Shown here: positions 1 through 64,000 of the stretch, piece after piece
How the letters are laid out: each line of letters opens with the position of its first letter
Position numbering within the stretch: position 1 is the stretch's first letter
IMG/VR virus record: IMGVR_UViG_3300031454_000241
Span: 61-64,060 of that record
Origin: a virus
Taxonomy: Duplodnaviria; Caudoviricetes
Direction: 5' to 3' (one strand)
Length of the DNA: 64,000 nt
Translations under genes and position numbers: made by a program
Notes under the pieces: model-generated
What the model saw: only the letters and a program-made list of their open reading frames with translations
Told to the model about the DNA's origin: nothing
Databases searched by the model: none

Positions 1-430
1 GCCGGGACATGGCGGACCGACCGTCCGCGCCGGACCGAGGGGGCGGGCTCCCCTGTGGCCGGTGGACGCCGGATCGCTCTGGCACGGGACGGTCGTGTTC
101 GGGAGCCGATACTAACATAATGCGAGTGAAGTTGACTGGGACTAGCCCGTCACTATAACCCGTGGTGGAATCAGCATTCGCTCCATCGGCGGCGATGTGG
201 GATGGGCATGAATAGGCTTGATAGACGCATCGTTGCACCCATCAGTAGTAGCCCGGTTATTCGTCGAAACAGGGGAGTCGAACAATAACGAGTCGGCGAT
301 TGTCGGCCCCGACAATAAGACGCAACGAGACCTCGGGCAACCGGCCCGCCCGTAACGGGCTCCGGCTCCGAGGTCTTCGTTGCGCAAGCTCATACGGTAG
401 GCGCCGATCAAGGACCGAGACCAGCCGCGG

Positions 431-503
431 GGCCACCGGCAGGAATCGAACCTGCAACCCGAAGATTAAAAGTCGACTGCTCTGCCAGTTGAGCTACGGT
501 GGC
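431..503 (-). tRNA. tRNA-Lys(UUU), atypical: 2 mismatches in anticodon stem, C discriminator, no encoded CCA
   Basis: Reverse complement folds as a cloverleaf: acceptor GCCACCG/CGGTGGC, D arm GCTC-AACTGGCA-GAGC, loop CTTTTAA (anticodon TTT at 468-470), T arm GCAGG-TTCGATT-CCTGC. Anticodon stem GTCGA/TCTTC has T-T and C-T mismatches. Confidence 0.9.
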
Positions 504-557
504 GTGTCAACCTCCGGGGCGTGCGGTCGGCAGGGGCCACCGGAGGAATACACCCCT

Positions 558-576
558 ATTTTACCGAGGTCGTCAA
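558..576 (-). promoter_or_regulatory. Candidate tRNA promoter TTGACG-N7-TAAAAT
   Basis: Motif read directly about 55 nt upstream of the tRNA 5' end; resembles the short-spacer motif upstream of late genes. Confidence 0.45.
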
Positions 577-579
577 GCG

Positions 580-921
580 TTACGTCACGGCGTCACGGCT
601 GCCAACCCCTGGTGTGAGCCACTCCCGTAGAACGGCCCCATCCCAGTCCTCTTTAACAGCCTGTGCGACTAAAGCGATGGCCGGGTTCAGCATCGCGATG
701 TCGATCAACATCGCCCGCCGAATGAGGGGCCAGTCGGTCCGGAGTGCGGCGGCCAGTTGGTCGACCTCCGCTTGCTCCTTGACCGAGAACACGCCGTCGG
801 CTCGCTTGTTGGCTGCGTGCAAGTTGAGCAGATCCAGGCGCAGCCCGATGTCAGGTCGACTGCTTCGGAGAGCGTTCAGGGCGTTCAGGTCAGTGTGGTG
901 CAAGGTCACGGTTATCTCCAT
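580..921 (-). CDS. Hypothetical phage protein
   Basis: 113 aa ORF, plausible composition, co-oriented with neighbours. Confidence 0.6.
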   Translation of the reverse strand: MEITVTLHHTDLNALNALRSSRPDIGLRLDLLNLHAANKRADGVFSVKEQAEVDQLAAALRTDWPLIRRAMLIDIAMLNPAIALVAQAVKEDWDGAVLREWLTPGVGSRDAVT

Positions 922-1102
922 CGGTCCTGGCGTTATCTGGCCATCGGATTGGCCTTGTGCCGCCTGGCAGAATGACGTCGGGATGATTCGTCATAAACCC
1001 GTTGGTCGTCTCCTCTTGCCGCCCATCGCCGAAGGTCACGGTCATCAACTGCACCTTGATCGCTGGCTTGTTCGGGTCGGTCTTGAACCAGATTGGCATC
1101 AT
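890..1102 (-). CDS. Small hypothetical protein
   Basis: GGAGG immediately upstream of MMPIWFK start. Confidence 0.45.
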   Translation of the reverse strand: MMPIWFKTDPNKPAIKVQLMTVTFGDGRQEETTNGFMTNHPDVILPGGTRPIRWPDNARTDGDNRDLAPH

Positions 1103-1122
1103 TCCTCCTACACCAGTCCGGA

Positions 1123-1452
1123 TTAGCGAATGCCCCACGGGTTGCCGTCCACGTACCGCGGCCTGGTGGGCTCCGTCCTCACGGGCTCGGCGGGTGGCCG
1201 GTCGATCTTGACGGCATCGGTCGTCGGGTCCCACTGGACGCCGAGGATGACGCCGCCCGCCACTTCGTCCAGCACCTCACCGATGGCGACGTACCCGTTG
1301 GCGCGCCACGTTGGCTGCTGGAAGAGTCTGCCCGAAATCCTCTCTTTCAGATTGCGCTCGTGCTCCGGTGCCTGGGATCGCCGGTAGCGCACGGCCCGGT
1401 CAAGCGCTGTGGCGAGCTGATCCCGTGTGACGGTCAGTGGCCGGTCGGTCAT
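1123..1452 (-). CDS. Hypothetical protein
   Basis: ATGA-coupled to the upstream gene (start MTDRPL). Confidence 0.6.
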   Translation of the reverse strand: MTDRPLTVTRDQLATALDRAVRYRRSQAPEHERNLKERISGRLFQQPTWRANGYVAIGEVLDEVAGGVILGVQWDPTTDAVKIDRPPAEPVRTEPTRPRYVDGNPWGIR

Positions 1453-1919
1453 CGTGCCCCCTCTGGAAGTTCGCGCCATGTCGCGCCATCATCCAGTTGC
1501 AGCGTCCCCTCGCGGAGCTGCGGAATCATCTGCTCACCGATGGTCGACCGGCCAACCACGATCTGGGCGAGGAACTCCTGCTCGACGCTGCTAATCCCGT
1601 CGTCAATCATCGCCAGCTTCGCCTTGATGGCCGCGGCCAGTGTGCGCCACCGCTGCCGGGACGCCTGTTCCCAGTCCTTCTCGACGGCTGATTCAGTCCG
1701 GGCGTTGCCGTAGCTATTGTGCAGGAATGCTTTTCGGTCGGGCAACTGCATCCGCATGACGATCCGGTAGTCCTTGAGCTCGAAAGCGATCATCACTTGG
1801 CCGTCTTTCGAGGAGCTGTAGGCGAAGCTATCGGCGCCGAATCGTGACAACGTTCGCTCGATCTCGTCACGGCTGCGGCTGACTGGCACATCGGTCTTGC
1901 TGGCGTACGTCTGCGGCAT
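1449..1919 (-). CDS. Conserved phage hypothetical protein (YASKTDVPVSRSRDEIERTL family)
   Basis: N-terminal motif recurrent in phage proteins; TGATG-coupled to the HTH gene; GGAGG RBS. Confidence 0.7.
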   Translation of the reverse strand: MPQTYASKTDVPVSRSRDEIERTLSRFGADSFAYSSSKDGQVMIAFELKDYRIVMRMQLPDRKAFLHNSYGNARTESAVEKDWEQASRQRWRTLAAAIKAKLAMIDDGISSVEQEFLAQIVVGRSTIGEQMIPQLREGTLQLDDGATWRELPEGAR

Positions 1920-2164
1920 CAGGACACCTCCACTTTCGAGCCAGGATAGTCTGCGAGCCCAGCAGCTCGAATAGCTCGCCATAGCATCACCTTATTCAGG
2001 CCCTGCGGTTCTGACTTGCCGACTTCCCAGTGCTGATACGTCATCACGCGAACGCCGAACTCCTCCGCGTAGTCTCGAAGCGATAGCCCAGTACTAGCCC
2101 TGAGTCGTCGTATCAGTTCTGATGATGGTGGTGGCATTCTTCGCTCGTCCCTCATGCCCGGCAT
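1919..2164 (-). CDS. XRE/Cro-type helix-turn-helix regulator (likely start 2137)
   Basis: IRRLRASTGLSLRDYAEEFGVRVMTYQHWEVGKSEP matches the HTH_3 pattern; divergent from the early promoter. Confidence 0.85.
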   Translation of the reverse strand: MPGMRDERRMPPPSSELIRRLRASTGLSLRDYAEEFGVRVMTYQHWEVGKSEPQGLNKVMLWRAIRAAGLADYPGSKVEVS

Positions 2165-2209
2165 CGTAGGCCGCTTGATAGGAATCTGCTACGTGCGGCG
2201 CTAAAAGGC

Positions 2210-2238
2210 TTGACACCGTGTAGCGGTATAGCTACACT
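2210..2238 (+). promoter_or_regulatory. Sigma70-type early promoter TTGACA-N17-TACACT with an overlapping palindromic operator
   Basis: TTGACA 2210-2215, TACACT 2233-2238; inverted repeat GTGTAGC-N6-GCTACAC 2218-2237; TGTAGCGGTA repeated at 2219 and 2238. Confidence 0.85.
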
Positions 2239-2284
2239 GTAGCGGTAACGATACGAATTGTCCATCGCTTAGGAGACCACCGCC

Positions 2285-2647
2285 ATGACCCTCACGACCG
2301 GGAAGCAGTTTGCGGACACGCCCAATCGCTCCCTGACCATCACGGTCGCGCCGGTCGCTGCGGTGCCGGGCGGGTTCCGCGTCTACGTCCACACCGGCTT
2401 CGAGGTGGTGTTGGCGCTCAAGGTCTGGGGCGACAACCTCCAGCCGGTGGCCGGTGGGTACGTCGATCTGGAGGACCTGCTGCTGGCGGTGATGGGCGGC
2501 ACACGGCAGCTCCGTCCCTACCGAAGGGGCGGACACAGTGATCGGACGCCGCGCTGTCGGGTGTGTGGCCGGGAGTTGCGAGACGAGGCGAGTGTCGCGG
2601 CGGGAATTGGACCGGACTGTCTGGTCAATGAGCAGGAGGCGGCATGA
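2285..2647 (+). CDS. Phage protein with C-terminal DUF6011-like zinc motif
   Basis: CRVCGRELRDEASVAAGIGPDC motif; AGGAG RBS. Confidence 0.75.
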   Translation: MTLTTGKQFADTPNRSLTITVAPVAAVPGGFRVYVHTGFEVVLALKVWGDNLQPVAGGYVDLEDLLLAVMGGTRQLRPYRRGGHSDRTPRCRVCGRELRDEASVAAGIGPDCLVNEQEAA

Positions 2648-3147
2648 TCGCTTTGACACAGGATTGGCAGCGGATTCTCGACGGCATCAACGGGCGCGTT
2701 GTCAAGACTGGCTCTGACAGCTGGCAACCGCACGGTCCCATCGTCCAGCGGATCGAACGAGTGATCGAAGGGCGCGGACAGCTCTCTCCGGCAAGTGTTC
2801 ATATCGAGGGAAGCGATGGGCCAGTCATGGTCCGGTTCGCTGCGGCGCTGGAGATTACGGATTCGTTCAGCGGGTCGTTCATTTTCCACCGGTCATACAA
2901 CAGCAGGGTGCCAGCTGAGGAATACACCGACGTAGTCGCCGACACCGTGGTAACTGCGCGTCAGGCCGAGATTCTCGCCGGAGTCGTTCGCAACCTGAAG
3001 CGGGTGGTTGCATCGGCCGATTACGCGCCGACTACGGAACGCGTGACAGACATCGTGAGTGACCTCGCCGGACTGCATGACGAGGTCAGTCAGATCGCCG
3101 ATGACCTGACTCGGATGGTGGGTCGCATTCGGGATGCAGGACTCTAG
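2644..3147 (+). CDS. Hypothetical early protein
   Basis: ATGA-coupled 167 aa ORF. Confidence 0.65.
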   Translation: MIALTQDWQRILDGINGRVVKTGSDSWQPHGPIVQRIERVIEGRGQLSPASVHIEGSDGPVMVRFAAALEITDSFSGSFIFHRSYNSRVPAEEYTDVVADTVVTARQAEILAGVVRNLKRVVASADYAPTTERVTDIVSDLAGLHDEVSQIADDLTRMVGRIRDAGL

Positions 3148-3155
3148 GAGGCAAC

Positions 3156-3434
3156 ATGAGCGACCAGCCGATCTACGGTCCTCACGGTACACGGGACCAC
3201 ATTGCTGACTCCATCCTTGACCGGCTCACCCGCGCCAACTGGTCAGCCGACGCCATTGACGAGGCGATTGGTGACTACGCCGCTGACACGACGGCCTGGG
3301 ATCAGGCCCAGTCATATCACCGGGCGGATGACTTTCGGCGTGGCTTGCGGATGCTGACGGCCATCCGTGACGAAGGGATGGACCGCGAGGCGTTCCGCCG
3401 CCGATTCGTCAATCGGGAAGGGAGCGTGAGATGA
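3156..3434 (+). CDS. Hypothetical early protein
   Basis: GGAGG RBS, 92 aa. Confidence 0.65.
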   Translation: MSDQPIYGPHGTRDHIADSILDRLTRANWSADAIDEAIGDYAADTTAWDQAQSYHRADDFRRGLRMLTAIRDEGMDREAFRRRFVNREGSVR

Positions 3435-3700
3435 GCGACATCATCGGCGCGGCAGCCGAGGTCATTTACGACGGGACGACGACTAACCGGGTCGCCGACT
3501 TCGACGACCTTAGCCCGAAAGAAGGCACGCGCTACCGGGCCATCGCCGTGAAGGTGCTCCGGGCAGTGCGCATCACCGAGCTGGATGAATTGCGTGGCCG
3601 TATCCGGGAGCTGGAATCCACCGTGGAACACAAGCAGTCGATCATCGAGGATCTGGAGTTCGACGCGCGACACATCCGGGAGCAGAACTATGGCCACTGA
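3431..3700 (+). CDS. Hypothetical coiled-coil protein
   Basis: ATGA-coupled; heptad-rich C-terminus. Confidence 0.65.
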   Translation: MSDIIGAAAEVIYDGTTTNRVADFDDLSPKEGTRYRAIAVKVLRAVRITELDELRGRIRELESTVEHKQSIIEDLEFDARHIREQNYGH

Positions 3701-3887
3701 TCCCCATCGCGATCACGTCCCCGACGACAACGCCTTCGAGCGCGACCTGATGGACCGGTTCCCCGCTTTCGGGCAGTGGCACGACCGTGAGCGGGAACGG
3801 GCGATCCGGGCCGGCCTGGTCCCGGATGGGCCGGTGGACGACGAGGACGACGATGAGCGGCTCTGGCCGGACGATCTCGCGAGTTAG
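3690..3887 (+). CDS. Small acidic hypothetical protein
   Basis: Start MATDPH overlaps the end of the previous gene. Confidence 0.55.
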   Translation: MATDPHRDHVPDDNAFERDLMDRFPAFGQWHDRERERAIRAGLVPDGPVDDEDDDERLWPDDLAS

Positions 3888-3897
3888 GAGACGCGCC

Positions 3898-4149
3898 GTG
3901 ACTGACTTGTCACTCATCGGCATCGCCATCGTCGCGTTCGTCGGGGCGGCCGTGTCAGCTGGTCGCTACGCCCACTACCGAGCCGATTGGGACACCATGT
4001 GGGATCGGACGATGTTCCGGCCCGACCCGGACGGCACCGTCGCACGGGAACGGCGCCGGTTGCTCGACACGGCCCATCGCTGCCTGTTTGGGGCGATGGG
4101 CGCCGCCCTCGTCGCGATCTGGTCGTTCGTCTTCGCCATGATGCCGTAG
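3898..4149 (+). CDS. Small two-TM membrane protein
   Basis: AGGAG RBS, GTG start, two hydrophobic stretches. Confidence 0.6.
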   Translation: MTDLSLIGIAIVAFVGAAVSAGRYAHYRADWDTMWDRTMFRPDPDGTVARERRRLLDTAHRCLFGAMGAALVAIWSFVFAMMP

Positions 4150-4159
4150 GAGGTGCCGC

Positions 4160-4492
4160 GTGAGCATGTACGTGTTGAATGAGGCAGGAGAGCCGGTACC
4201 CGCAGCCGATGGGCTCGCCTGGGCCCGGTGGTTTGAGACGAACCCGGACCGAACGGTGGCAGCCGATGACATCGATGTCAATGGCGCACGGTATCGCGTC
4301 TCAACGGTTTTCCTTGGGGTGGATCACGGGTACGGCGACGGCGACGGCGACCCGATCCTCTGGGAAACCTTGGTCTTTTCGGACGACATGTCGATTGATT
4401 CGACCATGCAGCGCTACGTGTCCCGATCCGAGGCGGTCATCGGGCACGCAGGGACGGTCGCGGCCCTGGAGCGAGGCGAGGTGCCAGAATGA
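4160..4492 (+). CDS. Conserved phage hypothetical protein (VSTVFLGVDH...LWETLVF family)
   Basis: GGAGG RBS; recurrent phage motif. Confidence 0.7.
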   Translation: MSMYVLNEAGEPVPAADGLAWARWFETNPDRTVAADDIDVNGARYRVSTVFLGVDHGYGDGDGDPILWETLVFSDDMSIDSTMQRYVSRSEAVIGHAGTVAALERGEVPE

Positions 4493-4686
4493 CCCACCCC
4501 ATCCCCTTTGACGATCTCGATGCCACGGACGCGGAACTTGCGTCCCTTGATGCACTAATCGCGTTGGGCGACGACGCGGACGCTGGCGCCTTTGCCGAAT
4601 GGTTTACGTCGACATCTCTCGTCGACTTCAAATCGTGGCTCCTGGCGCTGCCAGACGTGGACGATAACCTGCCGGAGGCAGCATGA
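4489..4686 (+). CDS. Small acidic hypothetical protein
   Basis: ATGA-coupled at both ends. Confidence 0.6.
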   Translation: MTHPIPFDDLDATDAELASLDALIALGDDADAGAFAEWFTSTSLVDFKSWLLALPDVDDNLPEAA

Positions 4687-5006
4687 TCGACAAACCCCTA
4701 TCGGATCTGATCCAGATCTATGCTGAATCCCACACCGCCTATGCCGTCGCGTCCGGCTCAACCACCGAGATGAACCGCAGACGGCTCCATGATAAACGGG
4801 GCGATGCCGCATCGGTCTGCCTGCTGGCGGTGATCACCGCGGACCGGCAGCGCGACCGGCTCCGGGTCGTGGTGCAGATGGCGTCGGGTCTGGAGGCCGC
4901 TGGCTATCCCGTCCCGGACCTGTTGACGAAGGCGTTGGCCGGCCTGCACGACAGCGACCTCGACGGGCCGATGCTGGCGCCAAGTGGTGAGACGGGGGCG
5001 GCGTAG
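4683..5006 (+). CDS. Hypothetical protein
   Basis: ATGA-coupled, 107 aa. Confidence 0.6.
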   Translation: MIDKPLSDLIQIYAESHTAYAVASGSTTEMNRRRLHDKRGDAASVCLLAVITADRQRDRLRVVVQMASGLEAAGYPVPDLLTKALAGLHDSDLDGPMLAPSGETGAA

Positions 5007-5258
5007 ATGGTGAGCAAGCGGATGATGAAGCTGATCCAGGACTATGCTGACATCTGCACCGTTTATGCGGTGATGATCGCCACAACTGACGACAAGGAGA
5101 ACCTTGAGCGACTTCGGCGGGAGCGCGGCGCAGCGGCCGGAGTTTGTCTCAATGCGATCACGGAATTGGAGGACGCACTGGCGCAGACCAGCGATTATGT
5201 CAAACATCTACGCAACACGATGACAGCCAACGGGCTCCATCCGGACACTGATCTCTAG
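5007..5258 (+). CDS. Hypothetical protein (N-terminus weakly paralogous to 4683-5006)
   Basis: Abuts the previous stop; shares LIQxYA...YAV pattern with the previous ORF. Confidence 0.6.
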   Translation: MVSKRMMKLIQDYADICTVYAVMIATTDDKENLERLRRERGAAAGVCLNAITELEDALAQTSDYVKHLRNTMTANGLHPDTDL

Positions 5259-5273
5259 GCACGGGGAGGCTGC

Positions 5274-5525
5274 ATGACAATCCGAGAGGAACGTCGCGCC
5301 ATTGTGGCCGTGATTTCAAGGTGCGATCAACTGGGCTGGCGACGTGACGCCCTGATCACCCTGCACGACAGCCTGACCCCGGTGAGCCGCGACCCGAATG
5401 AACAGCGGCTTCGGGCGGTACAGGCGTACGCTGTGTCGTCGATCCTGTGGCGGCGGATCACCAGCTTCGACGGAGCAATGGCCCTGTACGGGATCGGTGG
5501 GCAAGACGAGAGGGTGGCCGCATGA
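5274..5525 (+). CDS. Hypothetical protein
   Basis: GGAGG RBS; ATGA-coupled to the ligase. Confidence 0.6.
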   Translation: MTIREERRAIVAVISRCDQLGWRRDALITLHDSLTPVSRDPNEQRLRAVQAYAVSSILWRRITSFDGAMALYGIGGQDERVAA

Positions 5526-6580
5526 GTCTGCACGATGATCTCGCGCCACTGGTGGACGACCGTTACCTGGCCCGGCAGAAGCACCCGGAGTACGATCTGT
5601 GGCTCTACAACTACACCCAGAAGACGCAGTTCAACAAACACTGGACGCCGCTGACCCTGATGGCGCGCGGTCTCATTCTGGATGCCAACGGCGACATCGT
5701 GGCACGGCCTTTCCCAAAGTTCTTCAATTGGTCCGAGATGCCGCCGGGCTGGCAGCCGTCATCGCCGCTGACCGGACTCCAGGCGAAGATGGACGGATCG
5801 CTCGGCATCCTCTACTGGACGCCCGATGGTCTGCCCAGCATCGCGACTCGCGGATCGTTCGTCAGCCAACAGGCGCAGCACGCCACCGGCGTCTTGCGTG
5901 AGCGGTACGTCGATCTGCCGTGGCGAGACGATGAGACGTACCTGTTCGAGATCATCTACCCCGGCAACCGGATCGTGATCGACTACGGCCAGCAGGACGA
6001 TCTGGTGCTATTAGCCGTGCGTGGTACCGCCACTGGGACGGAGCATCAGTTGCCAGATTGGTTCCCGAATCGCGTCGAGCAAACCCGTTGTGTTGACCTG
6101 GATGCGGCGATGGGTAATTTGGCCGCTTTGCCCCGCAATACCGAGGGCATCGTGCTGTTGTTCGAGGACGGCAGCCGGCTCAAGATGAAGACCGACGAGT
6201 ACGTGCGGCTCCACCGCCTGCTGACCGGCTTGACGCCGCGACGCATCTGGGAACTGGTCTCTACCGGCGTTGGCATTGACGAGCTACTCCGACACATCCC
6301 CGAGGAGTTCGCAGATTGGGTCAGGACGACGGCCCGAGGCCTCCATCATGTCCATGAGGACACGTTTACCCGCGCCTATCAGGATGCCGTGTCCGCAGAG
6401 CAGGAACATAGCGACGATCGTGGCGCCATCGCCCGCGCCATCCAGGACAACCCGCTCCGGTCGCTGATCTTCCTGATCCTTGACGGCAAGGACATCGACC
6501 AGCCGGTCTGGCGGATGATCCGGCCCGAGCACAGCGTCCCGTACACCGCCGATCCCGACGAGCAGCAGGTGGCCGCATGA
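5522..6580 (+). CDS. T4 Rnl1 (RnlA)-like RNA ligase
   Basis: LYNY, ARGLILD, RPFPKFFN, motif I KMDGSLG, IATRGSF, TYLFEII, EGIVL, KMKTDEY; C-terminal helical domain. Confidence 0.9.
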   Translation: MSLHDDLAPLVDDRYLARQKHPEYDLWLYNYTQKTQFNKHWTPLTLMARGLILDANGDIVARPFPKFFNWSEMPPGWQPSSPLTGLQAKMDGSLGILYWTPDGLPSIATRGSFVSQQAQHATGVLRERYVDLPWRDDETYLFEIIYPGNRIVIDYGQQDDLVLLAVRGTATGTEHQLPDWFPNRVEQTRCVDLDAAMGNLAALPRNTEGIVLLFEDGSRLKMKTDEYVRLHRLLTGLTPRRIWELVSTGVGIDELLRHIPEEFADWVRTTARGLHHVHEDTFTRAYQDAVSAEQEHSDDRGAIARAIQDNPLRSLIFLILDGKDIDQPVWRMIRPEHSVPYTADPDEQQVAA

Positions 6581-6864
6581 CCTCCCAAGTAGATGCGACG
6601 GTTCAGGAGTCGCTGCATGAGCAGGTAGTTGAAACTCCGGTCTTTCGTCTCTATGTTGTGGCACCGCAACCACGACCATTCGAGTCATCAGTGGACGAAC
6701 CAACGCATATCACTCTGGCGTCCATCGTCTACGCGGCCACGTCGAAGTCACAAGCGATACGGTTCCTGAAGACCCTACACGACGCTGGTGCCAAGCCGCA
6801 TGTTTGCTACAGCATCACCGTCAACTCGTTTGAGACCGAGCCAACTTTCTATGGGCTCTGGTAG
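6577..6864 (+). CDS. Hypothetical protein
   Basis: ATGA-coupled. Confidence 0.55.
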   Translation: MTSQVDATVQESLHEQVVETPVFRLYVVAPQPRPFESSVDEPTHITLASIVYAATSKSQAIRFLKTLHDAGAKPHVCYSITVNSFETEPTFYGLW

Positions 6865-6872
6865 GAGGCCGC

Positions 6873-7139
6873 ATGACGAAGACACTCCGGACCAGATTGC
6901 TGTCGGAGATCGCCCGTGATCCCGGAACCCTGAATCCCGGCACGTCGTGGTACGGACTGGCAGCCATCTTCAAGCCGGAGATGAGCGACGCCGAGGTGCT
7001 CACCCGCGCTCGGCATGAGGTCGAGTGGCGGATCGACGCGGCCCGCAGCGACGAGGAGATGGTGCAGCAATTGCGGGATGAGGCAGCACGATTGGCGGCG
7101 GCGATGGCGGTCGTGACCGAGACAGGAGACTCGGCGTGA
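6873..7139 (+). CDS. Hypothetical protein
   Basis: GGAGG RBS. Confidence 0.6.
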   Translation: MTKTLRTRLLSEIARDPGTLNPGTSWYGLAAIFKPEMSDAEVLTRARHEVEWRIDAARSDEEMVQQLRDEAARLAAAMAVVTETGDSA

Positions 7140-7339
7140 CGGGAGAAGAACAGTTAGATTGGAATCAATGGCCGATCCCGGACCGGTGGCCGGTGATGCA
7201 GCACCGGGAGAGGTATCAGGATCGACAGGGACGATGGCACTATCTGGATGAACCGAAACAGATGCCTCCGGTCCCGATACCGCTGCCTCAGGACCTTATC
7301 GACAAGGTCAAGGCGATCATCGATCGGCATCATCAATAG
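7136..7339 (+). CDS. Small hypothetical protein
   Basis: GTGA-coupled. Confidence 0.55.
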   Translation: MTGEEQLDWNQWPIPDRWPVMQHRERYQDRQGRWHYLDEPKQMPPVPIPLPQDLIDKVKAIIDRHHQ

Positions 7340-7353
7340 ACAGGAGACGCACA

Positions 7354-7989
7354 ATGGGCACGACCGAACTGACCATCGTCGCGGCCCCGGCGATGAAGAT
7401 CGCTGACATTACCTCCGAGCTGAACCGGGCATGGGATGACACCGGTCAACGCGTCCCCCGGTTCGTCGTGTTGACCCGGCTGATGGGTTCGCTCTATGGG
7501 GCGGATGCCTTTTTGCGGATCGCCGCTGCGTCCACGCTGATGGACTACGGACTCGACAACCAGACCGGCGAGATTCTGCGCTGGAACGATCCCGAGGGGC
7601 GCCGGTCTCCGTGGGCCAACGGGCCGTGGCGGAACCCGCCGGGCGTCGGTCGGGCCATCGTCCACATGACCGATCCGGGCGATGTCACCGCCATCAACCG
7701 CGACGGCATCAGCATCGGCATCGCTGGGCAGTACGACGATGCCGTCTCAGACGACGCCTACGGGGCGCTGGTGGCGCTCGTGGCGCATCACGCCAGCAAA
7801 GCCGGGGTGCCGCACACGACGCCCTACAGCGACGACCTGGTTCACCCGGACACCGGCGTCTCGTTCGTCCTCTGGCACTCGACGTTCTGCGGCGATCTGA
7901 AGCCCGACCCCGGCCATGTCGTCAAGGAGCTGACGGGGCGGCTAGTGCAGGACGTGCGGCGGGTGATGCGTGAAGGCGGGTCGGCATGA
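7354..7989 (+). CDS. Amidase_2-fold protein lacking the first Zn-ligand His and the catalytic Glu (pseudo-amidase)
   Basis: Aligns by eye over its length with the amidase domains at 9012-10001 and 12359-15352, but has VVLT for VVLH and GISIGIAG for GISIEIAG. Confidence 0.85.
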   Translation: MGTTELTIVAAPAMKIADITSELNRAWDDTGQRVPRFVVLTRLMGSLYGADAFLRIAAASTLMDYGLDNQTGEILRWNDPEGRRSPWANGPWRNPPGVGRAIVHMTDPGDVTAINRDGISIGIAGQYDDAVSDDAYGALVALVAHHASKAGVPHTTPYSDDLVHPDTGVSFVLWHSTFCGDLKPDPGHVVKELTGRLVQDVRRVMREGGSA

Positions 7990-8477
7990 CGATGGATGAC
8001 CGCGTAGATGCGGCACTCGCGGCCCTGCCCTATGACCACTGGCGAAGTTATATTGATCCGTGCGGAAGTGGGACGCTGGAAATAACCACGTGGCGCCGGA
8101 TCATCCGGACGGCCATTCAGGCGGCGGATCGGTGGGATCGCGATCATCCGGTCCCGGCTGATTACACGTCCCATATGGTCACGATGACCCCTGCCGAAGT
8201 GCGGTCGATGAGTCGGTCGCCAGATGCATCTGATAAAGGAGGAAGTATGACCTCAGAGCAGCACATCGTGCTCTTGCAACGGATCATCATCGAGGCTGCC
8301 AATGAAGGCGGAGCCGATGCGCGTATTTCGATCAGGCAGGCACTTGGGCACCATTGGCCGGACGACATGACACCCGCCGATTTCATGGGGCCTGAATGGC
8401 CTCCTCGTCCGATAGACCCTGACGAGATCGACCGCGAAGCGCTAATGAATATCACCAAACGACATCAGACCAACTGA
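7986..8477 (+). CDS. Hypothetical protein (possible internal start at 8248)
   Basis: ATGA-coupled; internal GGAGG-ATG. Confidence 0.55.
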   Translation: MTMDDRVDAALAALPYDHWRSYIDPCGSGTLEITTWRRIIRTAIQAADRWDRDHPVPADYTSHMVTMTPAEVRSMSRSPDASDKGGSMTSEQHIVLLQRIIIEAANEGGADARISIRQALGHHWPDDMTPADFMGPEWPPRPIDPDEIDREALMNITKRHQTN

Positions 8478-8616
8478 AAGGTGGCGCCATGACTCCGGAC
8501 CAGCACATCGCCGCCTTGCAGCGCATCGGTGTTTGACCGGGACGGCAACCGGATCGGCGTCATCAATGAGGACGGCATCATCGACGTCCAGCCGGTAAGG
8601 GATTGACGACATGACG

Positions 8617-8647
8617 ACAGCCCTGGCGAATTGCTCGCCAGGGCTGT
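8617..8647. terminator. Probable bidirectional terminator between the convergent early and late units
   Basis: Perfect 13-bp stem ACAGCCCTGGCGA/TCGCCAGGGCTGT, 5-nt loop. Confidence 0.75.
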
Positions 8648-8670
8648 TCTGTTGCGCTCAGTGTAGCCGG

Positions 8671-8949
8671 TCAGACGACGGGCGGCTTCTTGAAGATGGT
8701 CAATCCAGGTTTGGCGGCCTCAGCCCCGTTCTGGACAGCGGTCACGATCAGCGTGCTGAGGATGATGACGTACGGGACGTACTGGGGTGGGATGTCGGTC
8801 ACGATCTGGTCGATCAGCAGGGTCAAGCCACCGCCCGAAATCAACTGAAGCAGGGTCCTCGCGATCCGCTGCCAGAAATCCCGGGCCGTGGTGAGCTGCT
8901 GCTTGCCAGGATCGGTGACGGGAACGGCGACGTCAACGGTGTCGGTCAT
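8671..8949 (-). CDS. Holin (two TM helices)
   Basis: 92 aa, two hydrophobic segments, basic C-terminus, last gene of the lysis cassette. Confidence 0.75.
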   Translation of the reverse strand: MTDTVDVAVPVTDPGKQQLTTARDFWQRIARTLLQLISGGGLTLLIDQIVTDIPPQYVPYVIILSTLIVTAVQNGAEAAKPGLTIFKKPPVV

Positions 8950-9011
8950 GGTGAAAACCTTTCAGTGAGGTAGGGGTTGGAGAAAGAAACGGCCAGTTTG
9001 TTGACAGCGGG

Positions 9012-10001
9012 TCAGGCCGCGGCCTCTCCACTGACCTCTCGCAGCTTGCCGCCTTCGGCGATCACCGTGAATCCATCCGAGAACCGGAATACACGAGCAT
9101 TGCCGGATTGAGTGACCTCGCTCAATTGCGGCCAGACGCCCAAACGCTTGCCCCGCGCCAGCCACAGCTTCGTCAGGATGCCGTTCGGATCGAAACTGAA
9201 CGTCATCGCCTTGTCGCCGTTGGACGTGGCTTTGCCGAACCAGCCCTGCACCATCGCGAGGTTGACACCGGGCGGCAACAGCAGTGCGGTCGGCGGGGCA
9301 GCCGGGACAGGAGTGGGTACCGGCGCGGGCTTGACGACGACCGGCGGGGTGGCGGCAGTCTCGACCGCGGCGGTCTGAGCCGCCTTGAGGATGGCGCGGA
9401 CCCGAACGATCAGCGACTCGGTGCGGGCGCGGACGGCGGCGTTGGGGCAGGTGGTGCGCTTCTCACCGTTGAACTCCCCGTGCCAGTAGACGAACGTGAC
9501 GCCGGTCTTCGGGTTGATCGGCCACACGTCGTGCGGGATCGCGTTGTAGTCCGCCCAGAACGCGACGAGGTTCGCCATGTTCTCGAAGGCCACGTCGCTG
9601 ACGGGGGACGATCCCCCGCCCGCCACCTCGACGGAGATGCCGTCCCGGTTGATCGCGTAAACCCCGAGCTTGGCAACCAGCGCCGGAGCATCGCCGGACG
9701 GCAACTGGTAGGGGCCACTTGCGTAGCCGGACTGGCGCGATAAGGGATCGGTCCAGCGGACGATCCGGCCACCGACGTTATCGAGGCCATAGTCGGTCCG
9801 GGCACGGGCGCGGGCATCGCCGAGGAAGTAGCCCTCGGTGCCCATCAGGCCGGACCACCCGGCACCGCCGTAGGTGCTGTGCAGGACCACGAATAGGGCC
9901 CGGCGGGGGCCTAGATCGTCCCAGGCGGTGTTCCAGCCGGGGTCCATATCGTGATGCTCCACGAGTGGGGCCGTGACGTTGCCGAAGGTGAGGGTAGTCA
10001 T
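9012..10001 (-). CDS. Endolysin, N-acetylmuramoyl-L-alanine amidase (Amidase_2) with Pro/Ala linker and C-terminal domain
   Basis: FVVLH, GISVE, YWHGEF, TTCP Zn/catalytic residues intact. Confidence 0.85.
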   Translation of the reverse strand: MTTLTFGNVTAPLVEHHDMDPGWNTAWDDLGPRRALFVVLHSTYGGAGWSGLMGTEGYFLGDARARARTDYGLDNVGGRIVRWTDPLSRQSGYASGPYQLPSGDAPALVAKLGVYAINRDGISVEVAGGGSSPVSDVAFENMANLVAFWADYNAIPHDVWPINPKTGVTFVYWHGEFNGEKRTTCPNAAVRARTESLIVRVRAILKAAQTAAVETAATPPVVVKPAPVPTPVPAAPPTALLLPPGVNLAMVQGWFGKATSNGDKAMTFSFDPNGILTKLWLARGKRLGVWPQLSEVTQSGNARVFRFSDGFTVIAEGGKLREVSGEAAA

Positions 10002-10738
10002 GGCATGATGTCCTTTCGGTCGATCACGAGGACGCACTCCCCGTCCTCTGCAAGCAGTCGTTCAATGAGTGAGTACGGGATCATCGTGACGGGCCAGCCG
10101 CGTTCATTCGGATGCCAGTCCCGATCACTCAATCCCCACGAGTTCGGCGTTCCGAAGGCCTCGTACCGATCACTGACGCGGTTGAGGGCGTAGGCGTGCC
10201 CACCCGCGAGCCGCCCGAGATCGGCGGTCCCCTCGGGCAACCAGTACATCGTTCCGCGCTTCACCGGCTCGAACATCCGCTCGTACCAGTTCGAGCCCAT
10301 CACGCAGACCTTGCCGGCCTGAATCGCGGCGCGGATGTCGGTGATGCTGCGGGCCCATTCGTTGCGCTCGACACCAAGGGCGGGGTCTGGCTGACTGGCC
10401 TTGCCGCCGATGATGGGTACCGGGCCAATGTCGCGCAGCACGTCGTAGGCGACCCGGAGGTACGTGCCGTCCTCGTTCGGGATGCTGTCGCGATTCTTGC
10501 ACTGCCGGTACAACCAGATGGGGTCAAAGGTGATGCGTTCGGACAGGGATCGCTCCTGCGATGACGAATAGCCGACGCACATGGAGGTCGCCCCCTGGTC
10601 GTAAATGCGACGCCAAGTGCTGCTGAGACCGATGGTGCGCTCGCAGACCGCCGGGGGCGCGGCCAGTCGGCGCATCGGATACTTGTCGACATGATCAAAG
10701 TCACTTGGCACCAGTCTCCCTAATGAACGAACGGTCAT
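9998..10738 (-). CDS. Papain-like (C1) cysteine peptidase
   Basis: DQGATSMCVGY (Gln...Cys), GGHAY (His), NSWG (Asn) catalytic motifs. Confidence 0.85.
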   Translation of the reverse strand: MTVRSLGRLVPSDFDHVDKYPMRRLAAPPAVCERTIGLSSTWRRIYDQGATSMCVGYSSSQERSLSERITFDPIWLYRQCKNRDSIPNEDGTYLRVAYDVLRDIGPVPIIGGKASQPDPALGVERNEWARSITDIRAAIQAGKVCVMGSNWYERMFEPVKRGTMYWLPEGTADLGRLAGGHAYALNRVSDRYEAFGTPNSWGLSDRDWHPNERGWPVTMIPYSLIERLLAEDGECVLVIDRKDIMP

Positions 10739-11148
10739 GCGGTCTCTCCTGTCGTGATGGGATGGCCGGAGCCGTCGGTCGGGACGGCCTGTCCGGCCGC
10801 GATCATGTCGGCCGCGAGGTTGCGGAGCTCACCGTGCGCATCCGGGGCGTACCAGACTTCGGCCAACAGCCGCTCGTAACTCAGCCGGTCCCACCGGCTC
10901 TTGAGCCAGATACGTTGACCGAGGACGTGCTCGGTTAGCCAGACGGTCGCCGCCTCCCCAGCCGCGAGAGTCAGCCCCTTTCGCTCAGGCGCGTCCGCGT
11001 AGAGCACACGGATGCTGACCTCACCGAATTGCTTGCGACCGTGATCGAGCATGCACACGAACGTGTCACCGTCTCGGATCGTCTCGCCGGTGGTGATCCG
11101 CATCACCGTCGCCCGGTAGTGGTACAGCGGGAACTCATCGACATTCAT
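10735..11148 (-). CDS. Thermonuclease (SNase-like)
   Basis: DGDT, IRVLYADAPE, DRLSYERLLAEV motifs. Confidence 0.85.
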   Translation of the reverse strand: MNVDEFPLYHYRATVMRITTGETIRDGDTFVCMLDHGRKQFGEVSIRVLYADAPERKGLTLAAGEAATVWLTEHVLGQRIWLKSRWDRLSYERLLAEVWYAPDAHGELRNLAADMIAAGQAVPTDGSGHPITTGETA

Positions 11149-11717
11149 GGCTGCTCATTCCGTTCGTCGTCCCGAACCTGCTGGGCGTCCTCGCGAGCGT
11201 CGATGCGGTCGGTCTGGGCGTCGATCCGGCCCTCCCGAATGTCCCGCCGAACATCGCGCCGATCCTGTCGGCCCTTGACCGCCGTTGACCCGGTGCGAGC
11301 GATCTCACCGATTCGCAGCCCGAGTCCCCGCCAATCCAGAGCGAACAGCAGCGCGATCATCGTGGTGATGAGCAACGCCCGCGTGCCCAGTTGCACACTT
11401 TTCGGGATGGGTGTTGCCGCCAGCAGAAATACCATCCAGTACGCAACGCAGAGGGTCACCACGACGGTCATGATCCGACGCGCTAGGAGCGTCCAACGGA
11501 TGGTCATCACCCCGATGAACACCGCCCAGACGGTCAGCATCACGGCGATCAGCAGACCGGTCAGCCCCAACACCGCGCTTTTCCCGAGCGTGTAATCGAG
11601 CACGATGACGCCGCTCATCAGGCACAGGTAGATCGCCGCCCACGGCAGGAGCCGGTGAAGGAATCGAATCACCGCCCCTGGACGATGCTGGCGGAGCTCT
11701 CGAATCAGTGTCCTCAT
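11145..11717 (-). CDS. Multi-pass membrane protein
   Basis: Four hydrophobic helices and a highly charged C-terminal tail. Confidence 0.7.
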   Translation of the reverse strand: MRTLIRELRQHRPGAVIRFLHRLLPWAAIYLCLMSGVIVLDYTLGKSAVLGLTGLLIAVMLTVWAVFIGVMTIRWTLLARRIMTVVVTLCVAYWMVFLLAATPIPKSVQLGTRALLITTMIALLFALDWRGLGLRIGEIARTGSTAVKGRQDRRDVRRDIREGRIDAQTDRIDAREDAQQVRDDERNEQP

Positions 11718-11953
11718 GGTCGTCGCTCCCGTCGTTCGTCTGTCAGACCGTCAAGGGCATCGGCCAGAAAGTTGCCGCTCGCTACGCGATCCCGGCTCCG
11801 GGACGTGGCGACCCTCGCCATCCGGACCGACTGGTCCGCCTGTGCATGGATGTCGGTGCGGGCTCGATGAATCTCCCGCACGAGTTCCTCGCCGTCGTCC
11901 GCGTCGCGGCGAACGGGCCGCGTCCGATGAAGGAACCGGCTGAATATGCCCAT
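11714..11953 (-). CDS. Small basic hypothetical protein
   Basis: TGATG/ATGA-coupled at both ends. Confidence 0.55.
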   Translation of the reverse strand: MGIFSRFLHRTRPVRRDADDGEELVREIHRARTDIHAQADQSVRMARVATSRSRDRVASGNFLADALDGLTDERRERRP

Positions 11954-12306
11954 CACTCCTGCCCATCCTGACGCGCGCCAGGCGGTATCCCTGGGGTTGG
12001 CGACGGCGAACCCGGCGGCGACGCCACCATGCGAAGGAGAAGCTCGCGCTCCCGCGCCGCCTGCTCGCGCTCCTGATGGTTGGCCTCGATCACTTTCCTG
12101 GCGGCGTCGTTCGACTCGCGCAGCAGCGCCGTCCCCGCGTCCTTCAGCGTCTCGTTCTGCTTTTCGAGCGTCGCGTTCCGGATCACGACATCCTGATATG
12201 TCGACCCCAGAACGATCCACTTCCGGTAGAACGAGTAGATCGCGAGCATCAGGCCGCCCGAAAGACCGCCCTTCGCGACCCAGTCGCCGATATCCGTTGG
12301 CGTCAT
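11953..12306 (-). CDS. Holin-like protein (one TM plus coiled coil)
   Basis: GGLSGGLMLAIYSFY TM segment followed by heptads; directly after the lysin. Confidence 0.6.
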   Translation of the reverse strand: MTPTDIGDWVAKGGLSGGLMLAIYSFYRKWIVLGSTYQDVVIRNATLEKQNETLKDAGTALLRESNDAARKVIEANHQEREQAARERELLLRMVASPPGSPSPTPGIPPGARQDGQE

Positions 12307-12358
12307 CGTTCGTTCCGATCCAGATGGGTTGAACGGCCATCACGCATCCTTTCGTACT

Positions 12359-15352
12359 TCATATCGGTTCGACCCCAACCGTGCCGGTATCCGAACTGAT
12401 GACGCGATAGCCGTCCTCAAACCCAAAGACCAGCGACGTCTTGACGCCGGTGGTCAGGGTGCCGGTGTTACCAATGTTGGTAAAACTGTCATCGTTCTGA
12501 ACGACCGTCTTGAGCTGTGGCCATTTGCCGGTGGCCGTACCACGCGCCGCCCAGACGCCCGATATTGGTCCCGTGCTGTCATATTGGAAGGTCCTTGTGG
12601 GGTTGTCCCCGCCTTCGCCGATCAGCGTCACCGAGCCGAACCGTCCCTGGAGCTGAGCGATCGTCACGCCGGGCGGCACGGTCAGGACCGGCGGCCGCGT
12701 CGGGGACGGCGTGGCGGGGTTGGGGAGCGCCGGCGTCGTGGCCGACCCGCCCGAGCCCTGGTAGGACTTGAGGATCACCCGGACGACTTCGATGAGCTGC
12801 GTGGTGTAGTTCTTGACCGTCGCGCCGGGACAGTCCTTGCCCCCGTTGAACTCGGAGTGCCAGTAGATGAAGGTCAGGCCGGTCCGGGGACTGATCGGCC
12901 ACTGGTCCCACGGGATCTTGCTCTGGTCGGCCCAATAGGCGATGAGCTTCGCGAGCTGGTCCTTGGCGCCAGCGCTGACCGGATCGCTATAGCCGCCGGC
13001 GATCTCGATGGAGATACCGTCGCGGTTGATCGCGGAGATGCCGTACTTCGCCACCAGCGCGATCCCGTCGCCCGGCGGGCTGGTCCACGGTCCCGATGCC
13101 CACGGCGACATAGTGCCGAGCGGGTTGGTCCACCGCATGGTCTCGCCACTGAGATGGTCCATGCCGTAGTCGGTCCGGGCACTGAAGCGAGCATCGGTGC
13201 GGAAGTAGGAGTCGGTGCCGTAGAGGGAGCCGAGCATTCGGTGCAGCACGATGAACATGGCCTTGCGCGGCCCCAGGTCGTCCCAGGCGGTGTTGAGCGA
13301 GCCGGAGATGTCCCGGACGCTGACCGGCGGCAGCGGCACCTTGCCGTAAACCAGCCCGGACGCCGGAGCGGGCGCGGCGGGGGCGCCGGCCGGGGGGTTG
13401 CGGTTCATGATCTGGCAAACGATGTCGATGTAGCGTTGGGTGTCGTTCTCGAACGACGGCGCGTAGACGTGCATCAGGTCCGAGATCGTGACGGCGTTCT
13501 TGTACGGCCCAGTGGTGCTGAGCAACCGGGTGCGCCAGTCCGCGACGCAGGCGGCGAAGGTCGGGTAACGGAACCAGGTGTGGGCGCCGTTGGCGTAGCC
13601 CGATGCGAGCGAGAGGAAGTTGTGGCTGTTCGCGTAGCTACCCGTCTGAGCAGGTGAGTAATACGTCGAGTGCTGCTGCTCGTGCTTGGAGATGGCCAGC
13701 ATCAGCCGGCCGAGGTCCCCGGCGGCCGCCAGCAAGTCGGCGGCTCCGGAGACCAGCGGCGACCCGGCGACGGTGCGGAACTCGGTCTGCGCGGAACCGA
13801 CCGTCGTGCTGCCGGAGCCCCGCCACGGGGTCGACCCCGTCACGGTGGCGGGGCCGACCGGCGCTGTCGGGGCGCCACTATCGACGTAGGGCGCGATCCG
13901 GCGGGCACCGAGGTAGCGGGGCCGGAAGTACGTGCTGAACGGATCATCGACCCTGAGGCCGATTTGCTCGTTGAACGCGTTGACCATCTGGCCGGGTCGA
14001 ATGTAGATGCCGACATGGGAGCAGTCGCGGTAGCCGTTGTCGTCGGTGTCGTAGCAAAGGATGTCGCCGGGCCGCAGGTTGGCTTCCGCCACCGCGGTGC
14101 CGGTCGTCCACTGGGCCTGTGAGCCGGGGCTGATCGTGACACCCCCGGCGACGCGCCAGCAGTACGATGTCAAGCCGGAGTTGTGAACGACGATCCCGTC
14201 CGCGACGAAGTTGCCACCGTCTGCGACTTCGAGATCGTAGGTATCCGCCTCCCCAGCCGGGCCAATGCCGAGGATCGGCTTGATCGTCCACGAATAACCG
14301 TCCTGTTCAGCTATCTCGTGAATCTGTGTATGGGTTTGATAAAGCGTGTGATTCGCATCCCGCCCCCCACTCCATACGCAGAATGAGTGAAGTGGCCGGG
14401 CATGCTTGACCAACTTGCCCTTGATCGTGATGGGCTTGATCCGTTGATGGGTACTGACATTGCTGACGGCATCCCCCAGCAGGACATGAAGCATCCGAAC
14501 CTCTCCAATGAGGTCAGAGGACGACGACGCATAGGTTCGTTCGCCATGCTTCTTTGTATTACCGGGGATACTCCCGTCGGCCTCACAGTACCCGTCAAGG
14601 AATGCCCGCTGCGCAGCGGCACTCCATCCCCAGACGCACTTGGGAACTCGCTTCTCGTGGGCGTGAACATCCAGACCCATTGCGACGAACGGTCGCGCAA
14701 GTGTCACTGCTGATGTCGCCAGACCATAGGAATCACCAAAGGTCGGTGTGCAGCCGCTCAGTCGGTTGATGATCGCGGCGGCGCGGTCACGCGTTTCGCC
14801 GTAGACGCAGATGCGGAGATGATATTGACCAATCTTGTTCACTCCAACATTGCCGTCACCGATGATGAGCCCCAGCAGCCAGGCGTAGTCGAGGTCGGTA
14901 TCGTTGATCTGCTCATTGTTGGCGTGGCGCATGACGACGATCCTGTCGCCTCGGGACAGTTCGTCAAGGCGACACCACTCGAATACGTGCTCGTTTCGGC
15001 GTTGCCCCTTCCCCTTGATCGGCAGCTTGTTCCCGGTCTTGCGGACGCGCAGGAACGGATGATTGGCGGACGCGGTGATCGCTCGTCCCTGTGTCCGGAG
15101 TCGGAAGACCGGCTGATGCTTGGACTTCCATGCCGCCGTGACTGGCCTCGACTCAAACCGTCCATCAATCCATGACCACACCATGTCTCCGGTGGTGATC
15201 TCATCCATGCGCTTGGTCATGTCAGGGCCGCTGACCAACGTGTCGCCAGTCAGGCAGCAATCGAAGGATGACCCCCCTTTGGCTCCCCAAACGTAGGGCT
15301 TGCCAATATGCGTGCGGGCTTCAGCGGCAACCAGATCGCCGGGGTTCGCCAT
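12359..15352 (-). CDS. Multidomain lysin: NlpC/P60 (intein-split) + glucosaminidase-like domain + Amidase_2 + C-terminal domain
   Basis: GKPYVWGA..FDC|SG, LRPGDIL, SHVGIY (NlpC/P60); SKHE...YAP (lysozyme-like, GH73-type); VLH/SIE/WH/DCP (amidase); GGAGG RBS. Confidence 0.85.
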   Translation of the reverse strand: MANPGDLVAAEARTHIGKPYVWGAKGGSSFDCCLTGDTLVSGPDMTKRMDEITTGDMVWSWIDGRFESRPVTAAWKSKHQPVFRLRTQGRAITASANHPFLRVRKTGNKLPIKGKGQRRNEHVFEWCRLDELSRGDRIVVMRHANNEQINDTDLDYAWLLGLIIGDGNVGVNKIGQYHLRICVYGETRDRAAAIINRLSGCTPTFGDSYGLATSAVTLARPFVAMGLDVHAHEKRVPKCVWGWSAAAQRAFLDGYCEADGSIPGNTKKHGERTYASSSSDLIGEVRMLHVLLGDAVSNVSTHQRIKPITIKGKLVKHARPLHSFCVWSGGRDANHTLYQTHTQIHEIAEQDGYSWTIKPILGIGPAGEADTYDLEVADGGNFVADGIVVHNSGLTSYCWRVAGGVTISPGSQAQWTTGTAVAEANLRPGDILCYDTDDNGYRDCSHVGIYIRPGQMVNAFNEQIGLRVDDPFSTYFRPRYLGARRIAPYVDSGAPTAPVGPATVTGSTPWRGSGSTTVGSAQTEFRTVAGSPLVSGAADLLAAAGDLGRLMLAISKHEQQHSTYYSPAQTGSYANSHNFLSLASGYANGAHTWFRYPTFAACVADWRTRLLSTTGPYKNAVTISDLMHVYAPSFENDTQRYIDIVCQIMNRNPPAGAPAAPAPASGLVYGKVPLPPVSVRDISGSLNTAWDDLGPRKAMFIVLHRMLGSLYGTDSYFRTDARFSARTDYGMDHLSGETMRWTNPLGTMSPWASGPWTSPPGDGIALVAKYGISAINRDGISIEIAGGYSDPVSAGAKDQLAKLIAYWADQSKIPWDQWPISPRTGLTFIYWHSEFNGGKDCPGATVKNYTTQLIEVVRVILKSYQGSGGSATTPALPNPATPSPTRPPVLTVPPGVTIAQLQGRFGSVTLIGEGGDNPTRTFQYDSTGPISGVWAARGTATGKWPQLKTVVQNDDSFTNIGNTGTLTTGVKTSLVFGFEDGYRVISSDTGTVGVEPI
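14180..15256 (-). mobile_element. Intein (359 aa) with LAGLIDADG homing endonuclease, in the NlpC/P60 FDC/SG motif
   Basis: Block A CLTGDTLV, block B TASANHPF, LLGLIIGDG and FLDGYCEADG, block F TYDLEV, block G NFVADGIVVHN followed by Ser+1. Confidence 0.92.
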
Positions 15353-15402
15353 GGCTCATTGCCTCCTTTCCGTCCGGGGTGACACCGTAAAGAAAACGCG
15401 AA

Positions 15403-15478
15403 GAGGCCGGCACCTGACGCTGGTGAGCGTCGCAGTGCCGGCCTCGATGGGCCTTTATGTCGATGTCCTTAGAGTATA
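15403..15478 (-). promoter_or_regulatory. TATACT -10 element followed by a long leader hairpin upstream of the lysin
   Basis: TATACT 15473-15478; stem GAGGCCGGCAC/GTGCCGGCCTC (15403-15445) with inner GACGCT-CACC-AGCGTC, then TTCGCGTTTTCTTT. Confidence 0.7.
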
Positions 15479-15485
15479 ACCCGTG

Positions 15486-15695
15486 TCAGGCGGCGTCCCG
15501 CCGGTCGGTCGGTTCGTTGATCTCGGCCCGCGTCCGCGTCAGCATCGTGACGGTCGTGCCACCCCCGCCAACCGTCGTGTAGACGTTGCATTTGCACTTG
15601 ATCCGCACCACCGCCCCCGTCGGGAGGTGGAACTGGCCGAGCATCCCCCGGCAGCCCCGGCAGTGCAGGTCGACGAGCTCCACGACGCTGCCCAT
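15486..15695 (-). CDS. Mu Com-like zinc-ribbon protein
   Basis: LHCRGCRGML...VRIKCKCN; GAGGAGG RBS. Confidence 0.7.
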   Translation of the reverse strand: MGSVVELVDLHCRGCRGMLGQFHLPTGAVVRIKCKCNVYTTVGGGGTTVTMLTRTRAEINEPTDRRDAA

Positions 15696-15700
15696 CCTCC

Positions 15701-16915
15701 TCACGCGACCCGCAGATAGACCGCCGCGCACGAGCCCAGCGCGCTCGTGCGGCCGGGGTTGACGGGCAGTGCCCCATAGGCCATCCCCACATAGAACCCG
15801 GCCTGTCGGAAGAACGTGTTGTCGATGGTGGCTTGCGTCACGCCGATGAAGCCGGTCAGCAGGGCGCCTTCGGCGATGGCCTGCAAGGTCATGGTCGCGT
15901 CGGAGAGGAACCCGATCCAGTACGCACCGGGCGCGAACGTCTGCGCCGTGACGGGCAGGACCTTGGTCCCGGCGGTGCCGCCCAGCACCCCGCTGGCGGT
16001 CATCAGCGGCGTCCCCGTCGCCACACCGTAGGCGTCCGAGGCGTACAGACCCATCTGGACACTGCCGGTCGCCGCCGCCGTCAGCCGGATCGCGAGGGCG
16101 TTGAACGTCACCGTCCGGTCCAGCACGACCCGGAACAGGCAGAGGTTGTTTCCGGTGTAGGCCTGGCTCGTGATCGCCCCGCCGAGGTAGTGGAGCGGTC
16201 CGAGGAACTCGCCCGGCAGGACAGCAGGCATCCCGCCGACGCCAGCGTGAACGTGCGTCAGCGCCGCCTTGCCGTCGAGCGCCGTCTGAGTCGCGGTGCT
16301 GATCGGCTTTGAGAGGTCGGCGACATTATCGACCAGCGCCAGTCCGACGTTCGCCTTGACCAGCCCGGTCGGGCTCGTGATCGCCGGCGCCGTCAGCGTC
16401 TTGTTCGTGAGCGTCTGCGTGTTCGTGGTGCCGACGACCGCGCCCGTCGCTCCGTGCGCCGCCGTCGCCGCCGTGTGCGTGGCGAGGGTCCCGCCGTCGG
16501 CGACCTTGCCCGTCACCGTGCCGAACAGTGCGGCCGCCGACAGGTCGGTGCCGGTCAGCGTCAGGTCGATGGACGCGGTGTCGCTGACCGTGGCGACCGC
16601 GCCGCTGCCTGCCGGTCCGGTCGCGCCCTGAATACCTTGCGCACCCGTGGCCCCGGTCGCCCCCGTTGCGCCGGTTGGGCCAGCCGATCCAGTCGTGCCG
16701 GTGTCACCCTTCGGTACCACGAAGTTGAGTGTCTGCGCCGGCGTCGTCCCCGTGATGGTCGCCGCCGCCGTCCCCTGCGCGACCGTTCCGATGGCGAGAC
16801 TGTTGGCCGGGCCGGGGCTGCCGCTCGCACCCGGAGCGCCGGGGGTGCCGGTTGATCCGGGATCGCCCTTCAGATCGACGAACGCGGTGCCGTTCCAGTA
16901 CTTGAGTCCTGGCAT
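15701..16915 (-). CDS. Tail fibre protein with collagen-like G-X-Y repeats
   Basis: GDPGSTGTPGAPGASGSPGP and GATGATGATGAQGIQGATGP runs; VGLALVDNVADLSKPISTATQTALDGKA fibre repeat. Confidence 0.85.
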   Translation of the reverse strand: MPGLKYWNGTAFVDLKGDPGSTGTPGAPGASGSPGPANSLAIGTVAQGTAAATITGTTPAQTLNFVVPKGDTGTTGSAGPTGATGATGATGAQGIQGATGPAGSGAVATVSDTASIDLTLTGTDLSAAALFGTVTGKVADGGTLATHTAATAAHGATGAVVGTTNTQTLTNKTLTAPAITSPTGLVKANVGLALVDNVADLSKPISTATQTALDGKAALTHVHAGVGGMPAVLPGEFLGPLHYLGGAITSQAYTGNNLCLFRVVLDRTVTFNALAIRLTAAATGSVQMGLYASDAYGVATGTPLMTASGVLGGTAGTKVLPVTAQTFAPGAYWIGFLSDATMTLQAIAEGALLTGFIGVTQATIDNTFFRQAGFYVGMAYGALPVNPGRTSALGSCAAVYLRVA

Positions 16916-16927
16916 GTCTCATTCCTT

Positions 16928-19900
16928 CTAGGGGATGACCCAGAGATCGCCGACGACGGGGGCCGCTGGCTGCGTGGTTTGAACGAACAGGGGATTGCGA
17001 TACTGGGCTTCGGCGGGCCGGACGGCGTCGAGGTCGAGCCACAGGTCGCCGGTCGCCGGGCTGGCCGGCTGGGTCACGCTCACCGTCAGCGGGAACCGGA
17101 CACCCATCGGCGGCGACCCCGCGAGCTGCTGGTAGGACACGCCACCGGCCTTGATGTCGGCGGACAGGACGCTACCGGTCAGCGTGAGATCGACCGACCC
17201 GGTGTCCGCCACCGAGGCCACCGCGCCGCTTCCACTTGCGGGTGGAGCCTGGAAGGCGTAGCCACCACCGGCCTGCCGGGTGAGGATGTGGCCGGCGGTA
17301 GCGGTGGTATCGGTGACGTTCGAGAGGCCGGTCAGTGTGTGGGTATGGGTGGTACTGGCCTTGCCCGCCAGGAACGACGTGACCTCGGCCTCGTTGAAAA
17401 CCGGTCGTCGTGGGTGTGGGCTGTCGGCGGGCGGGCGTCACTGAGGCGCGGATCGTTGCCCTCCGTCGCGGTCCCGGCGGTGGCGCCGAACCTCACGGCG
17501 TAGATCGCGCCGTTGTTCTGCCGCTCCAGCGTCAAGCCGGTTCCCACCCCAATGCCGTCGAGCATGAATGCGGCACCCGTGGACGGGTAGGCGGTAATCG
17601 TCGTTCCGGTTGCGGTGCCACCGGTCGCCGCGACGATGTACTGGGTTCCGCCGCCACCGAGTCCCTTCGTGACGGTCACGCCCGTCCCGGCCCGGATGTC
17701 GATGGCGGCCGGGTTGGTCTTGTCGAGCGCGCCGTCGACGTAGGTCGCAAGCGTCTGTTGGCCCGCCGCCGTTACGGTGACGGTGGACCCGTTCAGGAGG
17801 TAGGCGCGGGCCTCGATCCGGCCGTCACGATAGGTGAATGGCACATGGGGCGTCGCTGCTGAGTCCGATGCAAATTCGGTCCGGACGGTATGGGCCCCCG
17901 CCGCGACCGAGAAGAACCGATAGGTGAACGAGCGAGTCCGATTCTGAAGACCAGCGCTCGTACCCGATGCGAGGGTCTTCATGAGGATGTCGTCGAAGTA
18001 CCACCGGGCGAGCAGATTCGGCCCCACTTCGGTGGTCGATGCCGAGACAGCGGCCACGACGACGACTTCCCACGTCCCCTCGGGCAGCGTGAATGAGAGG
18101 GTCTGACCGGGGATGTAGACGTTTGCGGCGGTGGTATCCCGCGCACCGGCGGCGGGCACGTTGTCGGTCACGAACTCCAGCACAGGTCGGATGGTGCTGG
18201 CGGTGGTTCCTGTCGTGGTCGTCGAAGTAACCGCCACGGCCACCGGGACGGGCGGGAAGATCTTCGCCCACATCTCCGGGCTGATGCCGTAGAACCCACC
18301 GCCCGGCTTCGGCACCCGGTTGGACATCATGTCGTCCAGGAAGCGCCACTCGTCCCGGTCGACGGTGCCCTCGGGGTACTTCGCCCGGTGTTGCCCGGCG
18401 TCGGTCGAGCCGTCATGGACCGCCGGGCAGTCCAGCCCGTAGCCAACGGTGTAGCCTGCATCGCGCAGCCGGGTCTCGACGCTGTGGAGCCACTCGTGGG
18501 TCAGCGTCGCGCCCCAACTTCCGAAAGCGCCGAGGGTGAACTGATTGTTGTCGTAGGCGATCCCCTGCTTGCTGGACAGCATGGTCCCGTTGGTGCTGGC
18601 GGTTGGACCCGGACCGTAGTACGGCGACAGCACGATCCGGGCGTCGTTCTTGTCGGCGCCCACCCCGACACGGGCGAACTCGGCCGCCGTGGCGGACACG
18701 CTGGCGAAGCTCGTCGCGCCGTTGACGACGTTGATCGTGATCGCGAACCGCGTCGGGTTGACGACGGTCAGGTCGACCGCCACGCCCGCCAGGCGCCGCA
18801 CCCGCGCCGCCATGGCGGCGGCGGCGTCCTTCATCCGGGTCCGCTGTTCCGCCGGGATGGTCTGGTCCCCGCCCCACTGCGATCCGAGGTTGATCGCGTA
18901 GGGAACCACGACGCCGAACGTCGTGTGCGGCAGCACCTCGGTATCCCCTAGTGGGATCGCTGAGTTGGCGCTCTGGAGTGACCCCCACGCGTCATCGAGG
19001 TCGATCCGGGTGAACGGCACCAGCGACGTGCGGGCATCGACGTCGGGCAGACGGCCATCGTCCACCAACCCGGAGAGGTCGGCGGTGCGCCACCATTGCT
19101 GGAACCACGGCATCAGCCCTTTGACCGGGTCGACGCCGAACCCGGCGGCCGCGTAGCCGTCGACCGGCGTGGGGTCGACGCCGTGGTCGCGCAGGATTTC
19201 CTCCAGTTGCCGCATATACGCATGGACCATCGTGTCGGTGACGCGGTTGGCCGCTCGCTCGGCGTCGTACCAGGTATCCTCCGGATTGATGAAGGAATAC
19301 GGGAAGTCCCGCCGGGTGAGCTCGTTGACGGTGCTGTCCATCTGCGACGTGCCGAGGAACAGCATCCGCGTGTCGTAGGTGAGCCCGCCGTACGTCGCCC
19401 ACAGGCTCTGGGCACCCTGATCGGTGATCCAGGAGCCGGTGGTGCCGAACGCCGTCACCTCGGCCCGGCCCGCCGTGATGGCGGCGTCGAGGTCCCAAGT
19501 CTCCTCCTGCACGACCAGCCGCACCCGGCAGCCCACGCGGCCGCCGGACGCCACCTGTAACAGGCCGGGGAACTGGCGCACCATCCGCAGCGCCAGCGCC
19601 CGCTGTTTGGCCGTCATGGTCCGGACGGCCCCTTGCCAGCGGATCGACGGCGCGATCACGGCCAGCAGGTCCGGCACGGGTGCGCCGGGCAACGCGCCGG
19701 TGCCCTCAACGGACGGGGTGGCGACGCCCGCGCCGCGCTGGACCGGTCCGACGACGAACCACTCGCGCCCGACCGGCTGGGCCATGACCTCGGTGCCGGG
19801 CGCGTAGGGGGCCCCGCCGTTGCGGGCGTAGCGGGCGGTGCCGGCCTCCTCGTCGGTCTCCCCGCCGAAGCGCAGCCGAACCCGGCCCGCCACCTCGTCC

Positions 19901-19995
19901 ACGACCCACGCCTGCACGGGCCGGAGGGCGTCGCCCGTCCGGTCGGTGATGCCCTTGAGACCCAGGACGAAATCGATCGCGTCGCGACTGACCAT
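16928..19995 (-). CDS. Tail/baseplate-associated protein with zinc-metallopeptidase motif; interrupted by a 1-nt frameshift at about 17397-17400
   Basis: THEWLH HExxH motif; fibre motif HTHDDR(F/Y)-FNEAEV is split between frames; one extra nt joins ORFs 17332-19995 and 16928-17221 into 1022 aa. Confidence 0.7.
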
Positions 19996-19996
19996 G

Positions 19997-21124
19997 CTAC
20001 GCCTCCCCCACGCCGATGGCGTCGCCCGTCGCCACGGCCTCGGTCACGTTGACTTCATGGCTCATCAGGCCGTCGATCGGCGTGAAGCCCAGCTCCCACG
20101 TCCGGCAGCGCCAGTTCCCCGTAGCGATCCGGCGGGTCGCCCGATTGGAAACGTTGAGTCCATAGGTCTCATGCATCCCCCGGCGCGGGTCGGGCAGCGT
20201 CTTGAGGGTCAGGACACGGTAGCGCCCCCCGGCCTCGCGCAAGAGCCGGTCGGCCAGCGCGTCGGCGGCGGCCTGATCGACCAGCGTGCTGTCGCGCACG
20301 GTCCGGCTGACCAGCGTGCCGGTCGTGACGGTCGACGTCGGCGACGCCGGGTTGGTGTTGGTCCGGATCGCGATGATCGGCGTGGCGTCGGATGAGCTGA
20401 ACGTGTCCTTGATGACCACGATCCGGTTGACCGCCGGGGCGCCGGGCGACTTCTCGACGATGGTGTCGGTCATCAGCTCGGTGCCGGGACCACTCCGGTA
20501 GGTCACGGCGGGCTCGGCGTCGGCGGTGTCCTGGTAGGCGCGGCTGGTCAGGACGCCGGTGCTGTCCGGCCAGAGTCGGTACCAGCCGATGCCGCTCAGT
20601 AGCTCGTTCACCATGTCGAGTGCGGGCGTCCCGGCGGTGAATGAGCGCGGCTCGGTCAGGCGGGCGCGGCCCGTGACCAGCCGGTGCCGATACAGCCCGG
20701 CGTAGGCGAGGATGTTCGTGACGGCGTCGACCACATCGGTCCCGGCCGCTACGGTGAACGTGCGGTCGAAGGCGTAGGCATCGACCTTCCAGGTCATATC
20801 ACGGGCGTCGATGGTGGCCTCGGTGCCGGGCCAGCGGTGGCGCTGCTCACTGGGCGGCAGCACGGCGTACTGACCCACCTGTGACTCCACGACCGAGCCG
20901 TCGTTCCACGCCACCCGGAGCCGCGGCGCCAGGTAGTCGATCTGCGGCCGCACGACGGACGGATCGCGCAGGGTGGCGCTGAACGCCATCGGGATGCGCA
21001 GGTCCTCGTTCATCGTGACCGTGCCCTTCAGGAGCTGGTCGCTGATGTCGCGGACGAACCCGTTGTAGGCGTCGACGATGGCGAGCGAGGCAGTCATGCG
21101 CCCGACGGCGCGGATGGCGCTCAC
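19997..21124 (-). CDS. Minor tail / baseplate hub protein
   Basis: Position after distal tail gene; GTGA-coupled; RLWPDSTGVL...VNRIVV...ADRLLRE pattern of siphophage minor tail proteins. Confidence 0.7.
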   Translation of the reverse strand: MSAIRAVGRMTASLAIVDAYNGFVRDISDQLLKGTVTMNEDLRIPMAFSATLRDPSVVRPQIDYLAPRLRVAWNDGSVVESQVGQYAVLPPSEQRHRWPGTEATIDARDMTWKVDAYAFDRTFTVAAGTDVVDAVTNILAYAGLYRHRLVTGRARLTEPRSFTAGTPALDMVNELLSGIGWYRLWPDSTGVLTSRAYQDTADAEPAVTYRSGPGTELMTDTIVEKSPGAPAVNRIVVIKDTFSSSDATPIIAIRTNTNPASPTSTVTTGTLVSRTVRDSTLVDQAAADALADRLLREAGGRYRVLTLKTLPDPRRGMHETYGLNVSNRATRRIATGNWRCRTWELGFTPIDGLMSHEVNVTEAVATGDAIGVGEA

Positions 21125-23616
21125 GTCCGCACCTCCTGGAACGTGAACTGGGCGTCGATCCGGTTGCGGTACGCACGGGCCGACAGCCCCATGATCGTGC
21201 CGGTCAGGCCCAGGCCCAGGTGATTGCGGTAGACCAGTACCGCCACGCTGCCGTCGGATCGCTCTGCCGACAGTGCCTGGATGGCGGTGAGTTCCTGCTC
21301 CGGGTTGCCGATGAGCTGGTAGGTGGCCCGCACCGTCCGGCTGACCGCGCCGCCCGTCAGCAGGACTGGCGGTCCACCCGACCACGGGTCCTGCAACCGC
21401 CGGTCATCGGTGAAGCCGCGCTCCGGCGACTGCACGTAGGGCAGCACCACCCGGCGACCGGGATCGGCGGCGTCGGAGATGATGACGGCGTGGAAGTCGA
21501 GCTGGATGGGTCCGGCGTAGAACGGTCCGGAGCCGACGACACTGACGCCCAGGCGCTGGAATTGATCGATCGTGTAGTGGTAGACGACCCCGTTGGCTGG
21601 CTGGGCGTCGATCACCTCGGTCTGGCTGATGGACGTGATCTCGGCGATCAACGTCTGGCCCAGGTCGGTGGGATCGAATGGGGCATTTCGGAACACACGA
21701 TACTTGTCGAATCCGCTGGTGATCGTGGACGGGTTCCAGGTCAGCCGGACGACCGACGGCTCGCGGTCGCCCGCCGCCAGTTCCGGCGACGCCGTGAAGC
21801 CCGTGATCGGCGGGGCGGGCGGGTACTGCAACCGAAACGGCACACGCGGGGACTCCGCCGTCAGGCCGCTGGTGTTCGTGACCGTGATGGTCAGTTCGAG
21901 GTCGGTGTTGTTCGGGACGTCCTGGAGCGCGACCGCGCCGTCTTTGTCTGTGGTGCTCACGACGGTCGTAAACGTAATGAGTGGGTCCGCCCCCCCCGCC
22001 CGGTAGACCTTCGCCTGCCGCGACGCCTGATCGTTGACGGTGTAGGCGAACCCAAGCGTCGGCGTCGTGGCGACGGCACCCGGCACCGGGCTGGTGATCG
22101 CGATGACCGGCCCCTCGGCGTACGTGAAGGGGCGCTCCGGGCTGTACGGGCTCGTCAGGACGCCATCGGTGCCAACGGCGTCCCAGCGGTATTGCGCGAA
22201 CGACGGCAGGTCGGTGGCGGTGGTCTGGTAGCGCCACGTCGTGCCCGAGACGAACGTGGCGGCGCGGGTGAACAGCACGGCGCCGGTGCTGCTCTTGATC
22301 CGGACCGAGGCCGTGAGGCCCGTGCTGGGCGTGTTGTCCACGTCCGACAGGGTGAATTGCAGCAATGGTGGTGAACTGACCGGTGCGAGGATTGCAACCG
22401 TCGCCGGGGTGGTGGGCGGATAGTTGGTCGTGAACGCGAGGCCGGAGCTGAACGGCGACCAGACACCGCTGGTGTCCCGCCCCCGGACCCGGAGCGTGTA
22501 GCTCTGGCCCCAGTCGAGCTGGGCGGTGCCGGTGTTCGTCCAGTCGGCGATCCCCCCGAGCACGTCGATGGTGCCGCCCGGCGCGGACTGGACGCCGACG
22601 ACGCGCGTGCCGAAGTCCCGGACCACAACCCCGTTCTGCAAAATCTGGGGGTTGTAGGCATCCATCGACAGCCCGGCCAGATGGTTCCAGGTACTGACGA
22701 AGCCGGTGGGCTGGCGGGTCGTCTTGCGGCCACCACCGCCCGTAACGGCGACCGAGCCACCTGGGTTGATAGTGAACGACGTCCAGCCCGTCCAGCCGGA
22801 GTAGGCATCGAATGCATCGCTGACCGCGGATCGCCACTCATACGTGACGCCCGGTGTCAGCGACCCGGAGCCGCCGTACCCCGTCGAGAACGCCCGGGCG
22901 ACCTTCTGGTCCTCGGGCGCGCCGTAGGTGGCGTCCCAGAGCAGCGTGGACGCTCCCACCGCCCGCAACTGGACGCGGAAGTGGTTGAGACGCTCACCGG
23001 CCTTGTTGTCGCGTCCGTTGACGGTCTCGTTGGCGTCGCGGAACGTGCCGGTGAACGCCGGGCTCTGGTTGCTGATCTGCCCGACCGGGTACAGCGATCC
23101 CGGCACCGACGGCGCCACGTTGGCGTCGTAGAGGACGTAGCAGTCAATGAGGCCCTGCGGGCTGGAGGACTGGTAGGCCATCGGCGAAAACGGCCCCGTC
23201 GACCCGGCGGACCGCATGTACATGAGGTCGCCGGACGCGGTCTGTCCATGGCGAGCCGATCCGGTGGCGGCGAACCCGACCGCGTAGGCGCTGCCCGAGG
23301 TCAGCCGGGCGATACTGGTCAGGTCGCCCGCGACATCGGCGTAGGGCGCCGTACTGTAGGTATAGGCCTGACTTTGGGCGATCTGGGCCGTGCTGGCCAG
23401 CAGGGCGCCGGGGTTACCGCTACTGCTCGTCGCCCAGAGGTGGCCGCGAACCTGAACCGTCCCACCGGATTCGGTTCCAAGCCGCATACCCCACCGATAC
23501 GCCCACCCATGGGAAGGAGCGGGATCGAAGACGGACGCCCGAACGTTGGTCGTGTTGGTATCGGTCGTCCCGGATGCGAGGGCGGCGCTGGTATTGAATC
23601 TTCCGTAGGTTGCCAT
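21121..23616 (-). CDS. Distal tail-like protein with Ig/FN3-like domains
   Basis: Follows the TMP; YEWRSAVSD, YTLRVRGRD...SPFS, YRWDAVG...SPYS FN3-like repeats. Confidence 0.7.
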   Translation of the reverse strand: MATYGRFNTSAALASGTTDTNTTNVRASVFDPAPSHGWAYRWGMRLGTESGGTVQVRGHLWATSSSGNPGALLASTAQIAQSQAYTYSTAPYADVAGDLTSIARLTSGSAYAVGFAATGSARHGQTASGDLMYMRSAGSTGPFSPMAYQSSSPQGLIDCYVLYDANVAPSVPGSLYPVGQISNQSPAFTGTFRDANETVNGRDNKAGERLNHFRVQLRAVGASTLLWDATYGAPEDQKVARAFSTGYGGSGSLTPGVTYEWRSAVSDAFDAYSGWTGWTSFTINPGGSVAVTGGGGRKTTRQPTGFVSTWNHLAGLSMDAYNPQILQNGVVVRDFGTRVVGVQSAPGGTIDVLGGIADWTNTGTAQLDWGQSYTLRVRGRDTSGVWSPFSSGLAFTTNYPPTTPATVAILAPVSSPPLLQFTLSDVDNTPSTGLTASVRIKSSTGAVLFTRAATFVSGTTWRYQTTATDLPSFAQYRWDAVGTDGVLTSPYSPERPFTYAEGPVIAITSPVPGAVATTPTLGFAYTVNDQASRQAKVYRAGGADPLITFTTVVSTTDKDGAVALQDVPNNTDLELTITVTNTSGLTAESPRVPFRLQYPPAPPITGFTASPELAAGDREPSVVRLTWNPSTITSGFDKYRVFRNAPFDPTDLGQTLIAEITSISQTEVIDAQPANGVVYHYTIDQFQRLGVSVVGSGPFYAGPIQLDFHAVIISDAADPGRRVVLPYVQSPERGFTDDRRLQDPWSGGPPVLLTGGAVSRTVRATYQLIGNPEQELTAIQALSAERSDGSVAVLVYRNHLGLGLTGTIMGLSARAYRNRIDAQFTFQEVRT

Positions 23617-26600
23617 TTAGAACGCCCCTCCATTCGCGCCGTAAACGAGCGAGAAGGCTTGTGGCAGGTCATCGACGAACCGGCTCAAACGGACCATCTC
23701 TTCGGCGTCCTTGACCGAAACGGTCACGTTATTGGTCTGGTAGAGCGTGTAGGTGGCCTGCGGGCGGCTCGATGACACCGGCGCGGACGTAGGCGCTTGC
23801 ACCGGAAGTGCCGGCGTGGGAACACTGGTCGGGATCGTCGCCGGCGCCTTCGCCGCCGCGCTGAGGGCCTTCACCGCGTCCAGCACCAGGCTGCCGTCCT
23901 CGAAGATGCGGTAGCTGTAGCCCGCATTGCCGAAGTCCGCACCAATCCGCTTGACCGCGTCCAGCGCGACCCTCTGAAGGCCGGCGTTCGTGCTCGTCTC
24001 GTAGGTGTTTTGGTAGTCCCCGGCCGCGCGCAGCATCTGCTTGCCGGCCTCACTCAGGGTCGCCGCCATCGCGTCATTCGCGATGCCGAAGCCGAACGCA
24101 CCCTTGCTTCCCGAGGGACCGCCCGCTTTCACATTGGCGTCGTACTGGGCGCGAAAGTCGGTCGCCTGCCTCGTCATGGCTGTCAGGATCGTCTGGTTGG
24201 TCTCCCTCAGGACGGCATAGAGATTCGTCGCGATGGGCAGGTTCCCGTTCGCGAACGTCTCCCGGATGTTCTTGGCGAGCGCGACCAGCCCGCGCTCCAT
24301 CGCGTCCGGGACCAGGTCGAAGGCCCCCCGGACCGCGCCGTCTCCCACCAGATTCTTCAGCGCGGTGTACGCGCTCTCGATGACGGTGGCGTTGCCCTCG
24401 TACGGCGCCATCACTTTCCCGAGCGCCATCGCCAGTTTGCTCATCATGTCGGTGGGCAGCGCGGTCAGGGCGTCGCTTCCGTACTCGCCACCCTGAAAGA
24501 TCGCGTCGAAGTGATCGGCGATGACCTTCATCGTGTCGGCGACGGTGGTGCTGGTTTCGTTCAGCGTCCCGGCTCCGCTGACACGGGAGACACCCTGTAG
24601 GCCTTGGTAGAACCGATTGCCAGAGCCTGCCCCCATGTTCCCCATTGACTGAATCGCTGCCGCGATGTCTCGGAACCCGCCCAACGACGACACGCCCGAT
24701 TGGAACGATGAGATCATCTGGCTACCGGCCTGCCCCGCCGCGTCCAGCCAGTCGCCGAACCCCAGCACCAGGCCCTCGCCCAGGTAGCTACCGGTCTGGC
24801 GGAACAACTTGGACGGTGACGAGATCATGGCCTTCTTGCGCATGGCCCGGTCGACCGAGGCGATCATGTCCGAGGCGACGGTCTGGATGGTGCCGAGCCA
24901 CGCGCTCAGGCCGCTGGAGAGCGACGACCCGACGTTGTAGCCGACGCTGTAAGCGGTATCGGCGGCACCACTGTCCCTGATCCGGTCCTTGACGTTGTTC
25001 ATCAGCTCGGTGGCCTTGGCCGACCCGCCGGTGGCCATGGTGCCGAGCTTCGTCACGACGTCGTTGGAGGTCGTCCCGGCCGCGACGGTCGCGCCCATCT
25101 TGAGGTTGGCGAAGGCGGACAGCGTCTGGGCGGACAGCGCGTTGGCGTGGCCGACGCCCGTGCCCTTCATCGTGCCGAGCTTCGTGGAGACATCGTCCTT
25201 GGTGAGCCCGGCACTGCCCGACGCCGCGAGCTGCATGGCGGTCATGGCCGCGCTGACGCCGCCTTGCATGGCCGTGGCCTGCGCGTTGCCCCCGAGCTGC
25301 ATGGCGAGCAGATGGCCGAGCGACGTGGCCGACAGCCCGGCAACCGGCGGCAGGCCGTCGGTCTGCATCCCGGTCAGCGCCGCGACGACGCCGGTCTTGG
25401 CCGTGTCGCTGCTGGTCGTGATGCCGGTCATGACATCGGCGAACGATGTCCGGGCGCTTTTTGCCTGTTCGATGAAGGCGCCGAAGATATTGCCGCCGGC
25501 GAAGCCAAAGGTTTCCGGTACCCCTCGGAACGCCTTGGGGTCGGATGCCGTGGCGTCCGGATACTCGCCCGCATGCGGGTCGGGTCCCGTTGTCGTAACG
25601 GGTCCGCCGCCCGGTAGCGGCGTGCCGCCCGGATTGTCCCGGTTCGGATCGTCACCGGCGATCGCACCGGTGAACGCGGCGCGGAAGTCTTTGCCGAGAT
25701 TGTCACCGACGCCCCGGATGTCGTCGCTCCATCCTTCCAGATTGGAAATCAGATCGTCCGGAACCAGGCCCAATTTGTCTGCGTCTTTGAGGACAAGGAC
25801 CAGCTTGTCGATCATGTCAGCCAGACCGTCGGTAAGTTGTGTCGTGAGCCCATCCATGAGCCGTCCGAAGTCCAACCCCTCGAACACGCCTTCAAAGAAC
25901 GCCGCAAATGCCTCTATTGCTGGCGGTAGGATCAGGGCCAACCCAGCCGCCAGCAGAAGTTCCGGTCCAAAGAACACGCCGGCAACTAGCGCGGCAACAC
26001 CGATACCGATCAACTTCCATGTGGCCGGGTCTTCGAGCGCGCCATTGAGCCAGGAGCCGAACTTGGCACCCAGCTTCTTGATATCCATCTGGATGTCCGG
26101 ATCGAGGTGGATGGTTCCGGTAAAGAGCGTCTTCGCCAGTTCCGTCCAGTTGAAATCAGCCGCCAGCCCGATGCCGTTGGAGGGCACGCCAATGCTCAGC
26201 GCCCAGTTGAGTGCATCCAGGACCACGCCGTTGAGGAAGGCACTGATATGGGGGTTGAGCCAGTCCGCCGCGACGCCGATGGCATCGGTTGTGACGGTAG
26301 CCGCCTTACCCAGCGTCGCCGTCCAGTCATTCCATTCCGACGCGATGAAGTGCCCGGCGCTGGTGATCCAGCCCCAGATCGTCTTGCCCGCTTCGACCAG
26401 GAAGTTCCACGCGCCCGCCGCGACGGTTGATGCGGCCCACCCGATGGTGGCCGCCCAATCACGCCACTCACCGGCGGTATACGTACCCGCCGCCGTAATC
26501 CACCCCCAGATCACCCCGCCGACGTTCGTAAGGAAGTCCCATGCGGTCGCGGCAACGGTGGTGGCCCAACCGACCTTCGCCGTCCACTCGCGCCACTCGC

Positions 26601-28887
26601 CCGCCGTGTAGGTCCCGGCTGCCTGAATCCAGCCCCAGATGACCCCGGCGACCAGCGTCAGGAAGTCCCACCCGGCGGCAAGGATGCGCCCGGCGGCTGG
26701 CGCCACGACGTTGATGCCCCAGTCGCCCCAGTCGATGGTGCCGTCCCCGGAGCCGGTCGGAATGCCGTCGGGCGATGCCGCGACGGAGCCGACACCGAGC
26801 TTGGTCCGAATCCAGTCCATGATCCCGGTGACGGCATCCCACGCCCAACTGATGGCCGCTTCCCCGACCCCCAGCGCCCACCCGGTCCAGGTCAGGGGCT
26901 CGGTGCTCCCGCCCGTCGGAATCCCGTCAGGACTGGCCGCAAGGCCGCCGCCCGTTCCGATCCCGAGATTCCCCTTGATCCAGTCATAGATGCCGGTGAC
27001 GGCATCCCAGATCCAGGAGATCGCGGCCTCGCCAATACCGAGTGCCCACCCCGTCCAGGTGAGTGGTGCGGTGCTCCCGCCAGTGGGGACGCCGTCCGGA
27101 CTGGCCGTGAGCCCACCGCCGGTGCCGATGCCGAGGTTGCCCTCGATCCAGGACCTGATACCCGTCAGCGCGTCCCACGCCCACGAGATGGCCGCCTCGC
27201 CGATCCCAAGGGCCCAGCCACGCCACGTCAGCGGGACGGCGCTGCCGCCCTCGTTGGCACGGGCCAGCGCCGCGTCGGGGCCGATGCCCAGCTCCCCCTC
27301 GATCCATGAGCGGATGCCCATCGCCGCGTCCCAGACCCAGGCGATAAGTGCCGGTGCCCCGACGTTGATGACCCAGCCACCGAAGGCCAGCGCCATGCCA
27401 GCCAGACCGGCAATGGCATCCAGGACCAGGCCGGGGATCGTCTTGAGCACGCCTGCCAGGCCGTCTTCGGCGAAGGCGTCCTTGAGTTGCGATACGGCCC
27501 CGAGCAGGGGGTTGATGACGTCCTGGAGCGCCGGGAAGGCCATGCCCAACGCTCCGAGTGCTGCGGTGACCGGGTCGAGGCCGTCATCTCGCAGGAGCTG
27601 GAATCCGCTGGTGAAGTCAGCGATCGCGCTGGCAACCGGGTCGATCACCCCGCGCAGTCCTGGGAAGACGTTCGCCAGCGCCCCCAGGGCCGCCTGGACG
27701 GGATCGGCGCCATGAATGCGGAAGAATCGGAAGGCGTCGGTCAGGTCATCAACCGTATCGGTGATCCGCCCGAAGATGTCCTTGATCTTCGATCCGACAT
27801 CCCGGACGGCGTCACCGAATCCGAGGAAGTTGGTCTTGTAGGCGATGCCGAGTCCGACCAGCCCCGCGACGATCAGGCCGATGGGGCCCGTGAAGGCCAG
27901 CATCGCGATCCGGGCGACGCGGAACCCGTTGACCAGCGGACCCATCGCGGCACCGATGCCGATCAGGGCCGGGCCGATGGCGGCGGCGATCCCGGCCACG
28001 ATGACCGTGAGGGTCTTGGCGCGGGGCGACATGTCCTTCAGGACGCCGATGACCTTGCTGAACGCGCCGACCATCTTCATGGCGACGGGCAGCAAGACCT
28101 GCCCGAATTGGGCGCCGACATCCTTGAGTTCGGCCTTGAGGATGCGCTGCTGGTTGGCGAGCCCGCCCGATGTTTCGGTGAAGTCGCCCATCGCCGCGTG
28201 GGCCGACCCGGTCTCACTGGTGAGCTGCGACATGATGAAGCCGGATCGGGCCTGGACGAGCTGGGCGTTGGTCATGGCGGCGTTGCCATCCCAGATGCCG
28301 CTGGTGAGCGCGTACTGCTCCACCGTCGCCTGATTCATGATGATGCCGTAGCGTTCGAGCGCGTCGCCCTCACCCCGGAAGCCGGCGTTGATCGCCGACA
28401 TCGCGTCTTCGGGGCTCGTGTTGTAGAAGCTGGCGAGGTCGGCGGCAGCACTGACGGTCTGATCGGCGAAGGTGGCCGTCTGGCCTTGCGTCAGGCCCAT
28501 CATCTTGCCGTAGGCGGCCAGTTGCGTCGTGGCGCTGAGGTACTGCGTCTGGCTGAGGCCGACCGCCGTGGCGGCCCCCTGGCTGCTCTGGATCACCCCG
28601 GCGGCGGCGGTGCCGTAGACATTGGTGACGGCGTTCAGCGCCTCATTGGTATCCGACGCCATCCCGACGATGCCGACGCCCAGCGCGAGGATCGGGGCCG
28701 TGATGGCGGCGGTCATCCCGGCGCCGACGCCCCGGATCACCTGCCCGGCCGCGCCGATCCGGGCCGCGCCGGTGCTGCTCTGCTGCCCGGTGGCTTCGAC
28801 GGCGTTGCCGACCCCACGCAGGTCAGCCGTGGCCTGCTGAGCACCCTCACTCACAATTTTTATGTTGAGTTGGGAGGCGGTGATCAC
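23617..28887 (-). CDS. Tape measure protein (1756 aa)
   Basis: LNIKIVSEG...DLRGV N-terminus, long Ala/Gly-rich amphipathic repeats, canonical position after the chaperones. Confidence 0.92.
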   Translation of the reverse strand: MITASQLNIKIVSEGAQQATADLRGVGNAVEATGQQSSTGAARIGAAGQVIRGVGAGMTAAITAPILALGVGIVGMASDTNEALNAVTNVYGTAAAGVIQSSQGAATAVGLSQTQYLSATTQLAAYGKMMGLTQGQTATFADQTVSAAADLASFYNTSPEDAMSAINAGFRGEGDALERYGIIMNQATVEQYALTSGIWDGNAAMTNAQLVQARSGFIMSQLTSETGSAHAAMGDFTETSGGLANQQRILKAELKDVGAQFGQVLLPVAMKMVGAFSKVIGVLKDMSPRAKTLTVIVAGIAAAIGPALIGIGAAMGPLVNGFRVARIAMLAFTGPIGLIVAGLVGLGIAYKTNFLGFGDAVRDVGSKIKDIFGRITDTVDDLTDAFRFFRIHGADPVQAALGALANVFPGLRGVIDPVASAIADFTSGFQLLRDDGLDPVTAALGALGMAFPALQDVINPLLGAVSQLKDAFAEDGLAGVLKTIPGLVLDAIAGLAGMALAFGGWVINVGAPALIAWVWDAAMGIRSWIEGELGIGPDAALARANEGGSAVPLTWRGWALGIGEAAISWAWDALTGIRSWIEGNLGIGTGGGLTASPDGVPTGGSTAPLTWTGWALGIGEAAISWIWDAVTGIYDWIKGNLGIGTGGGLAASPDGIPTGGSTEPLTWTGWALGVGEAAISWAWDAVTGIMDWIRTKLGVGSVAASPDGIPTGSGDGTIDWGDWGINVVAPAAGRILAAGWDFLTLVAGVIWGWIQAAGTYTAGEWREWTAKVGWATTVAATAWDFLTNVGGVIWGWITAAGTYTAGEWRDWAATIGWAASTVAAGAWNFLVEAGKTIWGWITSAGHFIASEWNDWTATLGKAATVTTDAIGVAADWLNPHISAFLNGVVLDALNWALSIGVPSNGIGLAADFNWTELAKTLFTGTIHLDPDIQMDIKKLGAKFGSWLNGALEDPATWKLIGIGVAALVAGVFFGPELLLAAGLALILPPAIEAFAAFFEGVFEGLDFGRLMDGLTTQLTDGLADMIDKLVLVLKDADKLGLVPDDLISNLEGWSDDIRGVGDNLGKDFRAAFTGAIAGDDPNRDNPGGTPLPGGGPVTTTGPDPHAGEYPDATASDPKAFRGVPETFGFAGGNIFGAFIEQAKSARTSFADVMTGITTSSDTAKTGVVAALTGMQTDGLPPVAGLSATSLGHLLAMQLGGNAQATAMQGGVSAAMTAMQLAASGSAGLTKDDVSTKLGTMKGTGVGHANALSAQTLSAFANLKMGATVAAGTTSNDVVTKLGTMATGGSAKATELMNNVKDRIRDSGAADTAYSVGYNVGSSLSSGLSAWLGTIQTVASDMIASVDRAMRKKAMISSPSKLFRQTGSYLGEGLVLGFGDWLDAAGQAGSQMISSFQSGVSSLGGFRDIAAAIQSMGNMGAGSGNRFYQGLQGVSRVSGAGTLNETSTTVADTMKVIADHFDAIFQGGEYGSDALTALPTDMMSKLAMALGKVMAPYEGNATVIESAYTALKNLVGDGAVRGAFDLVPDAMERGLVALAKNIRETFANGNLPIATNLYAVLRETNQTILTAMTRQATDFRAQYDANVKAGGPSGSKGAFGFGIANDAMAATLSEAGKQMLRAAGDYQNTYETSTNAGLQRVALDAVKRIGADFGNAGYSYRIFEDGSLVLDAVKALSAAAKAPATIPTSVPTPALPVQAPTSAPVSSSRPQATYTLYQTNNVTVSVKDAEEMVRLSRFVDDLPQAFSLVYGANGGAF
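26280..27400 (-). repeat. Two sets of Trp-rich tandem repeats within the TMP
   Basis: 56-aa (168-bp) unit PLTWxGWALGxGEAAISWxWDA at about 27234/27066/26898; then about 3 copies of WDFL..GGVIWGWI.AAGTYTAGEW. Confidence 0.85.
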
Positions 28888-28892
28888 GGAGA

Positions 28893-29002
28893 AGGCGCCC
28901 TTCGATGCATGCGGTGCTGCTGGTCAGCAGACACTCCACACGCGCTCGAAAGGCGCCTCCCCGTGGGGGTTGGAATGGTCCCAGTATACCGCGTGGCGGC
29001 TA
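28893..29002 (-). promoter_or_regulatory. TAGCCG-N8-TATACT promoter-like motif plus leader hairpin occluding the TMP Shine-Dalgarno
   Basis: TATACT 28983-28988; stem AGGCGCCTTTCGA/TCGAAGGGCGCCT (28893-28958) with apical CTGCT-GACC-AGCAG; the GAAGGG SD lies in the 3' arm, 10 nt before the GTG. Confidence 0.7.
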
Positions 29003-29218
29003 GGCGGCCCGGTCGTGGGCGATCGTGTCGTCGCGGACGGTGAGCCTGTCGTTCATCTCGGTCCAGGTCCCAGCCATCGGATCGTATTGCCAGCGATGGA
29101 ACACCGTGACGCGGCGACCCGGACCCGACGCCAGCGCTCCACAGTCACGGCAGCGGAGTTCGATGATTGGTCCCAGGGCCTTGAGATGGATCCGCCTGGC
29201 GCACCGCAGGTCGGTCAC
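29000..29218 (-). CDS. Small zinc-ribbon (Com-like) protein
   Basis: LRCARRIH...IIELRCRDCG; GGAGG RBS, GTGA-coupled. Confidence 0.6.
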   Translation of the reverse strand: MTDLRCARRIHLKALGPIIELRCRDCGALASGPGRRVTVFHRWQYDPMAGTWTEMNDRLTVRDDTIAHDRAA

Positions 29219-29765
29219 GACGTTCCTCCCTGCTTGTCCTGCGCGGCGGCCCGGGCGTGCTGGATCATCCGCCAGTAGCTGACGTAGTGGGCGGGCCAGT
29301 CATCCAGCGCCATCGGGCTGATGTGGAGCGATTCGGCTAGCAACAGCTCGTCGATCTCTTCGGGATATGGTGCTGACCGACCAGCCTTGACCTCGACCTC
29401 GTAGAACGCGGGGTCCGTGAAGGCCCACGTTACGAGGTCGAGGTCCCCGGGTTTGGGTTGATGGCCCCCGAGATCGCCTCGAACAGGTCCCGTACCGTCT
29501 CCACGCCCAGGTCCTCGATGGTCTCGGACGTCATCGGCAGCGCCTTGCCGTCATCGTCGGTGACGTCCCACGACTCCATCGGCGTGAAGAACAGGTCCGT
29601 CATCCGGTCGATGTCCCCGTTGCTTGTCGCGGCCGCCATGTCCTTCTGGAGGCGGTACGTAAAGCGGTTGACGTCGATCCGGGCCGTGAGGATGTCGCCG
29701 TCCCCGAAGTCGACCACGGCGTCCTTGAGGTTGGTGCGGTTCTTGAGCTTGCTGAGCTTCGGCAT
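29215..29765 (-). CDS. Tail assembly chaperone gpGT-like, via -1 frameshift at C-CCA-AAC (29451-29457)
   Basis: X-XXY-YYZ heptamer in frame near the end of gpG; the -1 frame stays open to a TGA overlapping the next start. Confidence 0.8.
29430..29765 (-). CDS. Tail assembly chaperone gpG-like
   Basis: Directly after the tail tube gene; ESWDVTDDDGKALPMT motif. Confidence 0.8.
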   Translation of the reverse strand: MPKLSKLKNRTNLKDAVVDFGDGDILTARIDVNRFTYRLQKDMAAATSNGDIDRMTDLFFTPMESWDVTDDDGKALPMTSETIEDLGVETVRDLFEAISGAINPNPGTSTS

Positions 29766-29825
29766 CGTGGTGGTCTCCGGTCGCGCTCAGGGCGCGTCGT
29801 CATGGTTGGTGGTGCCAGAGACGAT

Positions 29826-29858
29826 GCACGCGGCGGGAGCACCCCATCCGCCGCGTGC
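29826..29858 (-). terminator. Hairpin after the major tail gene (attenuator or mRNA stabiliser)
   Basis: 11-bp stem GCACGCGGCGG/CCGCCGCGTGC; no clear U-tract. Confidence 0.55.
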
Positions 29859-29864
29859 CGTGGA

Positions 29865-30869
29865 CTACAGGCCAGCGATTGCGTTGACGAGGACCAGCTT
29901 CGAGACGTTCGTCGTCACGTCGTCGACGGCCAGGGTGAAGTCGAACGGGACCGAGACGGCCGGACTGTTCGGAGCGGCGCTGTACTCCCCGATGCTCGTG
30001 ACGCGGACGCAGTAATCGACCACCATGCTGTAGGGCACGGCGCCGGCGATCACCGGACCGATCGACTCGATCCGGATGAACTTCAGGTCGCCGGCGTTGA
30101 AGGTGTTGAGCAGGCCCAGCGCGACGGAATCGAACCCGACCCGCAGGTTGCCGCTGTACTCCGTCGATTCAGCCTCCAGCACTTCCGAGAATGACGACAG
30201 CGCCCGGTTGATCGTCCAGTCGGGCGTGTACTTCTCACCCATCGTCAGGCCGCCCTCGTAGGCCGCCAGCAGCTGCGTGGTGCCGAGCGCGGCCCAGGTG
30301 TTGTCCATGTAGAGGTTGAACTGGCGGCCGGCCATCGGGCGCGTCCCAACGTCCGTGACGGCGGCACCGGTCGGCAGGGCGATGCCGGTCTTCGGCATGT
30401 ACGACATCGCGGAACTGGTCAGCGACAGGGCGCCCCGGGCGATGCTGACCCCGAAAGTGTTGAAGATGAAGTGCGGGAGCTGGAGTGCCTGCACCGCGTC
30501 ACCCCAGAAGCCGGTGAAGGTGACGCGGGGATCGGCCGAATAGGCGTTGAGCAGGAACGTGTGGGTACTCGTCCCGAGGGCAGCCCCGGCCCCGACCACC
30601 GAGGTCGGCGCACCGTAGCCGCCGGTCGCGGTCCAGAGGGCGCCGTTGTAGTCGAGGATCGTGTCGATCCCGATGGTGCCCATCTCGCTGTTCGGGATAC
30701 GGGCGGTGTTGACCTTCGAGCCCGACGCCTTGAAGTCGTCGCCCTCGATCGCGTAGCCGACGGTGCCGCGCAACGACTGGACGCGCTTGAACCCGGTGGT
30801 CGCGGCCGTGCCGGGCGTGGTCTCTCGGGCGAGCATGAGCTGCTGGTTGGTCATCGAACGAGCTGGCAT
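29865..30869 (-). CDS. Major tail (tube) protein
   Basis: LARETTPGTA N-terminus, Gly/Thr-rich beta composition, C-terminal SKLVLVN, position. Confidence 0.85.
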   Translation of the reverse strand: MPARSMTNQQLMLARETTPGTAATTGFKRVQSLRGTVGYAIEGDDFKASGSKVNTARIPNSEMGTIGIDTILDYNGALWTATGGYGAPTSVVGAGAALGTSTHTFLLNAYSADPRVTFTGFWGDAVQALQLPHFIFNTFGVSIARGALSLTSSAMSYMPKTGIALPTGAAVTDVGTRPMAGRQFNLYMDNTWAALGTTQLLAAYEGGLTMGEKYTPDWTINRALSSFSEVLEAESTEYSGNLRVGFDSVALGLLNTFNAGDLKFIRIESIGPVIAGAVPYSMVVDYCVRVTSIGEYSAAPNSPAVSVPFDFTLAVDDVTTNVSKLVLVNAIAGL

Positions 30870-30900
30870 GGCGGTTCTCCTTGTGGCGCGTCAGGTACGG

Positions 30901-31365
30901 CTACGCGCCGCCCCGCAGGCATTCGATGCTGTAGAGGGTGCCGAGTTGCCGGGAGATGTCCCCACCGTCCAGCAGCGTGGTCAGCGGGTACTCACCCAGC
31001 GGCGTGAACGTGACCTGATAGGGCAGGCCGTCCCAGCCGAAGTCGATCGGGCCGACGGACAAGAAGTGATCGAGCTGGGCGATGGCGGCGTCCCGGATCG
31101 GCGTGGTGTCCTCCCCGGCACAGATCAGCCGAACCGCGAACCGCATGGTCTCGGACGTGATCTCACCGTCGTAGCGCCCGATGGCCTCGGTCGGGTAGGC
31201 GCTCTGCTCCGGGTGGAACAGGAGGAACGGCGCGGTGTAGGCCGTGGGCGCCACCATCAGGCCGTGGATGCGCGAGCCGACCGCCGCCGTGACCGCCGGG
31301 ATGCCCGACAGTTCGCGGTAGAGCAGGGCGCTGACGATCTCGGTCCCGAACATGGCGCCGCTCAT
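30901..31365 (-). CDS. Tail terminator / completion protein
   Basis: Synteny; VGSRIHGLMVAP...APFLLF pattern. Confidence 0.7.
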   Translation of the reverse strand: MSGAMFGTEIVSALLYRELSGIPAVTAAVGSRIHGLMVAPTAYTAPFLLFHPEQSAYPTEAIGRYDGEITSETMRFAVRLICAGEDTTPIRDAAIAQLDHFLSVGPIDFGWDGLPYQVTFTPLGEYPLTTLLDGGDISRQLGTLYSIECLRGGA

Positions 31366-31368
31366 GGC

Positions 31369-31704
31369 CTAGCCCTCCACCAGCCGACTCAGGTCGGCCT
31401 CGATGCCCGGCGCCGCCGCGTCCAGACCCATCCGGGCGAACGGGCGAGCAGGCATTCGTGAGGTGCCCTCGTGCACAAAAATCGAGTACTCCATATTGAA
31501 CGTCAGGGTGGCCGTGTGGTTGCCCGGCGTCGCATAGTCCGTGGTCCGGTTGTTCCGCAGGGCGCCGGTCAACACCGGGACCAGCGGGACCGCCGCCGCC
31601 TCGGCCAGCAAGATGCCCCGGTTGATGATGTCCACGACACGGGCATCGATCTGCCCGGCGATTTTTGGCAGGTGATTGAAGATCACCCCGACATCGGCGC
31701 TCAC
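31369..31704 (-). CDS. HK97 gp10-like neck protein
   Basis: VPVLTGALRN, YSIFVHEGTSRMPARPF motifs. Confidence 0.85.
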   Translation of the reverse strand: MSADVGVIFNHLPKIAGQIDARVVDIINRGILLAEAAAVPLVPVLTGALRNNRTTDYATPGNHTATLTFNMEYSIFVHEGTSRMPARPFARMGLDAAAPGIEADLSRLVEG

Positions 31705-31958
31705 GTCGCGTCCCCCGCCGGAACGTCGGCCACGGGCGTCGACTCTGTTGCCGGAGCGGTCGCCTTCGGGGCGACCTTCCGTCTGGTCGGTGGCTTCGAG
31801 GTGGCGGGTGCCTCGTAGTCCGATCCATCGGTGTGCCCGACGACCTTGTAGGACGGGTAGAGTCGGTCCGCGACCGCGACGCTCGGCAGGCCGAAGCGCG
31901 ATCCCTTGACCGCCGTGCCGTGGTCCCTGGTCAGCTCGATGACGATGTCCTTGCTCAT
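31701..31958 (-). CDS. Small hypothetical virion-associated protein
   Basis: GTGA-coupled, in the neck operon. Confidence 0.55.
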   Translation of the reverse strand: MSKDIVIELTRDHGTAVKGSRFGLPSVAVADRLYPSYKVVGHTDGSDYEAPATSKPPTRRKVAPKATAPATESTPVADVPAGDAT

Positions 31959-31968
31959 GGGCTACTCC

Positions 31969-32253
31969 CTAGCTCTCGTGCGGCTTGTCGTAGCCTTCGA
32001 CGCCCTGCTCAACGCGGTTGAGCGTACGCTTGAGCAACCACAAGTTGGCCTCTTCCAGGTGCGTGATCGCGAGGCTATTTTCCCGACAGCGGAACGGTCC
32101 TTCATTGAAGCCGCGGAGCCGGTCGATCAACAGGTCGATCAACAGGTCGATGTGTCCACCGTTGACGCCAGCCTCCTGAATCGGCCCTTCCTGAAACTTG
32201 ATGTCGATGTACTGAAGACGCTCTTGCTTGTTCCCGGGTAGGTACTTGTCCAT
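31969..32253 (-). CDS. tad1: Tad1-like anti-defence nucleotide-signal sponge (Thoeris/CBASS)
   Basis: IKFQEGP...DRLRGFNEGPFRCRENSLAITHLEEANLWLLKRTLNRVEQGVEG aligns essentially without gaps to the Tad1 core as I recall it (IKFQKG...[29 protein letters not shown]..R...R..R.V.G). Confidence 0.8.
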   Translation of the reverse strand: MDKYLPGNKQERLQYIDIKFQEGPIQEAGVNGGHIDLLIDLLIDRLRGFNEGPFRCRENSLAITHLEEANLWLLKRTLNRVEQGVEGYDKPHES

Positions 32254-32257
32254 CGTG

Positions 32258-32680
32258 TTATCCCTTCTCTTCCAGTTGGGCCGTGGCGAAGGCGGCGAAG
32301 TGGCCGCCCTTCTCCACGCCGGTGATCGCGAATGACCGTCCATTGACCCGGATCGTGTCTTTCGTTGTGGCAACGGTCGCGAATGGAAGCGTCAGCGTGT
32401 AGGACGACGATGGGCCGATGGCCTCGGCTTGCACCGTCTCTCCCGCATCACGATTCGGCACGGCAAGATCGCCCATGCCGGTCTCCACGACCACGTCCGC
32501 GAACGACCTGGTACCGGAGCCCGTTTGGGTTGGCACCCGGCGAATGAGTTCGTAAGCGTCCTTGTGGGTGGCCGCGCCGATCGTCTGCTGGGTCACGACA
32601 CCCTGATCCTTGACCCCAGCCAAGAGTCGGGCGACCGATGGCGGTATGAGCGACTTCGGCGGCAGGAACGGCGCTACCAT
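32258..32680 (-). CDS. Head closure (stopper) protein
   Basis: Synteny; ATTKDTIRVNGRSFAITGV beta-barrel pattern. Confidence 0.75.
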   Translation of the reverse strand: MVAPFLPPKSLIPPSVARLLAGVKDQGVVTQQTIGAATHKDAYELIRRVPTQTGSGTRSFADVVVETGMGDLAVPNRDAGETVQAEAIGPSSSYTLTLPFATVATTKDTIRVNGRSFAITGVEKGGHFAAFATAQLEEKG

Positions 32681-33150
32681 CGGGACGACCAGTCGGCGTA
32701 CTCATCGGTCGGCACGGTGCCGCCCGACCAGTCCAGCTCGATCGCGCCGATGCCGGGGCCGGGCGTGACCGCGTCGGCCCCGATCCCGCCGCTGACCGCC
32801 GCGTCGCCCGCGAGGAACACGGCCCGGAGCCGCGCTTCCTCGATGAGCTGACCGACCTGCGCCTGCGACTGCGAAAGCCGGTAGGAGTCGCCGCCGGTCG
32901 AGACGTCGAACCGGAGCGCGATCTTGCGCCGCACCCGGAGCAACGTGAAGTACTCGGCCAGCGCGGTGTAAGCGGCTTCCCGCCCCAACGCATCGGTCTC
33001 CGGGATCGTGACGAACGCCATGGCGGAATCGGTCGCGTCCAGCGGGATGCCGAGCCCGGCCGGAACGTCTTCGGGCGGCATGCCAGCCGTCGCGAGGACA
33101 TCGTCAAGGACCACGCTCACGTACACGGCCGCGTCCTGCCGGAGCGCCAT
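32674..33150 (-). CDS. Head-tail adaptor protein
   Basis: Synteny; RFDVSTGGDSYRLSQ motif. Confidence 0.7.
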   Translation of the reverse strand: MALRQDAAVYVSVVLDDVLATAGMPPEDVPAGLGIPLDATDSAMAFVTIPETDALGREAAYTALAEYFTLLRVRRKIALRFDVSTGGDSYRLSQSQAQVGQLIEEARLRAVFLAGDAAVSGGIGADAVTPGPGIGAIELDWSGGTVPTDEYADWSSRW

Positions 33151-33152
33151 GG

Positions 33153-33707
33153 CTAGCTGGCCTCCTTCACTGCTGTGATCGCGTCGATGACCGCCGCCTT
33201 GTTCGGCAACTTGTCAGGCGCGTCGATGCCGAGGCCGGCGGCCATCGCATCGAGCTCGTCGCGAGTCATGGCGGTCAGGTCCGGTACGGGATCGGGGGCC
33301 GGGGCGATGACGGCGACGATGGCTTCGAGGTTCCTTGCGACGGCATCAGCAAGTGCCTCACGTCGTTCCACGAGTGAGGCGTCGGTCGAGTAGGTCACGC
33401 CGGCCATGTCGGAGAGGCCAGCGTGCTCACTGAGCGCCACGAGCGCGACGCGAACGCGCTCATCGGTCGCGTCCAACGCTTCGATCAGTTCAGGCGACTG
33501 GTCCGGGACAGCGGCGACCAGTCGTTCCAGCGTGTCGGCCAACGCCTCGGTGGCGAGGATGGCGCGGAACTCCGCGTCCGCCACACGGGGCGGTTTGAGG
33601 TCATCGGCGGGATCGAGGCCGAATCGCTCGGAAAGCGTGTGGACGGCCGCCGCCAGCCGGGCATCCCCGGTGGCGTGGCGCGTCACGTTGGCATCAAAGG
33701 TCGCCAT
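33153..33707 (-). CDS. Hypothetical protein with C-terminal HeH/Rho-N-like helical motif
   Basis: DLTAMTRDELDAMAAGLGIDAPDKLPNKAAVIDAI; follows the capsid gene. Confidence 0.65.
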   Translation of the reverse strand: MATFDANVTRHATGDARLAAAVHTLSERFGLDPADDLKPPRVADAEFRAILATEALADTLERLVAAVPDQSPELIEALDATDERVRVALVALSEHAGLSDMAGVTYSTDASLVERREALADAVARNLEAIVAVIAPAPDPVPDLTAMTRDELDAMAAGLGIDAPDKLPNKAAVIDAITAVKEAS

Positions 33708-33719
33708 CTCTCAGCCTCC

Positions 33720-34808
33720 CTAGTTGGACCGGGCGTAGCCGGCGGGGACGGCGTAGGCCGCGTTGCCGACCCGCGTGATGACGGCACCGACCCGGTTCCA
33801 GGCGCCGAAGCCGGCGTACCGGTCGTACTGGGCCTCCCAGTACGGGTGGTCCTCCCGGATAGCCCGGCGGAAGAAGCCCTGAAGGCCGGTCTCCGGGTCC
33901 TGCCGCATGGCCAGCGGAGCCGGGCCAGCGGTCGGCAGCGACAGGATGTAATCCCCCGCGGCGACGTCGTTGAGCCCCTCGTACCGGGCGATCCAGACAC
34001 GAGCGCCCCGCAGGTACCCCCTGATCTCCCCGAACGGCACCGCCGGAGCGGAGCCCGTGAGCCGGTCGACCGTGATGCTCGACGTGATGTTCGGGTCGAC
34101 GAACTCGGTATAGCCGGCCAACCCCTCGATTGCGGGCAGCAGATCGTCCGAGACGAAGCAGACGACCGACCCGCTATTCTCCGGATGCTCCAGCAGTTCC
34201 TTGCGAATGCCGGTGAACGGGTTATTGACATCCGAGATCGTCCCGGCAATGGCCTGGAGGTGGTTGTCGGTCGCGGCCCCGGCGGACGAATTGACCAGAT
34301 ACTGATCGGTGTCCCCATTGGCGAGCGGCTTGACGGACAGCGATCCGTGCTCCTCGTCGACGAAGGTGTACGGTGCATCGGCGAAGAACGCCGACAGGAA
34401 CTCAAACCGGAGCCAGTTGAGATCGCTGTTGGTCATGTCGGCGATCGTGTCGTTGATGTCCTGAACGGTGCGCTTCTGGCGGGCGCGATAGGTCCCGGCC
34501 ACCGCGTCCGCGCCGCCGAGGAGTGGCAGGCCGACGGAGTATTCGGTCCCGACCGGCTTACGACGGGGAATGGCCCGACCGTACTCATCGATCGGCTGAA
34601 GCGATCCGCTCCGGGCGCCGGTCTTGTAGAGCTTCAGGTAGTCGGTGGTGACCAGCGACAGGCGGTTCAGCAGTTCGTTGGTCGTGCGGTTGTGCTCGCC
34701 GAGCGCGACGTCGACCGCCTCGTTGACGACCTGGATGTTGCGTGGATCGGCGGCAAGCTGATCTACCCGGTCAGCGATTCGATGAAAGCCGTACAGCAGA
34801 TCGGCCAT
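33720..34808 (-). CDS. Major capsid protein
   Basis: 362 aa after scaffold and decoration genes; GAGAGG RBS; composition and position. Confidence 0.8.
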   Translation of the reverse strand: MADLLYGFHRIADRVDQLAADPRNIQVVNEAVDVALGEHNRTTNELLNRLSLVTTDYLKLYKTGARSGSLQPIDEYGRAIPRRKPVGTEYSVGLPLLGGADAVAGTYRARQKRTVQDINDTIADMTNSDLNWLRFEFLSAFFADAPYTFVDEEHGSLSVKPLANGDTDQYLVNSSAGAATDNHLQAIAGTISDVNNPFTGIRKELLEHPENSGSVVCFVSDDLLPAIEGLAGYTEFVDPNITSSITVDRLTGSAPAVPFGEIRGYLRGARVWIARYEGLNDVAAGDYILSLPTAGPAPLAMRQDPETGLQGFFRRAIREDHPYWEAQYDRYAGFGAWNRVGAVITRVGNAAYAVPAGYARSN

Positions 34809-34839
34809 GGATGTTCCTCTCCCTCGGGCATCACCCGGA

Positions 34840-35283
34840 CTAGAGCGTGACCTTCAGGAGCTTGCTCATCGGGGCGTTGGGCACATCGCCGCGGACACCG
34901 AAGACGTACCCGATCACCGTCGAGACGGTGCCCGCGGCATCCGCGACCCGGCCCGCCGTGTTGGACAGGTAGACCGCGGCGCCATAAGCCATAGCGTCGA
35001 GGTTGTGGCCCTCGATGGTTCCGCGGCTCACGATGGTGACGGCCTGGTTGGCCGCGACCGTCTTGAGGGCGATGCCCTTGGCGGCGGCGTTGGGGGCCGT
35101 GGTGGCAAGGGCGTTCAGGACCTTGCCGGTCGCGCTGTCGATCCGGACGGGCGCGCCCTCGGTGATGGCCTCACCCGAGAGCCCGCTGAACTGGTCGACC
35201 GGACGCTCGCCGACGTGGATCGCCGGCTTGGTAGACGTCGTCAGCGTGGGATAGCTGACGGTTCGGACCGCGATGTCGGCCAT
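34840..35283 (-). CDS. Capsid decoration/cement protein (DUF2190-like)
   Basis: SGEAITEGAPV...AKGIALKTVAANQAVTIVSRG motif. Confidence 0.75.
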   Translation of the reverse strand: MADIAVRTVSYPTLTTSTKPAIHVGERPVDQFSGLSGEAITEGAPVRIDSATGKVLNALATTAPNAAAKGIALKTVAANQAVTIVSRGTIEGHNLDAMAYGAAVYLSNTAGRVADAAGTVSTVIGYVFGVRGDVPNAPMSKLLKVTL

Positions 35284-35331
35284 GGTGTCTCCTTGGTCTC
35301 ATGATCCCCATGACCGACCAGCGGTCCGGAG

Positions 35332-35994
35332 TTACAGTCGGGTTCGCTGCCGTTGTCGTTGCCGTGCGTCTTCGTCCGCCTTGTCGCCCGCCGGGCCGGT
35401 GGCCGACGGGTTGGGGCCGTTGCCCTCGGCCGGCTTCGGGGCGGCGGCCTTGACGATCTTGAAGAGCTCGTCGGCATCCTTCTTCAGCTCGTCGGCGGTG
35501 TCGCCATGGATGCGTGACAGCAGTGAGTCGTCGAGGTTCGCGGCCTTGAGGGCGGCCCGGGCGCGGTCATCGCGATCCCGCCGGGCGATCTCGGCCTTCG
35601 CCGTGGCAACATCGGCCTCCGCGTCAGCTTTGACCTTGTCGATCTCGGCCTTGCGGTCTTCCGCGAGCTTCTGCCATTCGCCCTGCTGCTCAGCATCGGC
35701 GTCCTTGCGCTTCTGCTCGGCGGCCTTGAGGTCGATCAGTTCCTTCTCGGCGTCACGTGCCCGCTTCTCGGCGTCGCGCTTCTCCTGCCGGATGGCCTCA
35801 ATGGCCGCCTTGCCCTTGTCCCCGAGGTCTGCCGGATCGCCCGGCGGGTCGGTCTTGACAGGGGGCGTGACGACGGGCTCGACGGGCGGTGTGTTCTCCG
35901 AGAAGAACTGCCGGGACGGGTAGCTGCCGTAGGGCAGGCGAAGGGACGACGGACGGATCGGTGCTGGCGTGGTGATCGGTGTGGTGGCGAGCAT
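35332..35994 (-). CDS. Capsid scaffolding protein
   Basis: Pro-rich N-terminus, long K/E/A coiled coil, GAGAGGA RBS before MLATTP. Confidence 0.85.
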   Translation of the reverse strand: MLATTPITTPAPIRPSSLRLPYGSYPSRQFFSENTPPVEPVVTPPVKTDPPGDPADLGDKGKAAIEAIRQEKRDAEKRARDAEKELIDLKAAEQKRKDADAEQQGEWQKLAEDRKAEIDKVKADAEADVATAKAEIARRDRDDRARAALKAANLDDSLLSRIHGDTADELKKDADELFKIVKAAAPKPAEGNGPNPSATGPAGDKADEDARQRQRQRTRL

Positions 35995-36039
35995 CGCGCT
36001 CTGTCCTCTCGTGCCGCATCGCGCGGCGAAAACACGAAA

Positions 36040-36136
36040 GCGGCCCAACCGGAGAGCCGCGAGGGCTACACACAGTTGGACCGCCAAGGGTCGCTATCTT
36101 CGTTTGATACATGATGAGTATAGCGCGATATGTCAA
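36040..36136 (-). promoter_or_regulatory. TTGACA-N8-TATACT motif plus leader hairpin upstream of the scaffold/capsid operon
   Basis: TTGACA 36131-36136, TATACT 36117-36122; stem GCGGTCCAAC/GTTGGGCCGC (36040-36084) followed by TTTCGTGTTTTCG. Confidence 0.7.
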
Positions 36137-36234
36137 TGTGATGATGGGAGTCGGAAACGCCGGAGTGCGTCGGACTGTGTTGGTACGATGCCGACGATGG
36201 CACCCACGAGACGAAAGACGAAAGAGGATCACCC

Positions 36235-36519
36235 ATGGACCAGAACGACTACGACGGAATCCGAACGCGACCGGTCATCACGGACGGCGGGGAAATCGTG
36301 GACCTGATCGAAGACCTGACGGACGAACAGCGCGACCGGCTCCGGATCGCCTACCCAACACAGAAGGCCGCCATGCTGCTCGGCATCACCGAAACGCAGC
36401 TTGACGACCTTCATGAGGGTGGCGAGATCGTGATTCGGGATGTTGGAGAGGGCGAACGAATCGTGTTGCGGACCGAGATCGACCGGTATCGAGCGACTAG
36501 GGGACAGGAGCCGGTCTAG
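36235..36519 (+). CDS. MerR/excisionase-type HTH DNA-binding protein
   Basis: YPTQKAAMLLGITETQL...RIVLRTEIDRY; GAGG RBS; TGGTACGAT extended -10 at 36181-36189. Confidence 0.75.
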   Translation: MDQNDYDGIRTRPVITDGGEIVDLIEDLTDEQRDRLRIAYPTQKAAMLLGITETQLDDLHEGGEIVIRDVGEGERIVLRTEIDRYRATRGQEPV

Positions 36520-37508
36520 GCGGCCTTCGGTCCCTTGACGCGGTAATCCTTGATGACTTCACCCTCATCAAGGGTGCCGCGAACATGGGCCGGCTTCCAG
36601 AACGTCCCGGAGTACTTTCCGAACAACTTGCGCTCATCGGTATAGGTAACGAAGTGTCCACGAGCGATATGGAATGGCCTGATCCGCTTGTCGTTCGACG
36701 AGGGGCCAGCTAGAAGGTTTGGGCGAATGACCCGACTAGGATCAATCACCAGCGTCTTGAACCTGGCGATGGGCTCATTGTCGTGTTGCATCCGTCGCCG
36801 AATATGACGGGGAGGAACTGGCGCATCCTCCAAGCTCACGTTACGGCAGCTCATCAATGCCAGCGCGTAGATCGGCATCTCGAATATACGCCAGATCAAC
36901 GGATACATTGCGGCATCGGGATGGCCGGGCCAAAGCGGGGACTGTTCGTAATCCATTGGCGACTCATCCAGGAACCGCCCTCGTTCATCGAGGTAGATCC
37001 ACGCCGTTGAGTGAGGCCAGGCATGGGGCCATTCATCCCTGTCAACGAACAACTCTAGGCGCACCGCCCATCGTGCGCTTTCGCGATATCGTTCCGGCAA
37101 CTCACCATTGTCCAAGAACGATAGTGACACAGCATATCGCCGGTCTTGTCGACCGTTCGGCAGGTAATCGTTCTCCCTGCTCGGAAACCAATCAAGCTCA
37201 CAGCCAAACGGGTTGTCGAACTCGATCCACGGGAATAACGCCGGGGCCGCGATGGGCGGCATTATCTCCTTGAGATTGACATGACTCCGGAGGTCGTCTT
37301 CGGCAATGTACCTTGCAACACTGGAGGCATCAATGCAGATGCTCTGGTCGTACTCCCACGGCGGCTCTAGAACGAACCGGGTCATCCAGTCGAGGCCGTT
37401 GTACCGATCTATTGGCTGAGCATGGGCATAACGCGAAAGACGTTGCCACACCGATCCGCCGGGCTCTGCATTATGATTGTCGCGCACGGGACTACACTCC
37501 TGTGTCAT
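36516..37508 (-). CDS. Hypothetical protein (330 aa, lower GC than flanks)
   Basis: Long ORF with its own promoter-like motif; C-terminal HIARGHF...FWKPAHVRG. Confidence 0.75.
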   Translation of the reverse strand: MTQECSPVRDNHNAEPGGSVWQRLSRYAHAQPIDRYNGLDWMTRFVLEPPWEYDQSICIDASSVARYIAEDDLRSHVNLKEIMPPIAAPALFPWIEFDNPFGCELDWFPSRENDYLPNGRQDRRYAVSLSFLDNGELPERYRESARWAVRLELFVDRDEWPHAWPHSTAWIYLDERGRFLDESPMDYEQSPLWPGHPDAAMYPLIWRIFEMPIYALALMSCRNVSLEDAPVPPRHIRRRMQHDNEPIARFKTLVIDPSRVIRPNLLAGPSSNDKRIRPFHIARGHFVTYTDERKLFGKYSGTFWKPAHVRGTLDEGEVIKDYRVKGPKAA

Positions 37509-37555
37509 GGCCGGGCCTGTCGCAAGCAGGTGCCGGTCGCTGTTTGTAGACCTCT

Positions 37556-37575
37556 ATTCTACCTGACGCTGGCAA
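37556..37575 (-). promoter_or_regulatory. TTGCCA-N8-TAGAAT promoter-like motif
   Basis: Directly after the stop at 37577 and about 48 nt before the ATG at 37508. Confidence 0.55.
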
Positions 37576-37576
37576 G

Positions 37577-37783
37577 CTAGCGGCGCTTCCTTCGGTACTC
37601 GGCAAGATCGGCAATGACTGCCATTTGGCGGCCGTCGCGACGCGATATCCGGTCAAGCATCACCTGTCCAAAGGCTGCCCCCATCTCGGCGAGATCAATC
37701 CGGAGGATGCGCTCCTGTTGCGCCTCCCGGAACACGGTCAGGATGGTCGCGTTGCGTCGTGTCGACATTGGTTCCTTGCTCAT
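37577..37783 (-). CDS. Small hypothetical protein
   Basis: ATGA-coupled. Confidence 0.55.
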   Translation of the reverse strand: MSKEPMSTRRNATILTVFREAQQERILRIDLAEMGAAFGQVMLDRISRRDGRQMAVIADLAEYRRKRR

Positions 37784-37971
37784 GCTGCCTCCTGGGTGAT
37801 CTCCCGCGCCACGTCACGGCGGCACCGACTGTTCCGGCAGCGCCACCGGACGGTACTGCCGACCGTGGCCTCGCAGTGGACCTTGCTGCAATTTGGGCAC
37901 CGAACCACCCGCCACACGGGCCGGGGGAACGGCAAGAGCGTCGCAGTCAGATTCGTCGGTTGATCGGTCAT
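37780..37971 (-). CDS. Com-like zinc-ribbon protein
   Basis: VRCPNCSKV...VRWRCRNSRC. Confidence 0.65.
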   Translation of the reverse strand: MTDQPTNLTATLLPFPRPVWRVVRCPNCSKVHCEATVGSTVRWRCRNSRCRRDVAREITQEAA

Positions 37972-38186
37972 ACAATCTCCCGCCCGTTATCAGCCATCCA
38001 TCGGCCTAGACGCTTCCGTTCACGAATCATGCTGATGGAGCGAATCGCTCGGAGATCGCCATCCGCGACCTTCTCGTACGCCGAATGCTCGCCTCGGACC
38101 TCAGCGACGCCAGACCGCCATGAGCCCCACAGGACGCCGATGACGATGCCTATCAATCCCCCGCCGGTCGCCATGAGCCAGTCCAC
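37968..38186 (-). CDS. Small single-TM protein
   Basis: N-terminal hydrophobic helix; paralogue of 38187-38447 (AYxxVAxGD motif). Confidence 0.6.
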   Translation of the reverse strand: MDWLMATGGGLIGIVIGVLWGSWRSGVAEVRGEHSAYEKVADGDLRAIRSISMIRERKRLGRWMADNGREIV

Positions 38187-38447
38187 CTACGCCGCCTCCT
38201 GCTCTCCGGCTAGCGCCCGTTGATGCGCTGCCCATGCGGTCTTCCGGCGTTGTTCATGTTCCTGATCCATGTCCCAGAGCATCCCTTCCAGCAGGACCAT
38301 CCGGGTGGCGTGTGGATCGCCACGGGCGACATCGCGGTACGCTTTTGTCTGGATGGCGCTCTCGCGCACGAAGTTGCGACCACCGGTGAACAGGAGCGCG
38401 ACAGTGAACCCGCCCGTGAGACCCAGCACAAGAAGGTTCCAGTCCAT
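38187..38447 (-). CDS. Small single-TM protein
   Basis: MDWNLLVLGLTGGF...AYRDVARGD; paralogue of the adjacent ORF. Confidence 0.6.
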   Translation of the reverse strand: MDWNLLVLGLTGGFTVALLFTGGRNFVRESAIQTKAYRDVARGDPHATRMVLLEGMLWDMDQEHEQRRKTAWAAHQRALAGEQEAA

Positions 38448-38663
38448 TTAGGCCGCCTCCCTCACCCGTTCCGCCGCCGTCACCCCGTCCGTGAGCCCCA
38501 CCATGTAGGCGCGGGTCGCCAGTCGGCCCAGCACCCGTCGCACGTCCGACAGGTCGACCCGGCCATCCGTCGCGGGCAGTCGGCCGATGGGCTGCGGGTC
38601 GTCGCCGTAGTAGACATCGAGGACTTCCGTCTCCTCGTCGAAGACCAGTTCCAATGCAGTCAC
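38448..38663 (-). CDS. Small hypothetical protein
   Basis: Coupled small ORF ending EAA. Confidence 0.55.
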   Translation of the reverse strand: MTALELVFDEETEVLDVYYGDDPQPIGRLPATDGRVDLSDVRRVLGRLATRAYMVGLTDGVTAAERVREAA

Positions 38664-38917
38664 AGCTTGTCCTTCCGGATGTCCAACTCCGACGCGGCGC
38701 CGACCTGTGCCGTGATGGCCTCCTGATAGCGCGTCCGGCGACCGATTTCGTTCATCTGGTTGCGGGGCAACCGGAACCAGTTCAGGGATTCAAGCATGTC
38801 CGATTCGCCCCAAGGCTCGCGCTGGCGAGCCATGAGATACCGGATCGGCGGTCTGTTCGGGAAGTCGGTGTGCGGAAAGATTGGCGGAACGAGTCGCCCG
38901 AACCCATGCTCTGTCAC
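38660..38917 (-). CDS. Small hypothetical protein
   Basis: GTGA-coupled. Confidence 0.55.
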   Translation of the reverse strand: MTEHGFGRLVPPIFPHTDFPNRPPIRYLMARQREPWGESDMLESLNWFRLPRNQMNEIGRRTRYQEAITAQVGAASELDIRKDKL

Positions 38918-39324
38918 GCGGCCTCCTGCTCTTCCTCGACGACCGGCAGCAGCGGCAGCAGCGGCAGGAAGGGCGCCAGCACCACGGCTATGGCGTCGGT
39001 CGCCTGCTCATTGGCGTCCGCCATCGCTCCCTCGAACAGCGGCCAAGCGACCGACCCGAGTGCCGGCTCAACGTAACGGGCGGCAGCGTCGATCAGCGCC
39101 AAGTGGCAGTGAATCAATTCATGGGCGATGATGCCCCGCTGCTTCTCGGGATCGTACGCATCCAGTTGCGCACCGAGTCGAATGACGGCACGGCGCTGCC
39201 CATAGATGCACCTGATCTGGGCGTCGCAGTGGTCGTCTGACACCTCGTCATCGATCTTGAACGACCAGTCCTTGAGACCCATAGCGTCGGCCAGTTGCCG
39301 GACGTAGGGCAGCCAGTCAGTCAC
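38914..39324 (-). CDS. Small zincin-like (HExxH) protein
   Basis: IIAHELIHCHL preceded by a beta-hairpin pattern. Confidence 0.7.
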   Translation of the reverse strand: MTDWLPYVRQLADAMGLKDWSFKIDDEVSDDHCDAQIRCIYGQRRAVIRLGAQLDAYDPEKQRGIIAHELIHCHLALIDAAARYVEPALGSVAWPLFEGAMADANEQATDAIAVVLAPFLPLLPLLPVVEEEQEAA

Positions 39325-39553
39325 GATTCGCCATCCTTTCCACCAGCAACGCCCGCAGCTCATCGAGCCACTGGACATCGCTCAAACTCACGGCACCCAT
39401 CCCGGCCCACGCGACCGCCTGGACGCGAGCCGAGACGGTGATCGTCATGCCCGCCATCGTCATGGTCGTCCCGATCACGATGTCCGCCGCCCGGTTCGGG
39501 TCGTCCGGGTCAACGTGGGTGAAGACGCTGTACTGCTCATCGTTGGCGATCAT
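39317..39553 (-). CDS. Small hypothetical protein
   Basis: ATGA-coupled to MuF. Confidence 0.5.
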   Translation of the reverse strand: MIANDEQYSVFTHVDPDDPNRAADIVIGTTMTMAGMTITVSARVQAVAWAGMGAVSLSDVQWLDELRALLVERMANRD

Positions 39554-40548
39554 GCCGCCCTCCCCAACACGTCCCGGTTCGACCGTTCGCTGATGCTGGT
39601 CCCCCATTGGGGATCGGTCCGCCGTCCAACGAAATCGGCCAATGTTATGTCTCCTGATTCATACGCGTCGAACGCCGTGCCAAGCACCTCACGTCTCACC
39701 GCTATCGGTTGGCTGGCGAGCCATTCATCGCCGCTCGGAGGCAGCGCTACCGTGCTGTTATGGACGTTTGCGATAAGACTGCAACGACAATTGCTGTGAC
39801 TTTCCATGATGTAGCCCACCGGGTGCTCGGACAGATGGTGTCCAAGGCAGGCTTTGCAGGTCCTTGGCGAGAGTGTGCAAATCCAGATGACCCCATTCAG
39901 CAGGTGCGCAACGGATTGGTACTGTTCTGTCAGACCGCCCCGGTAGCTTCTGAGCGTCTCATTCCGAACTAGGCTTAGCAGTCGCGCCCGTTGCAATGGA
40001 CTGTCGAGGTCACGGGCGATCTGCCGGGCCACCGAACGTGGCCCTAGTCCGCCCGTCACGGCTTCCACTAGGCGCCGCTCAATGGTTGCGACGGCCTCGG
40101 ACCCGTATCGTCGCAAGACGCCCGTCAGGGGCGATTCTGGGCTGAAGGACGCTACGAGCCGCTCCGTCGCCGCGACCGGCAGATTGGCACTGGCGACCCG
40201 CACGCCTACGGCATCCAGCAGCGTCGCGGCGTCGGACGCCCCGGCCAGTGCCGCCGCCCGTGTCCCCTGCGTGAGGATGTCACGGGCATCGCCGCCGAAC
40301 CGGACGAACTCGACATCGGCCTGTGCCAACAGTCGCCGATACCGGCCCTCCCGTTGGAGCCACGCCTCGTTGACCGGCTCACCGGCGGCGATGGCCTGTT
40401 CGATGCGGGTCGTCGCGGCCAACAGGTCGGCGTCGAGCCGGGTGATGGCGGTGCGGTACGCGGTTCGGAGCGCCCGGTAGATCGGCGATTCGCGCCGGGC
40501 GATGTCGCGCCGCTGTCGGGCAATAATGCGCTCCAATTGAGAAACCAT
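39550..40548 (-). CDS. MuF-like minor head morphogenesis protein
   Basis: RLLSLVRNETLR...WIC..SPRTCKAC...HSNCRCS...EWL...R..VLG. Confidence 0.85.
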   Translation of the reverse strand: MVSQLERIIARQRRDIARRESPIYRALRTAYRTAITRLDADLLAATTRIEQAIAAGEPVNEAWLQREGRYRRLLAQADVEFVRFGGDARDILTQGTRAAALAGASDAATLLDAVGVRVASANLPVAATERLVASFSPESPLTGVLRRYGSEAVATIERRLVEAVTGGLGPRSVARQIARDLDSPLQRARLLSLVRNETLRSYRGGLTEQYQSVAHLLNGVIWICTLSPRTCKACLGHHLSEHPVGYIMESHSNCRCSLIANVHNSTVALPPSGDEWLASQPIAVRREVLGTAFDAYESGDITLADFVGRRTDPQWGTSISERSNRDVLGRAA

Positions 40549-41066
40549 CAGGCCGCCTCCTGATGGTCTTCTGGGAAGTTCAACCGGGAAAATTCGCCGA
40601 AATACCGTCGGGCTCCGTCGTCATAAGCACGAGCAGCGTCCTCAGGTTGGTCAAACTGGCCTAGAGATATTCGAGAATAATTGATGCCAATCGCTGCCCT
40701 CCAGAATATACGACCGGATGAAGACACTTCCTTGAACACTCCCTTGAACCCAGCCTCATTGCGCATAGACTTCCGCTGATTTTGATTGTTCTCAGCTTTG
40801 GTGCATACCCGGAGATTTGAGCGGCGGTTGTCCAAACCATCTCCATTGATGTGGTCAACGAACAGGACGGGATTAGTTAGCCCTAGGACGAAACGGTGCA
40901 TCGAAATGAATGTTCTCTTGTGCCCCGCGACGGTGATGTTGGCTTTCGCATAGAAGCGGACACCATCCACTTTGAGATGCCAGAGTCGGTCAAGCACGAG
41001 GTCGGCATCAATCTCGTCAATGATGGCGACCTTGCCGTGAGCAAGGGGAATGTGGATGATGGACAT
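40548..41066 (-). CDS. HNH endonuclease with C-terminal AP2 domain
   Basis: MHRFVLG, VDHINGDGLDNRRSNLR; GFKGV...LGQFDQPEDAARAYD; AT-rich upstream TTTTTGGTACAAT. Confidence 0.92.
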   Translation of the reverse strand: MSIIHIPLAHGKVAIIDEIDADLVLDRLWHLKVDGVRFYAKANITVAGHKRTFISMHRFVLGLTNPVLFVDHINGDGLDNRRSNLRVCTKAENNQNQRKSMRNEAGFKGVFKEVSSSGRIFWRAAIGINYSRISLGQFDQPEDAARAYDDGARRYFGEFSRLNFPEDHQEAA

Positions 41067-41196
41067 AGCTGCTCTCCTGGTGAGACAGGTCGAGAAGTTA
41101 GGGGCGCCGGGTTGTGTTGCAAGCACGCCCGGCGTTTCGCTAATTGTACCAAAAAGCCCGTATGTATGAGTGTTTTCGTCCTCCAGGGTGGGCATG

Positions 41197-41457
41197 TCAG
41201 GCGGCGTCCCTCCCGTTGGTCCGGATCAATTCGGACAGGAGGACACGGAATGATGTCGGGATTGCCACACCGACCGCCTCATATCGTTCAACGTGCTTGA
41301 TGACCGCTGTCCGAAGGGCTTCGAGGGAGTACATCTCGTTCACGTCCCCATTGAACGGCACATGGACAACCACATTACGCGAGGACGTACCTTCGAGGAC
41401 GACTTCCCGGCGATACCCGATCAACTTCCCGCTCATCGCGTTGTCGTCCTGGTTCAT
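41197..41457 (-). CDS. Small hypothetical protein
   Basis: ATGA-coupled. Confidence 0.55.
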   Translation of the reverse strand: MNQDDNAMSGKLIGYRREVVLEGTSSRNVVVHVPFNGDVNEMYSLEALRTAVIKHVERYEAVGVAIPTSFRVLLSELIRTNGRDAA

Positions 41458-41666
41458 GCGGCATCCCTCCGGTCATTTGCGGGGTCGTCAACGGACCATT
41501 CCTCGACCGATACGATCAGCCGTCGACCCACCTGCCGCTGGTAGCGTTCGGCAAATCGTTCAGCGCGGTCAGGGTCGGACCAAATCGCCACGATCTGCGT
41601 GTCGATGTCGGTGGTGCCCACATGGTCCGGCAATTCGCTGCTAACAACGAAGACGGTGCGCGTCAC
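41454..41666 (-). CDS. Small hypothetical protein (DUF7336-like V+VV...I+AI motif)
   Basis: GTGA-coupled; VFVV...IVAIWSDPDRAE...VEEWSVD; paralogue of the adjacent ORF. Confidence 0.55.
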   Translation of the reverse strand: MTRTVFVVSSELPDHVGTTDIDTQIVAIWSDPDRAERFAERYQRQVGRRLIVSVEEWSVDDPANDRRDAA

Positions 41667-41887
41667 GGCTGCACCTCCATCGGGGTGACGTCGAAGAACG
41701 TGCTCTGCCGCACGGGGGCAGCGCCAGTCCGGATCAAATACGCCGGATCGTTGATTTCGGCGATGTCCCGGTCGACGGCGGCCTGTTCGGCGGCCCGGAC
41801 CGCCTCGGCTCCGTCCGGGCTGGCGTGGATCGACACCAGCCAACTCCCCTCATACTCGGTGCTGCCCTGCACGACGTAGACGGTCAT
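41663..41887 (-). CDS. Small hypothetical protein
   Basis: VYVVQGSTEYEGSWLVSIHAS motif common in phage small proteins. Confidence 0.65.
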   Translation of the reverse strand: MTVYVVQGSTEYEGSWLVSIHASPDGAEAVRAAEQAAVDRDIAEINDPAYLIRTGAAPVRQSTFFDVTPMEVQP

Positions 41888-42105
41888 GCCGCGCCTCCTT
41901 CCGGTGCCGGCGCTTCCCGCCGGATGGTGTCGCGCAGGTCGTCCAGCAGGGCCATGAGCTCGTCGGGCGTTCCTACAAGGAGGAGTTCACCGTGCTGCCA
42001 TTGCAGCGAGCGCCCCGTTTCAATCCGTGTCACAACCCATTCGCCTTCGCGCTGTATCCCAATGACGAAGGGATAGTCAGCAGGCTCTCGCAGGACGTGC
42101 ATCAT
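41884..42105 (-). CDS. Small hypothetical protein
   Basis: TGATG/ATGA-coupled. Confidence 0.55.
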   Translation of the reverse strand: MMHVLREPADYPFVIGIQREGEWVVTRIETGRSLQWQHGELLLVGTPDELMALLDDLRDTIRREAPAPEGGAA

Positions 42106-43331
42106 CAGGCGATGCCCAGCGCGGTCAGGTTCAGGACCGTGATCTGCGCGAAGTCCACGGTGCCGGTGCCCGTGCCGGCCTGGAGCTCAATGGCGACGGT
42201 CGTCGTTCCCCCCGGCACCACGCCCTCGATGGCGAAGACGTTGCCGGGCTGCTGGTCCTGCGTGATGGACGTCGCCGGCGACAGGTACAGCGTCGGACCG
42301 ATGAAGCGGATGCGCGGGCTGGCGACGCTCCCCAGCCCGGCGACGGTGGACCGCACCCGCCCCATAAACCGGAGCTTGTCGCCGACCGCCCATGATCCCG
42401 CTGGAAGGTTGGCGGTGACGTACGGCGCCGCCGCCCCGTTGCCGACGACGCGCTGCCAGTTGCCCTTGATCGCCGCGTCGGCCACCAGCGACGCCGTGCC
42501 GCCGGTCGGTGCGGCCAGCGCCCACGAGTTGGCCACGCCGTCGGCGTTGGTGTCGCCGATGAAGACGCCGTTGGGCGTGAGGTTCGTCAGCTCGCCAACG
42601 CCCGACGCCAGCAGGGGCGCCACCATGCCCGGCTGCGTTGTCATCACGTCGGCGGCACGCTGGCCCAGCAGCTTCGCGCCCGCTTCGTTGGGATGGAGGC
42701 CGTCCGGGGAGTAGGCCGGGAGGATGCCGCCGGTCGCGGGGTCGATCAGGACCGGGTAGAAGTCGATCAGCAGCCAGCCCCGTCGGGCGGCGAGGTTGGC
42801 GATCCGGTAGTTGATCTCCGGGACCAATGTGCCGCTCGCGTTGCGCGGCAGGAGCGTCGTCAGAACCGGCGTAACCCCACCGGCTAACAGGGCGTTGCCG
42901 ATGCCCTCGATGCTGGCGACGATCTGGGCGGGCGTCCGGGTCGTGACGCTGTTGGTCCCGCCGTGGACGATGCAGTAGTCCACGCCCAGCGGCAGGACGT
43001 CCGTAGCGACGCGGGCGGCGATCTGGTCGATCGTCTGGCCGGCGACCCCGGCGTTGCCGCCCTTGACCATCCGGCAGCGTCCGCCCGAGAGCAGACCCAG
43101 CCACGTCAGCCACGAGGTATTGCCGAACACCCCGACGGCGCTGGTGCCGTTGCCGATGGTGATGCTGTCGCCCAACGCTGCGACCCGATTGCCGCGCCGC
43201 CCGGACTGCGCACGCTGGGCTGCCACCTGCGCCGGGCTGAACGGCGCTCCCGTCGCCGGGTCGGTCTGGTAGTCGGTGATCGTCTGGATGACCTGCGCGG
43301 CCGACAGACCGGGTTTGGGAAGAAATGGCAT
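42105..43331 (-). CDS. SGNH/GDSL hydrolase with C-terminal jelly-roll (carbohydrate-binding-like) domain
   Basis: Blocks GDSIT, GVAG, GGTNS, DGLHPN. Confidence 0.85.
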   Translation of the reverse strand: MPFLPKPGLSAAQVIQTITDYQTDPATGAPFSPAQVAAQRAQSGRRGNRVAALGDSITIGNGTSAVGVFGNTSWLTWLGLLSGGRCRMVKGGNAGVAGQTIDQIAARVATDVLPLGVDYCIVHGGTNSVTTRTPAQIVASIEGIGNALLAGGVTPVLTTLLPRNASGTLVPEINYRIANLAARRGWLLIDFYPVLIDPATGGILPAYSPDGLHPNEAGAKLLGQRAADVMTTQPGMVAPLLASGVGELTNLTPNGVFIGDTNADGVANSWALAAPTGGTASLVADAAIKGNWQRVVGNGAAAPYVTANLPAGSWAVGDKLRFMGRVRSTVAGLGSVASPRIRFIGPTLYLSPATSITQDQQPGNVFAIEGVVPGGTTTVAIELQAGTGTGTVDFAQITVLNLTALGIA

Positions 43332-43346
43332 GTCAACTCCTATCCG

Positions 43347-44999
43347 TTACGGCTGGATCGTCCCGCGATTGAAGAGCGTCTCGGCCACGGCATCCCGCGC
43401 CGCCTGATCCTTGAGCAACGCCGTGATCGTGTCATCGTCCTCGCCCATGATTTCCAGTTGCTTACGCGACAACCCGGCGTAGCCCACGATCCGGTTGAGC
43501 TTCATCAACTGCACACGCTCGTACTCTTCGCTCCCCTCGACCGGGGCGATCTCGTCTAGCAAGGCGCGCTTTGTGATAGCCAGATCGATGGCTCCACGGC
43601 CATACGAATCGAGCCCGACCGGGACGGAGGTCGGGTCCCACGTCACCTTGCCGTCCACCCCCGTGACCTTGACAGTCTCGATGATGCGGAACATGGCCTG
43701 CGCCCGGGTCAGGTTGCCACTGTCGTCGTCCCACGCGCCGTTATTTGCCCGGTGGCAGCCGATGGAGACCAGCATCTGCATGATCTTCACAAGGGCGGCG
43801 TCGAGGTTGCCCATCGTCTCGTCGAACCGGGCCCGGACGTCGCCGATCATGGCCTCGGCGCCCGGCCCCGTGACCTGCGACATGCCGCGGAGCTCCTGAT
43901 CCATCACGATCTCGGGCAAGTCCGACTCGACCTCGGCCACGATGGCGGCCATCCGGGCCTCGGCGCCGGCGAAGTCCATCGCGCCCAGGAGCCCGTCGGA
44001 GCGGCCGTTCTCGCCGTTCCAGTGCAGGATGCGGGTGCCGCCCTCGGTCGCTTCGACGGTCGCGGTGCCGCCCGGCGTCGTAGGGCGCGTCTCGGTGATG
44101 ACCTGGAGTTTGCCGTTGGCGCCGTAGAACACCCGCGGCTCGTTCAGCGTCCGGGCCAGCCGGGCCTCCACGAACGCGGCGATGGCGTTGATCCGGTCCA
44201 GCTTCGGCAGCACCGACGCCACCAGCGACACGCCGAACAGCCGGGAGCCGCGCAGCCGCGACACCACCCAGACGCCGGGGCAGAACCCGTAGCCGTGCCG
44301 GTCGGTCCGTTCCAGCTTGTCGTCGCGGTACCAGCGGGTGGTCTGGTTGTCGACCTCCTTGCGGAACGCGTAGGAACCGCGGTCATCATTCGTCGTGTAG
44401 GCCAGCACGTACCGCTTGACGTCCCCGCGACTGTTCAGGGCGATGTCGGCCACCTGCCAGAGCGGGATCACCTCGGCCGTGACCTTGCGCCGTTCGGGCG
44501 GGCCGGACAGGTCGTCGTGGATCTCGACGAACTGCGAGCCGAGCAGCTGCGTGCGGGCAATCAGGGCCGGCAGGACCGACCGGAAGTTGCTCCACGTCAG
44601 CGCCTGGAACGCCGCCTCCACCACCAGCGGCCGCGCCTGCCAGACGTCATCCGGCACCGGGATCAGATTCGGCGTGCCGTCGGGCAGCGAGCGCCCGTCC
44701 TCGGTCCACGTACCACGATAGAGATGCCCGGCATACCAATCCACTGCCCGCTGCACCGGGTTGTAGACGGGCCTGATCCACTTCGGGAGATTGTTGGATC
44801 GTTTATAGTCCTCCCAGTACGCCCAGTCGTTTTCGTCGTAGGCACGGTTATCGGCCCAGCTTTCGAGAACGGTCCACTGCTGACGCCGGGCCGCGAACAC
44901 CGCCGCGACCGAGGTCTCGGGACTCTCGACAATGGCATCGCTCTTGCGCAGGGCGCCGCCGAGCGTACGGGCCGTGGAGAGCGTTCCCTCGAAGGCCAT
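43347..44999 (-). CDS. Portal protein
   Basis: 550 aa after TerL; YNPVQRAVDW, LPKLDRIN; synteny. Confidence 0.8.
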   Translation of the reverse strand: MAFEGTLSTARTLGGALRKSDAIVESPETSVAAVFAARRQQWTVLESWADNRAYDENDWAYWEDYKRSNNLPKWIRPVYNPVQRAVDWYAGHLYRGTWTEDGRSLPDGTPNLIPVPDDVWQARPLVVEAAFQALTWSNFRSVLPALIARTQLLGSQFVEIHDDLSGPPERRKVTAEVIPLWQVADIALNSRGDVKRYVLAYTTNDDRGSYAFRKEVDNQTTRWYRDDKLERTDRHGYGFCPGVWVVSRLRGSRLFGVSLVASVLPKLDRINAIAAFVEARLARTLNEPRVFYGANGKLQVITETRPTTPGGTATVEATEGGTRILHWNGENGRSDGLLGAMDFAGAEARMAAIVAEVESDLPEIVMDQELRGMSQVTGPGAEAMIGDVRARFDETMGNLDAALVKIMQMLVSIGCHRANNGAWDDDSGNLTRAQAMFRIIETVKVTGVDGKVTWDPTSVPVGLDSYGRGAIDLAITKRALLDEIAPVEGSEEYERVQLMKLNRIVGYAGLSRKQLEIMGEDDDTITALLKDQAARDAVAETLFNRGTIQP

Positions 45000-45202
45000 C
45001 AGGACCCGTCCCGTTCTGCGAGAGCGGCTTCAAGACCAGCGCGGAGCGACGGTGCCATCGCCTGATACATGTCTTCGCGAGTGAACGAATCGTAGCCATC
45101 GATCTGGATGTGCCAAAAGTACTTGTCATGGATGCTAACTGTCTTCGGATCGTGGTCTCGCATCGCGTCCTACGCTGCCCGGACCATCGCATCAGTCACC
45201 AT
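44999..45202 (-). pseudogene. Small ORF with an internal TAG at codon 11 (45170-45172)
   Basis: TGATG-coupled at both ends; MVTDAMVRAA*DAM...RAGLEAAL resembles 45561-45758. Confidence 0.55.
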
Positions 45203-45564
45203 CACATGTCCCCTTCGTTCTCGGGCGGCTCAGGGAACGGTACGGGCTCCGGCTGCTCACCGATGGCCGTCAGCGCCGCCTGGGCCGCGTCACGGGCTGT
45301 CCGACCGCCCTGCCGCACGTAGCCGACGGGATGGGTCCACGCCTCCAGCTCGTACCGCTGCGTCCCGGTGGGCATCAGGGACGGCTCCCGGTAGAAGTAG
45401 AGCGTCCAATCCCAGCCGGCGGATTCGATGTCATCCAGCACGATGGCAAGATGGTCCGGCTCTTTCACCGGCTGCTCGTACGTCGTCTCGGGATTGGCTT
45501 CCGCATAGTCGGCTGAGACGAACCGGCCGAGGCCGGCTTCTTTGATGACGGTTCGTGCGGTCAT
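45202..45564 (-). CDS. Hypothetical protein
   Basis: Coupled small ORF between TerL and portal. Confidence 0.55.
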   Translation of the reverse strand: MTARTVIKEAGLGRFVSADYAEANPETTYEQPVKEPDHLAIVLDDIESAGWDWTLYFYREPSLMPTGTQRYELEAWTHPVGYVRQGGRTARDAAQAALTAIGEQPEPVPFPEPPENEGDM

Positions 45565-45758
45565 GTCGATGGCTCCCATACGGCGAGGGCGGCCTCGAGG
45601 GTCTTTCGCACCGCGAACCGAACAGCCCTCACATCAGCAGACAACTCACCAGGCTGGTGATAGTCCAGAATGTCCACGAGACAGTTGTCGAGCGCGTCTA
45701 CGCCCGCGTTGAGCATCGCGTCGGTCACGGTGATCGGCTCCGGCACACGAACGGTCAT
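45561..45758 (-). CDS. Small hypothetical protein (VTDAM...LEAAL motif)
   Basis: ATGA-coupled. Confidence 0.55.
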   Translation of the reverse strand: MTVRVPEPITVTDAMLNAGVDALDNCLVDILDYHQPGELSADVRAVRFAVRKTLEAALAVWEPST

Positions 45759-45973
45759 GGCGCGACCCTCAGATAGATTGTCAGGTCCTTCAGGGCCGCG
45801 ATCTCAACGGGCGTGATCTGGTGTTCCTTGATGGCAATCACCATCTGGCGACACAGTTCGCCGTGGTTCTCATCCGTGCGGTCGCTGTCGAATCGCCGGA
45901 AGGCACCTAACAACAGGATCATGGCGACCGTTGCATCGTGTTGCTGCTGCCCGGTTACATACGGCCCGCTCAT
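45755..45973 (-). CDS. Small hypothetical protein
   Basis: ATGA-coupled, GGGAGG RBS. Confidence 0.5.
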   Translation of the reverse strand: MSGPYVTGQQQHDATVAMILLLGAFRRFDSDRTDENHGELCRQMVIAIKEHQITPVEIAALKDLTIYLRVAP

Positions 45974-46383
45974 AGCCCGATTCCCTCCCAGACCGATCGA
46001 ACGACCAGCACACCGCCGGCGAGAAAGACCAGGACCGCCACCGCAACGATGATCCCGGCGATCAGCACCCCGCCGGAAAGCAGCACCAGCCCGCGCACCT
46101 GATCCCACCGGGGCGACCGCAGCACCTCATCAGCCCTATCGGCCATCCGGACCCGCAGCGGCTGCCGTGGGCTGGGCTGGGCGGTGCTGACGGGGAACAG
46201 GTCCGGCACGTCGTCGCCGTAGTCGAGGCCGGTCATGTCGTAGGGGTCGGAGGTCATGTCCTGCTCCCTGGCGCGGGCGATATCGGCGGCGATGGCTTTG
46301 GTGAAATCCCGTGCGACGACGTTCCAGTCGCCCCGCAGCGCACGCACGTCGGCGATGTTGATACGTGGCGGCTCATATGCCAT
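45970..46383 (-). CDS. Membrane protein (C-terminal TM)
   Basis: GGAGG RBS; long hydrophobic C-terminal segment. Confidence 0.6.
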   Translation of the reverse strand: MAYEPPRINIADVRALRGDWNVVARDFTKAIAADIARAREQDMTSDPYDMTGLDYGDDVPDLFPVSTAQPSPRQPLRVRMADRADEVLRSPRWDQVRGLVLLSGGVLIAGIIVAVAVLVFLAGGVLVVRSVWEGIGL

Positions 46384-46415
46384 ATTCCGATCCTCCGTAG
46401 GGGTCGGTGGTCATG

Positions 46416-46637
46416 TCAGTACCTCACCTGCGAGAGCCAGAACCGGGCTTCGCGGAGCTTGACGATCATCTGGTCAACGTCCTTTCGGCCACGATCCTGA
46501 CCGATCAGACCAGCAAGCCGGAAGGCACTGGATATGACGGCATTGCATTCGTCTTCGAGGGCAAGGACCGCCGCCTCGATAGATCGATCTCTGGCGAAAT
46601 CCCGGTCCATGTTCTCGTCCTGCCCGATATCGCTCAT
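46416..46637 (-). CDS. Small helical-hairpin protein
   Basis: ATGA-coupled to TerL; KLREARFWL motif. Confidence 0.6.
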   Translation of the reverse strand: MSDIGQDENMDRDFARDRSIEAAVLALEDECNAVISSAFRLAGLIGQDRGRKDVDQMIVKLREARFWLSQVRY

Positions 46638-48841
46638 AGCCCGTACTCCCCGTATGGATCGTCGTAGGGGTCAGTGTCCGCATAAGATCCGAGCATCACC
46701 TGCTCGATCTCGGCGGCGGTGGCGGCGGGGCCGGTCGTGGCGTCGATCACGGCCATCACGGCATGGACCAAGGCGTCGCAGTTATGGACAAGGATTCCGT
46801 TGGCGAAGTAGGTGTGCGCATGGGCAACCGTGAGGTTGTAGACCCGCTCATGCCGCGATTCTCTCTCTGGCTGTGAGATCGGCCACTCGGGCAAGTCGGC
46901 GACGGCAGAGTCGTGAACACCAATTCCCCTGGCCCATCGTTCGATACGCTGTACCGCACGACTCACAGATTCGATCAACCATGCGCTCATCTGCGATCCG
47001 CTGGGCATGTTCACGATGCCATGTCCGACCTTCTGGCGAACGATGCCAGGCAACGGTGAGAGGGCGGATGCTATCGAGGTGTTCCTCCATGCCGGGATAC
47101 CGCATGACATGTAATCTTCGATGCTTTGATTGAAGTACTGGTTCAAGGTTTTCGGGAGCGTTGTTGAGCGGGTTTTCATCGATATGATGAACCTGATGGC
47201 CGGTCGGGACTTTGCACCGATTCGCATTTTCCCAAATCGCGACATGGAGCCCTTTGGCTCCTTTTCGCTCCGCGTTGCGCGTGGACTGACTGAGGTAATA
47301 GCGCCTGGTTCCCATGAGTCGGTACCGCACACCGTCAAAAGCAACCTCGGCCGGAGAAGACATGGTGTCTGGATAGTCCATTGCAGTTGATCCTCCTCAG
47401 TAATTGAGCCAAGCGAGACGAACCCGCGCCCTTGCACATAGACCGGGTGATTCGCAGTGCCAGTTAGACCCTGACGCGTCACAACGGGTCGAATGCCGGT
47501 GGTCCCCGCGGCCAGCACGGAGCAAGGCCCAATCGGAGTACAAACCATGTCTCCCGCCCTGATTCGTTCAATAGGAACCGGTCCGGATGGCGTATCGATC
47601 AGCGTGCCCGCAACGAAGCACTCGTCATCGTTGTCGCCGCTGACCGGGAATCCGCAGAGCTGATCCTCGGCAGACGCGAACGTGCCGACGTGATGGATCC
47701 GCCCCTGCTCATAAAGTGAGGCGACCGGCTCGGCCCGCACGCGCTTGCCCCGTGATGCGTGGATCAGCCGCACCCGTGGCCGGACGCGCCCGACGCCGGC
47801 GGCGGTGTTGATCGTCTCGCGGACCATCTCGCCACCCTGGTTGCTCTCGGCTGCGATCTCATTGGCCTCAAACCGGTCATGGTCGCGGATCGCCTCACTG
47901 GCCCACTGGTGCGGCGCGACACGAAGCCCCCGGATGTCGAGCACGTAGTAGTCACCGTCGACGCCCCGTCCGACCGTCGCGAGGCCGGTGGCGTCGCTGT
48001 TCTCGCCGTAGGTCGTGGCGGGATCGACAGCTGTGGCAATACGAACCAACTCGGGCACCTGATCGGGCCGAACGCGATAGTCGTCGATCATCCGGCGGAC
48101 CCACAGAGCGCCCTCGATGTCCTCAACCAACTCGCCCATGAGTTCCTGGCGACCGAGGGTGGTGCCCTCATACTTCCGGATAATCTGCGTGAAGTACTGC
48201 AATGGCAGATTTGCCCGGTTGTCGTAGGTCGATCCCCGCGTCGTTACCGTGCCGGGAGCGGCAATCAGGTCCTTGACCATCCGGGTCGGGCGCGGAGTCG
48301 ATGTCACAACCTCACGCGGATCAGCACCCAAGCGAAGCCCGAACTGCAATTGATCCCGAGCATCGGGGTATCTCCACGCCGCCATTTCGTCCGACCAAGC
48401 CCCGTCATGCTGTGGACCGCGCAACCTATCAGGCTCATCGGCGCTGTAGGTGAAAGCGACCGCACCATTGGCAAACGTCAACTTGCGCAGCGACGGGTTG
48501 TACGTGACCCCGAACCCGGCCCGGTGGCAGCACGCCTTCAGCCCCGACTCGCCGTTGACCATCACGTCCCGGACATCGGCGGCGGTGGACCCGACCAGCG
48601 CGACCCGGCCCATCCGGCCGGCCTGCACTTCCTGCCGAATGAACTCGGCACCTGTCCGAGTCTTTCCCCACCCACGCCCCGAAAGAATGAGCCACGTGCG
48701 CCAGTCGCCCGGCGGTGGAAGTTGATCCGGTCGGGCGCTGCCGTTCGGACCGCTCCACGGATCGTTGGCCCGCCTATGCCGCAGCGCAACGCCAGCCAGC
48801 CGCAGCAGATCGGGCGTGAGTGGCTGCGTCGCGGTTGCCAT
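46634..48841 (-). CDS. terL: Terminase large subunit (intein-containing)
   Basis: Walker A GRGWGKT, Walker B AWSDE, AVDPA, ESNQG, and DDE|CDA nuclease motif split by an intein. Confidence 0.95.
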   Translation of the reverse strand: MATATQPLTPDLLRLAGVALRHRRANDPWSGPNGSARPDQLPPPGDWRTWLILSGRGWGKTRTGAEFIRQEVQAGRMGRVALVGSTAADVRDVMVNGESGLKACCHRAGFGVTYNPSLRKLTFANGAVAFTYSADEPDRLRGPQHDGAWSDEMAAWRYPDARDQLQFGLRLGADPREVVTSTPRPTRMVKDLIAAPGTVTTRGSTYDNRANLPLQYFTQIIRKYEGTTLGRQELMGELVEDIEGALWVRRMIDDYRVRPDQVPELVRIATAVDPATTYGENSDATGLATVGRGVDGDYYVLDIRGLRVAPHQWASEAIRDHDRFEANEIAAESNQGGEMVRETINTAAGVGRVRPRVRLIHASRGKRVRAEPVASLYEQGRIHHVGTFASAEDQLCGFPVSGDNDDECFVAGTLIDTPSGPVPIERIRAGDMVCTPIGPCSVLAAGTTGIRPVVTRQGLTGTANHPVYVQGRGFVSLGSITEEDQLQWTIQTPCLLRPRLLLTVCGTDSWEPGAITSVSPRATRSEKEPKGSMSRFGKMRIGAKSRPAIRFIISMKTRSTTLPKTLNQYFNQSIEDYMSCGIPAWRNTSIASALSPLPGIVRQKVGHGIVNMPSGSQMSAWLIESVSRAVQRIERWARGIGVHDSAVADLPEWPISQPERESRHERVYNLTVAHAHTYFANGILVHNCDALVHAVMAVIDATTGPAATAAEIEQVMLGSYADTDPYDDPYGEYGL
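46781..47620 (-). mobile_element. Intein (280 aa) in the TerL nuclease domain, with no in-frame endonuclease
   Basis: Block A CFVAGTLI, block B TGTANHPV, block F VYNLTV, block G YFANGILVHN followed by Cys+1. Confidence 0.92.
46848..47381 (-). CDS. HNH endonuclease nested in an alternative frame inside the TerL intein
   Basis: LHVAIWE...HQVHHIDENPLNNAPENLE...H; C-terminal CxxC...CSRLC; GAGGAGG SD 10 nt upstream; frame offset from TerL. Confidence 0.9.
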   Translation of the reverse strand: MDYPDTMSSPAEVAFDGVRYRLMGTRRYYLSQSTRNAERKGAKGLHVAIWENANRCKVPTGHQVHHIDENPLNNAPENLEPVLQSKHRRLHVMRYPGMEEHLDSIRPLTVAWHRSPEGRTWHREHAQRIADERMVDRICESCGTAYRTMGQGNWCSRLCRRRLARVADLTARERIAA

Positions 48842-49335
48842 CAGACGCCGCCTGCCGTCTGGGCGATGATGGCCTCGGCTTCGGCGATGACTTCCTTTGC
48901 AGACAATCCGAGGCTCTGGGCGATCTGATCGGCAACCAGCTGGATCGTGACGGTCCGGTGATCCTCGGTCGGCGCCTTACGGTCAAGCCCGAGGTAGAGC
49001 GCCCGACGATCCATCGCCTTGAGGACGAGTTCGGCGTGCCGTGGCGACTTCTTCTCGATGACGATGGGGAGGAACGCCTTGATGATGAGATCGAGGCGTT
49101 CGAGCTCCAGTCGCAGGACGTCTTCGCCCGGTTCCTGGATCAGCTTGCGCAGCGCCGACATGACGGACTTATGGGCACCGCCGGCATTGGCGTACCCGAC
49201 CTCTTCCGCAATCTGCTCATAGCCGTAGCCGAGCTTGCGAAGCGATAACGCTTCGAGCTGCTTCTCGGCAGCGGAGAGCCCGCCGTTTTTCCTGTCCTTA
49301 TGTCCGGTCGGGTTCGGGTCCTGCACGGCGCACAC
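48841..49335 (-). CDS. Terminase small subunit
   Basis: ALSLRKLGYGYEQIAEEVGY HTH, ELERLD, AMDRRALYLGLD; TGATG-coupled to TerL. Confidence 0.85.
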   Translation of the reverse strand: MCAVQDPNPTGHKDRKNGGLSAAEKQLEALSLRKLGYGYEQIAEEVGYANAGGAHKSVMSALRKLIQEPGEDVLRLELERLDLIIKAFLPIVIEKKSPRHAELVLKAMDRRALYLGLDRKAPTEDHRTVTIQLVADQIAQSLGLSAKEVIAEAEAIIAQTAGGV

Positions 49336-49366
49336 AGGGTGCGGCGATCACGTCTCACTCACCGAA

Positions 49367-49386
49367 AGTATACCGGATTCCGGCAA
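49367..49386 (-). promoter_or_regulatory. TTGCCG-N8-TATACT motif upstream of terS
   Basis: Read directly; same spacing as at 36117, 37556 and 28983. Confidence 0.6.
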
Positions 49387-49396
49387 GCACTGGGCG

Positions 49397-49789
49397 TTAC
49401 GCGGCCTCCTGATCCCAAACGACCGAGGACACCGTGACATCGGCGCTGAATGATGCGGCACCGTATTGCTTCTCGGCCACGATCCGCACCACTTGCCGGT
49501 CATTACGAAAGACACCGATGTCCTGGAGCAAGTCGGCAAGTCCAACGATCTGATTGTCGAGGTCGGCCTCGTGCTCCCGGTTGGCGAGTCGGACGGTCAG
49601 CTCCAGCTCGATTGGTCCGGTGATCGGCGTCCCTGGAGTAAAACCGGCCAACTGCATGGCAGCATCCCGGTGGAACGCGACGTAGGCGACCGACGGAATG
49701 AGCCTGCGTCCCTTCGGCGTGATGACCCACCGACGTCCATTCTTCTTGGAGATGACCCGCCCAGCGATGTGGGCCGTCCAGACGGTCAC
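49397..49789 (-). CDS. rusA: RusA-like Holliday junction resolvase
   Basis: ISKKN, ADLDN...LADLLQ..GVFRNDRQV motifs. Confidence 0.85.
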   Translation of the reverse strand: MTVWTAHIAGRVISKKNGRRWVITPKGRRLIPSVAYVAFHRDAAMQLAGFTPGTPITGPIELELTVRLANREHEADLDNQIVGLADLLQDIGVFRNDRQVVRIVAEKQYGAASFSADVTVSSVVWDQEAA

Positions 49790-50010
49790 GGGGCGCCGTC
49801 CTTGCGGAGTTGACGGGTGGTCGCGGGCTGGGTGCGGTCGACCCAAGCAATCAGGGCGGTCAACGCTTCGGCAGGTGTGGCGCCACCCTGTTCGGGGTAG
49901 CCGCGGCACCAGGCGAGCCAAGCGTGACGATGCGACTCCCCAGCGGTGAGGTGCGGGTGGAATCCAAGCAGGCGCAATCCCAGCAGAGCCTCGTTGACAT
50001 CCATGCTCAT
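49786..50010 (-). CDS. Small hypothetical protein
   Basis: Coupled at both ends. Confidence 0.5.
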   Translation of the reverse strand: MSMDVNEALLGLRLLGFHPHLTAGESHRHAWLAWCRGYPEQGGATPAEALTALIAWVDRTQPATTRQLRKDGAP

Positions 50011-50447
50011 GACGCACCTGCCTCCGGAACGACATCGGCCATTTCCAGGCCAATAGCGAAACACCGACGCTCAATATCGGCATACCAATCGAGATTGGCG
50101 ACGACATCGGCGCGTGAGACAGCGCGTCCCAAATACTTCCAGGCGAAATAGCCTCCCGCATACGGCTTGAACCAGTCGCTGTGAGCGGTCATCACCCATG
50201 GCCGGTCGAGGAAGACACGCGACTGAATCGACAGGTGGCAGCGCTGACAAAGCGGAACGAATGCCCACCAGTGCGCGAACGACTCCGCCTTATTCATGGT
50301 CAGATGATGGGTGGTCAACGTGTACCCCGCCGCCGGATCATGCGGATGAGAACATCGCACACACCGCCAACCAGCGGCGTCCTTCAGCTGACGAGCGAAT
50401 GCAGGCCAGCCGGGCGGATACTCGCCGAATCCCTTTCGCACGGTCAC
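50007..50447 (-). CDS. HNH-family nuclease
   Basis: WRCVRC...LTTHH...N...LCQRCH. Confidence 0.8.
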   Translation of the reverse strand: MTVRKGFGEYPPGWPAFARQLKDAAGWRCVRCSHPHDPAAGYTLTTHHLTMNKAESFAHWWAFVPLCQRCHLSIQSRVFLDRPWVMTAHSDWFKPYAGGYFAWKYLGRAVSRADVVANLDWYADIERRCFAIGLEMADVVPEAGAS

Positions 50448-50731
50448 GTCGCACCTCCCTCCGGCGCCGACGCGGGGGCGATGGGGTCTGCCGCTCTCCG
50501 CAGGCTATCCGCGAGCTGATCGAACACCACGAACACCTGCGGACTAACGTCAAGGTCCATTCCTGTTTCAAGGTACGAGGCAGTCGATAGCAACTTCGTC
50601 CTTGCCTCGGCCAGCCGGAGCAGCGCGTCGTCCCGCTCGGCGATGGCCTGATCGCGCTGCTGTTCCAGGCCAGCGACATGGGCCGTCCACGGGAACTCGT
50701 CGCGGTCGTCAGGATGGATGATGGTCATCAC
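50444..50731 (-). CDS. Small coiled-coil protein
   Basis: GTGA-coupled. Confidence 0.55.
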   Translation of the reverse strand: MMTIIHPDDRDEFPWTAHVAGLEQQRDQAIAERDDALLRLAEARTKLLSTASYLETGMDLDVSPQVFVVFDQLADSLRRAADPIAPASAPEGGAT

Positions 50732-51320
50732 ACGTCTCCCCGCGGATGGCCCGGAACTGCGCGACCGCCTCGGCCATCGTGATGTGGTCGATCATGGGCA
50801 GGCCGTCTCCGTCGCTCATGTCCTGTCGTCCAGCGGTGATGGCTCCGTGGATACCTGCCCGTTCCTCGCGGTCGGCCCACGCGGCGAAGTCGTCCAGCTC
50901 CGACGCGGCGGGTGGCGGTGGGGTGGTTATCGCTCGCTCTGCGGCACACTCCACGCAATCAGGTTCGCAGAGATAGCTCACGGGCTCCGGGCCGGGCGCG
51001 GGCTGGGCACGATCCGCTGGTCGGTCCTCGATGGCCCGTCCGACGAACGCGAGACCGGACAACTCCCCGACCGTCGTCCGGTCGAGTATCTCGCAGATCA
51101 GCTCCCAGACGGACTGATGGACGGTGATGTTGTCATTGTCCGCCGACTCGTGGGCCGGACCGGTCGTGGGCTGGGCGATGTGGGGGAGGGCGGCTTCGAG
51201 GAACAGGCGAGCCTCGTCCATCGTCGGCGGCCATCCGAGTGTCCGGGCGATCCGCTGCTGAATCGCCTCCACCGCAGCCTCGGGAATCGTAGCGACGGGC
51301 GGGGTCGGGTCGGTGGTCAT
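50709..51320 (-). CDS. Hypothetical protein
   Basis: ATGA-coupled; IPEAAVEA motif, CEPDCVEC. Confidence 0.55.
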   Translation of the reverse strand: MTTDPTPPVATIPEAAVEAIQQRIARTLGWPPTMDEARLFLEAALPHIAQPTTGPAHESADNDNITVHQSVWELICEILDRTTVGELSGLAFVGRAIEDRPADRAQPAPGPEPVSYLCEPDCVECAAERAITTPPPPAASELDDFAAWADREERAGIHGAITAGRQDMSDGDGLPMIDHITMAEAVAQFRAIRGETCDDHHPS

Positions 51321-51682
51321 AGCGATTCCTCTCCACGGATCACGCGATCCAATCGGTCGATGTCGGATCGCTGCTGCAGCAGCGACACGGCGGATTCGGG
51401 TTTCACCCAACGGCGTTGGGTGACGACGCCCTTCATGTCACACAGCCAGCACGGTTCCCGCAGCTCGAACCCGCTCTCATCCCGGATCAGGCAGGGGCCA
51501 AGCTCTCCGTGACAGGCGGGGCAGGTCACGTACGCCTCGACACACACGCGACCGGCGACGGGCGGGGCCGGTTCCGGCATGAGCGCATCGACGAGCGCCG
51601 CGTCCTCGGGCGCGACGAGCCATTGGTCGCCGACGGGCTCCGGGGCCTCGGGTGGAGTGATGGGTGTGGTCTCGTGTGTCAT
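51317..51682 (-). CDS. Protein with DnaJ-like zinc-finger pair
   Basis: CPACHG...CWLCDMKG. Confidence 0.6.
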   Translation of the reverse strand: MTHETTPITPPEAPEPVGDQWLVAPEDAALVDALMPEPAPPVAGRVCVEAYVTCPACHGELGPCLIRDESGFELREPCWLCDMKGVVTQRRWVKPESAVSLLQQRSDIDRLDRVIRGEESL

Positions 51683-51918
51683 GCGAACTGCCCTTTCTCG
51701 GCGACGGCGGCGTAGCAGTTCAGGATGGCCTCGCGGATCGTGGCAGCGTCCCCGATGGTGAGCCGTCCGCCCTTCCGATGCTGTCGTTCGGCCCGGTACG
51801 TGCCGTCTGGGGCGTACGAGGCGGGAGGGAAGTAACGCAGATCGAACCGATGGGCATGTTCCAGCAACGCCTCCAGTGCCTCGTCGGTATCGAGTTCGTT
51901 GTACGGGTGTTCGCTCAT
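51679..51918 (-). CDS. Small hypothetical protein
   Basis: ATGA-coupled. Confidence 0.55.
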   Translation of the reverse strand: MSEHPYNELDTDEALEALLEHAHRFDLRYFPPASYAPDGTYRAERQHRKGGRLTIGDAATIREAILNCYAAVAEKGQFA

Positions 51919-52184
51919 GTGCGGTCTCCAGTCGGCCCGGTGGTCGGACGGTCGCTCTCGGCGACCTGATGGGCCGCTCGGACGAGGTCGCGCCAGCCCG
52001 CCTCGTCGAGATCGACACGGATGGTCGTTACCCCGACGATGGCGCGATCCTCGTCGTCGATCCAGCGCAGCTGAACCTGCAATGAACCGGAATCGGCAAT
52101 CAGGATGGTCGTTGCGTGACCGGGGATCGACGGGTCCGGCTGTCCGTCAATGCGCGTAACGCGTCGGGTCGTCTCGTCGTTCAT
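51915..52184 (-). CDS. Small hypothetical protein
   Basis: ATGA-coupled. Confidence 0.55.
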   Translation of the reverse strand: MNDETTRRVTRIDGQPDPSIPGHATTILIADSGSLQVQLRWIDDEDRAIVGVTTIRVDLDEAGWRDLVRAAHQVAESDRPTTGPTGDRT

Positions 52185-60669: not shown

Positions 60670-61560
60670 TCAAAGAATCATTCCTGAGGCGGTGCGCTGC
60701 TGGCTGTTGCCGAACGTCGGCGACCGGCCTCGATCGAACTGCGGTTCGCGACTGACCCAGGTCTTCCACGCCGCGTCCCAGTTGACGAACCGGGTGGCGT
60801 GGGAATCGTGGTGATTGACGAACGCCTCCCAGACCTTCGGCACCTTCTGCGGCGAGATACCGTGCTCGACGGCGTAGGCCTGCCGATCAGGTGACAGGTC
60901 GAACCCGTCGGGCATCAGGGTGCTGGCGGTCGATCGCCTCGGCTTGGGGCCTGTCGGTGGCGCGGAGGGCGGCGGATCGTCCTGAGGCGGTTCTGCCGGG
61001 ATGGTCGGATCGGCTGACTCCGGTTCAATGCCAACAGCGATGCTTTCGCGCGCGCTCGAACGAGCGTTAGCTCGTTCTTTGCTCTGGTCTGCTCTGTTCT
61101 CCTCTTCTCTCCTCTGTTCTGGCGTCACCGTGTTGTTCTCTGCGTCACGCTGCGTCACATCGTCATTTCGTGCGTCACCGAGCGTCACGTCGTTAGGCGG
61201 TTCGTCACCGGTCGGTTGCTGTGATCGCTCCCGGTGACTCCGCATACGTGACGCTGACGAGTCCTCGCGCTTCGGCTGTCGGCGATCCCAACTCACCAGT
61301 CGATCATCGACAATCACGCGTTTGTTCCCGAGAGCTGTGAGGACGGCTGTGATGTCTTCCTCACTGAACCCGGAGAAATCGGCATAGATCTCGGGATCGA
61401 ATCCCGCCACGTTGCCGCGGTCCTCCTGCTGACTGGCGTAGTCACAAAGAGCCCAGAACACCGCTGACACGATTCCAGGTGCAACGCCAGCCTTTCGGCC
61501 GATGGTGATCCATTTGGCGTCAGTCGGCGCTCCATGCCACGATCGAAACCAGTCAGTCAT
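60670..61560 (-). CDS. Phage replication initiator (N-terminal wHTH, C-terminal DnaT-like domain)
   Basis: WFRSWHGAPTDAKW...SAVFWAL; low-complexity middle; FVNHH...NWDAAWKTWV. Confidence 0.85.
   Translation of the reverse strand: MTDWFRSWHGAPTDAKWITIGRKAGVAPGIVSAVFWALCDYASQQEDRGNVAGFDPEIYADFSGFSEEDITAVLTALGNKRVIVDDRLVSWDRRQPKREDSSASRMRSHRERSQQPTGDEPPNDVTLGDARNDDVTQRDAENNTVTPEQRREEENRADQSKERANARSSARESIAVGIEPESADPTIPAEPPQDDPPPSAPPTGPKPRRSTASTLMPDGFDLSPDRQAYAVEHGISPQKVPKVWEAFVNHHDSHATRFVNWDAAWKTWVSREPQFDRGRSPTFGNSQQRTASGMIL
61082..61208. repeat. Probable replication origin: (G)CGTCAC iterons plus pyrimidine tract
   Basis: GCGTCAC at 61122, 61142, 61152, 61172, 61182 with variants at 61161 and 61202 (10-bp phasing); C/T tract 61082-61120; inside the initiator gene. 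Confidence 0.7.
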
Positions 61561-61598
61561 GAGACCTGCTACTCCTCGACGCACACGTAACAGAGAAA

Positions 61599-61642
61599 CG
61601 ACGGATGGGCTGGTTCTGCGGGGACAAGCCAGCCCACGGTCG
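61599..61642 (-). terminator. Terminator-like hairpin between ssb and the initiator
   Basis: TGGGCTGG/CCAGCCCA stem followed by TTTCTCTGTT. Confidence 0.55.
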
Positions 61643-61643
61643 G

Positions 61644-62177
61644 TCAGAACGGGACGTCGCTGGAATCGAACGGCAGGTCCTCGACCGACTGCGGCGGCGA
61701 CGATTGCTGACCACTGGACGCGACGATGCCGCGCGGCACACGGACCCGGATCGCGATCGGTGCCTCCAGAACAGCTCGAATGCCGCCGGACTTCTTCTGG
61801 TGGTGCCGGACCGTCGCCTTGATCTTCCGATCGATCAGCTCGTCGAAGTCGTATTCGATGTTGTCGTCAACCGGCGCCATGGTCAGGGCGGCGATGAAGG
61901 GCCGCAGCTTGGACGGGTAGTCCGGGCTGCCCAGGCTCAGGCTGTAGTACTGGTGGACCTGCTCCCCGTGGAAATCGCTCTGGGGATCCTCGATCGTCCA
62001 GATCAGCCGGATATCGGTGGACTTGGCCCGATGGGGTTTGTTCTTGTCCTGACCATCGGGGTCGTAGAAGGGGTTGTCCCGGGTCTGCGGCTCCCCGACA
62101 TCGGTCAAACGGAAGAGGTAGGTGTCCTCGTCGACGAGGACGTAATCGTTGGCTGGGGCGCTGCTGATCTTGACCAT
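61644..62177 (-). CDS. Phage single-stranded DNA-binding protein (OB-fold type)
   Basis: Beta-rich core and acidic C-terminal tail DLPFDSSDVPF. Confidence 0.8.
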   Translation of the reverse strand: MVKISSAPANDYVLVDEDTYLFRLTDVGEPQTRDNPFYDPDGQDKNKPHRAKSTDIRLIWTIEDPQSDFHGEQVHQYYSLSLGSPDYPSKLRPFIAALTMAPVDDNIEYDFDELIDRKIKATVRHHQKKSGGIRAVLEAPIAIRVRVPRGIVASSGQQSSPPQSVEDLPFDSSDVPF

Positions 62178-62228
62178 GGTGGCGTAGCTCCTGTGGGTCT
62201 GGTTGTCTCGGAAATCCGTCGATATCGG

Positions 62229-62753
62229 TCAGGCCGCGTTCAGCGGCTCGTCATCCCCCTTCCCGCCGTCGACCACCCGCAGGTTGGCCTTCATCGCGAG
62301 GTACGCCAATCGCCGCGTCCTCGGCAGCCGTTCGGCCTTCGGGAGCTGCCGCAGGTTGTCGTGCCGGATCGTGTCGACGGTCGTGGCGACGTTGCCGACG
62401 ACCAGGCGTCGCATCATCGGCGACATGGGCGCGTCTCTCTCGGTCATCGCCATGTGCTCCTTGACGAACGCCGCCTCTGCGTCAACATCCACCGGACTCC
62501 GTTGGGAGAAAGGACCGACAGCAGGTCGGTGATCGCGGTCCGCCAGCGTTGGCCCCATGACGGGCCGCTCGTCGATGAGGCGGTCCGTTGGGTCAAGGGC
62601 CGGTAGGTGCGAAAGCCATTCGTCACGGGGATCGGTCGACGTCGATTCCATTGGGCCATCTGTGGCATACTCCTGGGCACAATCCGTCCAGATTGCCCAT
62701 GCGCCCTGACGTGAGCCATCACGTTGGGGCGTTCTGCGTTCAGTCCGCTGCAT
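62229..62753 (-). CDS. Hypothetical protein
   Basis: 174 aa, ends AA as do other genes here. Confidence 0.55.
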   Translation of the reverse strand: MQRTERRTPQRDGSRQGAWAIWTDCAQEYATDGPMESTSTDPRDEWLSHLPALDPTDRLIDERPVMGPTLADRDHRPAVGPFSQRSPVDVDAEAAFVKEHMAMTERDAPMSPMMRRLVVGNVATTVDTIRHDNLRQLPKAERLPRTRRLAYLAMKANLRVVDGGKGDDEPLNAA

Positions 62754-63096
62754 AGGTCGTCTCCGAAGTGACCGCCGGGACGCTGGCGTCCAAGCGCTGC
62801 CGATCCTGCGTGAACTCCCGAAACGACCGCTGAACCTGCGGCGCCATGATGTCCGCCGCGTGCGCCAGTCCCCGGATCATCGTGAAGGTCTGGTCGAGCG
62901 TGTCGCCGTTGCGCGAGACGAGCTGGTAGGTGGCCTGCATGTCGTCCAGGCACCGGTCGATGGCGATCTGTTCGGCGGGATCAATCGCCCCATCCAGGAG
63001 CGCGGTTCGCAGCGTCAGGCTGGTCCGAGTCACGGCCGCACCGTGCTCATCGATCGTGTCGAGCAGGATGCTGGTCCCACGGCGGGTCATGGGCAT
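62740..63096 (-). CDS. Phage regulatory (CII/YmfL-like) helical protein
   Basis: LLDGAIDPAEQ motif; GGAGG RBS. Confidence 0.5.
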   Translation of the reverse strand: MPMTRRGTSILLDTIDEHGAAVTRTSLTLRTALLDGAIDPAEQIAIDRCLDDMQATYQLVSRNGDTLDQTFTMIRGLAHAADIMAPQVQRSFREFTQDRQRLDASVPAVTSETTYAAD

Positions 63097-63179
63097 GTCG
63101 GTCGGGTCCTCCGGTGTGATCGTTCGCATCGGGCCGATCGCCGATACGCTGTCCGGGTGAGCCATTGGATGGCTTGCCG

Positions 63180-63290
63180 CGGTCAGATGGTCCGGGGTGA
63201 GTGGGACGTGCTCACCGGCTGGTGAAGCGAATCCGCCCGGACCATCTGACCGAAGCACGCCCGGACAAGGTGTCCGGTGGGAGCCGTGCG
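63180..63290 (-). ncRNA. Highly structured intergenic element (multibranch hairpin plus second hairpin)
   Basis: Perfect 16-bp stem 63180-63195/63237-63252 enclosing two sub-hairpins; adjacent CCGGACA-AGG-TGTCCGG hairpin. Confidence 0.55.
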
Positions 63291-63332
63291 TTCGGGGCCG
63301 TAGGAGGGAACTGGAAAGGTGAGCTGGAGGAA

Positions 63333-63728
63333 TCACGCGGCGTCCGTGGCCGGTGGGGATCGCGGCACGGCATGGATGCGTGGGCGCTTATTCGTCCGGC
63401 CCAGCGCCCGCAGCACCGCAATGGGGTATTCGGACTCATCGACGTCCGCCACCGACACCACCGGCGCTGTGGGGACCGGTGCGGCCACCTGTCGCGCCGA
63501 TTCGGTCTGGGCATCGGCCCAGCGGCGAATCTCGGCGACGGCCACCACGCGCCGCCGCCCGACGATGAACGAGGCGATGGCGGCTGGGCCGGTGGCCGGA
63601 ACGGCCAGCCGTCGGCGGAAGAACGACGGCGATACGCCGATCATCGCGGCCGCGTCGTCCAGCGACACCGCCACCGGCTCCATCTCGCGACCGGACCGAA
63701 GCTGAACCGACCTGGATGGCTGGATCAT
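63333..63728 (-). CDS. Excisionase/AlpA-like HTH protein
   Basis: VAVSLDDAAAMIGVSPSFFRR...VGRRRVVAVAEIRRW. Confidence 0.75.
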   Translation of the reverse strand: MIQPSRSVQLRSGREMEPVAVSLDDAAAMIGVSPSFFRRRLAVPATGPAAIASFIVGRRRVVAVAEIRRWADAQTESARQVAAPVPTAPVVSVADVDESEYPIAVLRALGRTNKRPRIHAVPRSPPATDAA

Positions 63729-64000
63729 GCGGCGACCTCCATCTCGTCGAACGTCTTCTCGATCAGGTCACCGGTCAGTGCCCGAACCAGGCTGCGATGG
63801 CAGCAATGGCTATCTCCGGACTGCCCGGCGGGACAGGAGCACTGACAACGGGATGTCAGGTAAAGCCGATTGCGATCCCGCTTGGACGTCACGGCGAACC
63901 AGCCCGGCCTGCCACAGATCGGCGTGGCCCGGACATCGAAGTCATAGACGCGGGTCAGACCGCGCTCGGCACGCTGCCGGTCCGTGAGGCGGGTATTCAT
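63725..64000 (-). CDS. SWIM-type zinc-finger protein
   Basis: CSCPAG...CCHR; starts at the window edge. Confidence 0.7.
   Translation of the reverse strand: MNTRLTDRQRAERGLTRVYDFDVRATPICGRPGWFAVTSKRDRNRLYLTSRCQCSCPAGQSGDSHCCHRSLVRALTGDLIEKTFDEMEVAA

Follow-up and report, generated by a model that had tools for sequence, protein, structure and literature searches.

A conserved pseudo-amidase, predicted to be non-catalytic and derived from the phage's own endolysin, in an IMG/VR provirus

A gene for a 211-aa stand-alone protein, predicted to be a pseudo-amidase with an Amidase_2/PGRP fold, is located at 7354..7989 on the plus strand of the window analyzed here, a stretch of 64,000 nucleotides that represents nearly all of a 64,060-bp provirus record in IMG/VR (IMGVR_UViG_3300031454_000241; Duplodnaviria, Caudoviricetes; positions 61 to 64,060). 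Sequence comparison identifies this protein as the third copy of the phage's own amidase domain, the other two copies of which sit in lysins. An earlier note on this DNA had pointed to a catalytically dead amidase paralogue at this place, and the comparisons described below confirm and strengthen that observation: they indicate a conserved, selected pseudo-amidase that originated from the phage's own endolysin. The explanation that we consider probable overall is that of a selected, non-catalytic pseudo-amidase with a new function based on binding. In this model, the amidase domain of the endolysin of this phage group would have been duplicated once, and the copy would have lost the wall-binding domain, with Thr41 taking the place of a zinc-ligand His and Gly122 that of the catalytic Glu. 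Purifying selection would then have kept the product, a soluble, cytoplasmic and non-catalytic Amidase_2 protein, for a function dependent on binding rather than on cleavage.

The window has a G+C content of 59-70% and carries, on its minus strand, one long gene run that begins with replication genes (a primase-helicase and a helicase/methyltransferase), continues with those for terminase, head and tail and then for cell-wall hydrolases, and ends in a lysis cassette. This cassette consists of three genes, which encode a peptidase, an amidase with a C-terminal domain and a holin-like protein. The peptidase gene, one half of a split lysin pair, is found at 9998..10738 (minus strand) and matches the peptidase family phrog_16701 (E 7e-12). 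The amidase gene (9012..10037, minus strand) encodes a protein of 341 aa with a C-terminal wall-binding-like domain (Pfam Amidase_2, 27.4 bits); it is of the catalytic type, and alignments show that the His, Glu, His and Cys of the active site are all present. Its true start is likely the ATG at 10001, overlapping the stop of the upstream gene and giving a product of 329 aa, and this shorter form is identical to the family representative P0043. The holin-like protein (92 aa; 8671..8949, minus strand), the last gene product of the late block, has two hydrophobic segments (hydropathy 1.53) and a 77% identical counterpart in the same relative place on contig L005. In addition, the minus strand encodes a multidomain lysin of 997 aa (12359..15352), recognized from its translation, from paralogy and from Pfam matches (NLPC_P60, Intein_splicing, LAGLIDADG_3 and Amidase_2). 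An NlpC/P60 domain, into which a LAGLIDADG intein is inserted, is followed by a middle region, then by an Amidase_2 domain (12740-13339, minus strand; Pfam 31.6 bits) and last by a C-terminal domain that also occurs in the 341-aa lysin.

Small genes make up the plus-strand block, which extends from 2285 to 8477 and includes those for a DUF6011 protein and an Rnl1-type RNA ligase. A putative sigma-70-like promoter (TTGACA-17-TACACT, 10/12; 2210..2238, plus strand), recognized by consensus scan only, is positioned ahead of the first gene. The pseudo-amidase gene is the second-to-last of the block; the final one, an ORF of 163 aa (7986..8477, plus strand), has a start that overlaps the pseudo-amidase stop (ATGA). 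No match to this ORF was found in Pfam, PHROG, PADLOC or NCBIfam, and its first 80 aa recur on L005, in the gene upstream of the pseudo-amidase orthologue. Similarly, PHROGs, PADLOC and NCBIfam gave no match for the plus-strand neighbors of the pseudo-amidase. Nine more small ORFs (seven of the plus-strand block and two on the minus strand at its left) lack a Pfam match, and none of them resembles a repressor or an integrase by this criterion. Between the convergent blocks lies a hairpin of 14 pairs (13 Watson-Crick and a closing G-U; 8616..8648), identified from fold and sequence, which likely serves as a bidirectional terminator. When the 341-aa lysin and a 550-aa head-region protein were used as tblastn queries against 50,697 phage records, no match was obtained, and the phage group has no sequenced relative among these records.

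The pseudo-amidase gene has the features of a coding sequence, with a third-position GC of 0.85 that is typical for coding sequence of the window and a Shine-Dalgarno motif (AGGAG; 7342..7346, plus strand), read directly from the sequence, 7 nt ahead of the ATG at 7354. Its end is separated from the holin-like gene by 682 bp and from the 341-aa amidase gene by approximately 1 kb, with one ORF and one hairpin intervening between it and the lysis cassette. The gene had been described as far from this cassette; it is instead adjacent to and convergent with it, and all related contigs show the same arrangement. Its position on the opposite strand from both lysins was correctly reported (plus versus minus), and so was its place in the plus-strand block, while the term "early" applied to that block is presumptive and derives from the 2210-2238 promoter and the gene content. 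Alignment also bears out the reported absence of a C-terminal domain: the one present in the 341-aa and 997-aa lysins is missing from the 211-aa protein, which possesses neither a wall-binding domain nor a partner catalytic domain.

No signal peptide or membrane segment was detected in the pseudo-amidase, whose highest 19-residue Kyte-Doolittle hydropathy is 1.07, and alignment shows that its N-terminus belongs to the domain itself, as in cytoplasmic paralogues. Since a hydrophobic N-terminus, a membrane segment and a wall-binding domain are all lacking, the protein is predicted to be soluble and to stay in the cytoplasm. Isoelectric points in the pseudo-amidase clade (4.7-5.7, against a family median of 5.9) are unremarkable. 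The protein has neither of two hallmarks of an endolysin, namely a wall-binding domain and a holin-linked place in the late cassette.

The relationship with the two lysins of the window is well defined. BLASTP aligns the pseudo-amidase with the amidase of the 341-aa lysin at 38% identity (E 1e-35), and tblastn aligns it with the amidase domain of the 997-aa lysin (residues ~672-871) at 44-46% identity (E about 1e-49); identity to the lysins of related contigs reaches 51-53%. Judged from these alignments, paralogy with both lysins is far above chance. The view of the protein as a full-length paralogue of both late amidases is therefore upheld (E 1e-35 and 3e-49), and every one of the motifs quoted for it (AWDD, DYG..RW..P, AINRDGIS and TG..F..WH) was found. 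An exhaustive HMMER search retrieved 307 amidase-family representatives at E <= 0.001, and multidomain lysins predominate among the matches listed (150 of the 307 representatives).

With a Pfam Amidase_2 score of 22.4 bits, the pseudo-amidase falls below the PF01510 cut-off of 26 bits, above which both lysin domains of the window are placed; sequence and fold together make it a homologue of the Amidase_2/PGRP superfamily (PF01510). AlphaFold2, supplied with a 52-sequence alignment, produced a confident model (pLDDT 92.3, pTM 0.91). The best structural match of this model is AmpD (Z 16.6, rmsd 2.2 Å over 156 residues), other matches being PlyL (Z 15.7), XlyA (Z 15.2) and PGRPs (Z 12-13.6), in agreement with the Amidase_2/PGRP fold proposed earlier. 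A family profile gave no match among PDB sequences up to E 10. PHROGs, PADLOC and NCBIfam contained no match to the pseudo-amidase, and neither the protein nor its amidase subfamily has a tblastn match among the 50,697 sequenced phage records.

Loss of catalysis is suggested by the residues of the active site. At the position of the first zinc-ligand His, the codon ACC (7474..7476, plus strand) encodes Thr41, exactly as the earlier note had read it. The equivalent residue is His in both paralogues, where it stands in a V-L-H motif, and in 146 of the 151 family representatives with a residue there; across a 155-sequence alignment, Thr occurs at this position only in the pseudo-amidase clade. 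The zinc triad expected of an active N-acetylmuramoyl-L-alanine amidase (EC 3.5.1.28), His/His/Cys-or-Asp, is thus incomplete, with Thr41 in place of the first His and with His175 (the second zinc ligand) and Asp185 (at the third-ligand position) kept; together with Lys183, these two residues form a retained half-site (7876..7908, plus strand). The Asp185 position is occupied by Cys in the paralogues and, among the 155 sequences, by Asp only in the pseudo-amidase clade. In the same alignment, 121 sequences read H-E-H-K-C at His1/Glu/His2/Lys/Cys. Between His175 and Asp185, Cys179 and Asp181 are clade-invariant.

At the position of the catalytic Glu, the codon GGC (7717..7719, plus strand) encodes Gly122, which replaces the Glu of the paralogue motif I-S-[IV]-E-[IV]-A-G and is present in all four orthologues. 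We take this Glu to be of the type that closes the strand preceding the long helix (PlyL E90, Ami2B E317), residue equivalence to solved structures being derived from the family alignment, motif order and fold match rather than from residue-level superposition. The crystal structure of Ami2B of mycobacteriophage DS6A revealed a zinc triad of His251/His364/Asp376, assisted by Glu317 and Lys374 (bioRxiv 10.1101/2025.01.22.634383), and its authors cite work in which the zinc ligands of Amidase_2 are essential. Because Ami2B uses a His/His/Asp triad, with Lys two residues upstream of Asp, the Cys185Asp replacement would be harmless by itself. We infer that the inactivating change is His41Thr; Glu122Gly would add to it but is weaker evidence when taken alone, since representatives with Ser, Thr, Gln, Ala or Met at the Glu position, all found in a separate 13-row clade, have every zinc ligand in place. 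In addition, T7-type amidases use Tyr and Lys instead of Glu (PMC6361986), and both are present in the pseudo-amidase as Tyr65 and Lys183. The Glu-to-Gly change reported earlier is hence correct as a substitution, but it is weaker proof of inactivity than had been assumed.

Further changes accompany these two replacements. Family-conserved positions, taken as those with at least 75% conservation in the catalytic family, number 63; of these, the pseudo-amidase clade keeps 34, varies at 21 and consistently replaces 8 (H41T, T63M/I, S89N, D98V/P, E122G, P162L, E177T/A and C185D), so that six more such positions have changed besides Thr41 and Gly122. This pattern indicates concerted erosion round the active site with the scaffold left intact, as is usually seen in pseudoenzymes, and the substitutions taken together argue for catalytic loss in the pseudo-amidase.

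A word-indexed search gave seven matches, three of which are full-length orthologues carried by short Logan contigs, with 81, 74 and 59% identity. All of the orthologues carry Thr41, Gly122 and Asp185. The Thr41 codons in the four genes are ACC, ACG, ACA and ACC, and the use of three different codons among four orthologues shows that Thr41 has been maintained through synonymous change. Pairwise dN/dS values are 0.18-0.29 at dS 0.63-1.36 (Nei-Gojobori), the synonymous excess being significant at binomial p < 1e-7, compared with dN/dS of 0.11-0.58 for the catalytic lysin amidase domain next door; constraint on the pseudo-amidase equals or exceeds that on this neighboring domain. Conservation of the His-to-Thr and Glu-to-Gly changes, which the earlier note had suggested as a check, is thereby established, as both are kept in homologues under purifying selection. 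Furthermore, the pseudo-amidase is the best-conserved gene in an otherwise mosaic plus-strand block, most of whose members are not common to these phages; a conserved adjacent partner gene was sought and ruled out on account of this mosaicism.

No further members of the clade were found in GTDB species genomes, IMG/VR or JGI metagenomes, and the known clade comprises four full-length members and one truncated copy. The latter, of 95 aa, is the only copy on contig L008, and its truncation indicates that at least one lineage can do without the gene. P0007, in which Gly replaces the Glu and the His is kept, belongs to a separate, Glu-less clade and has a bacterial, fragmentary context; it was rejected as an orthologue. 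With four full-length genes the clade is small, and the case is clean and testable.

A maximum-likelihood tree built from 82 domain sequences groups the four orthologues in a single clade (SH-aLRT 99), which is nested in a 14-row clade (support 95) otherwise composed of lysin amidase domains of the same phage group and including both paralogues of the window. The sister of the pseudo-amidase clade is formed by the lysins of contigs L004 and L005, with weaker support (81). The tree indicates that the pseudo-amidase clade arose once, from lysin amidase domains belonging to the phage group itself. The gene is situated, in each of the four phages, at the end of the plus-strand block and converges on the holin-like and amidase genes. 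The simplest history would be one inverted local duplication of the endolysin catalytic domain, followed by loss of the wall-binding domain, loss of catalysis and subsequent conservation of the product. Its place next to the cassette may accordingly be a trace of origin rather than evidence of a lysis function.

As the broken zinc site implies, the pseudo-amidase probably binds something instead of cutting it. What it binds can be narrowed by its predicted location, considering that mature peptidoglycan is out of reach of a cytoplasmic protein and that, to our knowledge, the only cytoplasmic MurNAc-peptide ligands are precursors and turnover products. It is a serious possibility, short of probable, that the remodeled substrate groove still binds a ligand of this kind. 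Expressed from an operon convergent with the lysis cassette, such a protein would tune host wall metabolism or lysis timing, as wall synthesis would be influenced, or the wall prepared for lysis, by binding of a precursor or turnover product. Among the orthologues, Tyr65, His175 and Asp185 are invariant, three of the four have Lys183, and residue 81 is the only variable one in the block R76-W92, all of which favors groove binding. Non-catalytic PGRPs illustrate that the fold can act as a pure binder. Moreover, the Ts2631 amidase requires active-site residues for lysis but can bind peptidoglycan independently of them (PMC6361986). On the other hand, three acidic residues near the site (D98, E122 and E177) have been replaced, which may have changed the fit or specificity for muropeptides, and ten clade-invariant residues that are rare in catalytic relatives (P96, R100, Y136, H146, D160, D161, L162, H164, V169 and D181) would fit a new protein-binding surface equally well.

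Such a surface is the basis of a doubtful but coherent alternative, in which the dead amidase fold would be a scaffold for a new protein-protein interface and the product a regulator. Candidate partners would be the phage lysins, held inactive before holin triggering or affected in a dominant-negative manner, or a host protein of wall synthesis or transcription. The ten clade-specific residues, which include members of the DDLxHP loop (160-165) as well as Y136 and H146 of the long helix, are consistent with this proposal, as are the loss of the three acidic residues of the old site, the linkage with the lysis cassette conserved in four of four phages and, by analogy, the precedents of T7 lysozyme, EnvC/NlpD and CwlM. 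However, the mosaic neighborhood offers no adjacent gene conserved as a partner, a lysis-timing factor would be expected in the late cassette rather than in a convergent operon, and a surface elsewhere would leave the retention of Tyr65, His175 and Asp185 unexplained. Nor was a phage RNA polymerase recognized in the eight of ten ORFs longer than 600 aa that were scanned, the other two being the 831-aa and 1756-aa ORFs of the tail block; the scanned ORFs include the helicase/methyltransferase, the primase-helicase, the terminase, the multidomain lysin and an 887-aa tail-region protein with no match. As far as these eight ORFs show, an RNA polymerase target like that of T7 lysozyme appears unlikely.

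Continued amidase activity, through a rebuilt metal site (e.g., His175 and Asp185 with Cys179 or Asp181) and on a cytoplasmic substrate as in AmpD, is also unlikely. AmpD being the best structural match (Z 16.6) accords with this idea; the K-x-D-P-G motif is that of the Ami2B His/His/Asp type, and Glu is not universal in the family, given the 13-row clade in which the Glu-less representatives with a full set of zinc ligands are found. The T7-type catalytic pair Tyr65 and Lys183 remains, along with two of the three zinc-ligand positions, and the clade-invariant Cys179, Asp181 and His164 might supply the ligands of a new metal site, which would weigh against a non-catalytic reading. Nevertheless, Thr, a poor zinc ligand, replaces a first His that is near-universal (146/151), and the concerted loss of H41, E122, E177 and D98 resembles erosion rather than a conservative swap. 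Substitutions in the catalytic core of Ts2631, including one at the equivalent His (H30N), substantially reduced lytic activity (PMC6361986), a result that likewise counts against retained activity. A decaying, functionless endolysin duplicate would be compatible with the truncated 95-aa copy of L008 and with the small size and rarity of the clade, but it is very improbable in view of the dN/dS of 0.18-0.29 (p < 1e-7), the intact frame in four divergent phages with dS up to 1.36, the synonymous turnover at Thr41, the good RBS with a GC3 of 0.85 and the high AlphaFold2 confidence. From these sequence comparisons, the pseudo-amidase is judged not to be a decaying duplicate.

A binding-based pseudo-amidase can be compared with several known systems. 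The Ami2B-type lysin A domains of actinobacteriophages (e.g., DS6A LysA) and the phage's own lysins are homologous to it and have the same fold, and they share with it the K-x-[C/D]-P-G motif, the second His, the Tyr and the NRD, WNDP and ANGPW blocks. Unlike them, the pseudo-amidase lacks the first zinc-ligand His, the Glu, a wall-binding domain and a partner catalytic domain, and, compared with those of the phage's own lysins, its gene has the opposite orientation and is not part of the late cassette. AmpD is a cytoplasmic anhydro-MurNAc-L-Ala amidase; it resembles the pseudo-amidase in its location, its single domain, the Asp at the third-ligand position and its rank as best structural match, but it is an active host recycling enzyme with a His/His/Asp triad and a Glu, and is 17% identical to the pseudo-amidase. 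T7 lysozyme (gp3.5) is likewise a small stand-alone phage Amidase_2 protein whose gene lies outside a classical lysis cassette, and it has a second, regulatory role, binding the phage's own RNA polymerase. It keeps its zinc site and amidase activity, whereas the site of the pseudo-amidase is broken (Thr41, Gly122).

The PGRPs illustrate how an amidase becomes a binder when a zinc ligand is lost. Non-catalytic members (PGRP-SA, PGRP-LC/LE and mammalian PGLYRP1/3/4) have the same fold (Z 12-13.6), and the zinc site is broken in them as in the pseudo-amidase; this relation is one of fold only, at 10-17% identity. These are animal secreted or receptor proteins that typically lose the Cys, in contrast to a cytoplasmic phage protein that has lost the first His and the Glu and carries no PGRP-type export signal. 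The role in superinfection proposed earlier, like any extracellular PGRP-like role, is accordingly unlikely, there being no signal peptide or membrane segment; a muropeptide sponge, a dominant-negative lysis-timing factor and a defense modulator are the other candidate roles. The dLytM factors EnvC/NlpD and mycobacterial CwlM offer an analogy of principle, as each is a dead peptidoglycan-hydrolase fold kept as a regulator, and CwlM is, in addition, cytoplasmic and found in Actinobacteria. They have other folds (LytM and Amidase_3) and are host-encoded, and serve here as an analogy only. In its mode of action, the pseudo-amidase would come closest to non-catalytic PGRPs or to dead hydrolases with a regulatory role of the EnvC/NlpD/CwlM kind. 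Its predicted cytoplasmic location, its phage gene and its descent from the phage's own lysin place it outside both groups.

Endolysins have been intensively studied as enzymes and antibacterials. No description of a stand-alone dead Amidase_2 paralogue in a phage was found in the full-text literature searched, and, as far as that literature shows, selected dead endolysin paralogues in a phage genome are undescribed. We tentatively suggest that the protein may represent a new class of phage pseudoenzyme, in which a dead copy of an endolysin domain, encoded in a separate operon, would act in the cytoplasm. Its control of lysis timing or of the synthesis of the wall would come from sequestering MurNAc-peptide precursors or from association with the lysins or with the wall machinery of the host. 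In that case, the phage would have its own equivalent of dead hydrolase regulators such as CwlM and those of the EnvC type. The same domain is available from a single phage in three copies, two catalytic and one dead, and the orthologues can guide mutagenesis. If binding to wall precursors or to lysins proves true, the pseudo-amidase would show how an Amidase_2 domain can evolve naturally into a module that only binds, with possible use as a muropeptide probe, and would introduce a new level at which actinobacterial phages control lysis or the wall metabolism of their hosts.

The orthologue of the pseudo-amidase, the 211-aa Amidase_2 paralogue predicted to be non-catalytic, carried by the related-phage contig L005 is flanked by genes 2981-3379 and 4020-4517, whose C-terminal parts match each other over about 60 aa at 54% identity. 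The first 80 aa of the gene upstream of this orthologue show a 76% match to the ORF downstream of the pseudo-amidase in the window (7986-8477). The shared stretches in the flanking genes resemble scars that recombination would leave around a mobile module carrying the pseudo-amidase. On a second related contig, L008 (1.7 kb, run SRR22405855), the pseudo-amidase is present as a truncated copy of 95 aa (862-1149), which keeps Thr41 and is 56% identical to the pseudo-amidase over residues 9-85; in this lineage, the gene has evidently been lost or broken. The relatives come from three Logan runs with accession numbers close together (SRR22405855, SRR22405871 and SRR22405872).

Elsewhere in the amidase family, the alignment and tree delineate a clade of 13 rows, 11 of which are representatives without the catalytic Glu (P0007, P0057, P0074, P0084, P0087, P0102, P0110, P0120, P0122, P0131 and P0152). 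The catalytic position is occupied by Ser, Thr, Gln, Ala, Met or Gly, and the zinc ligands are kept in every such representative whose sequence spans those positions, P0007 being truncated at its C-terminus. The 11 include several short, stand-alone proteins. These representatives may be active by another route, or they may form a second, independent non-catalytic lineage.

With respect to the complete lysins, a 997-aa protein is encoded on the minus strand (12359-15352), with an NlpC/P60 domain split by an intein (Pfam Intein_splicing) that includes a LAGLIDADG endonuclease (LAGLIDADG_3). Its C-terminal domain is shared with the 341-aa amidase of the lysis cassette. Thus, besides the copy predicted to be dead, the phage encodes two complete lysins of the amidase type. 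The convergent plus- and minus-strand gene blocks are separated by a hairpin (8616-8648) whose 14 pairs comprise 13 of Watson-Crick type and a closing G-U. It is likely a bidirectional terminator and was not picked up by a simple terminator scan because it lacks a clean T-run. An Rnl1-type RNA ligase gene (5447-6580, plus strand; Pfam RNA_lig_T4_1, phrog_562) belongs to the same plus-strand block as the pseudo-amidase gene. Together with a tRNA-Lys(UUU) gene near the left end of the window (429-503, minus strand), it hints at counter-defence or host-takeover genes in this block.

Two minus-strand genes of the head-gene region may bear on the phage's affiliation and host. A 550-aa protein (43347-44999) has no match in PHROG or NCBIfam and nothing by tblastn among 50,697 phage genomes, and the phage group appears to be without sequenced relatives. 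A 408-aa protein (42105-43331) has similarity to phage lipase/esterase families (phrog_6102, E 8e-30). A LysB-like role as a mycolyl-arabinogalactan esterase is possible for it, despite the long distance between its gene and the lysis cassette, and would imply a host among the actinobacteria with mycolic acids.

Follow-up and report, generated by a model that had tools for sequence, protein, structure and literature searches.

An out-of-frame EndoVII-like nuclease within the TerL intein of a Gordonia phage was reported in 2025 (Gosselin et al.; bioRxiv 10.1101/2025.01.02.630785), and in 2026 a cyanobacterial dnaX intein was described with an overlapping '+2ORF' for a LAGLIDADG endonuclease (bioRxiv 10.64898/2026.09.14.751524). 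Related arrangements are the ShiLan-type insertions that carry an out-of-frame HNH within DNA methylases of phages (PMC11855218), the fractured genes in which split inteins flank a free-standing HEG (Dassa et al. 2009, PMC2677866), and the canonical in-frame HNH_3 intein of the cyanophage CL131 dCTP deaminase (PMC6293099). Here we analyse the terminase large subunit gene (terL) in a window of 64,000 nucleotides from a metagenome-derived provirus that is rated 76% complete. Very probably, this prophage terL carries a composite selfish element in which a class-1 HINT intein overlaps a gene for an I-HmuI-like HNH_3 nuclease, i.e., a mobile intein that homes via a separately translated nuclease.

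The window locus has the architecture of a non-canonical intein with a HEN in an overlapping frame in the sense of Gosselin et al. 2025. As in the Gordonia TerL case, a class-1 terL intein holds a same-strand nuclease ORF between its splicing blocks ('frame 3', which corresponds to offset +2 as checked on the Affeca locus), the intein-frame middle is unstructured, and the arrangement is proposed to have arisen when a free-standing HEG invaded an intein, as we propose for the window. However, the Gordonia nuclease is of the Endonuclease_7 type, with no detectable similarity between the Affeca nested ORF and the window HNH (BLASTP E=2); it lies at the ATPase motif 'TRWHEDDL' rather than at the nuclease motif; and reports of it come only from a small, closely related set of actinobacteriophages. 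The family of the window element, in contrast, spans many bacterial and archaeal virus lineages. The two share an architecture but belong to independent lineages. The dnaX intein likewise has a disordered middle that overlaps a confidently folded nuclease ORF, with frame-dependent selection that constrains the nuclease frame and a proposed secondary invasion of a mini-intein; it differs in residing in a cellular host gene, in its LAGLIDADG nuclease and in its restriction to a single phylum. A reading of the window from sequence alone (the sequence-only reading) had noted reports of out-of-frame HNHs in phage methylase insertions but none inside a splicing intein. That overstated the novelty, since the general design had been published in 2025 and again in 2026 for same-strand nucleases; what stands is that an HNH_3-type nuclease and an insertion at the TerL nuclease motif are not among the described cases.

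The remaining systems each share part of the arrangement. ShiLan-type insertions also place a zinc-finger HNH in the third frame of an insertion that is stop-free in the host frame, with internal initiation proposed, but they contain no HINT splicing domain, so that the read-through is thought to remain in the host protein. In the window an intact intein surrounds the read-through, which should therefore be spliced out. The layout of Dassa et al. is matched exactly by two relatives of the window locus (L052 and L080), which carry the window's HNH family, and those authors proposed contiguous intermediates of the window's kind; their nucleases are GIY-YIG and Vsr-like rather than HNH, and the window terL is one continuous ORF with a contiguous intein. 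In CL131, HNH_3 is an in-frame domain of the intein polypeptide, whereas the window nuclease would be a separate polypeptide from an overlapping frame. I-HmuI, the HNH nickase of phage SPO1 (PDB 1U3E), belongs to the same superfamily and fold as the window HNH and sits in a group I intron. Like the window element, the CL131 and SPO1 nucleases are tied to a self-splicing intervening element of a phage gene.

The terL gene and its intein

The precursor gene is made up as follows:

46634-48841, minus strand: terL precursor ORF, 735 aa, consisting of N-extein, intein and C-extein (ORF list, Pfam, PHROG)
47621-48841, minus strand: N-extein (TerL residues 1-407), ending ...GDNDDE in the RNase H-like nuclease domain (alignments to intein-less relatives)
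46781-47620, minus strand: class-1 intein by sequence and predicted fold, 280 aa (Cys1...His-Asn), TerL residues 408-687; absent from the closest TerL homologs, boundaries exact
47366-47620, minus strand: N-terminal splicing lobe of the intein (approximately residues 1-85; blocks A and B; TANH at 55-58) (AF2, Hint_2, periodicity)
46865-47365, minus strand: intein-frame filler (approximately residues 86-252), a disordered read-through of the HNH gene (low pLDDT; no Pfam or PHROG match)
46781-46858, minus strand: C-terminal splicing lobe of the intein (blocks F and G; ...VYNLTV...YFANGILVHN) (pLDDT, Pfam, family conservation)
46778-46780, minus strand: Cys+1 codon TGC, first residue of the C-extein (protein and DNA alignments)
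46634-46780, minus strand: C-extein (CDALVHA..., 48 aa and stop), collinear with the C-termini of intein-less relatives P0002-P0004

PHROG assigns the ORF to the terminase large subunit, and its Pfam domains are Terminase_6N (residues 52-249), Terminase_6C (271-387), Hint_2 and Intein_splicing; a megablast search with terL against a phage collection gave no match. The closest TerL relatives (77-80% identity, 458-463 aa) are intein-less and read DDE/VDAL at the site, the slash marking the insertion point. Relatives P0002-P0005 lack exactly the 280 residues and read DDE followed by V or C and then DAL, and D405 and D406 are invariant in the alignment with them. The intein thus follows DNDDE and precedes (C)DALVHA, and the alignment bears out the DDE/CDA junction named in the sequence-only reading. 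In the protein and DNA alignments, the intein-less alleles have Val (GTT) at the Cys+1 position; in one such relative (L165), the site reads ...GACAACGACGACGAG before and GTTGATGCGCTGGTT... after the insertion point. The insertion site appears to be the final acidic motif that is conserved in the nuclease domain of TerL. This assignment is based on its position at approximately 144-148 of 155 in the Pfam Terminase_6C/3C profile and on the invariant DD..DAL columns rather than on a solved structure, because a phmmer search with an intein-less TerL relative against PDB sequences returned 0 matches.

All residues expected of the intein are in place: C1, T55-A-N-H58 (block B, TANH), H279-N280 (C-terminal VHN) and Cys+1, with C1, H58 and N280 invariant across 47 members of the intein family (alignment A3). 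Pfam places Hint_2 (33.4 bits against a cut-off of 28.4; TerL 408-443) at one end and a PT-HINT and Intein_splicing match (TerL 664-687) at the other, with no domain between them. The two ends are modelled with high confidence (AF2 pLDDT 95-98 for intein residues 1-80 and 96-97 for residues 255-280), the C-terminal lobe is conserved throughout the family, and Foldseek relates the predicted HINT fold to BIL, DnaB, gp41-1 and RecA mini-inteins with probability 1.00. By its residues, its predicted fold and its in-frame insertion relative to intein-less alleles, the insert qualifies as a class-1 (canonical) HINT intein, and TerL is presumably matured by protein splicing. The filler is predicted to be disordered (pLDDT approximately 36-50) and has zero matches in Pfam (E<=1) and PHROG. 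This agrees with the sequence-only reading, which had described a 280-aa intein with intact splicing blocks and no in-frame endonuclease; a recognisable domain in the middle of the intein frame would have spoken against that description, and the region, with a pLDDT of around 40, matches none in either collection. A TerL intein of this kind is easily misread as a decaying intein.

The nested HNH gene

The features of the second frame are the following:

46848-47381, minus strand: nested ORF for a putative HNH homing endonuclease of 177 aa, offset by +2 from the intein frame (HNH_3, PHROG, AF2)
47109-47252, minus strand: HNH / beta-beta-alpha-Me catalytic core, residues 44-91 (LH..IWE, HQVHHID, NN, NL, H87, H91; HNH_3 match at 44-82)
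46905-46967, minus strand: treble-clef-like CxxC...CxxxC zinc finger (C139, C142, C155, C159), presumed DNA-binding module (alignment A2, model match)
47392-47398, minus strand: Shine-Dalgarno (SD) sequence GAGGAGG, 10 nt upstream of the HNH ATG (47379-47381)
47397-47399, minus strand: HNH-frame TGA stop whose end lies 15 nt before the ATG; it closes the frame upstream (translation WLNY, stop, GGSTAMDYP)

The structural part of the sequence-only reading holds throughout: coordinates, HNH_3 and PHROG matches confirm a complete 177-aa HNH protein in another frame of the same strand; the GAGGAGG motif is where it was placed and is read as TEED (...ITEEDQLQW...) in the intein frame; and TerL, intein and HNH form three layers, with the HNH and intein frames both open along the entire HNH ORF. 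The HNH_3 (PF13392) score is 38.1 bits against a gathering cut-off of 24.8 (E=1.2e-9), and the PHROG match is phrog_15471, 'HNH endonuclease' (E=1.8e-26). In an alignment of 64 homologs (A2), columns H46, H66, D68, N73, N78, L79 and H87 are invariant, among them the catalytic H66, D68, N73, N78 and H87, and the zinc-finger cysteines are nearly so; the window copy keeps all 12 invariant and 12 near-invariant family residues. The AF2 model (pLDDT 90.4) folds over its full length. In an exhaustive VIA-align search, its best match was I-HmuI (1U3E; Z 7.1, rmsd 3.4, 78 aa), far above the next rows, although the similarity is moderate, and Foldseek against the PDB returned weak rows only (E>=0.48; I-HmuI E 0.8). 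Residues 135-177 match zinc fingers of the YacG type (Z 4.3). Sequence, residues and predicted fold together identify the protein as a putative HNH_3 / I-HmuI-like His-Me-finger homing endonuclease, which would be expressed from its own start and be specific for its target.

At 177 aa (median 213), the window HNH is among the shortest of its family and lacks the second zinc finger found in most members. A spacing of 10 nt is rather long for an SD sequence, and a promoter scan found no minus-strand promoter within terL. Under synonymous shuffling, the double-open frame of the window copy is not significant by itself (1.95 stops expected, P(0)=0.057). The idea that the GCGGCATGA ending of the HNH gene is typical of this phage's genes did not hold up: the 64 kb contain 4 matches against 1.3 expected, and 5 of 100 shuffles reach 4.

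Recurrence of the nested arrangement and selection on two frames

To place the window locus, related loci were searched with a five-sequence alignment (A1), and 80 of at least 528 relatives in IMG/VR were sampled. A nested HNH is present in 64 of these 80 loci, in 4/4 examined phage records and in 36 of 65 GTDB loci; the loss of the alternative frame in homologous inteins, which the sequence-only reading had named as a refutation, is thus not what we find. The offset is +2 everywhere except at one locus (L106, offset 1), and an HNH in frame with the intein was sought in 150 loci and not seen. Nesting at +2 occurs in phages of Clostridium, Acinetobacter, Tetrasphaera and Rhodobacteraceae, the GTDB loci with a nested HNH span many phyla, and more than 100 independent loci share this architecture and offset, isolate phage genomes and complete bacterial chromosomes among them. 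Annotation is inconsistent: a collection of 15 billion proteins contains neither the window copy nor two of six other nested copies that were tested, whereas NCBI names other nested HNHs, for example in hundreds of C. difficile genomes. The element belongs to a large and apparently undescribed phage family.

Its host terminases come from both the Terminase_6 and the Terminase_3 families. The distribution over these unrelated TerL families is sporadic, while intein and HNH remain conserved: in 71% of pairs no similarity between the exteins can be detected, yet the HNHs are recognisably similar in 100%, so that pairwise the element is better conserved than its host gene. The HNH is not confined to the nested state. 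Free-standing relatives also adjoin intein-less terL genes, and in L052 and L080 the same HNH family lies between the halves of a related split intein at the same terL site. The HNH tree has good support for 5 or more changes between the nested and the free state, and the HNH behaves like an autonomous gene.

Selection was measured at the level of the family, the window copy having no close relative. The intein frame of 55 unique nested ORFs contains 0 stops, whereas synonymous shuffles predict approximately 150 and the third frame has 929; 13 free-standing HNH homologs have 109 stops in the equivalent of the intein frame. The open double frame is thus far beyond chance across the family, and the intein frame is under selection against stops. 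Within the ORF, substitutions show the periodicity of the HNH frame, and beyond its ends, including the N-terminal lobe, that of the intein frame; in pairs with at least 95% identity, HNH codon positions 1/2/3 differ by 0.011/0.002/0.032; and amino-acid identity over the filler region is 21% in the intein frame versus 37% in the HNH frame. Purifying selection on the HNH frame is clear, which is the per-frame constraint that the sequence-only reading had predicted. Moreover, SD-like matches of at least 5 nt precede 40% of nested HNH starts versus 7% of random TerL positions, the start codon is ATG in 47/55, and the median distance from the last HNH-frame stop to the start is 18 nt.

The constant +2 offset plausibly reflects either a lower stop load, 109 stops versus 262 in the other frame, or shared ancestry. 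We set aside an account by constraint alone, since the offset-1 case L106 demonstrates that the other frame is possible. As approximately 2.4 times fewer stops need purging, +2 may be a general rule for such overprinting.

Probable homing by a separately translated nuclease, and its alternatives

Given the observed architecture with its exact boundaries, the predicted folds, the conserved nesting, the selection, the SD enrichment and the sporadic distribution, we picture the element as follows. Ribosomes on terL would read through the HNH gene in the wrong frame, adding approximately 170 disordered linker residues between the HINT lobes, which would nevertheless fold and splice out the whole 280-aa insert to give ...DDE-C-DAL... 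and an active terminase. Ribosomes that initiate internally at GAGGAGG-N10-ATG would translate part of this late mRNA into the HNH protein of 177 aa. The nuclease would then nick or cut an intein-less terL (...GACGACGAG before and GTTGATGCG... after the insertion point) in a co-resident phage or prophage, and recombinational repair would copy intein and HNH into the cut allele, with the Cys+1 codon co-converted. Homing by cleavage of the intein-less site is indirectly suggested by the sporadic distribution and by the conservation of the element over divergent terL genes. The sequence-only reading had offered a separately translated nuclease that serves the intein, or an HNH settled in a mini-intein whose filler is spliced out, and the comparative evidence supports both.

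The HNH could serve the phage and not only its own spread, as a packaging or cos-cleavage factor or as a marker-exclusion weapon lodged in the intein. HNH proteins work together with terminases in HK97-like phages (reported by Kala et al. 2014, as cited in PMC3592412 and PMC11855218). In keeping with such a role, free-standing HNH homologs directly adjoin terL, and the intein-less L165 has another, different HNH_3-AP2 gene in the same module. Nevertheless, the closest TerL relatives are entirely without the nested HNH family, the family is I-HmuI-like HNH_3 with zinc fingers rather than the small PF01844 packaging HNH, and sporadic occurrence across unrelated TerL families with intein and HNH conserved is typical of a selfish element, making a service to the phage rather unlikely. 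A terminase-associated packaging HNH of the HK97 gp74 type was considered and rejected on the same two grounds, domain family and absence from the closest relatives. We also think it improbable, and decidedly so, that the nested ORF of this prophage died recently, leaving a working mini-intein filled with junk and an HNH that has ceased to be produced or to act. With a provirus rated 76% complete, the element could be a recently inactivated copy; its double-open frame alone has P ~0.06, its HNH is short with a single zinc finger, and it has no close relatives in which to measure selection. However, all the invariant and near-invariant residues are kept, start codon, SD and full-length fold (pLDDT 90) are intact, further single-finger members are known (L004, L022, L023, L069), and purifying selection at the family level is clear.

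The nuclease might instead be made as part of the intein if ribosomes entered and left the HNH frame by programmed frameshifting, which would make the locus a disguised canonical bifunctional intein. Measured against the intein, the HNH lies in the -1 (+2) frame; programmed frameshifts usually take this direction, and the relative frame hardly varies in the family. Yet two precise shifts would be required, the HNH has its own SD, ATG and stop, an HNH-frame stop lies 15 nt before the ATG here (median 18 nt in the family), and split-intein and free-standing relatives encode the same protein as a separate gene; we regard frameshifting as very improbable. That two compensating indels from sequencing or assembly disguise an in-frame HNH intein is hardly credible: nothing specific speaks for it beyond the metagenomic source of the record, and the identical architecture and offset recur in the independent loci described above, isolate phages and complete chromosomes included, with the HNH in frame in 0/150.

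Large and taxonomically broad, the family offers natural data with which to test the model in which protein splicing comes first and a nuclease invades later. Because free, nested and split states occur in one family, it is also informative about how split inteins originated. The overlap is extreme: the layers of extein, intein and nuclease are held by two kinds of selection, one on protein sequence in one frame and the other, in the second frame, demanding only that there be no stop codons and that the chain stay disordered. Inteins that tolerate approximately 170 residues of arbitrary disordered insert, and compact HNH nucleases predicted to be site-specific nickases, are of practical interest to protein engineers. 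We put at about even the chance that the window locus belongs to an ancient partnership of intein and nuclease which spreads via bacterial and archaeal tailed viruses, with the HNH nearly always overprinted at +2 on an intein at the TerL nuclease site and with free, nested and split stages coexisting. If so, the family would be the first natural series on how mini-inteins gain nucleases and split inteins arise.

The HNH gene nested in the terL intein

The source record is an IMG/VR provirus of 64,060 bp (estimated completeness 76%), in which terL is flanked by a small-terminase-like gene and the portal gene. The features are as follows:

46634-48841, minus strand: terL ORF, 735 aa, with Terminase_6N and Terminase_6C domains
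47620-46781, minus strand: intein, TerL residues 408-687
46848-47381, minus strand, in a frame other than the intein's: nested HNH ORF, 177 aa
47379-47381, minus strand: HNH start codon (ATG), with GAGGAGG upstream at a spacing of 10 nt

The first intein residue is Cys, block B (TANH) occupies intein residues 55-58, and the C-terminal VHN is followed by Cys. In a Pfam search of the window TerL, Hint_2 matches the intein at its N-terminal end and Intein_splicing/PT-HINT at its C-terminal end, with no match in between. The nested ORF, at offset +2 relative to the intein frame, exceeds the Pfam gathering threshold for HNH_3 and matches phrog_15471 ('HNH endonuclease') over almost its full length (E=1.8e-26); a TGA closes its own frame 15 nt before the ATG. 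The sequence-only reading, which had proposed this arrangement, described the locus correctly in every structural detail (ORFs, intein blocks, HNH frame and start signals). Its claim of a GCGGCATGA ending typical of the phage's genes failed a chance test.

AlphaFold2 predictions with family alignments were made for both frames. The HNH frame yields a confident fold (mean pLDDT 90.4) with the homing nickase I-HmuI as best structural match (Z 7.1, 78 residues, rmsd 3.4) and a C-terminus that matches a YacG-like zinc finger. In the intein-frame model, both HINT lobes (residues 1-80 and 255-280) are confident (pLDDT >95), and approximately 170 residues with pLDDT of approximately 40 join them; the match of this model to solved mini-inteins (probability 1.00) is confined to the lobes. 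The filler between the lobes, which is the intein-frame reading of the HNH gene, matches no PHROG and, with the threshold relaxed to E<=1, still no Pfam family.

Insertion site and intein-less relatives

Searching 5.8 billion proteins with TerL residues 1-407 gave best relatives of 458-463 aa at 77-80% identity, a length equal to that of the window TerL minus 280 residues. Where these read ...GDNDDE-V-DALVHA..., the window has ...GDNDDE-, the 280 aa, then -C-DALVHA...; the DD and DAL on either side do not vary across the alignment. In the DNA, GACGAG is followed directly by GTTGAT in L165, the locus of a close intein-less relative of the window terL, versus 840 nt and then TGCGAC in the window. 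Judged from these alignments, the insertion is exact and the closest TerL relatives are intein-less. In the window and in other hosts, the site falls where the RNase H-like nuclease profile ends (position ~144-148 of 155 in Terminase_6C/3C) and is presumably a catalytic motif of the TerL nuclease.

Two TerLs 66-67% identical to the window's (P0016 and P0017) carry a different intein of approximately 340 aa with a LAGLIDADG_3 domain. It sits in the Walker-A P-loop, between GK and T (intein ALALDT...HN), and their nuclease site is without intein; thus, two different inteins have entered this one TerL lineage, each at its own site. L165 also has an HNH_3+AP2 gene (3388-3990) in the same module, 1.1 kb downstream of its terL and unrelated to the window HNH (BLASTP E=0.72). 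Upstream of the window terL, the gene in the small-terminase position (48841-49335, minus strand) has weak HTH matches and matches phrog_645, labelled 'Rnase E' in PHROGs, which is probably a mislabelled family.

A conserved family and its coding constraint

A tblastn search of 50,697 phage records with the window HNH found homologs inside the annotated terL of Clostridium phage phiCDHM19, Acinetobacter phage Highwayman, Tetrasphaera phage TJE1 and a Rhodobacteraceae phage. In all four, the ORF is nested at offset +2, even at 31% GC (Clostridium phage), at the equivalent terL site and within an intein that starts with Cys and ends in [H/S]N before C/S. An IMG/VR scan gave at least 528 relatives; 64 of 80 fetched loci are nested, every one at +2. 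GTDB, sampled at one genome per species, yielded 65 full-length homologs, of which 36 are nested at +2 and one at +1; the hosts include Firmicutes, Cyanobacteria, Actinobacteria, Proteobacteria, Bacteroidota, Chloroflexota, CPR, Planctomycetota and several archaeal MAGs. Family inteins are 270-335 aa long, the HNH starting 80-95 residues past Cys1 and ending 12-25 residues short of the intein end. The host TerLs fall in differing Pfam families (Terminase_6, Terminase_3); over the 250 residues of extein that precede the intein, similarity is undetectable in 71% of locus pairs, and that of the HNH is detectable in 100%. The nested arrangement forms a large, conserved family.

The sole +1 case among approximately 106 nested ones (L106:551-3076, a Ca. 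Peribacteria MAG) has a 'DLVGT' intein subtype that is also present in split forms. Gene calling of the nested ORFs is inconsistent: a collection of 15 billion proteins contains neither the window HNH nor the copies from L039 and L055, and hundreds of NCBI genomes list the C. difficile and Parasutterella copies under the name 'HNH endonuclease signature motif containing protein'.

At the 62% GC of the window sequence, long antisense ORFs often arise spuriously, e.g., a 437-aa open frame opposite the portal gene (43752-45065, plus strand), so that the doubly open frame of the window's HNH region is by itself weak evidence. Stop expectations come from shuffling synonymous codons, with the encoded protein and the codon pool of each ORF kept constant. 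The window ORF alone has 1.95 expected stops (P(0) 0.057), and the statistical case therefore rests on the family. The 55 unique nested ORFs (approximately 11,500 codons) have 0 stops in the intein frame versus approximately 150 expected (median P(0) per ORF 0.03); the remaining frame has 929. Thirteen free-standing homologs have 109 stops in the equivalent frame, in agreement with their own shuffle expectation.

Pairwise differences inside the HNH ORF are highest at HNH codon position 3 (0.66 versus 0.50 and 0.46; 0.032 versus 0.011 and 0.002 for pairs at least 95% identical). Since this is intein-frame position 2, most changes alter the filler and leave the nuclease unchanged; the periodicity of the N-terminal splicing lobe tracks the intein frame instead. 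Translated in the HNH frame, family members share 37% amino-acid identity, versus 21% when translated in the filler frame. Both results agree with the constraint on the HNH frame that had been set beforehand as a test.

Separate translation is suggested by the start regions. A stop closes the HNH frame a median 18 nt before the start codon, which is ATG in 47 of 55 nested ORFs, and SD-like matches of at least 5 nt precede 40% of nested starts versus 7% of positions drawn at random from the same set of terL ORFs. As a promoter scan predicted no minus-strand promoter inside terL, internal initiation on the terL mRNA would be the simplest route; production by two-step frameshifting is very unlikely.

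Known systems, mechanism and mobility

The sequence-only reading, which knew out-of-frame HNHs from phage methylase insertions but not from a splicing intein, overstated the novelty of the concept, as nucleases of other families are already described in this position. A same-strand out-of-frame nuclease in an intein was first described in 2025 in four Gordonia phages, where 'frame 3' of a TerL intein contains an EndoVII-like ORF (bioRxiv 10.1101/2025.01.02.630785), and an out-of-frame LAGLIDADG nuclease in a cyanobacterial dnaX intein followed in 2026 (bioRxiv 10.64898/2026.09.14.751524). Out-of-frame HNH genes occur in methylase insertions without splicing domain (PMC11855218), and in-frame HNH_3 inteins were already known (PMC6293099). 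Checked directly, the nested ORF of the Gordonia phage Affeca encodes an Endonuclease_7-type protein without BLASTP similarity to the window HNH (E=2), and it lies at the ATPase motif, whereas the window HNH lies at the nuclease motif. Our literature searches gave no description of the HNH_3-in-TerL-intein family. Novelty thus lies in the nuclease family, insertion site, breadth, and coexisting free and split states, and not in the concept. In free-standing HNH homologs, stops are 2.4 times fewer in the offset-2 than in the offset-1 frame (109 versus 262), and this low stop load may account for the shared position of the present family, the ShiLan HNH, the dnaX LAGLIDADG ORF and the EndoVII-like ORF of Affeca in 'frame 3/+2' of their hosts.

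Most likely, the element works in three steps, for which we infer splicing, expression and target specificity: the disordered filler would be read through and spliced out, the HNH would be translated by internal initiation, and intein-less terL would be nicked, with gene conversion next. The main functional rival, that the HNH benefits the host in packaging or phage competition, seems unlikely to us. We give slightly less weight still to a recent inactivation of the window copy, which would fit its incomplete provirus and an HNH that is shorter than most family members and has one zinc finger.

Loci without nesting are of two kinds. A free-standing HNH directly adjoins intein-less terL at L025/26/30/31, L056, L059-61, L066, L068 and L077. 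In L052:1469-3796 and L080:1449-3794, a free HNH gene separates the two parts of a fractured terL, TerL-N+IntN and IntC+TerL-C, the same layout as the split inteins of Dassa et al. 2009 (PMC2677866); these loci are a natural split-intein version of the window element. The L052-type HNH is annotated in Staphylococcus prophages (S. hominis, S. lugdunensis and S. epidermidis genomes). In a tree of 131 HNH sequences the nested state is clustered, yet at least 5 well-supported nested/free switches are required, with free forms within nested clades and nested forms within free ones. Given these repeated switches, the HNH acts like an independent gene that enters and leaves the intein.
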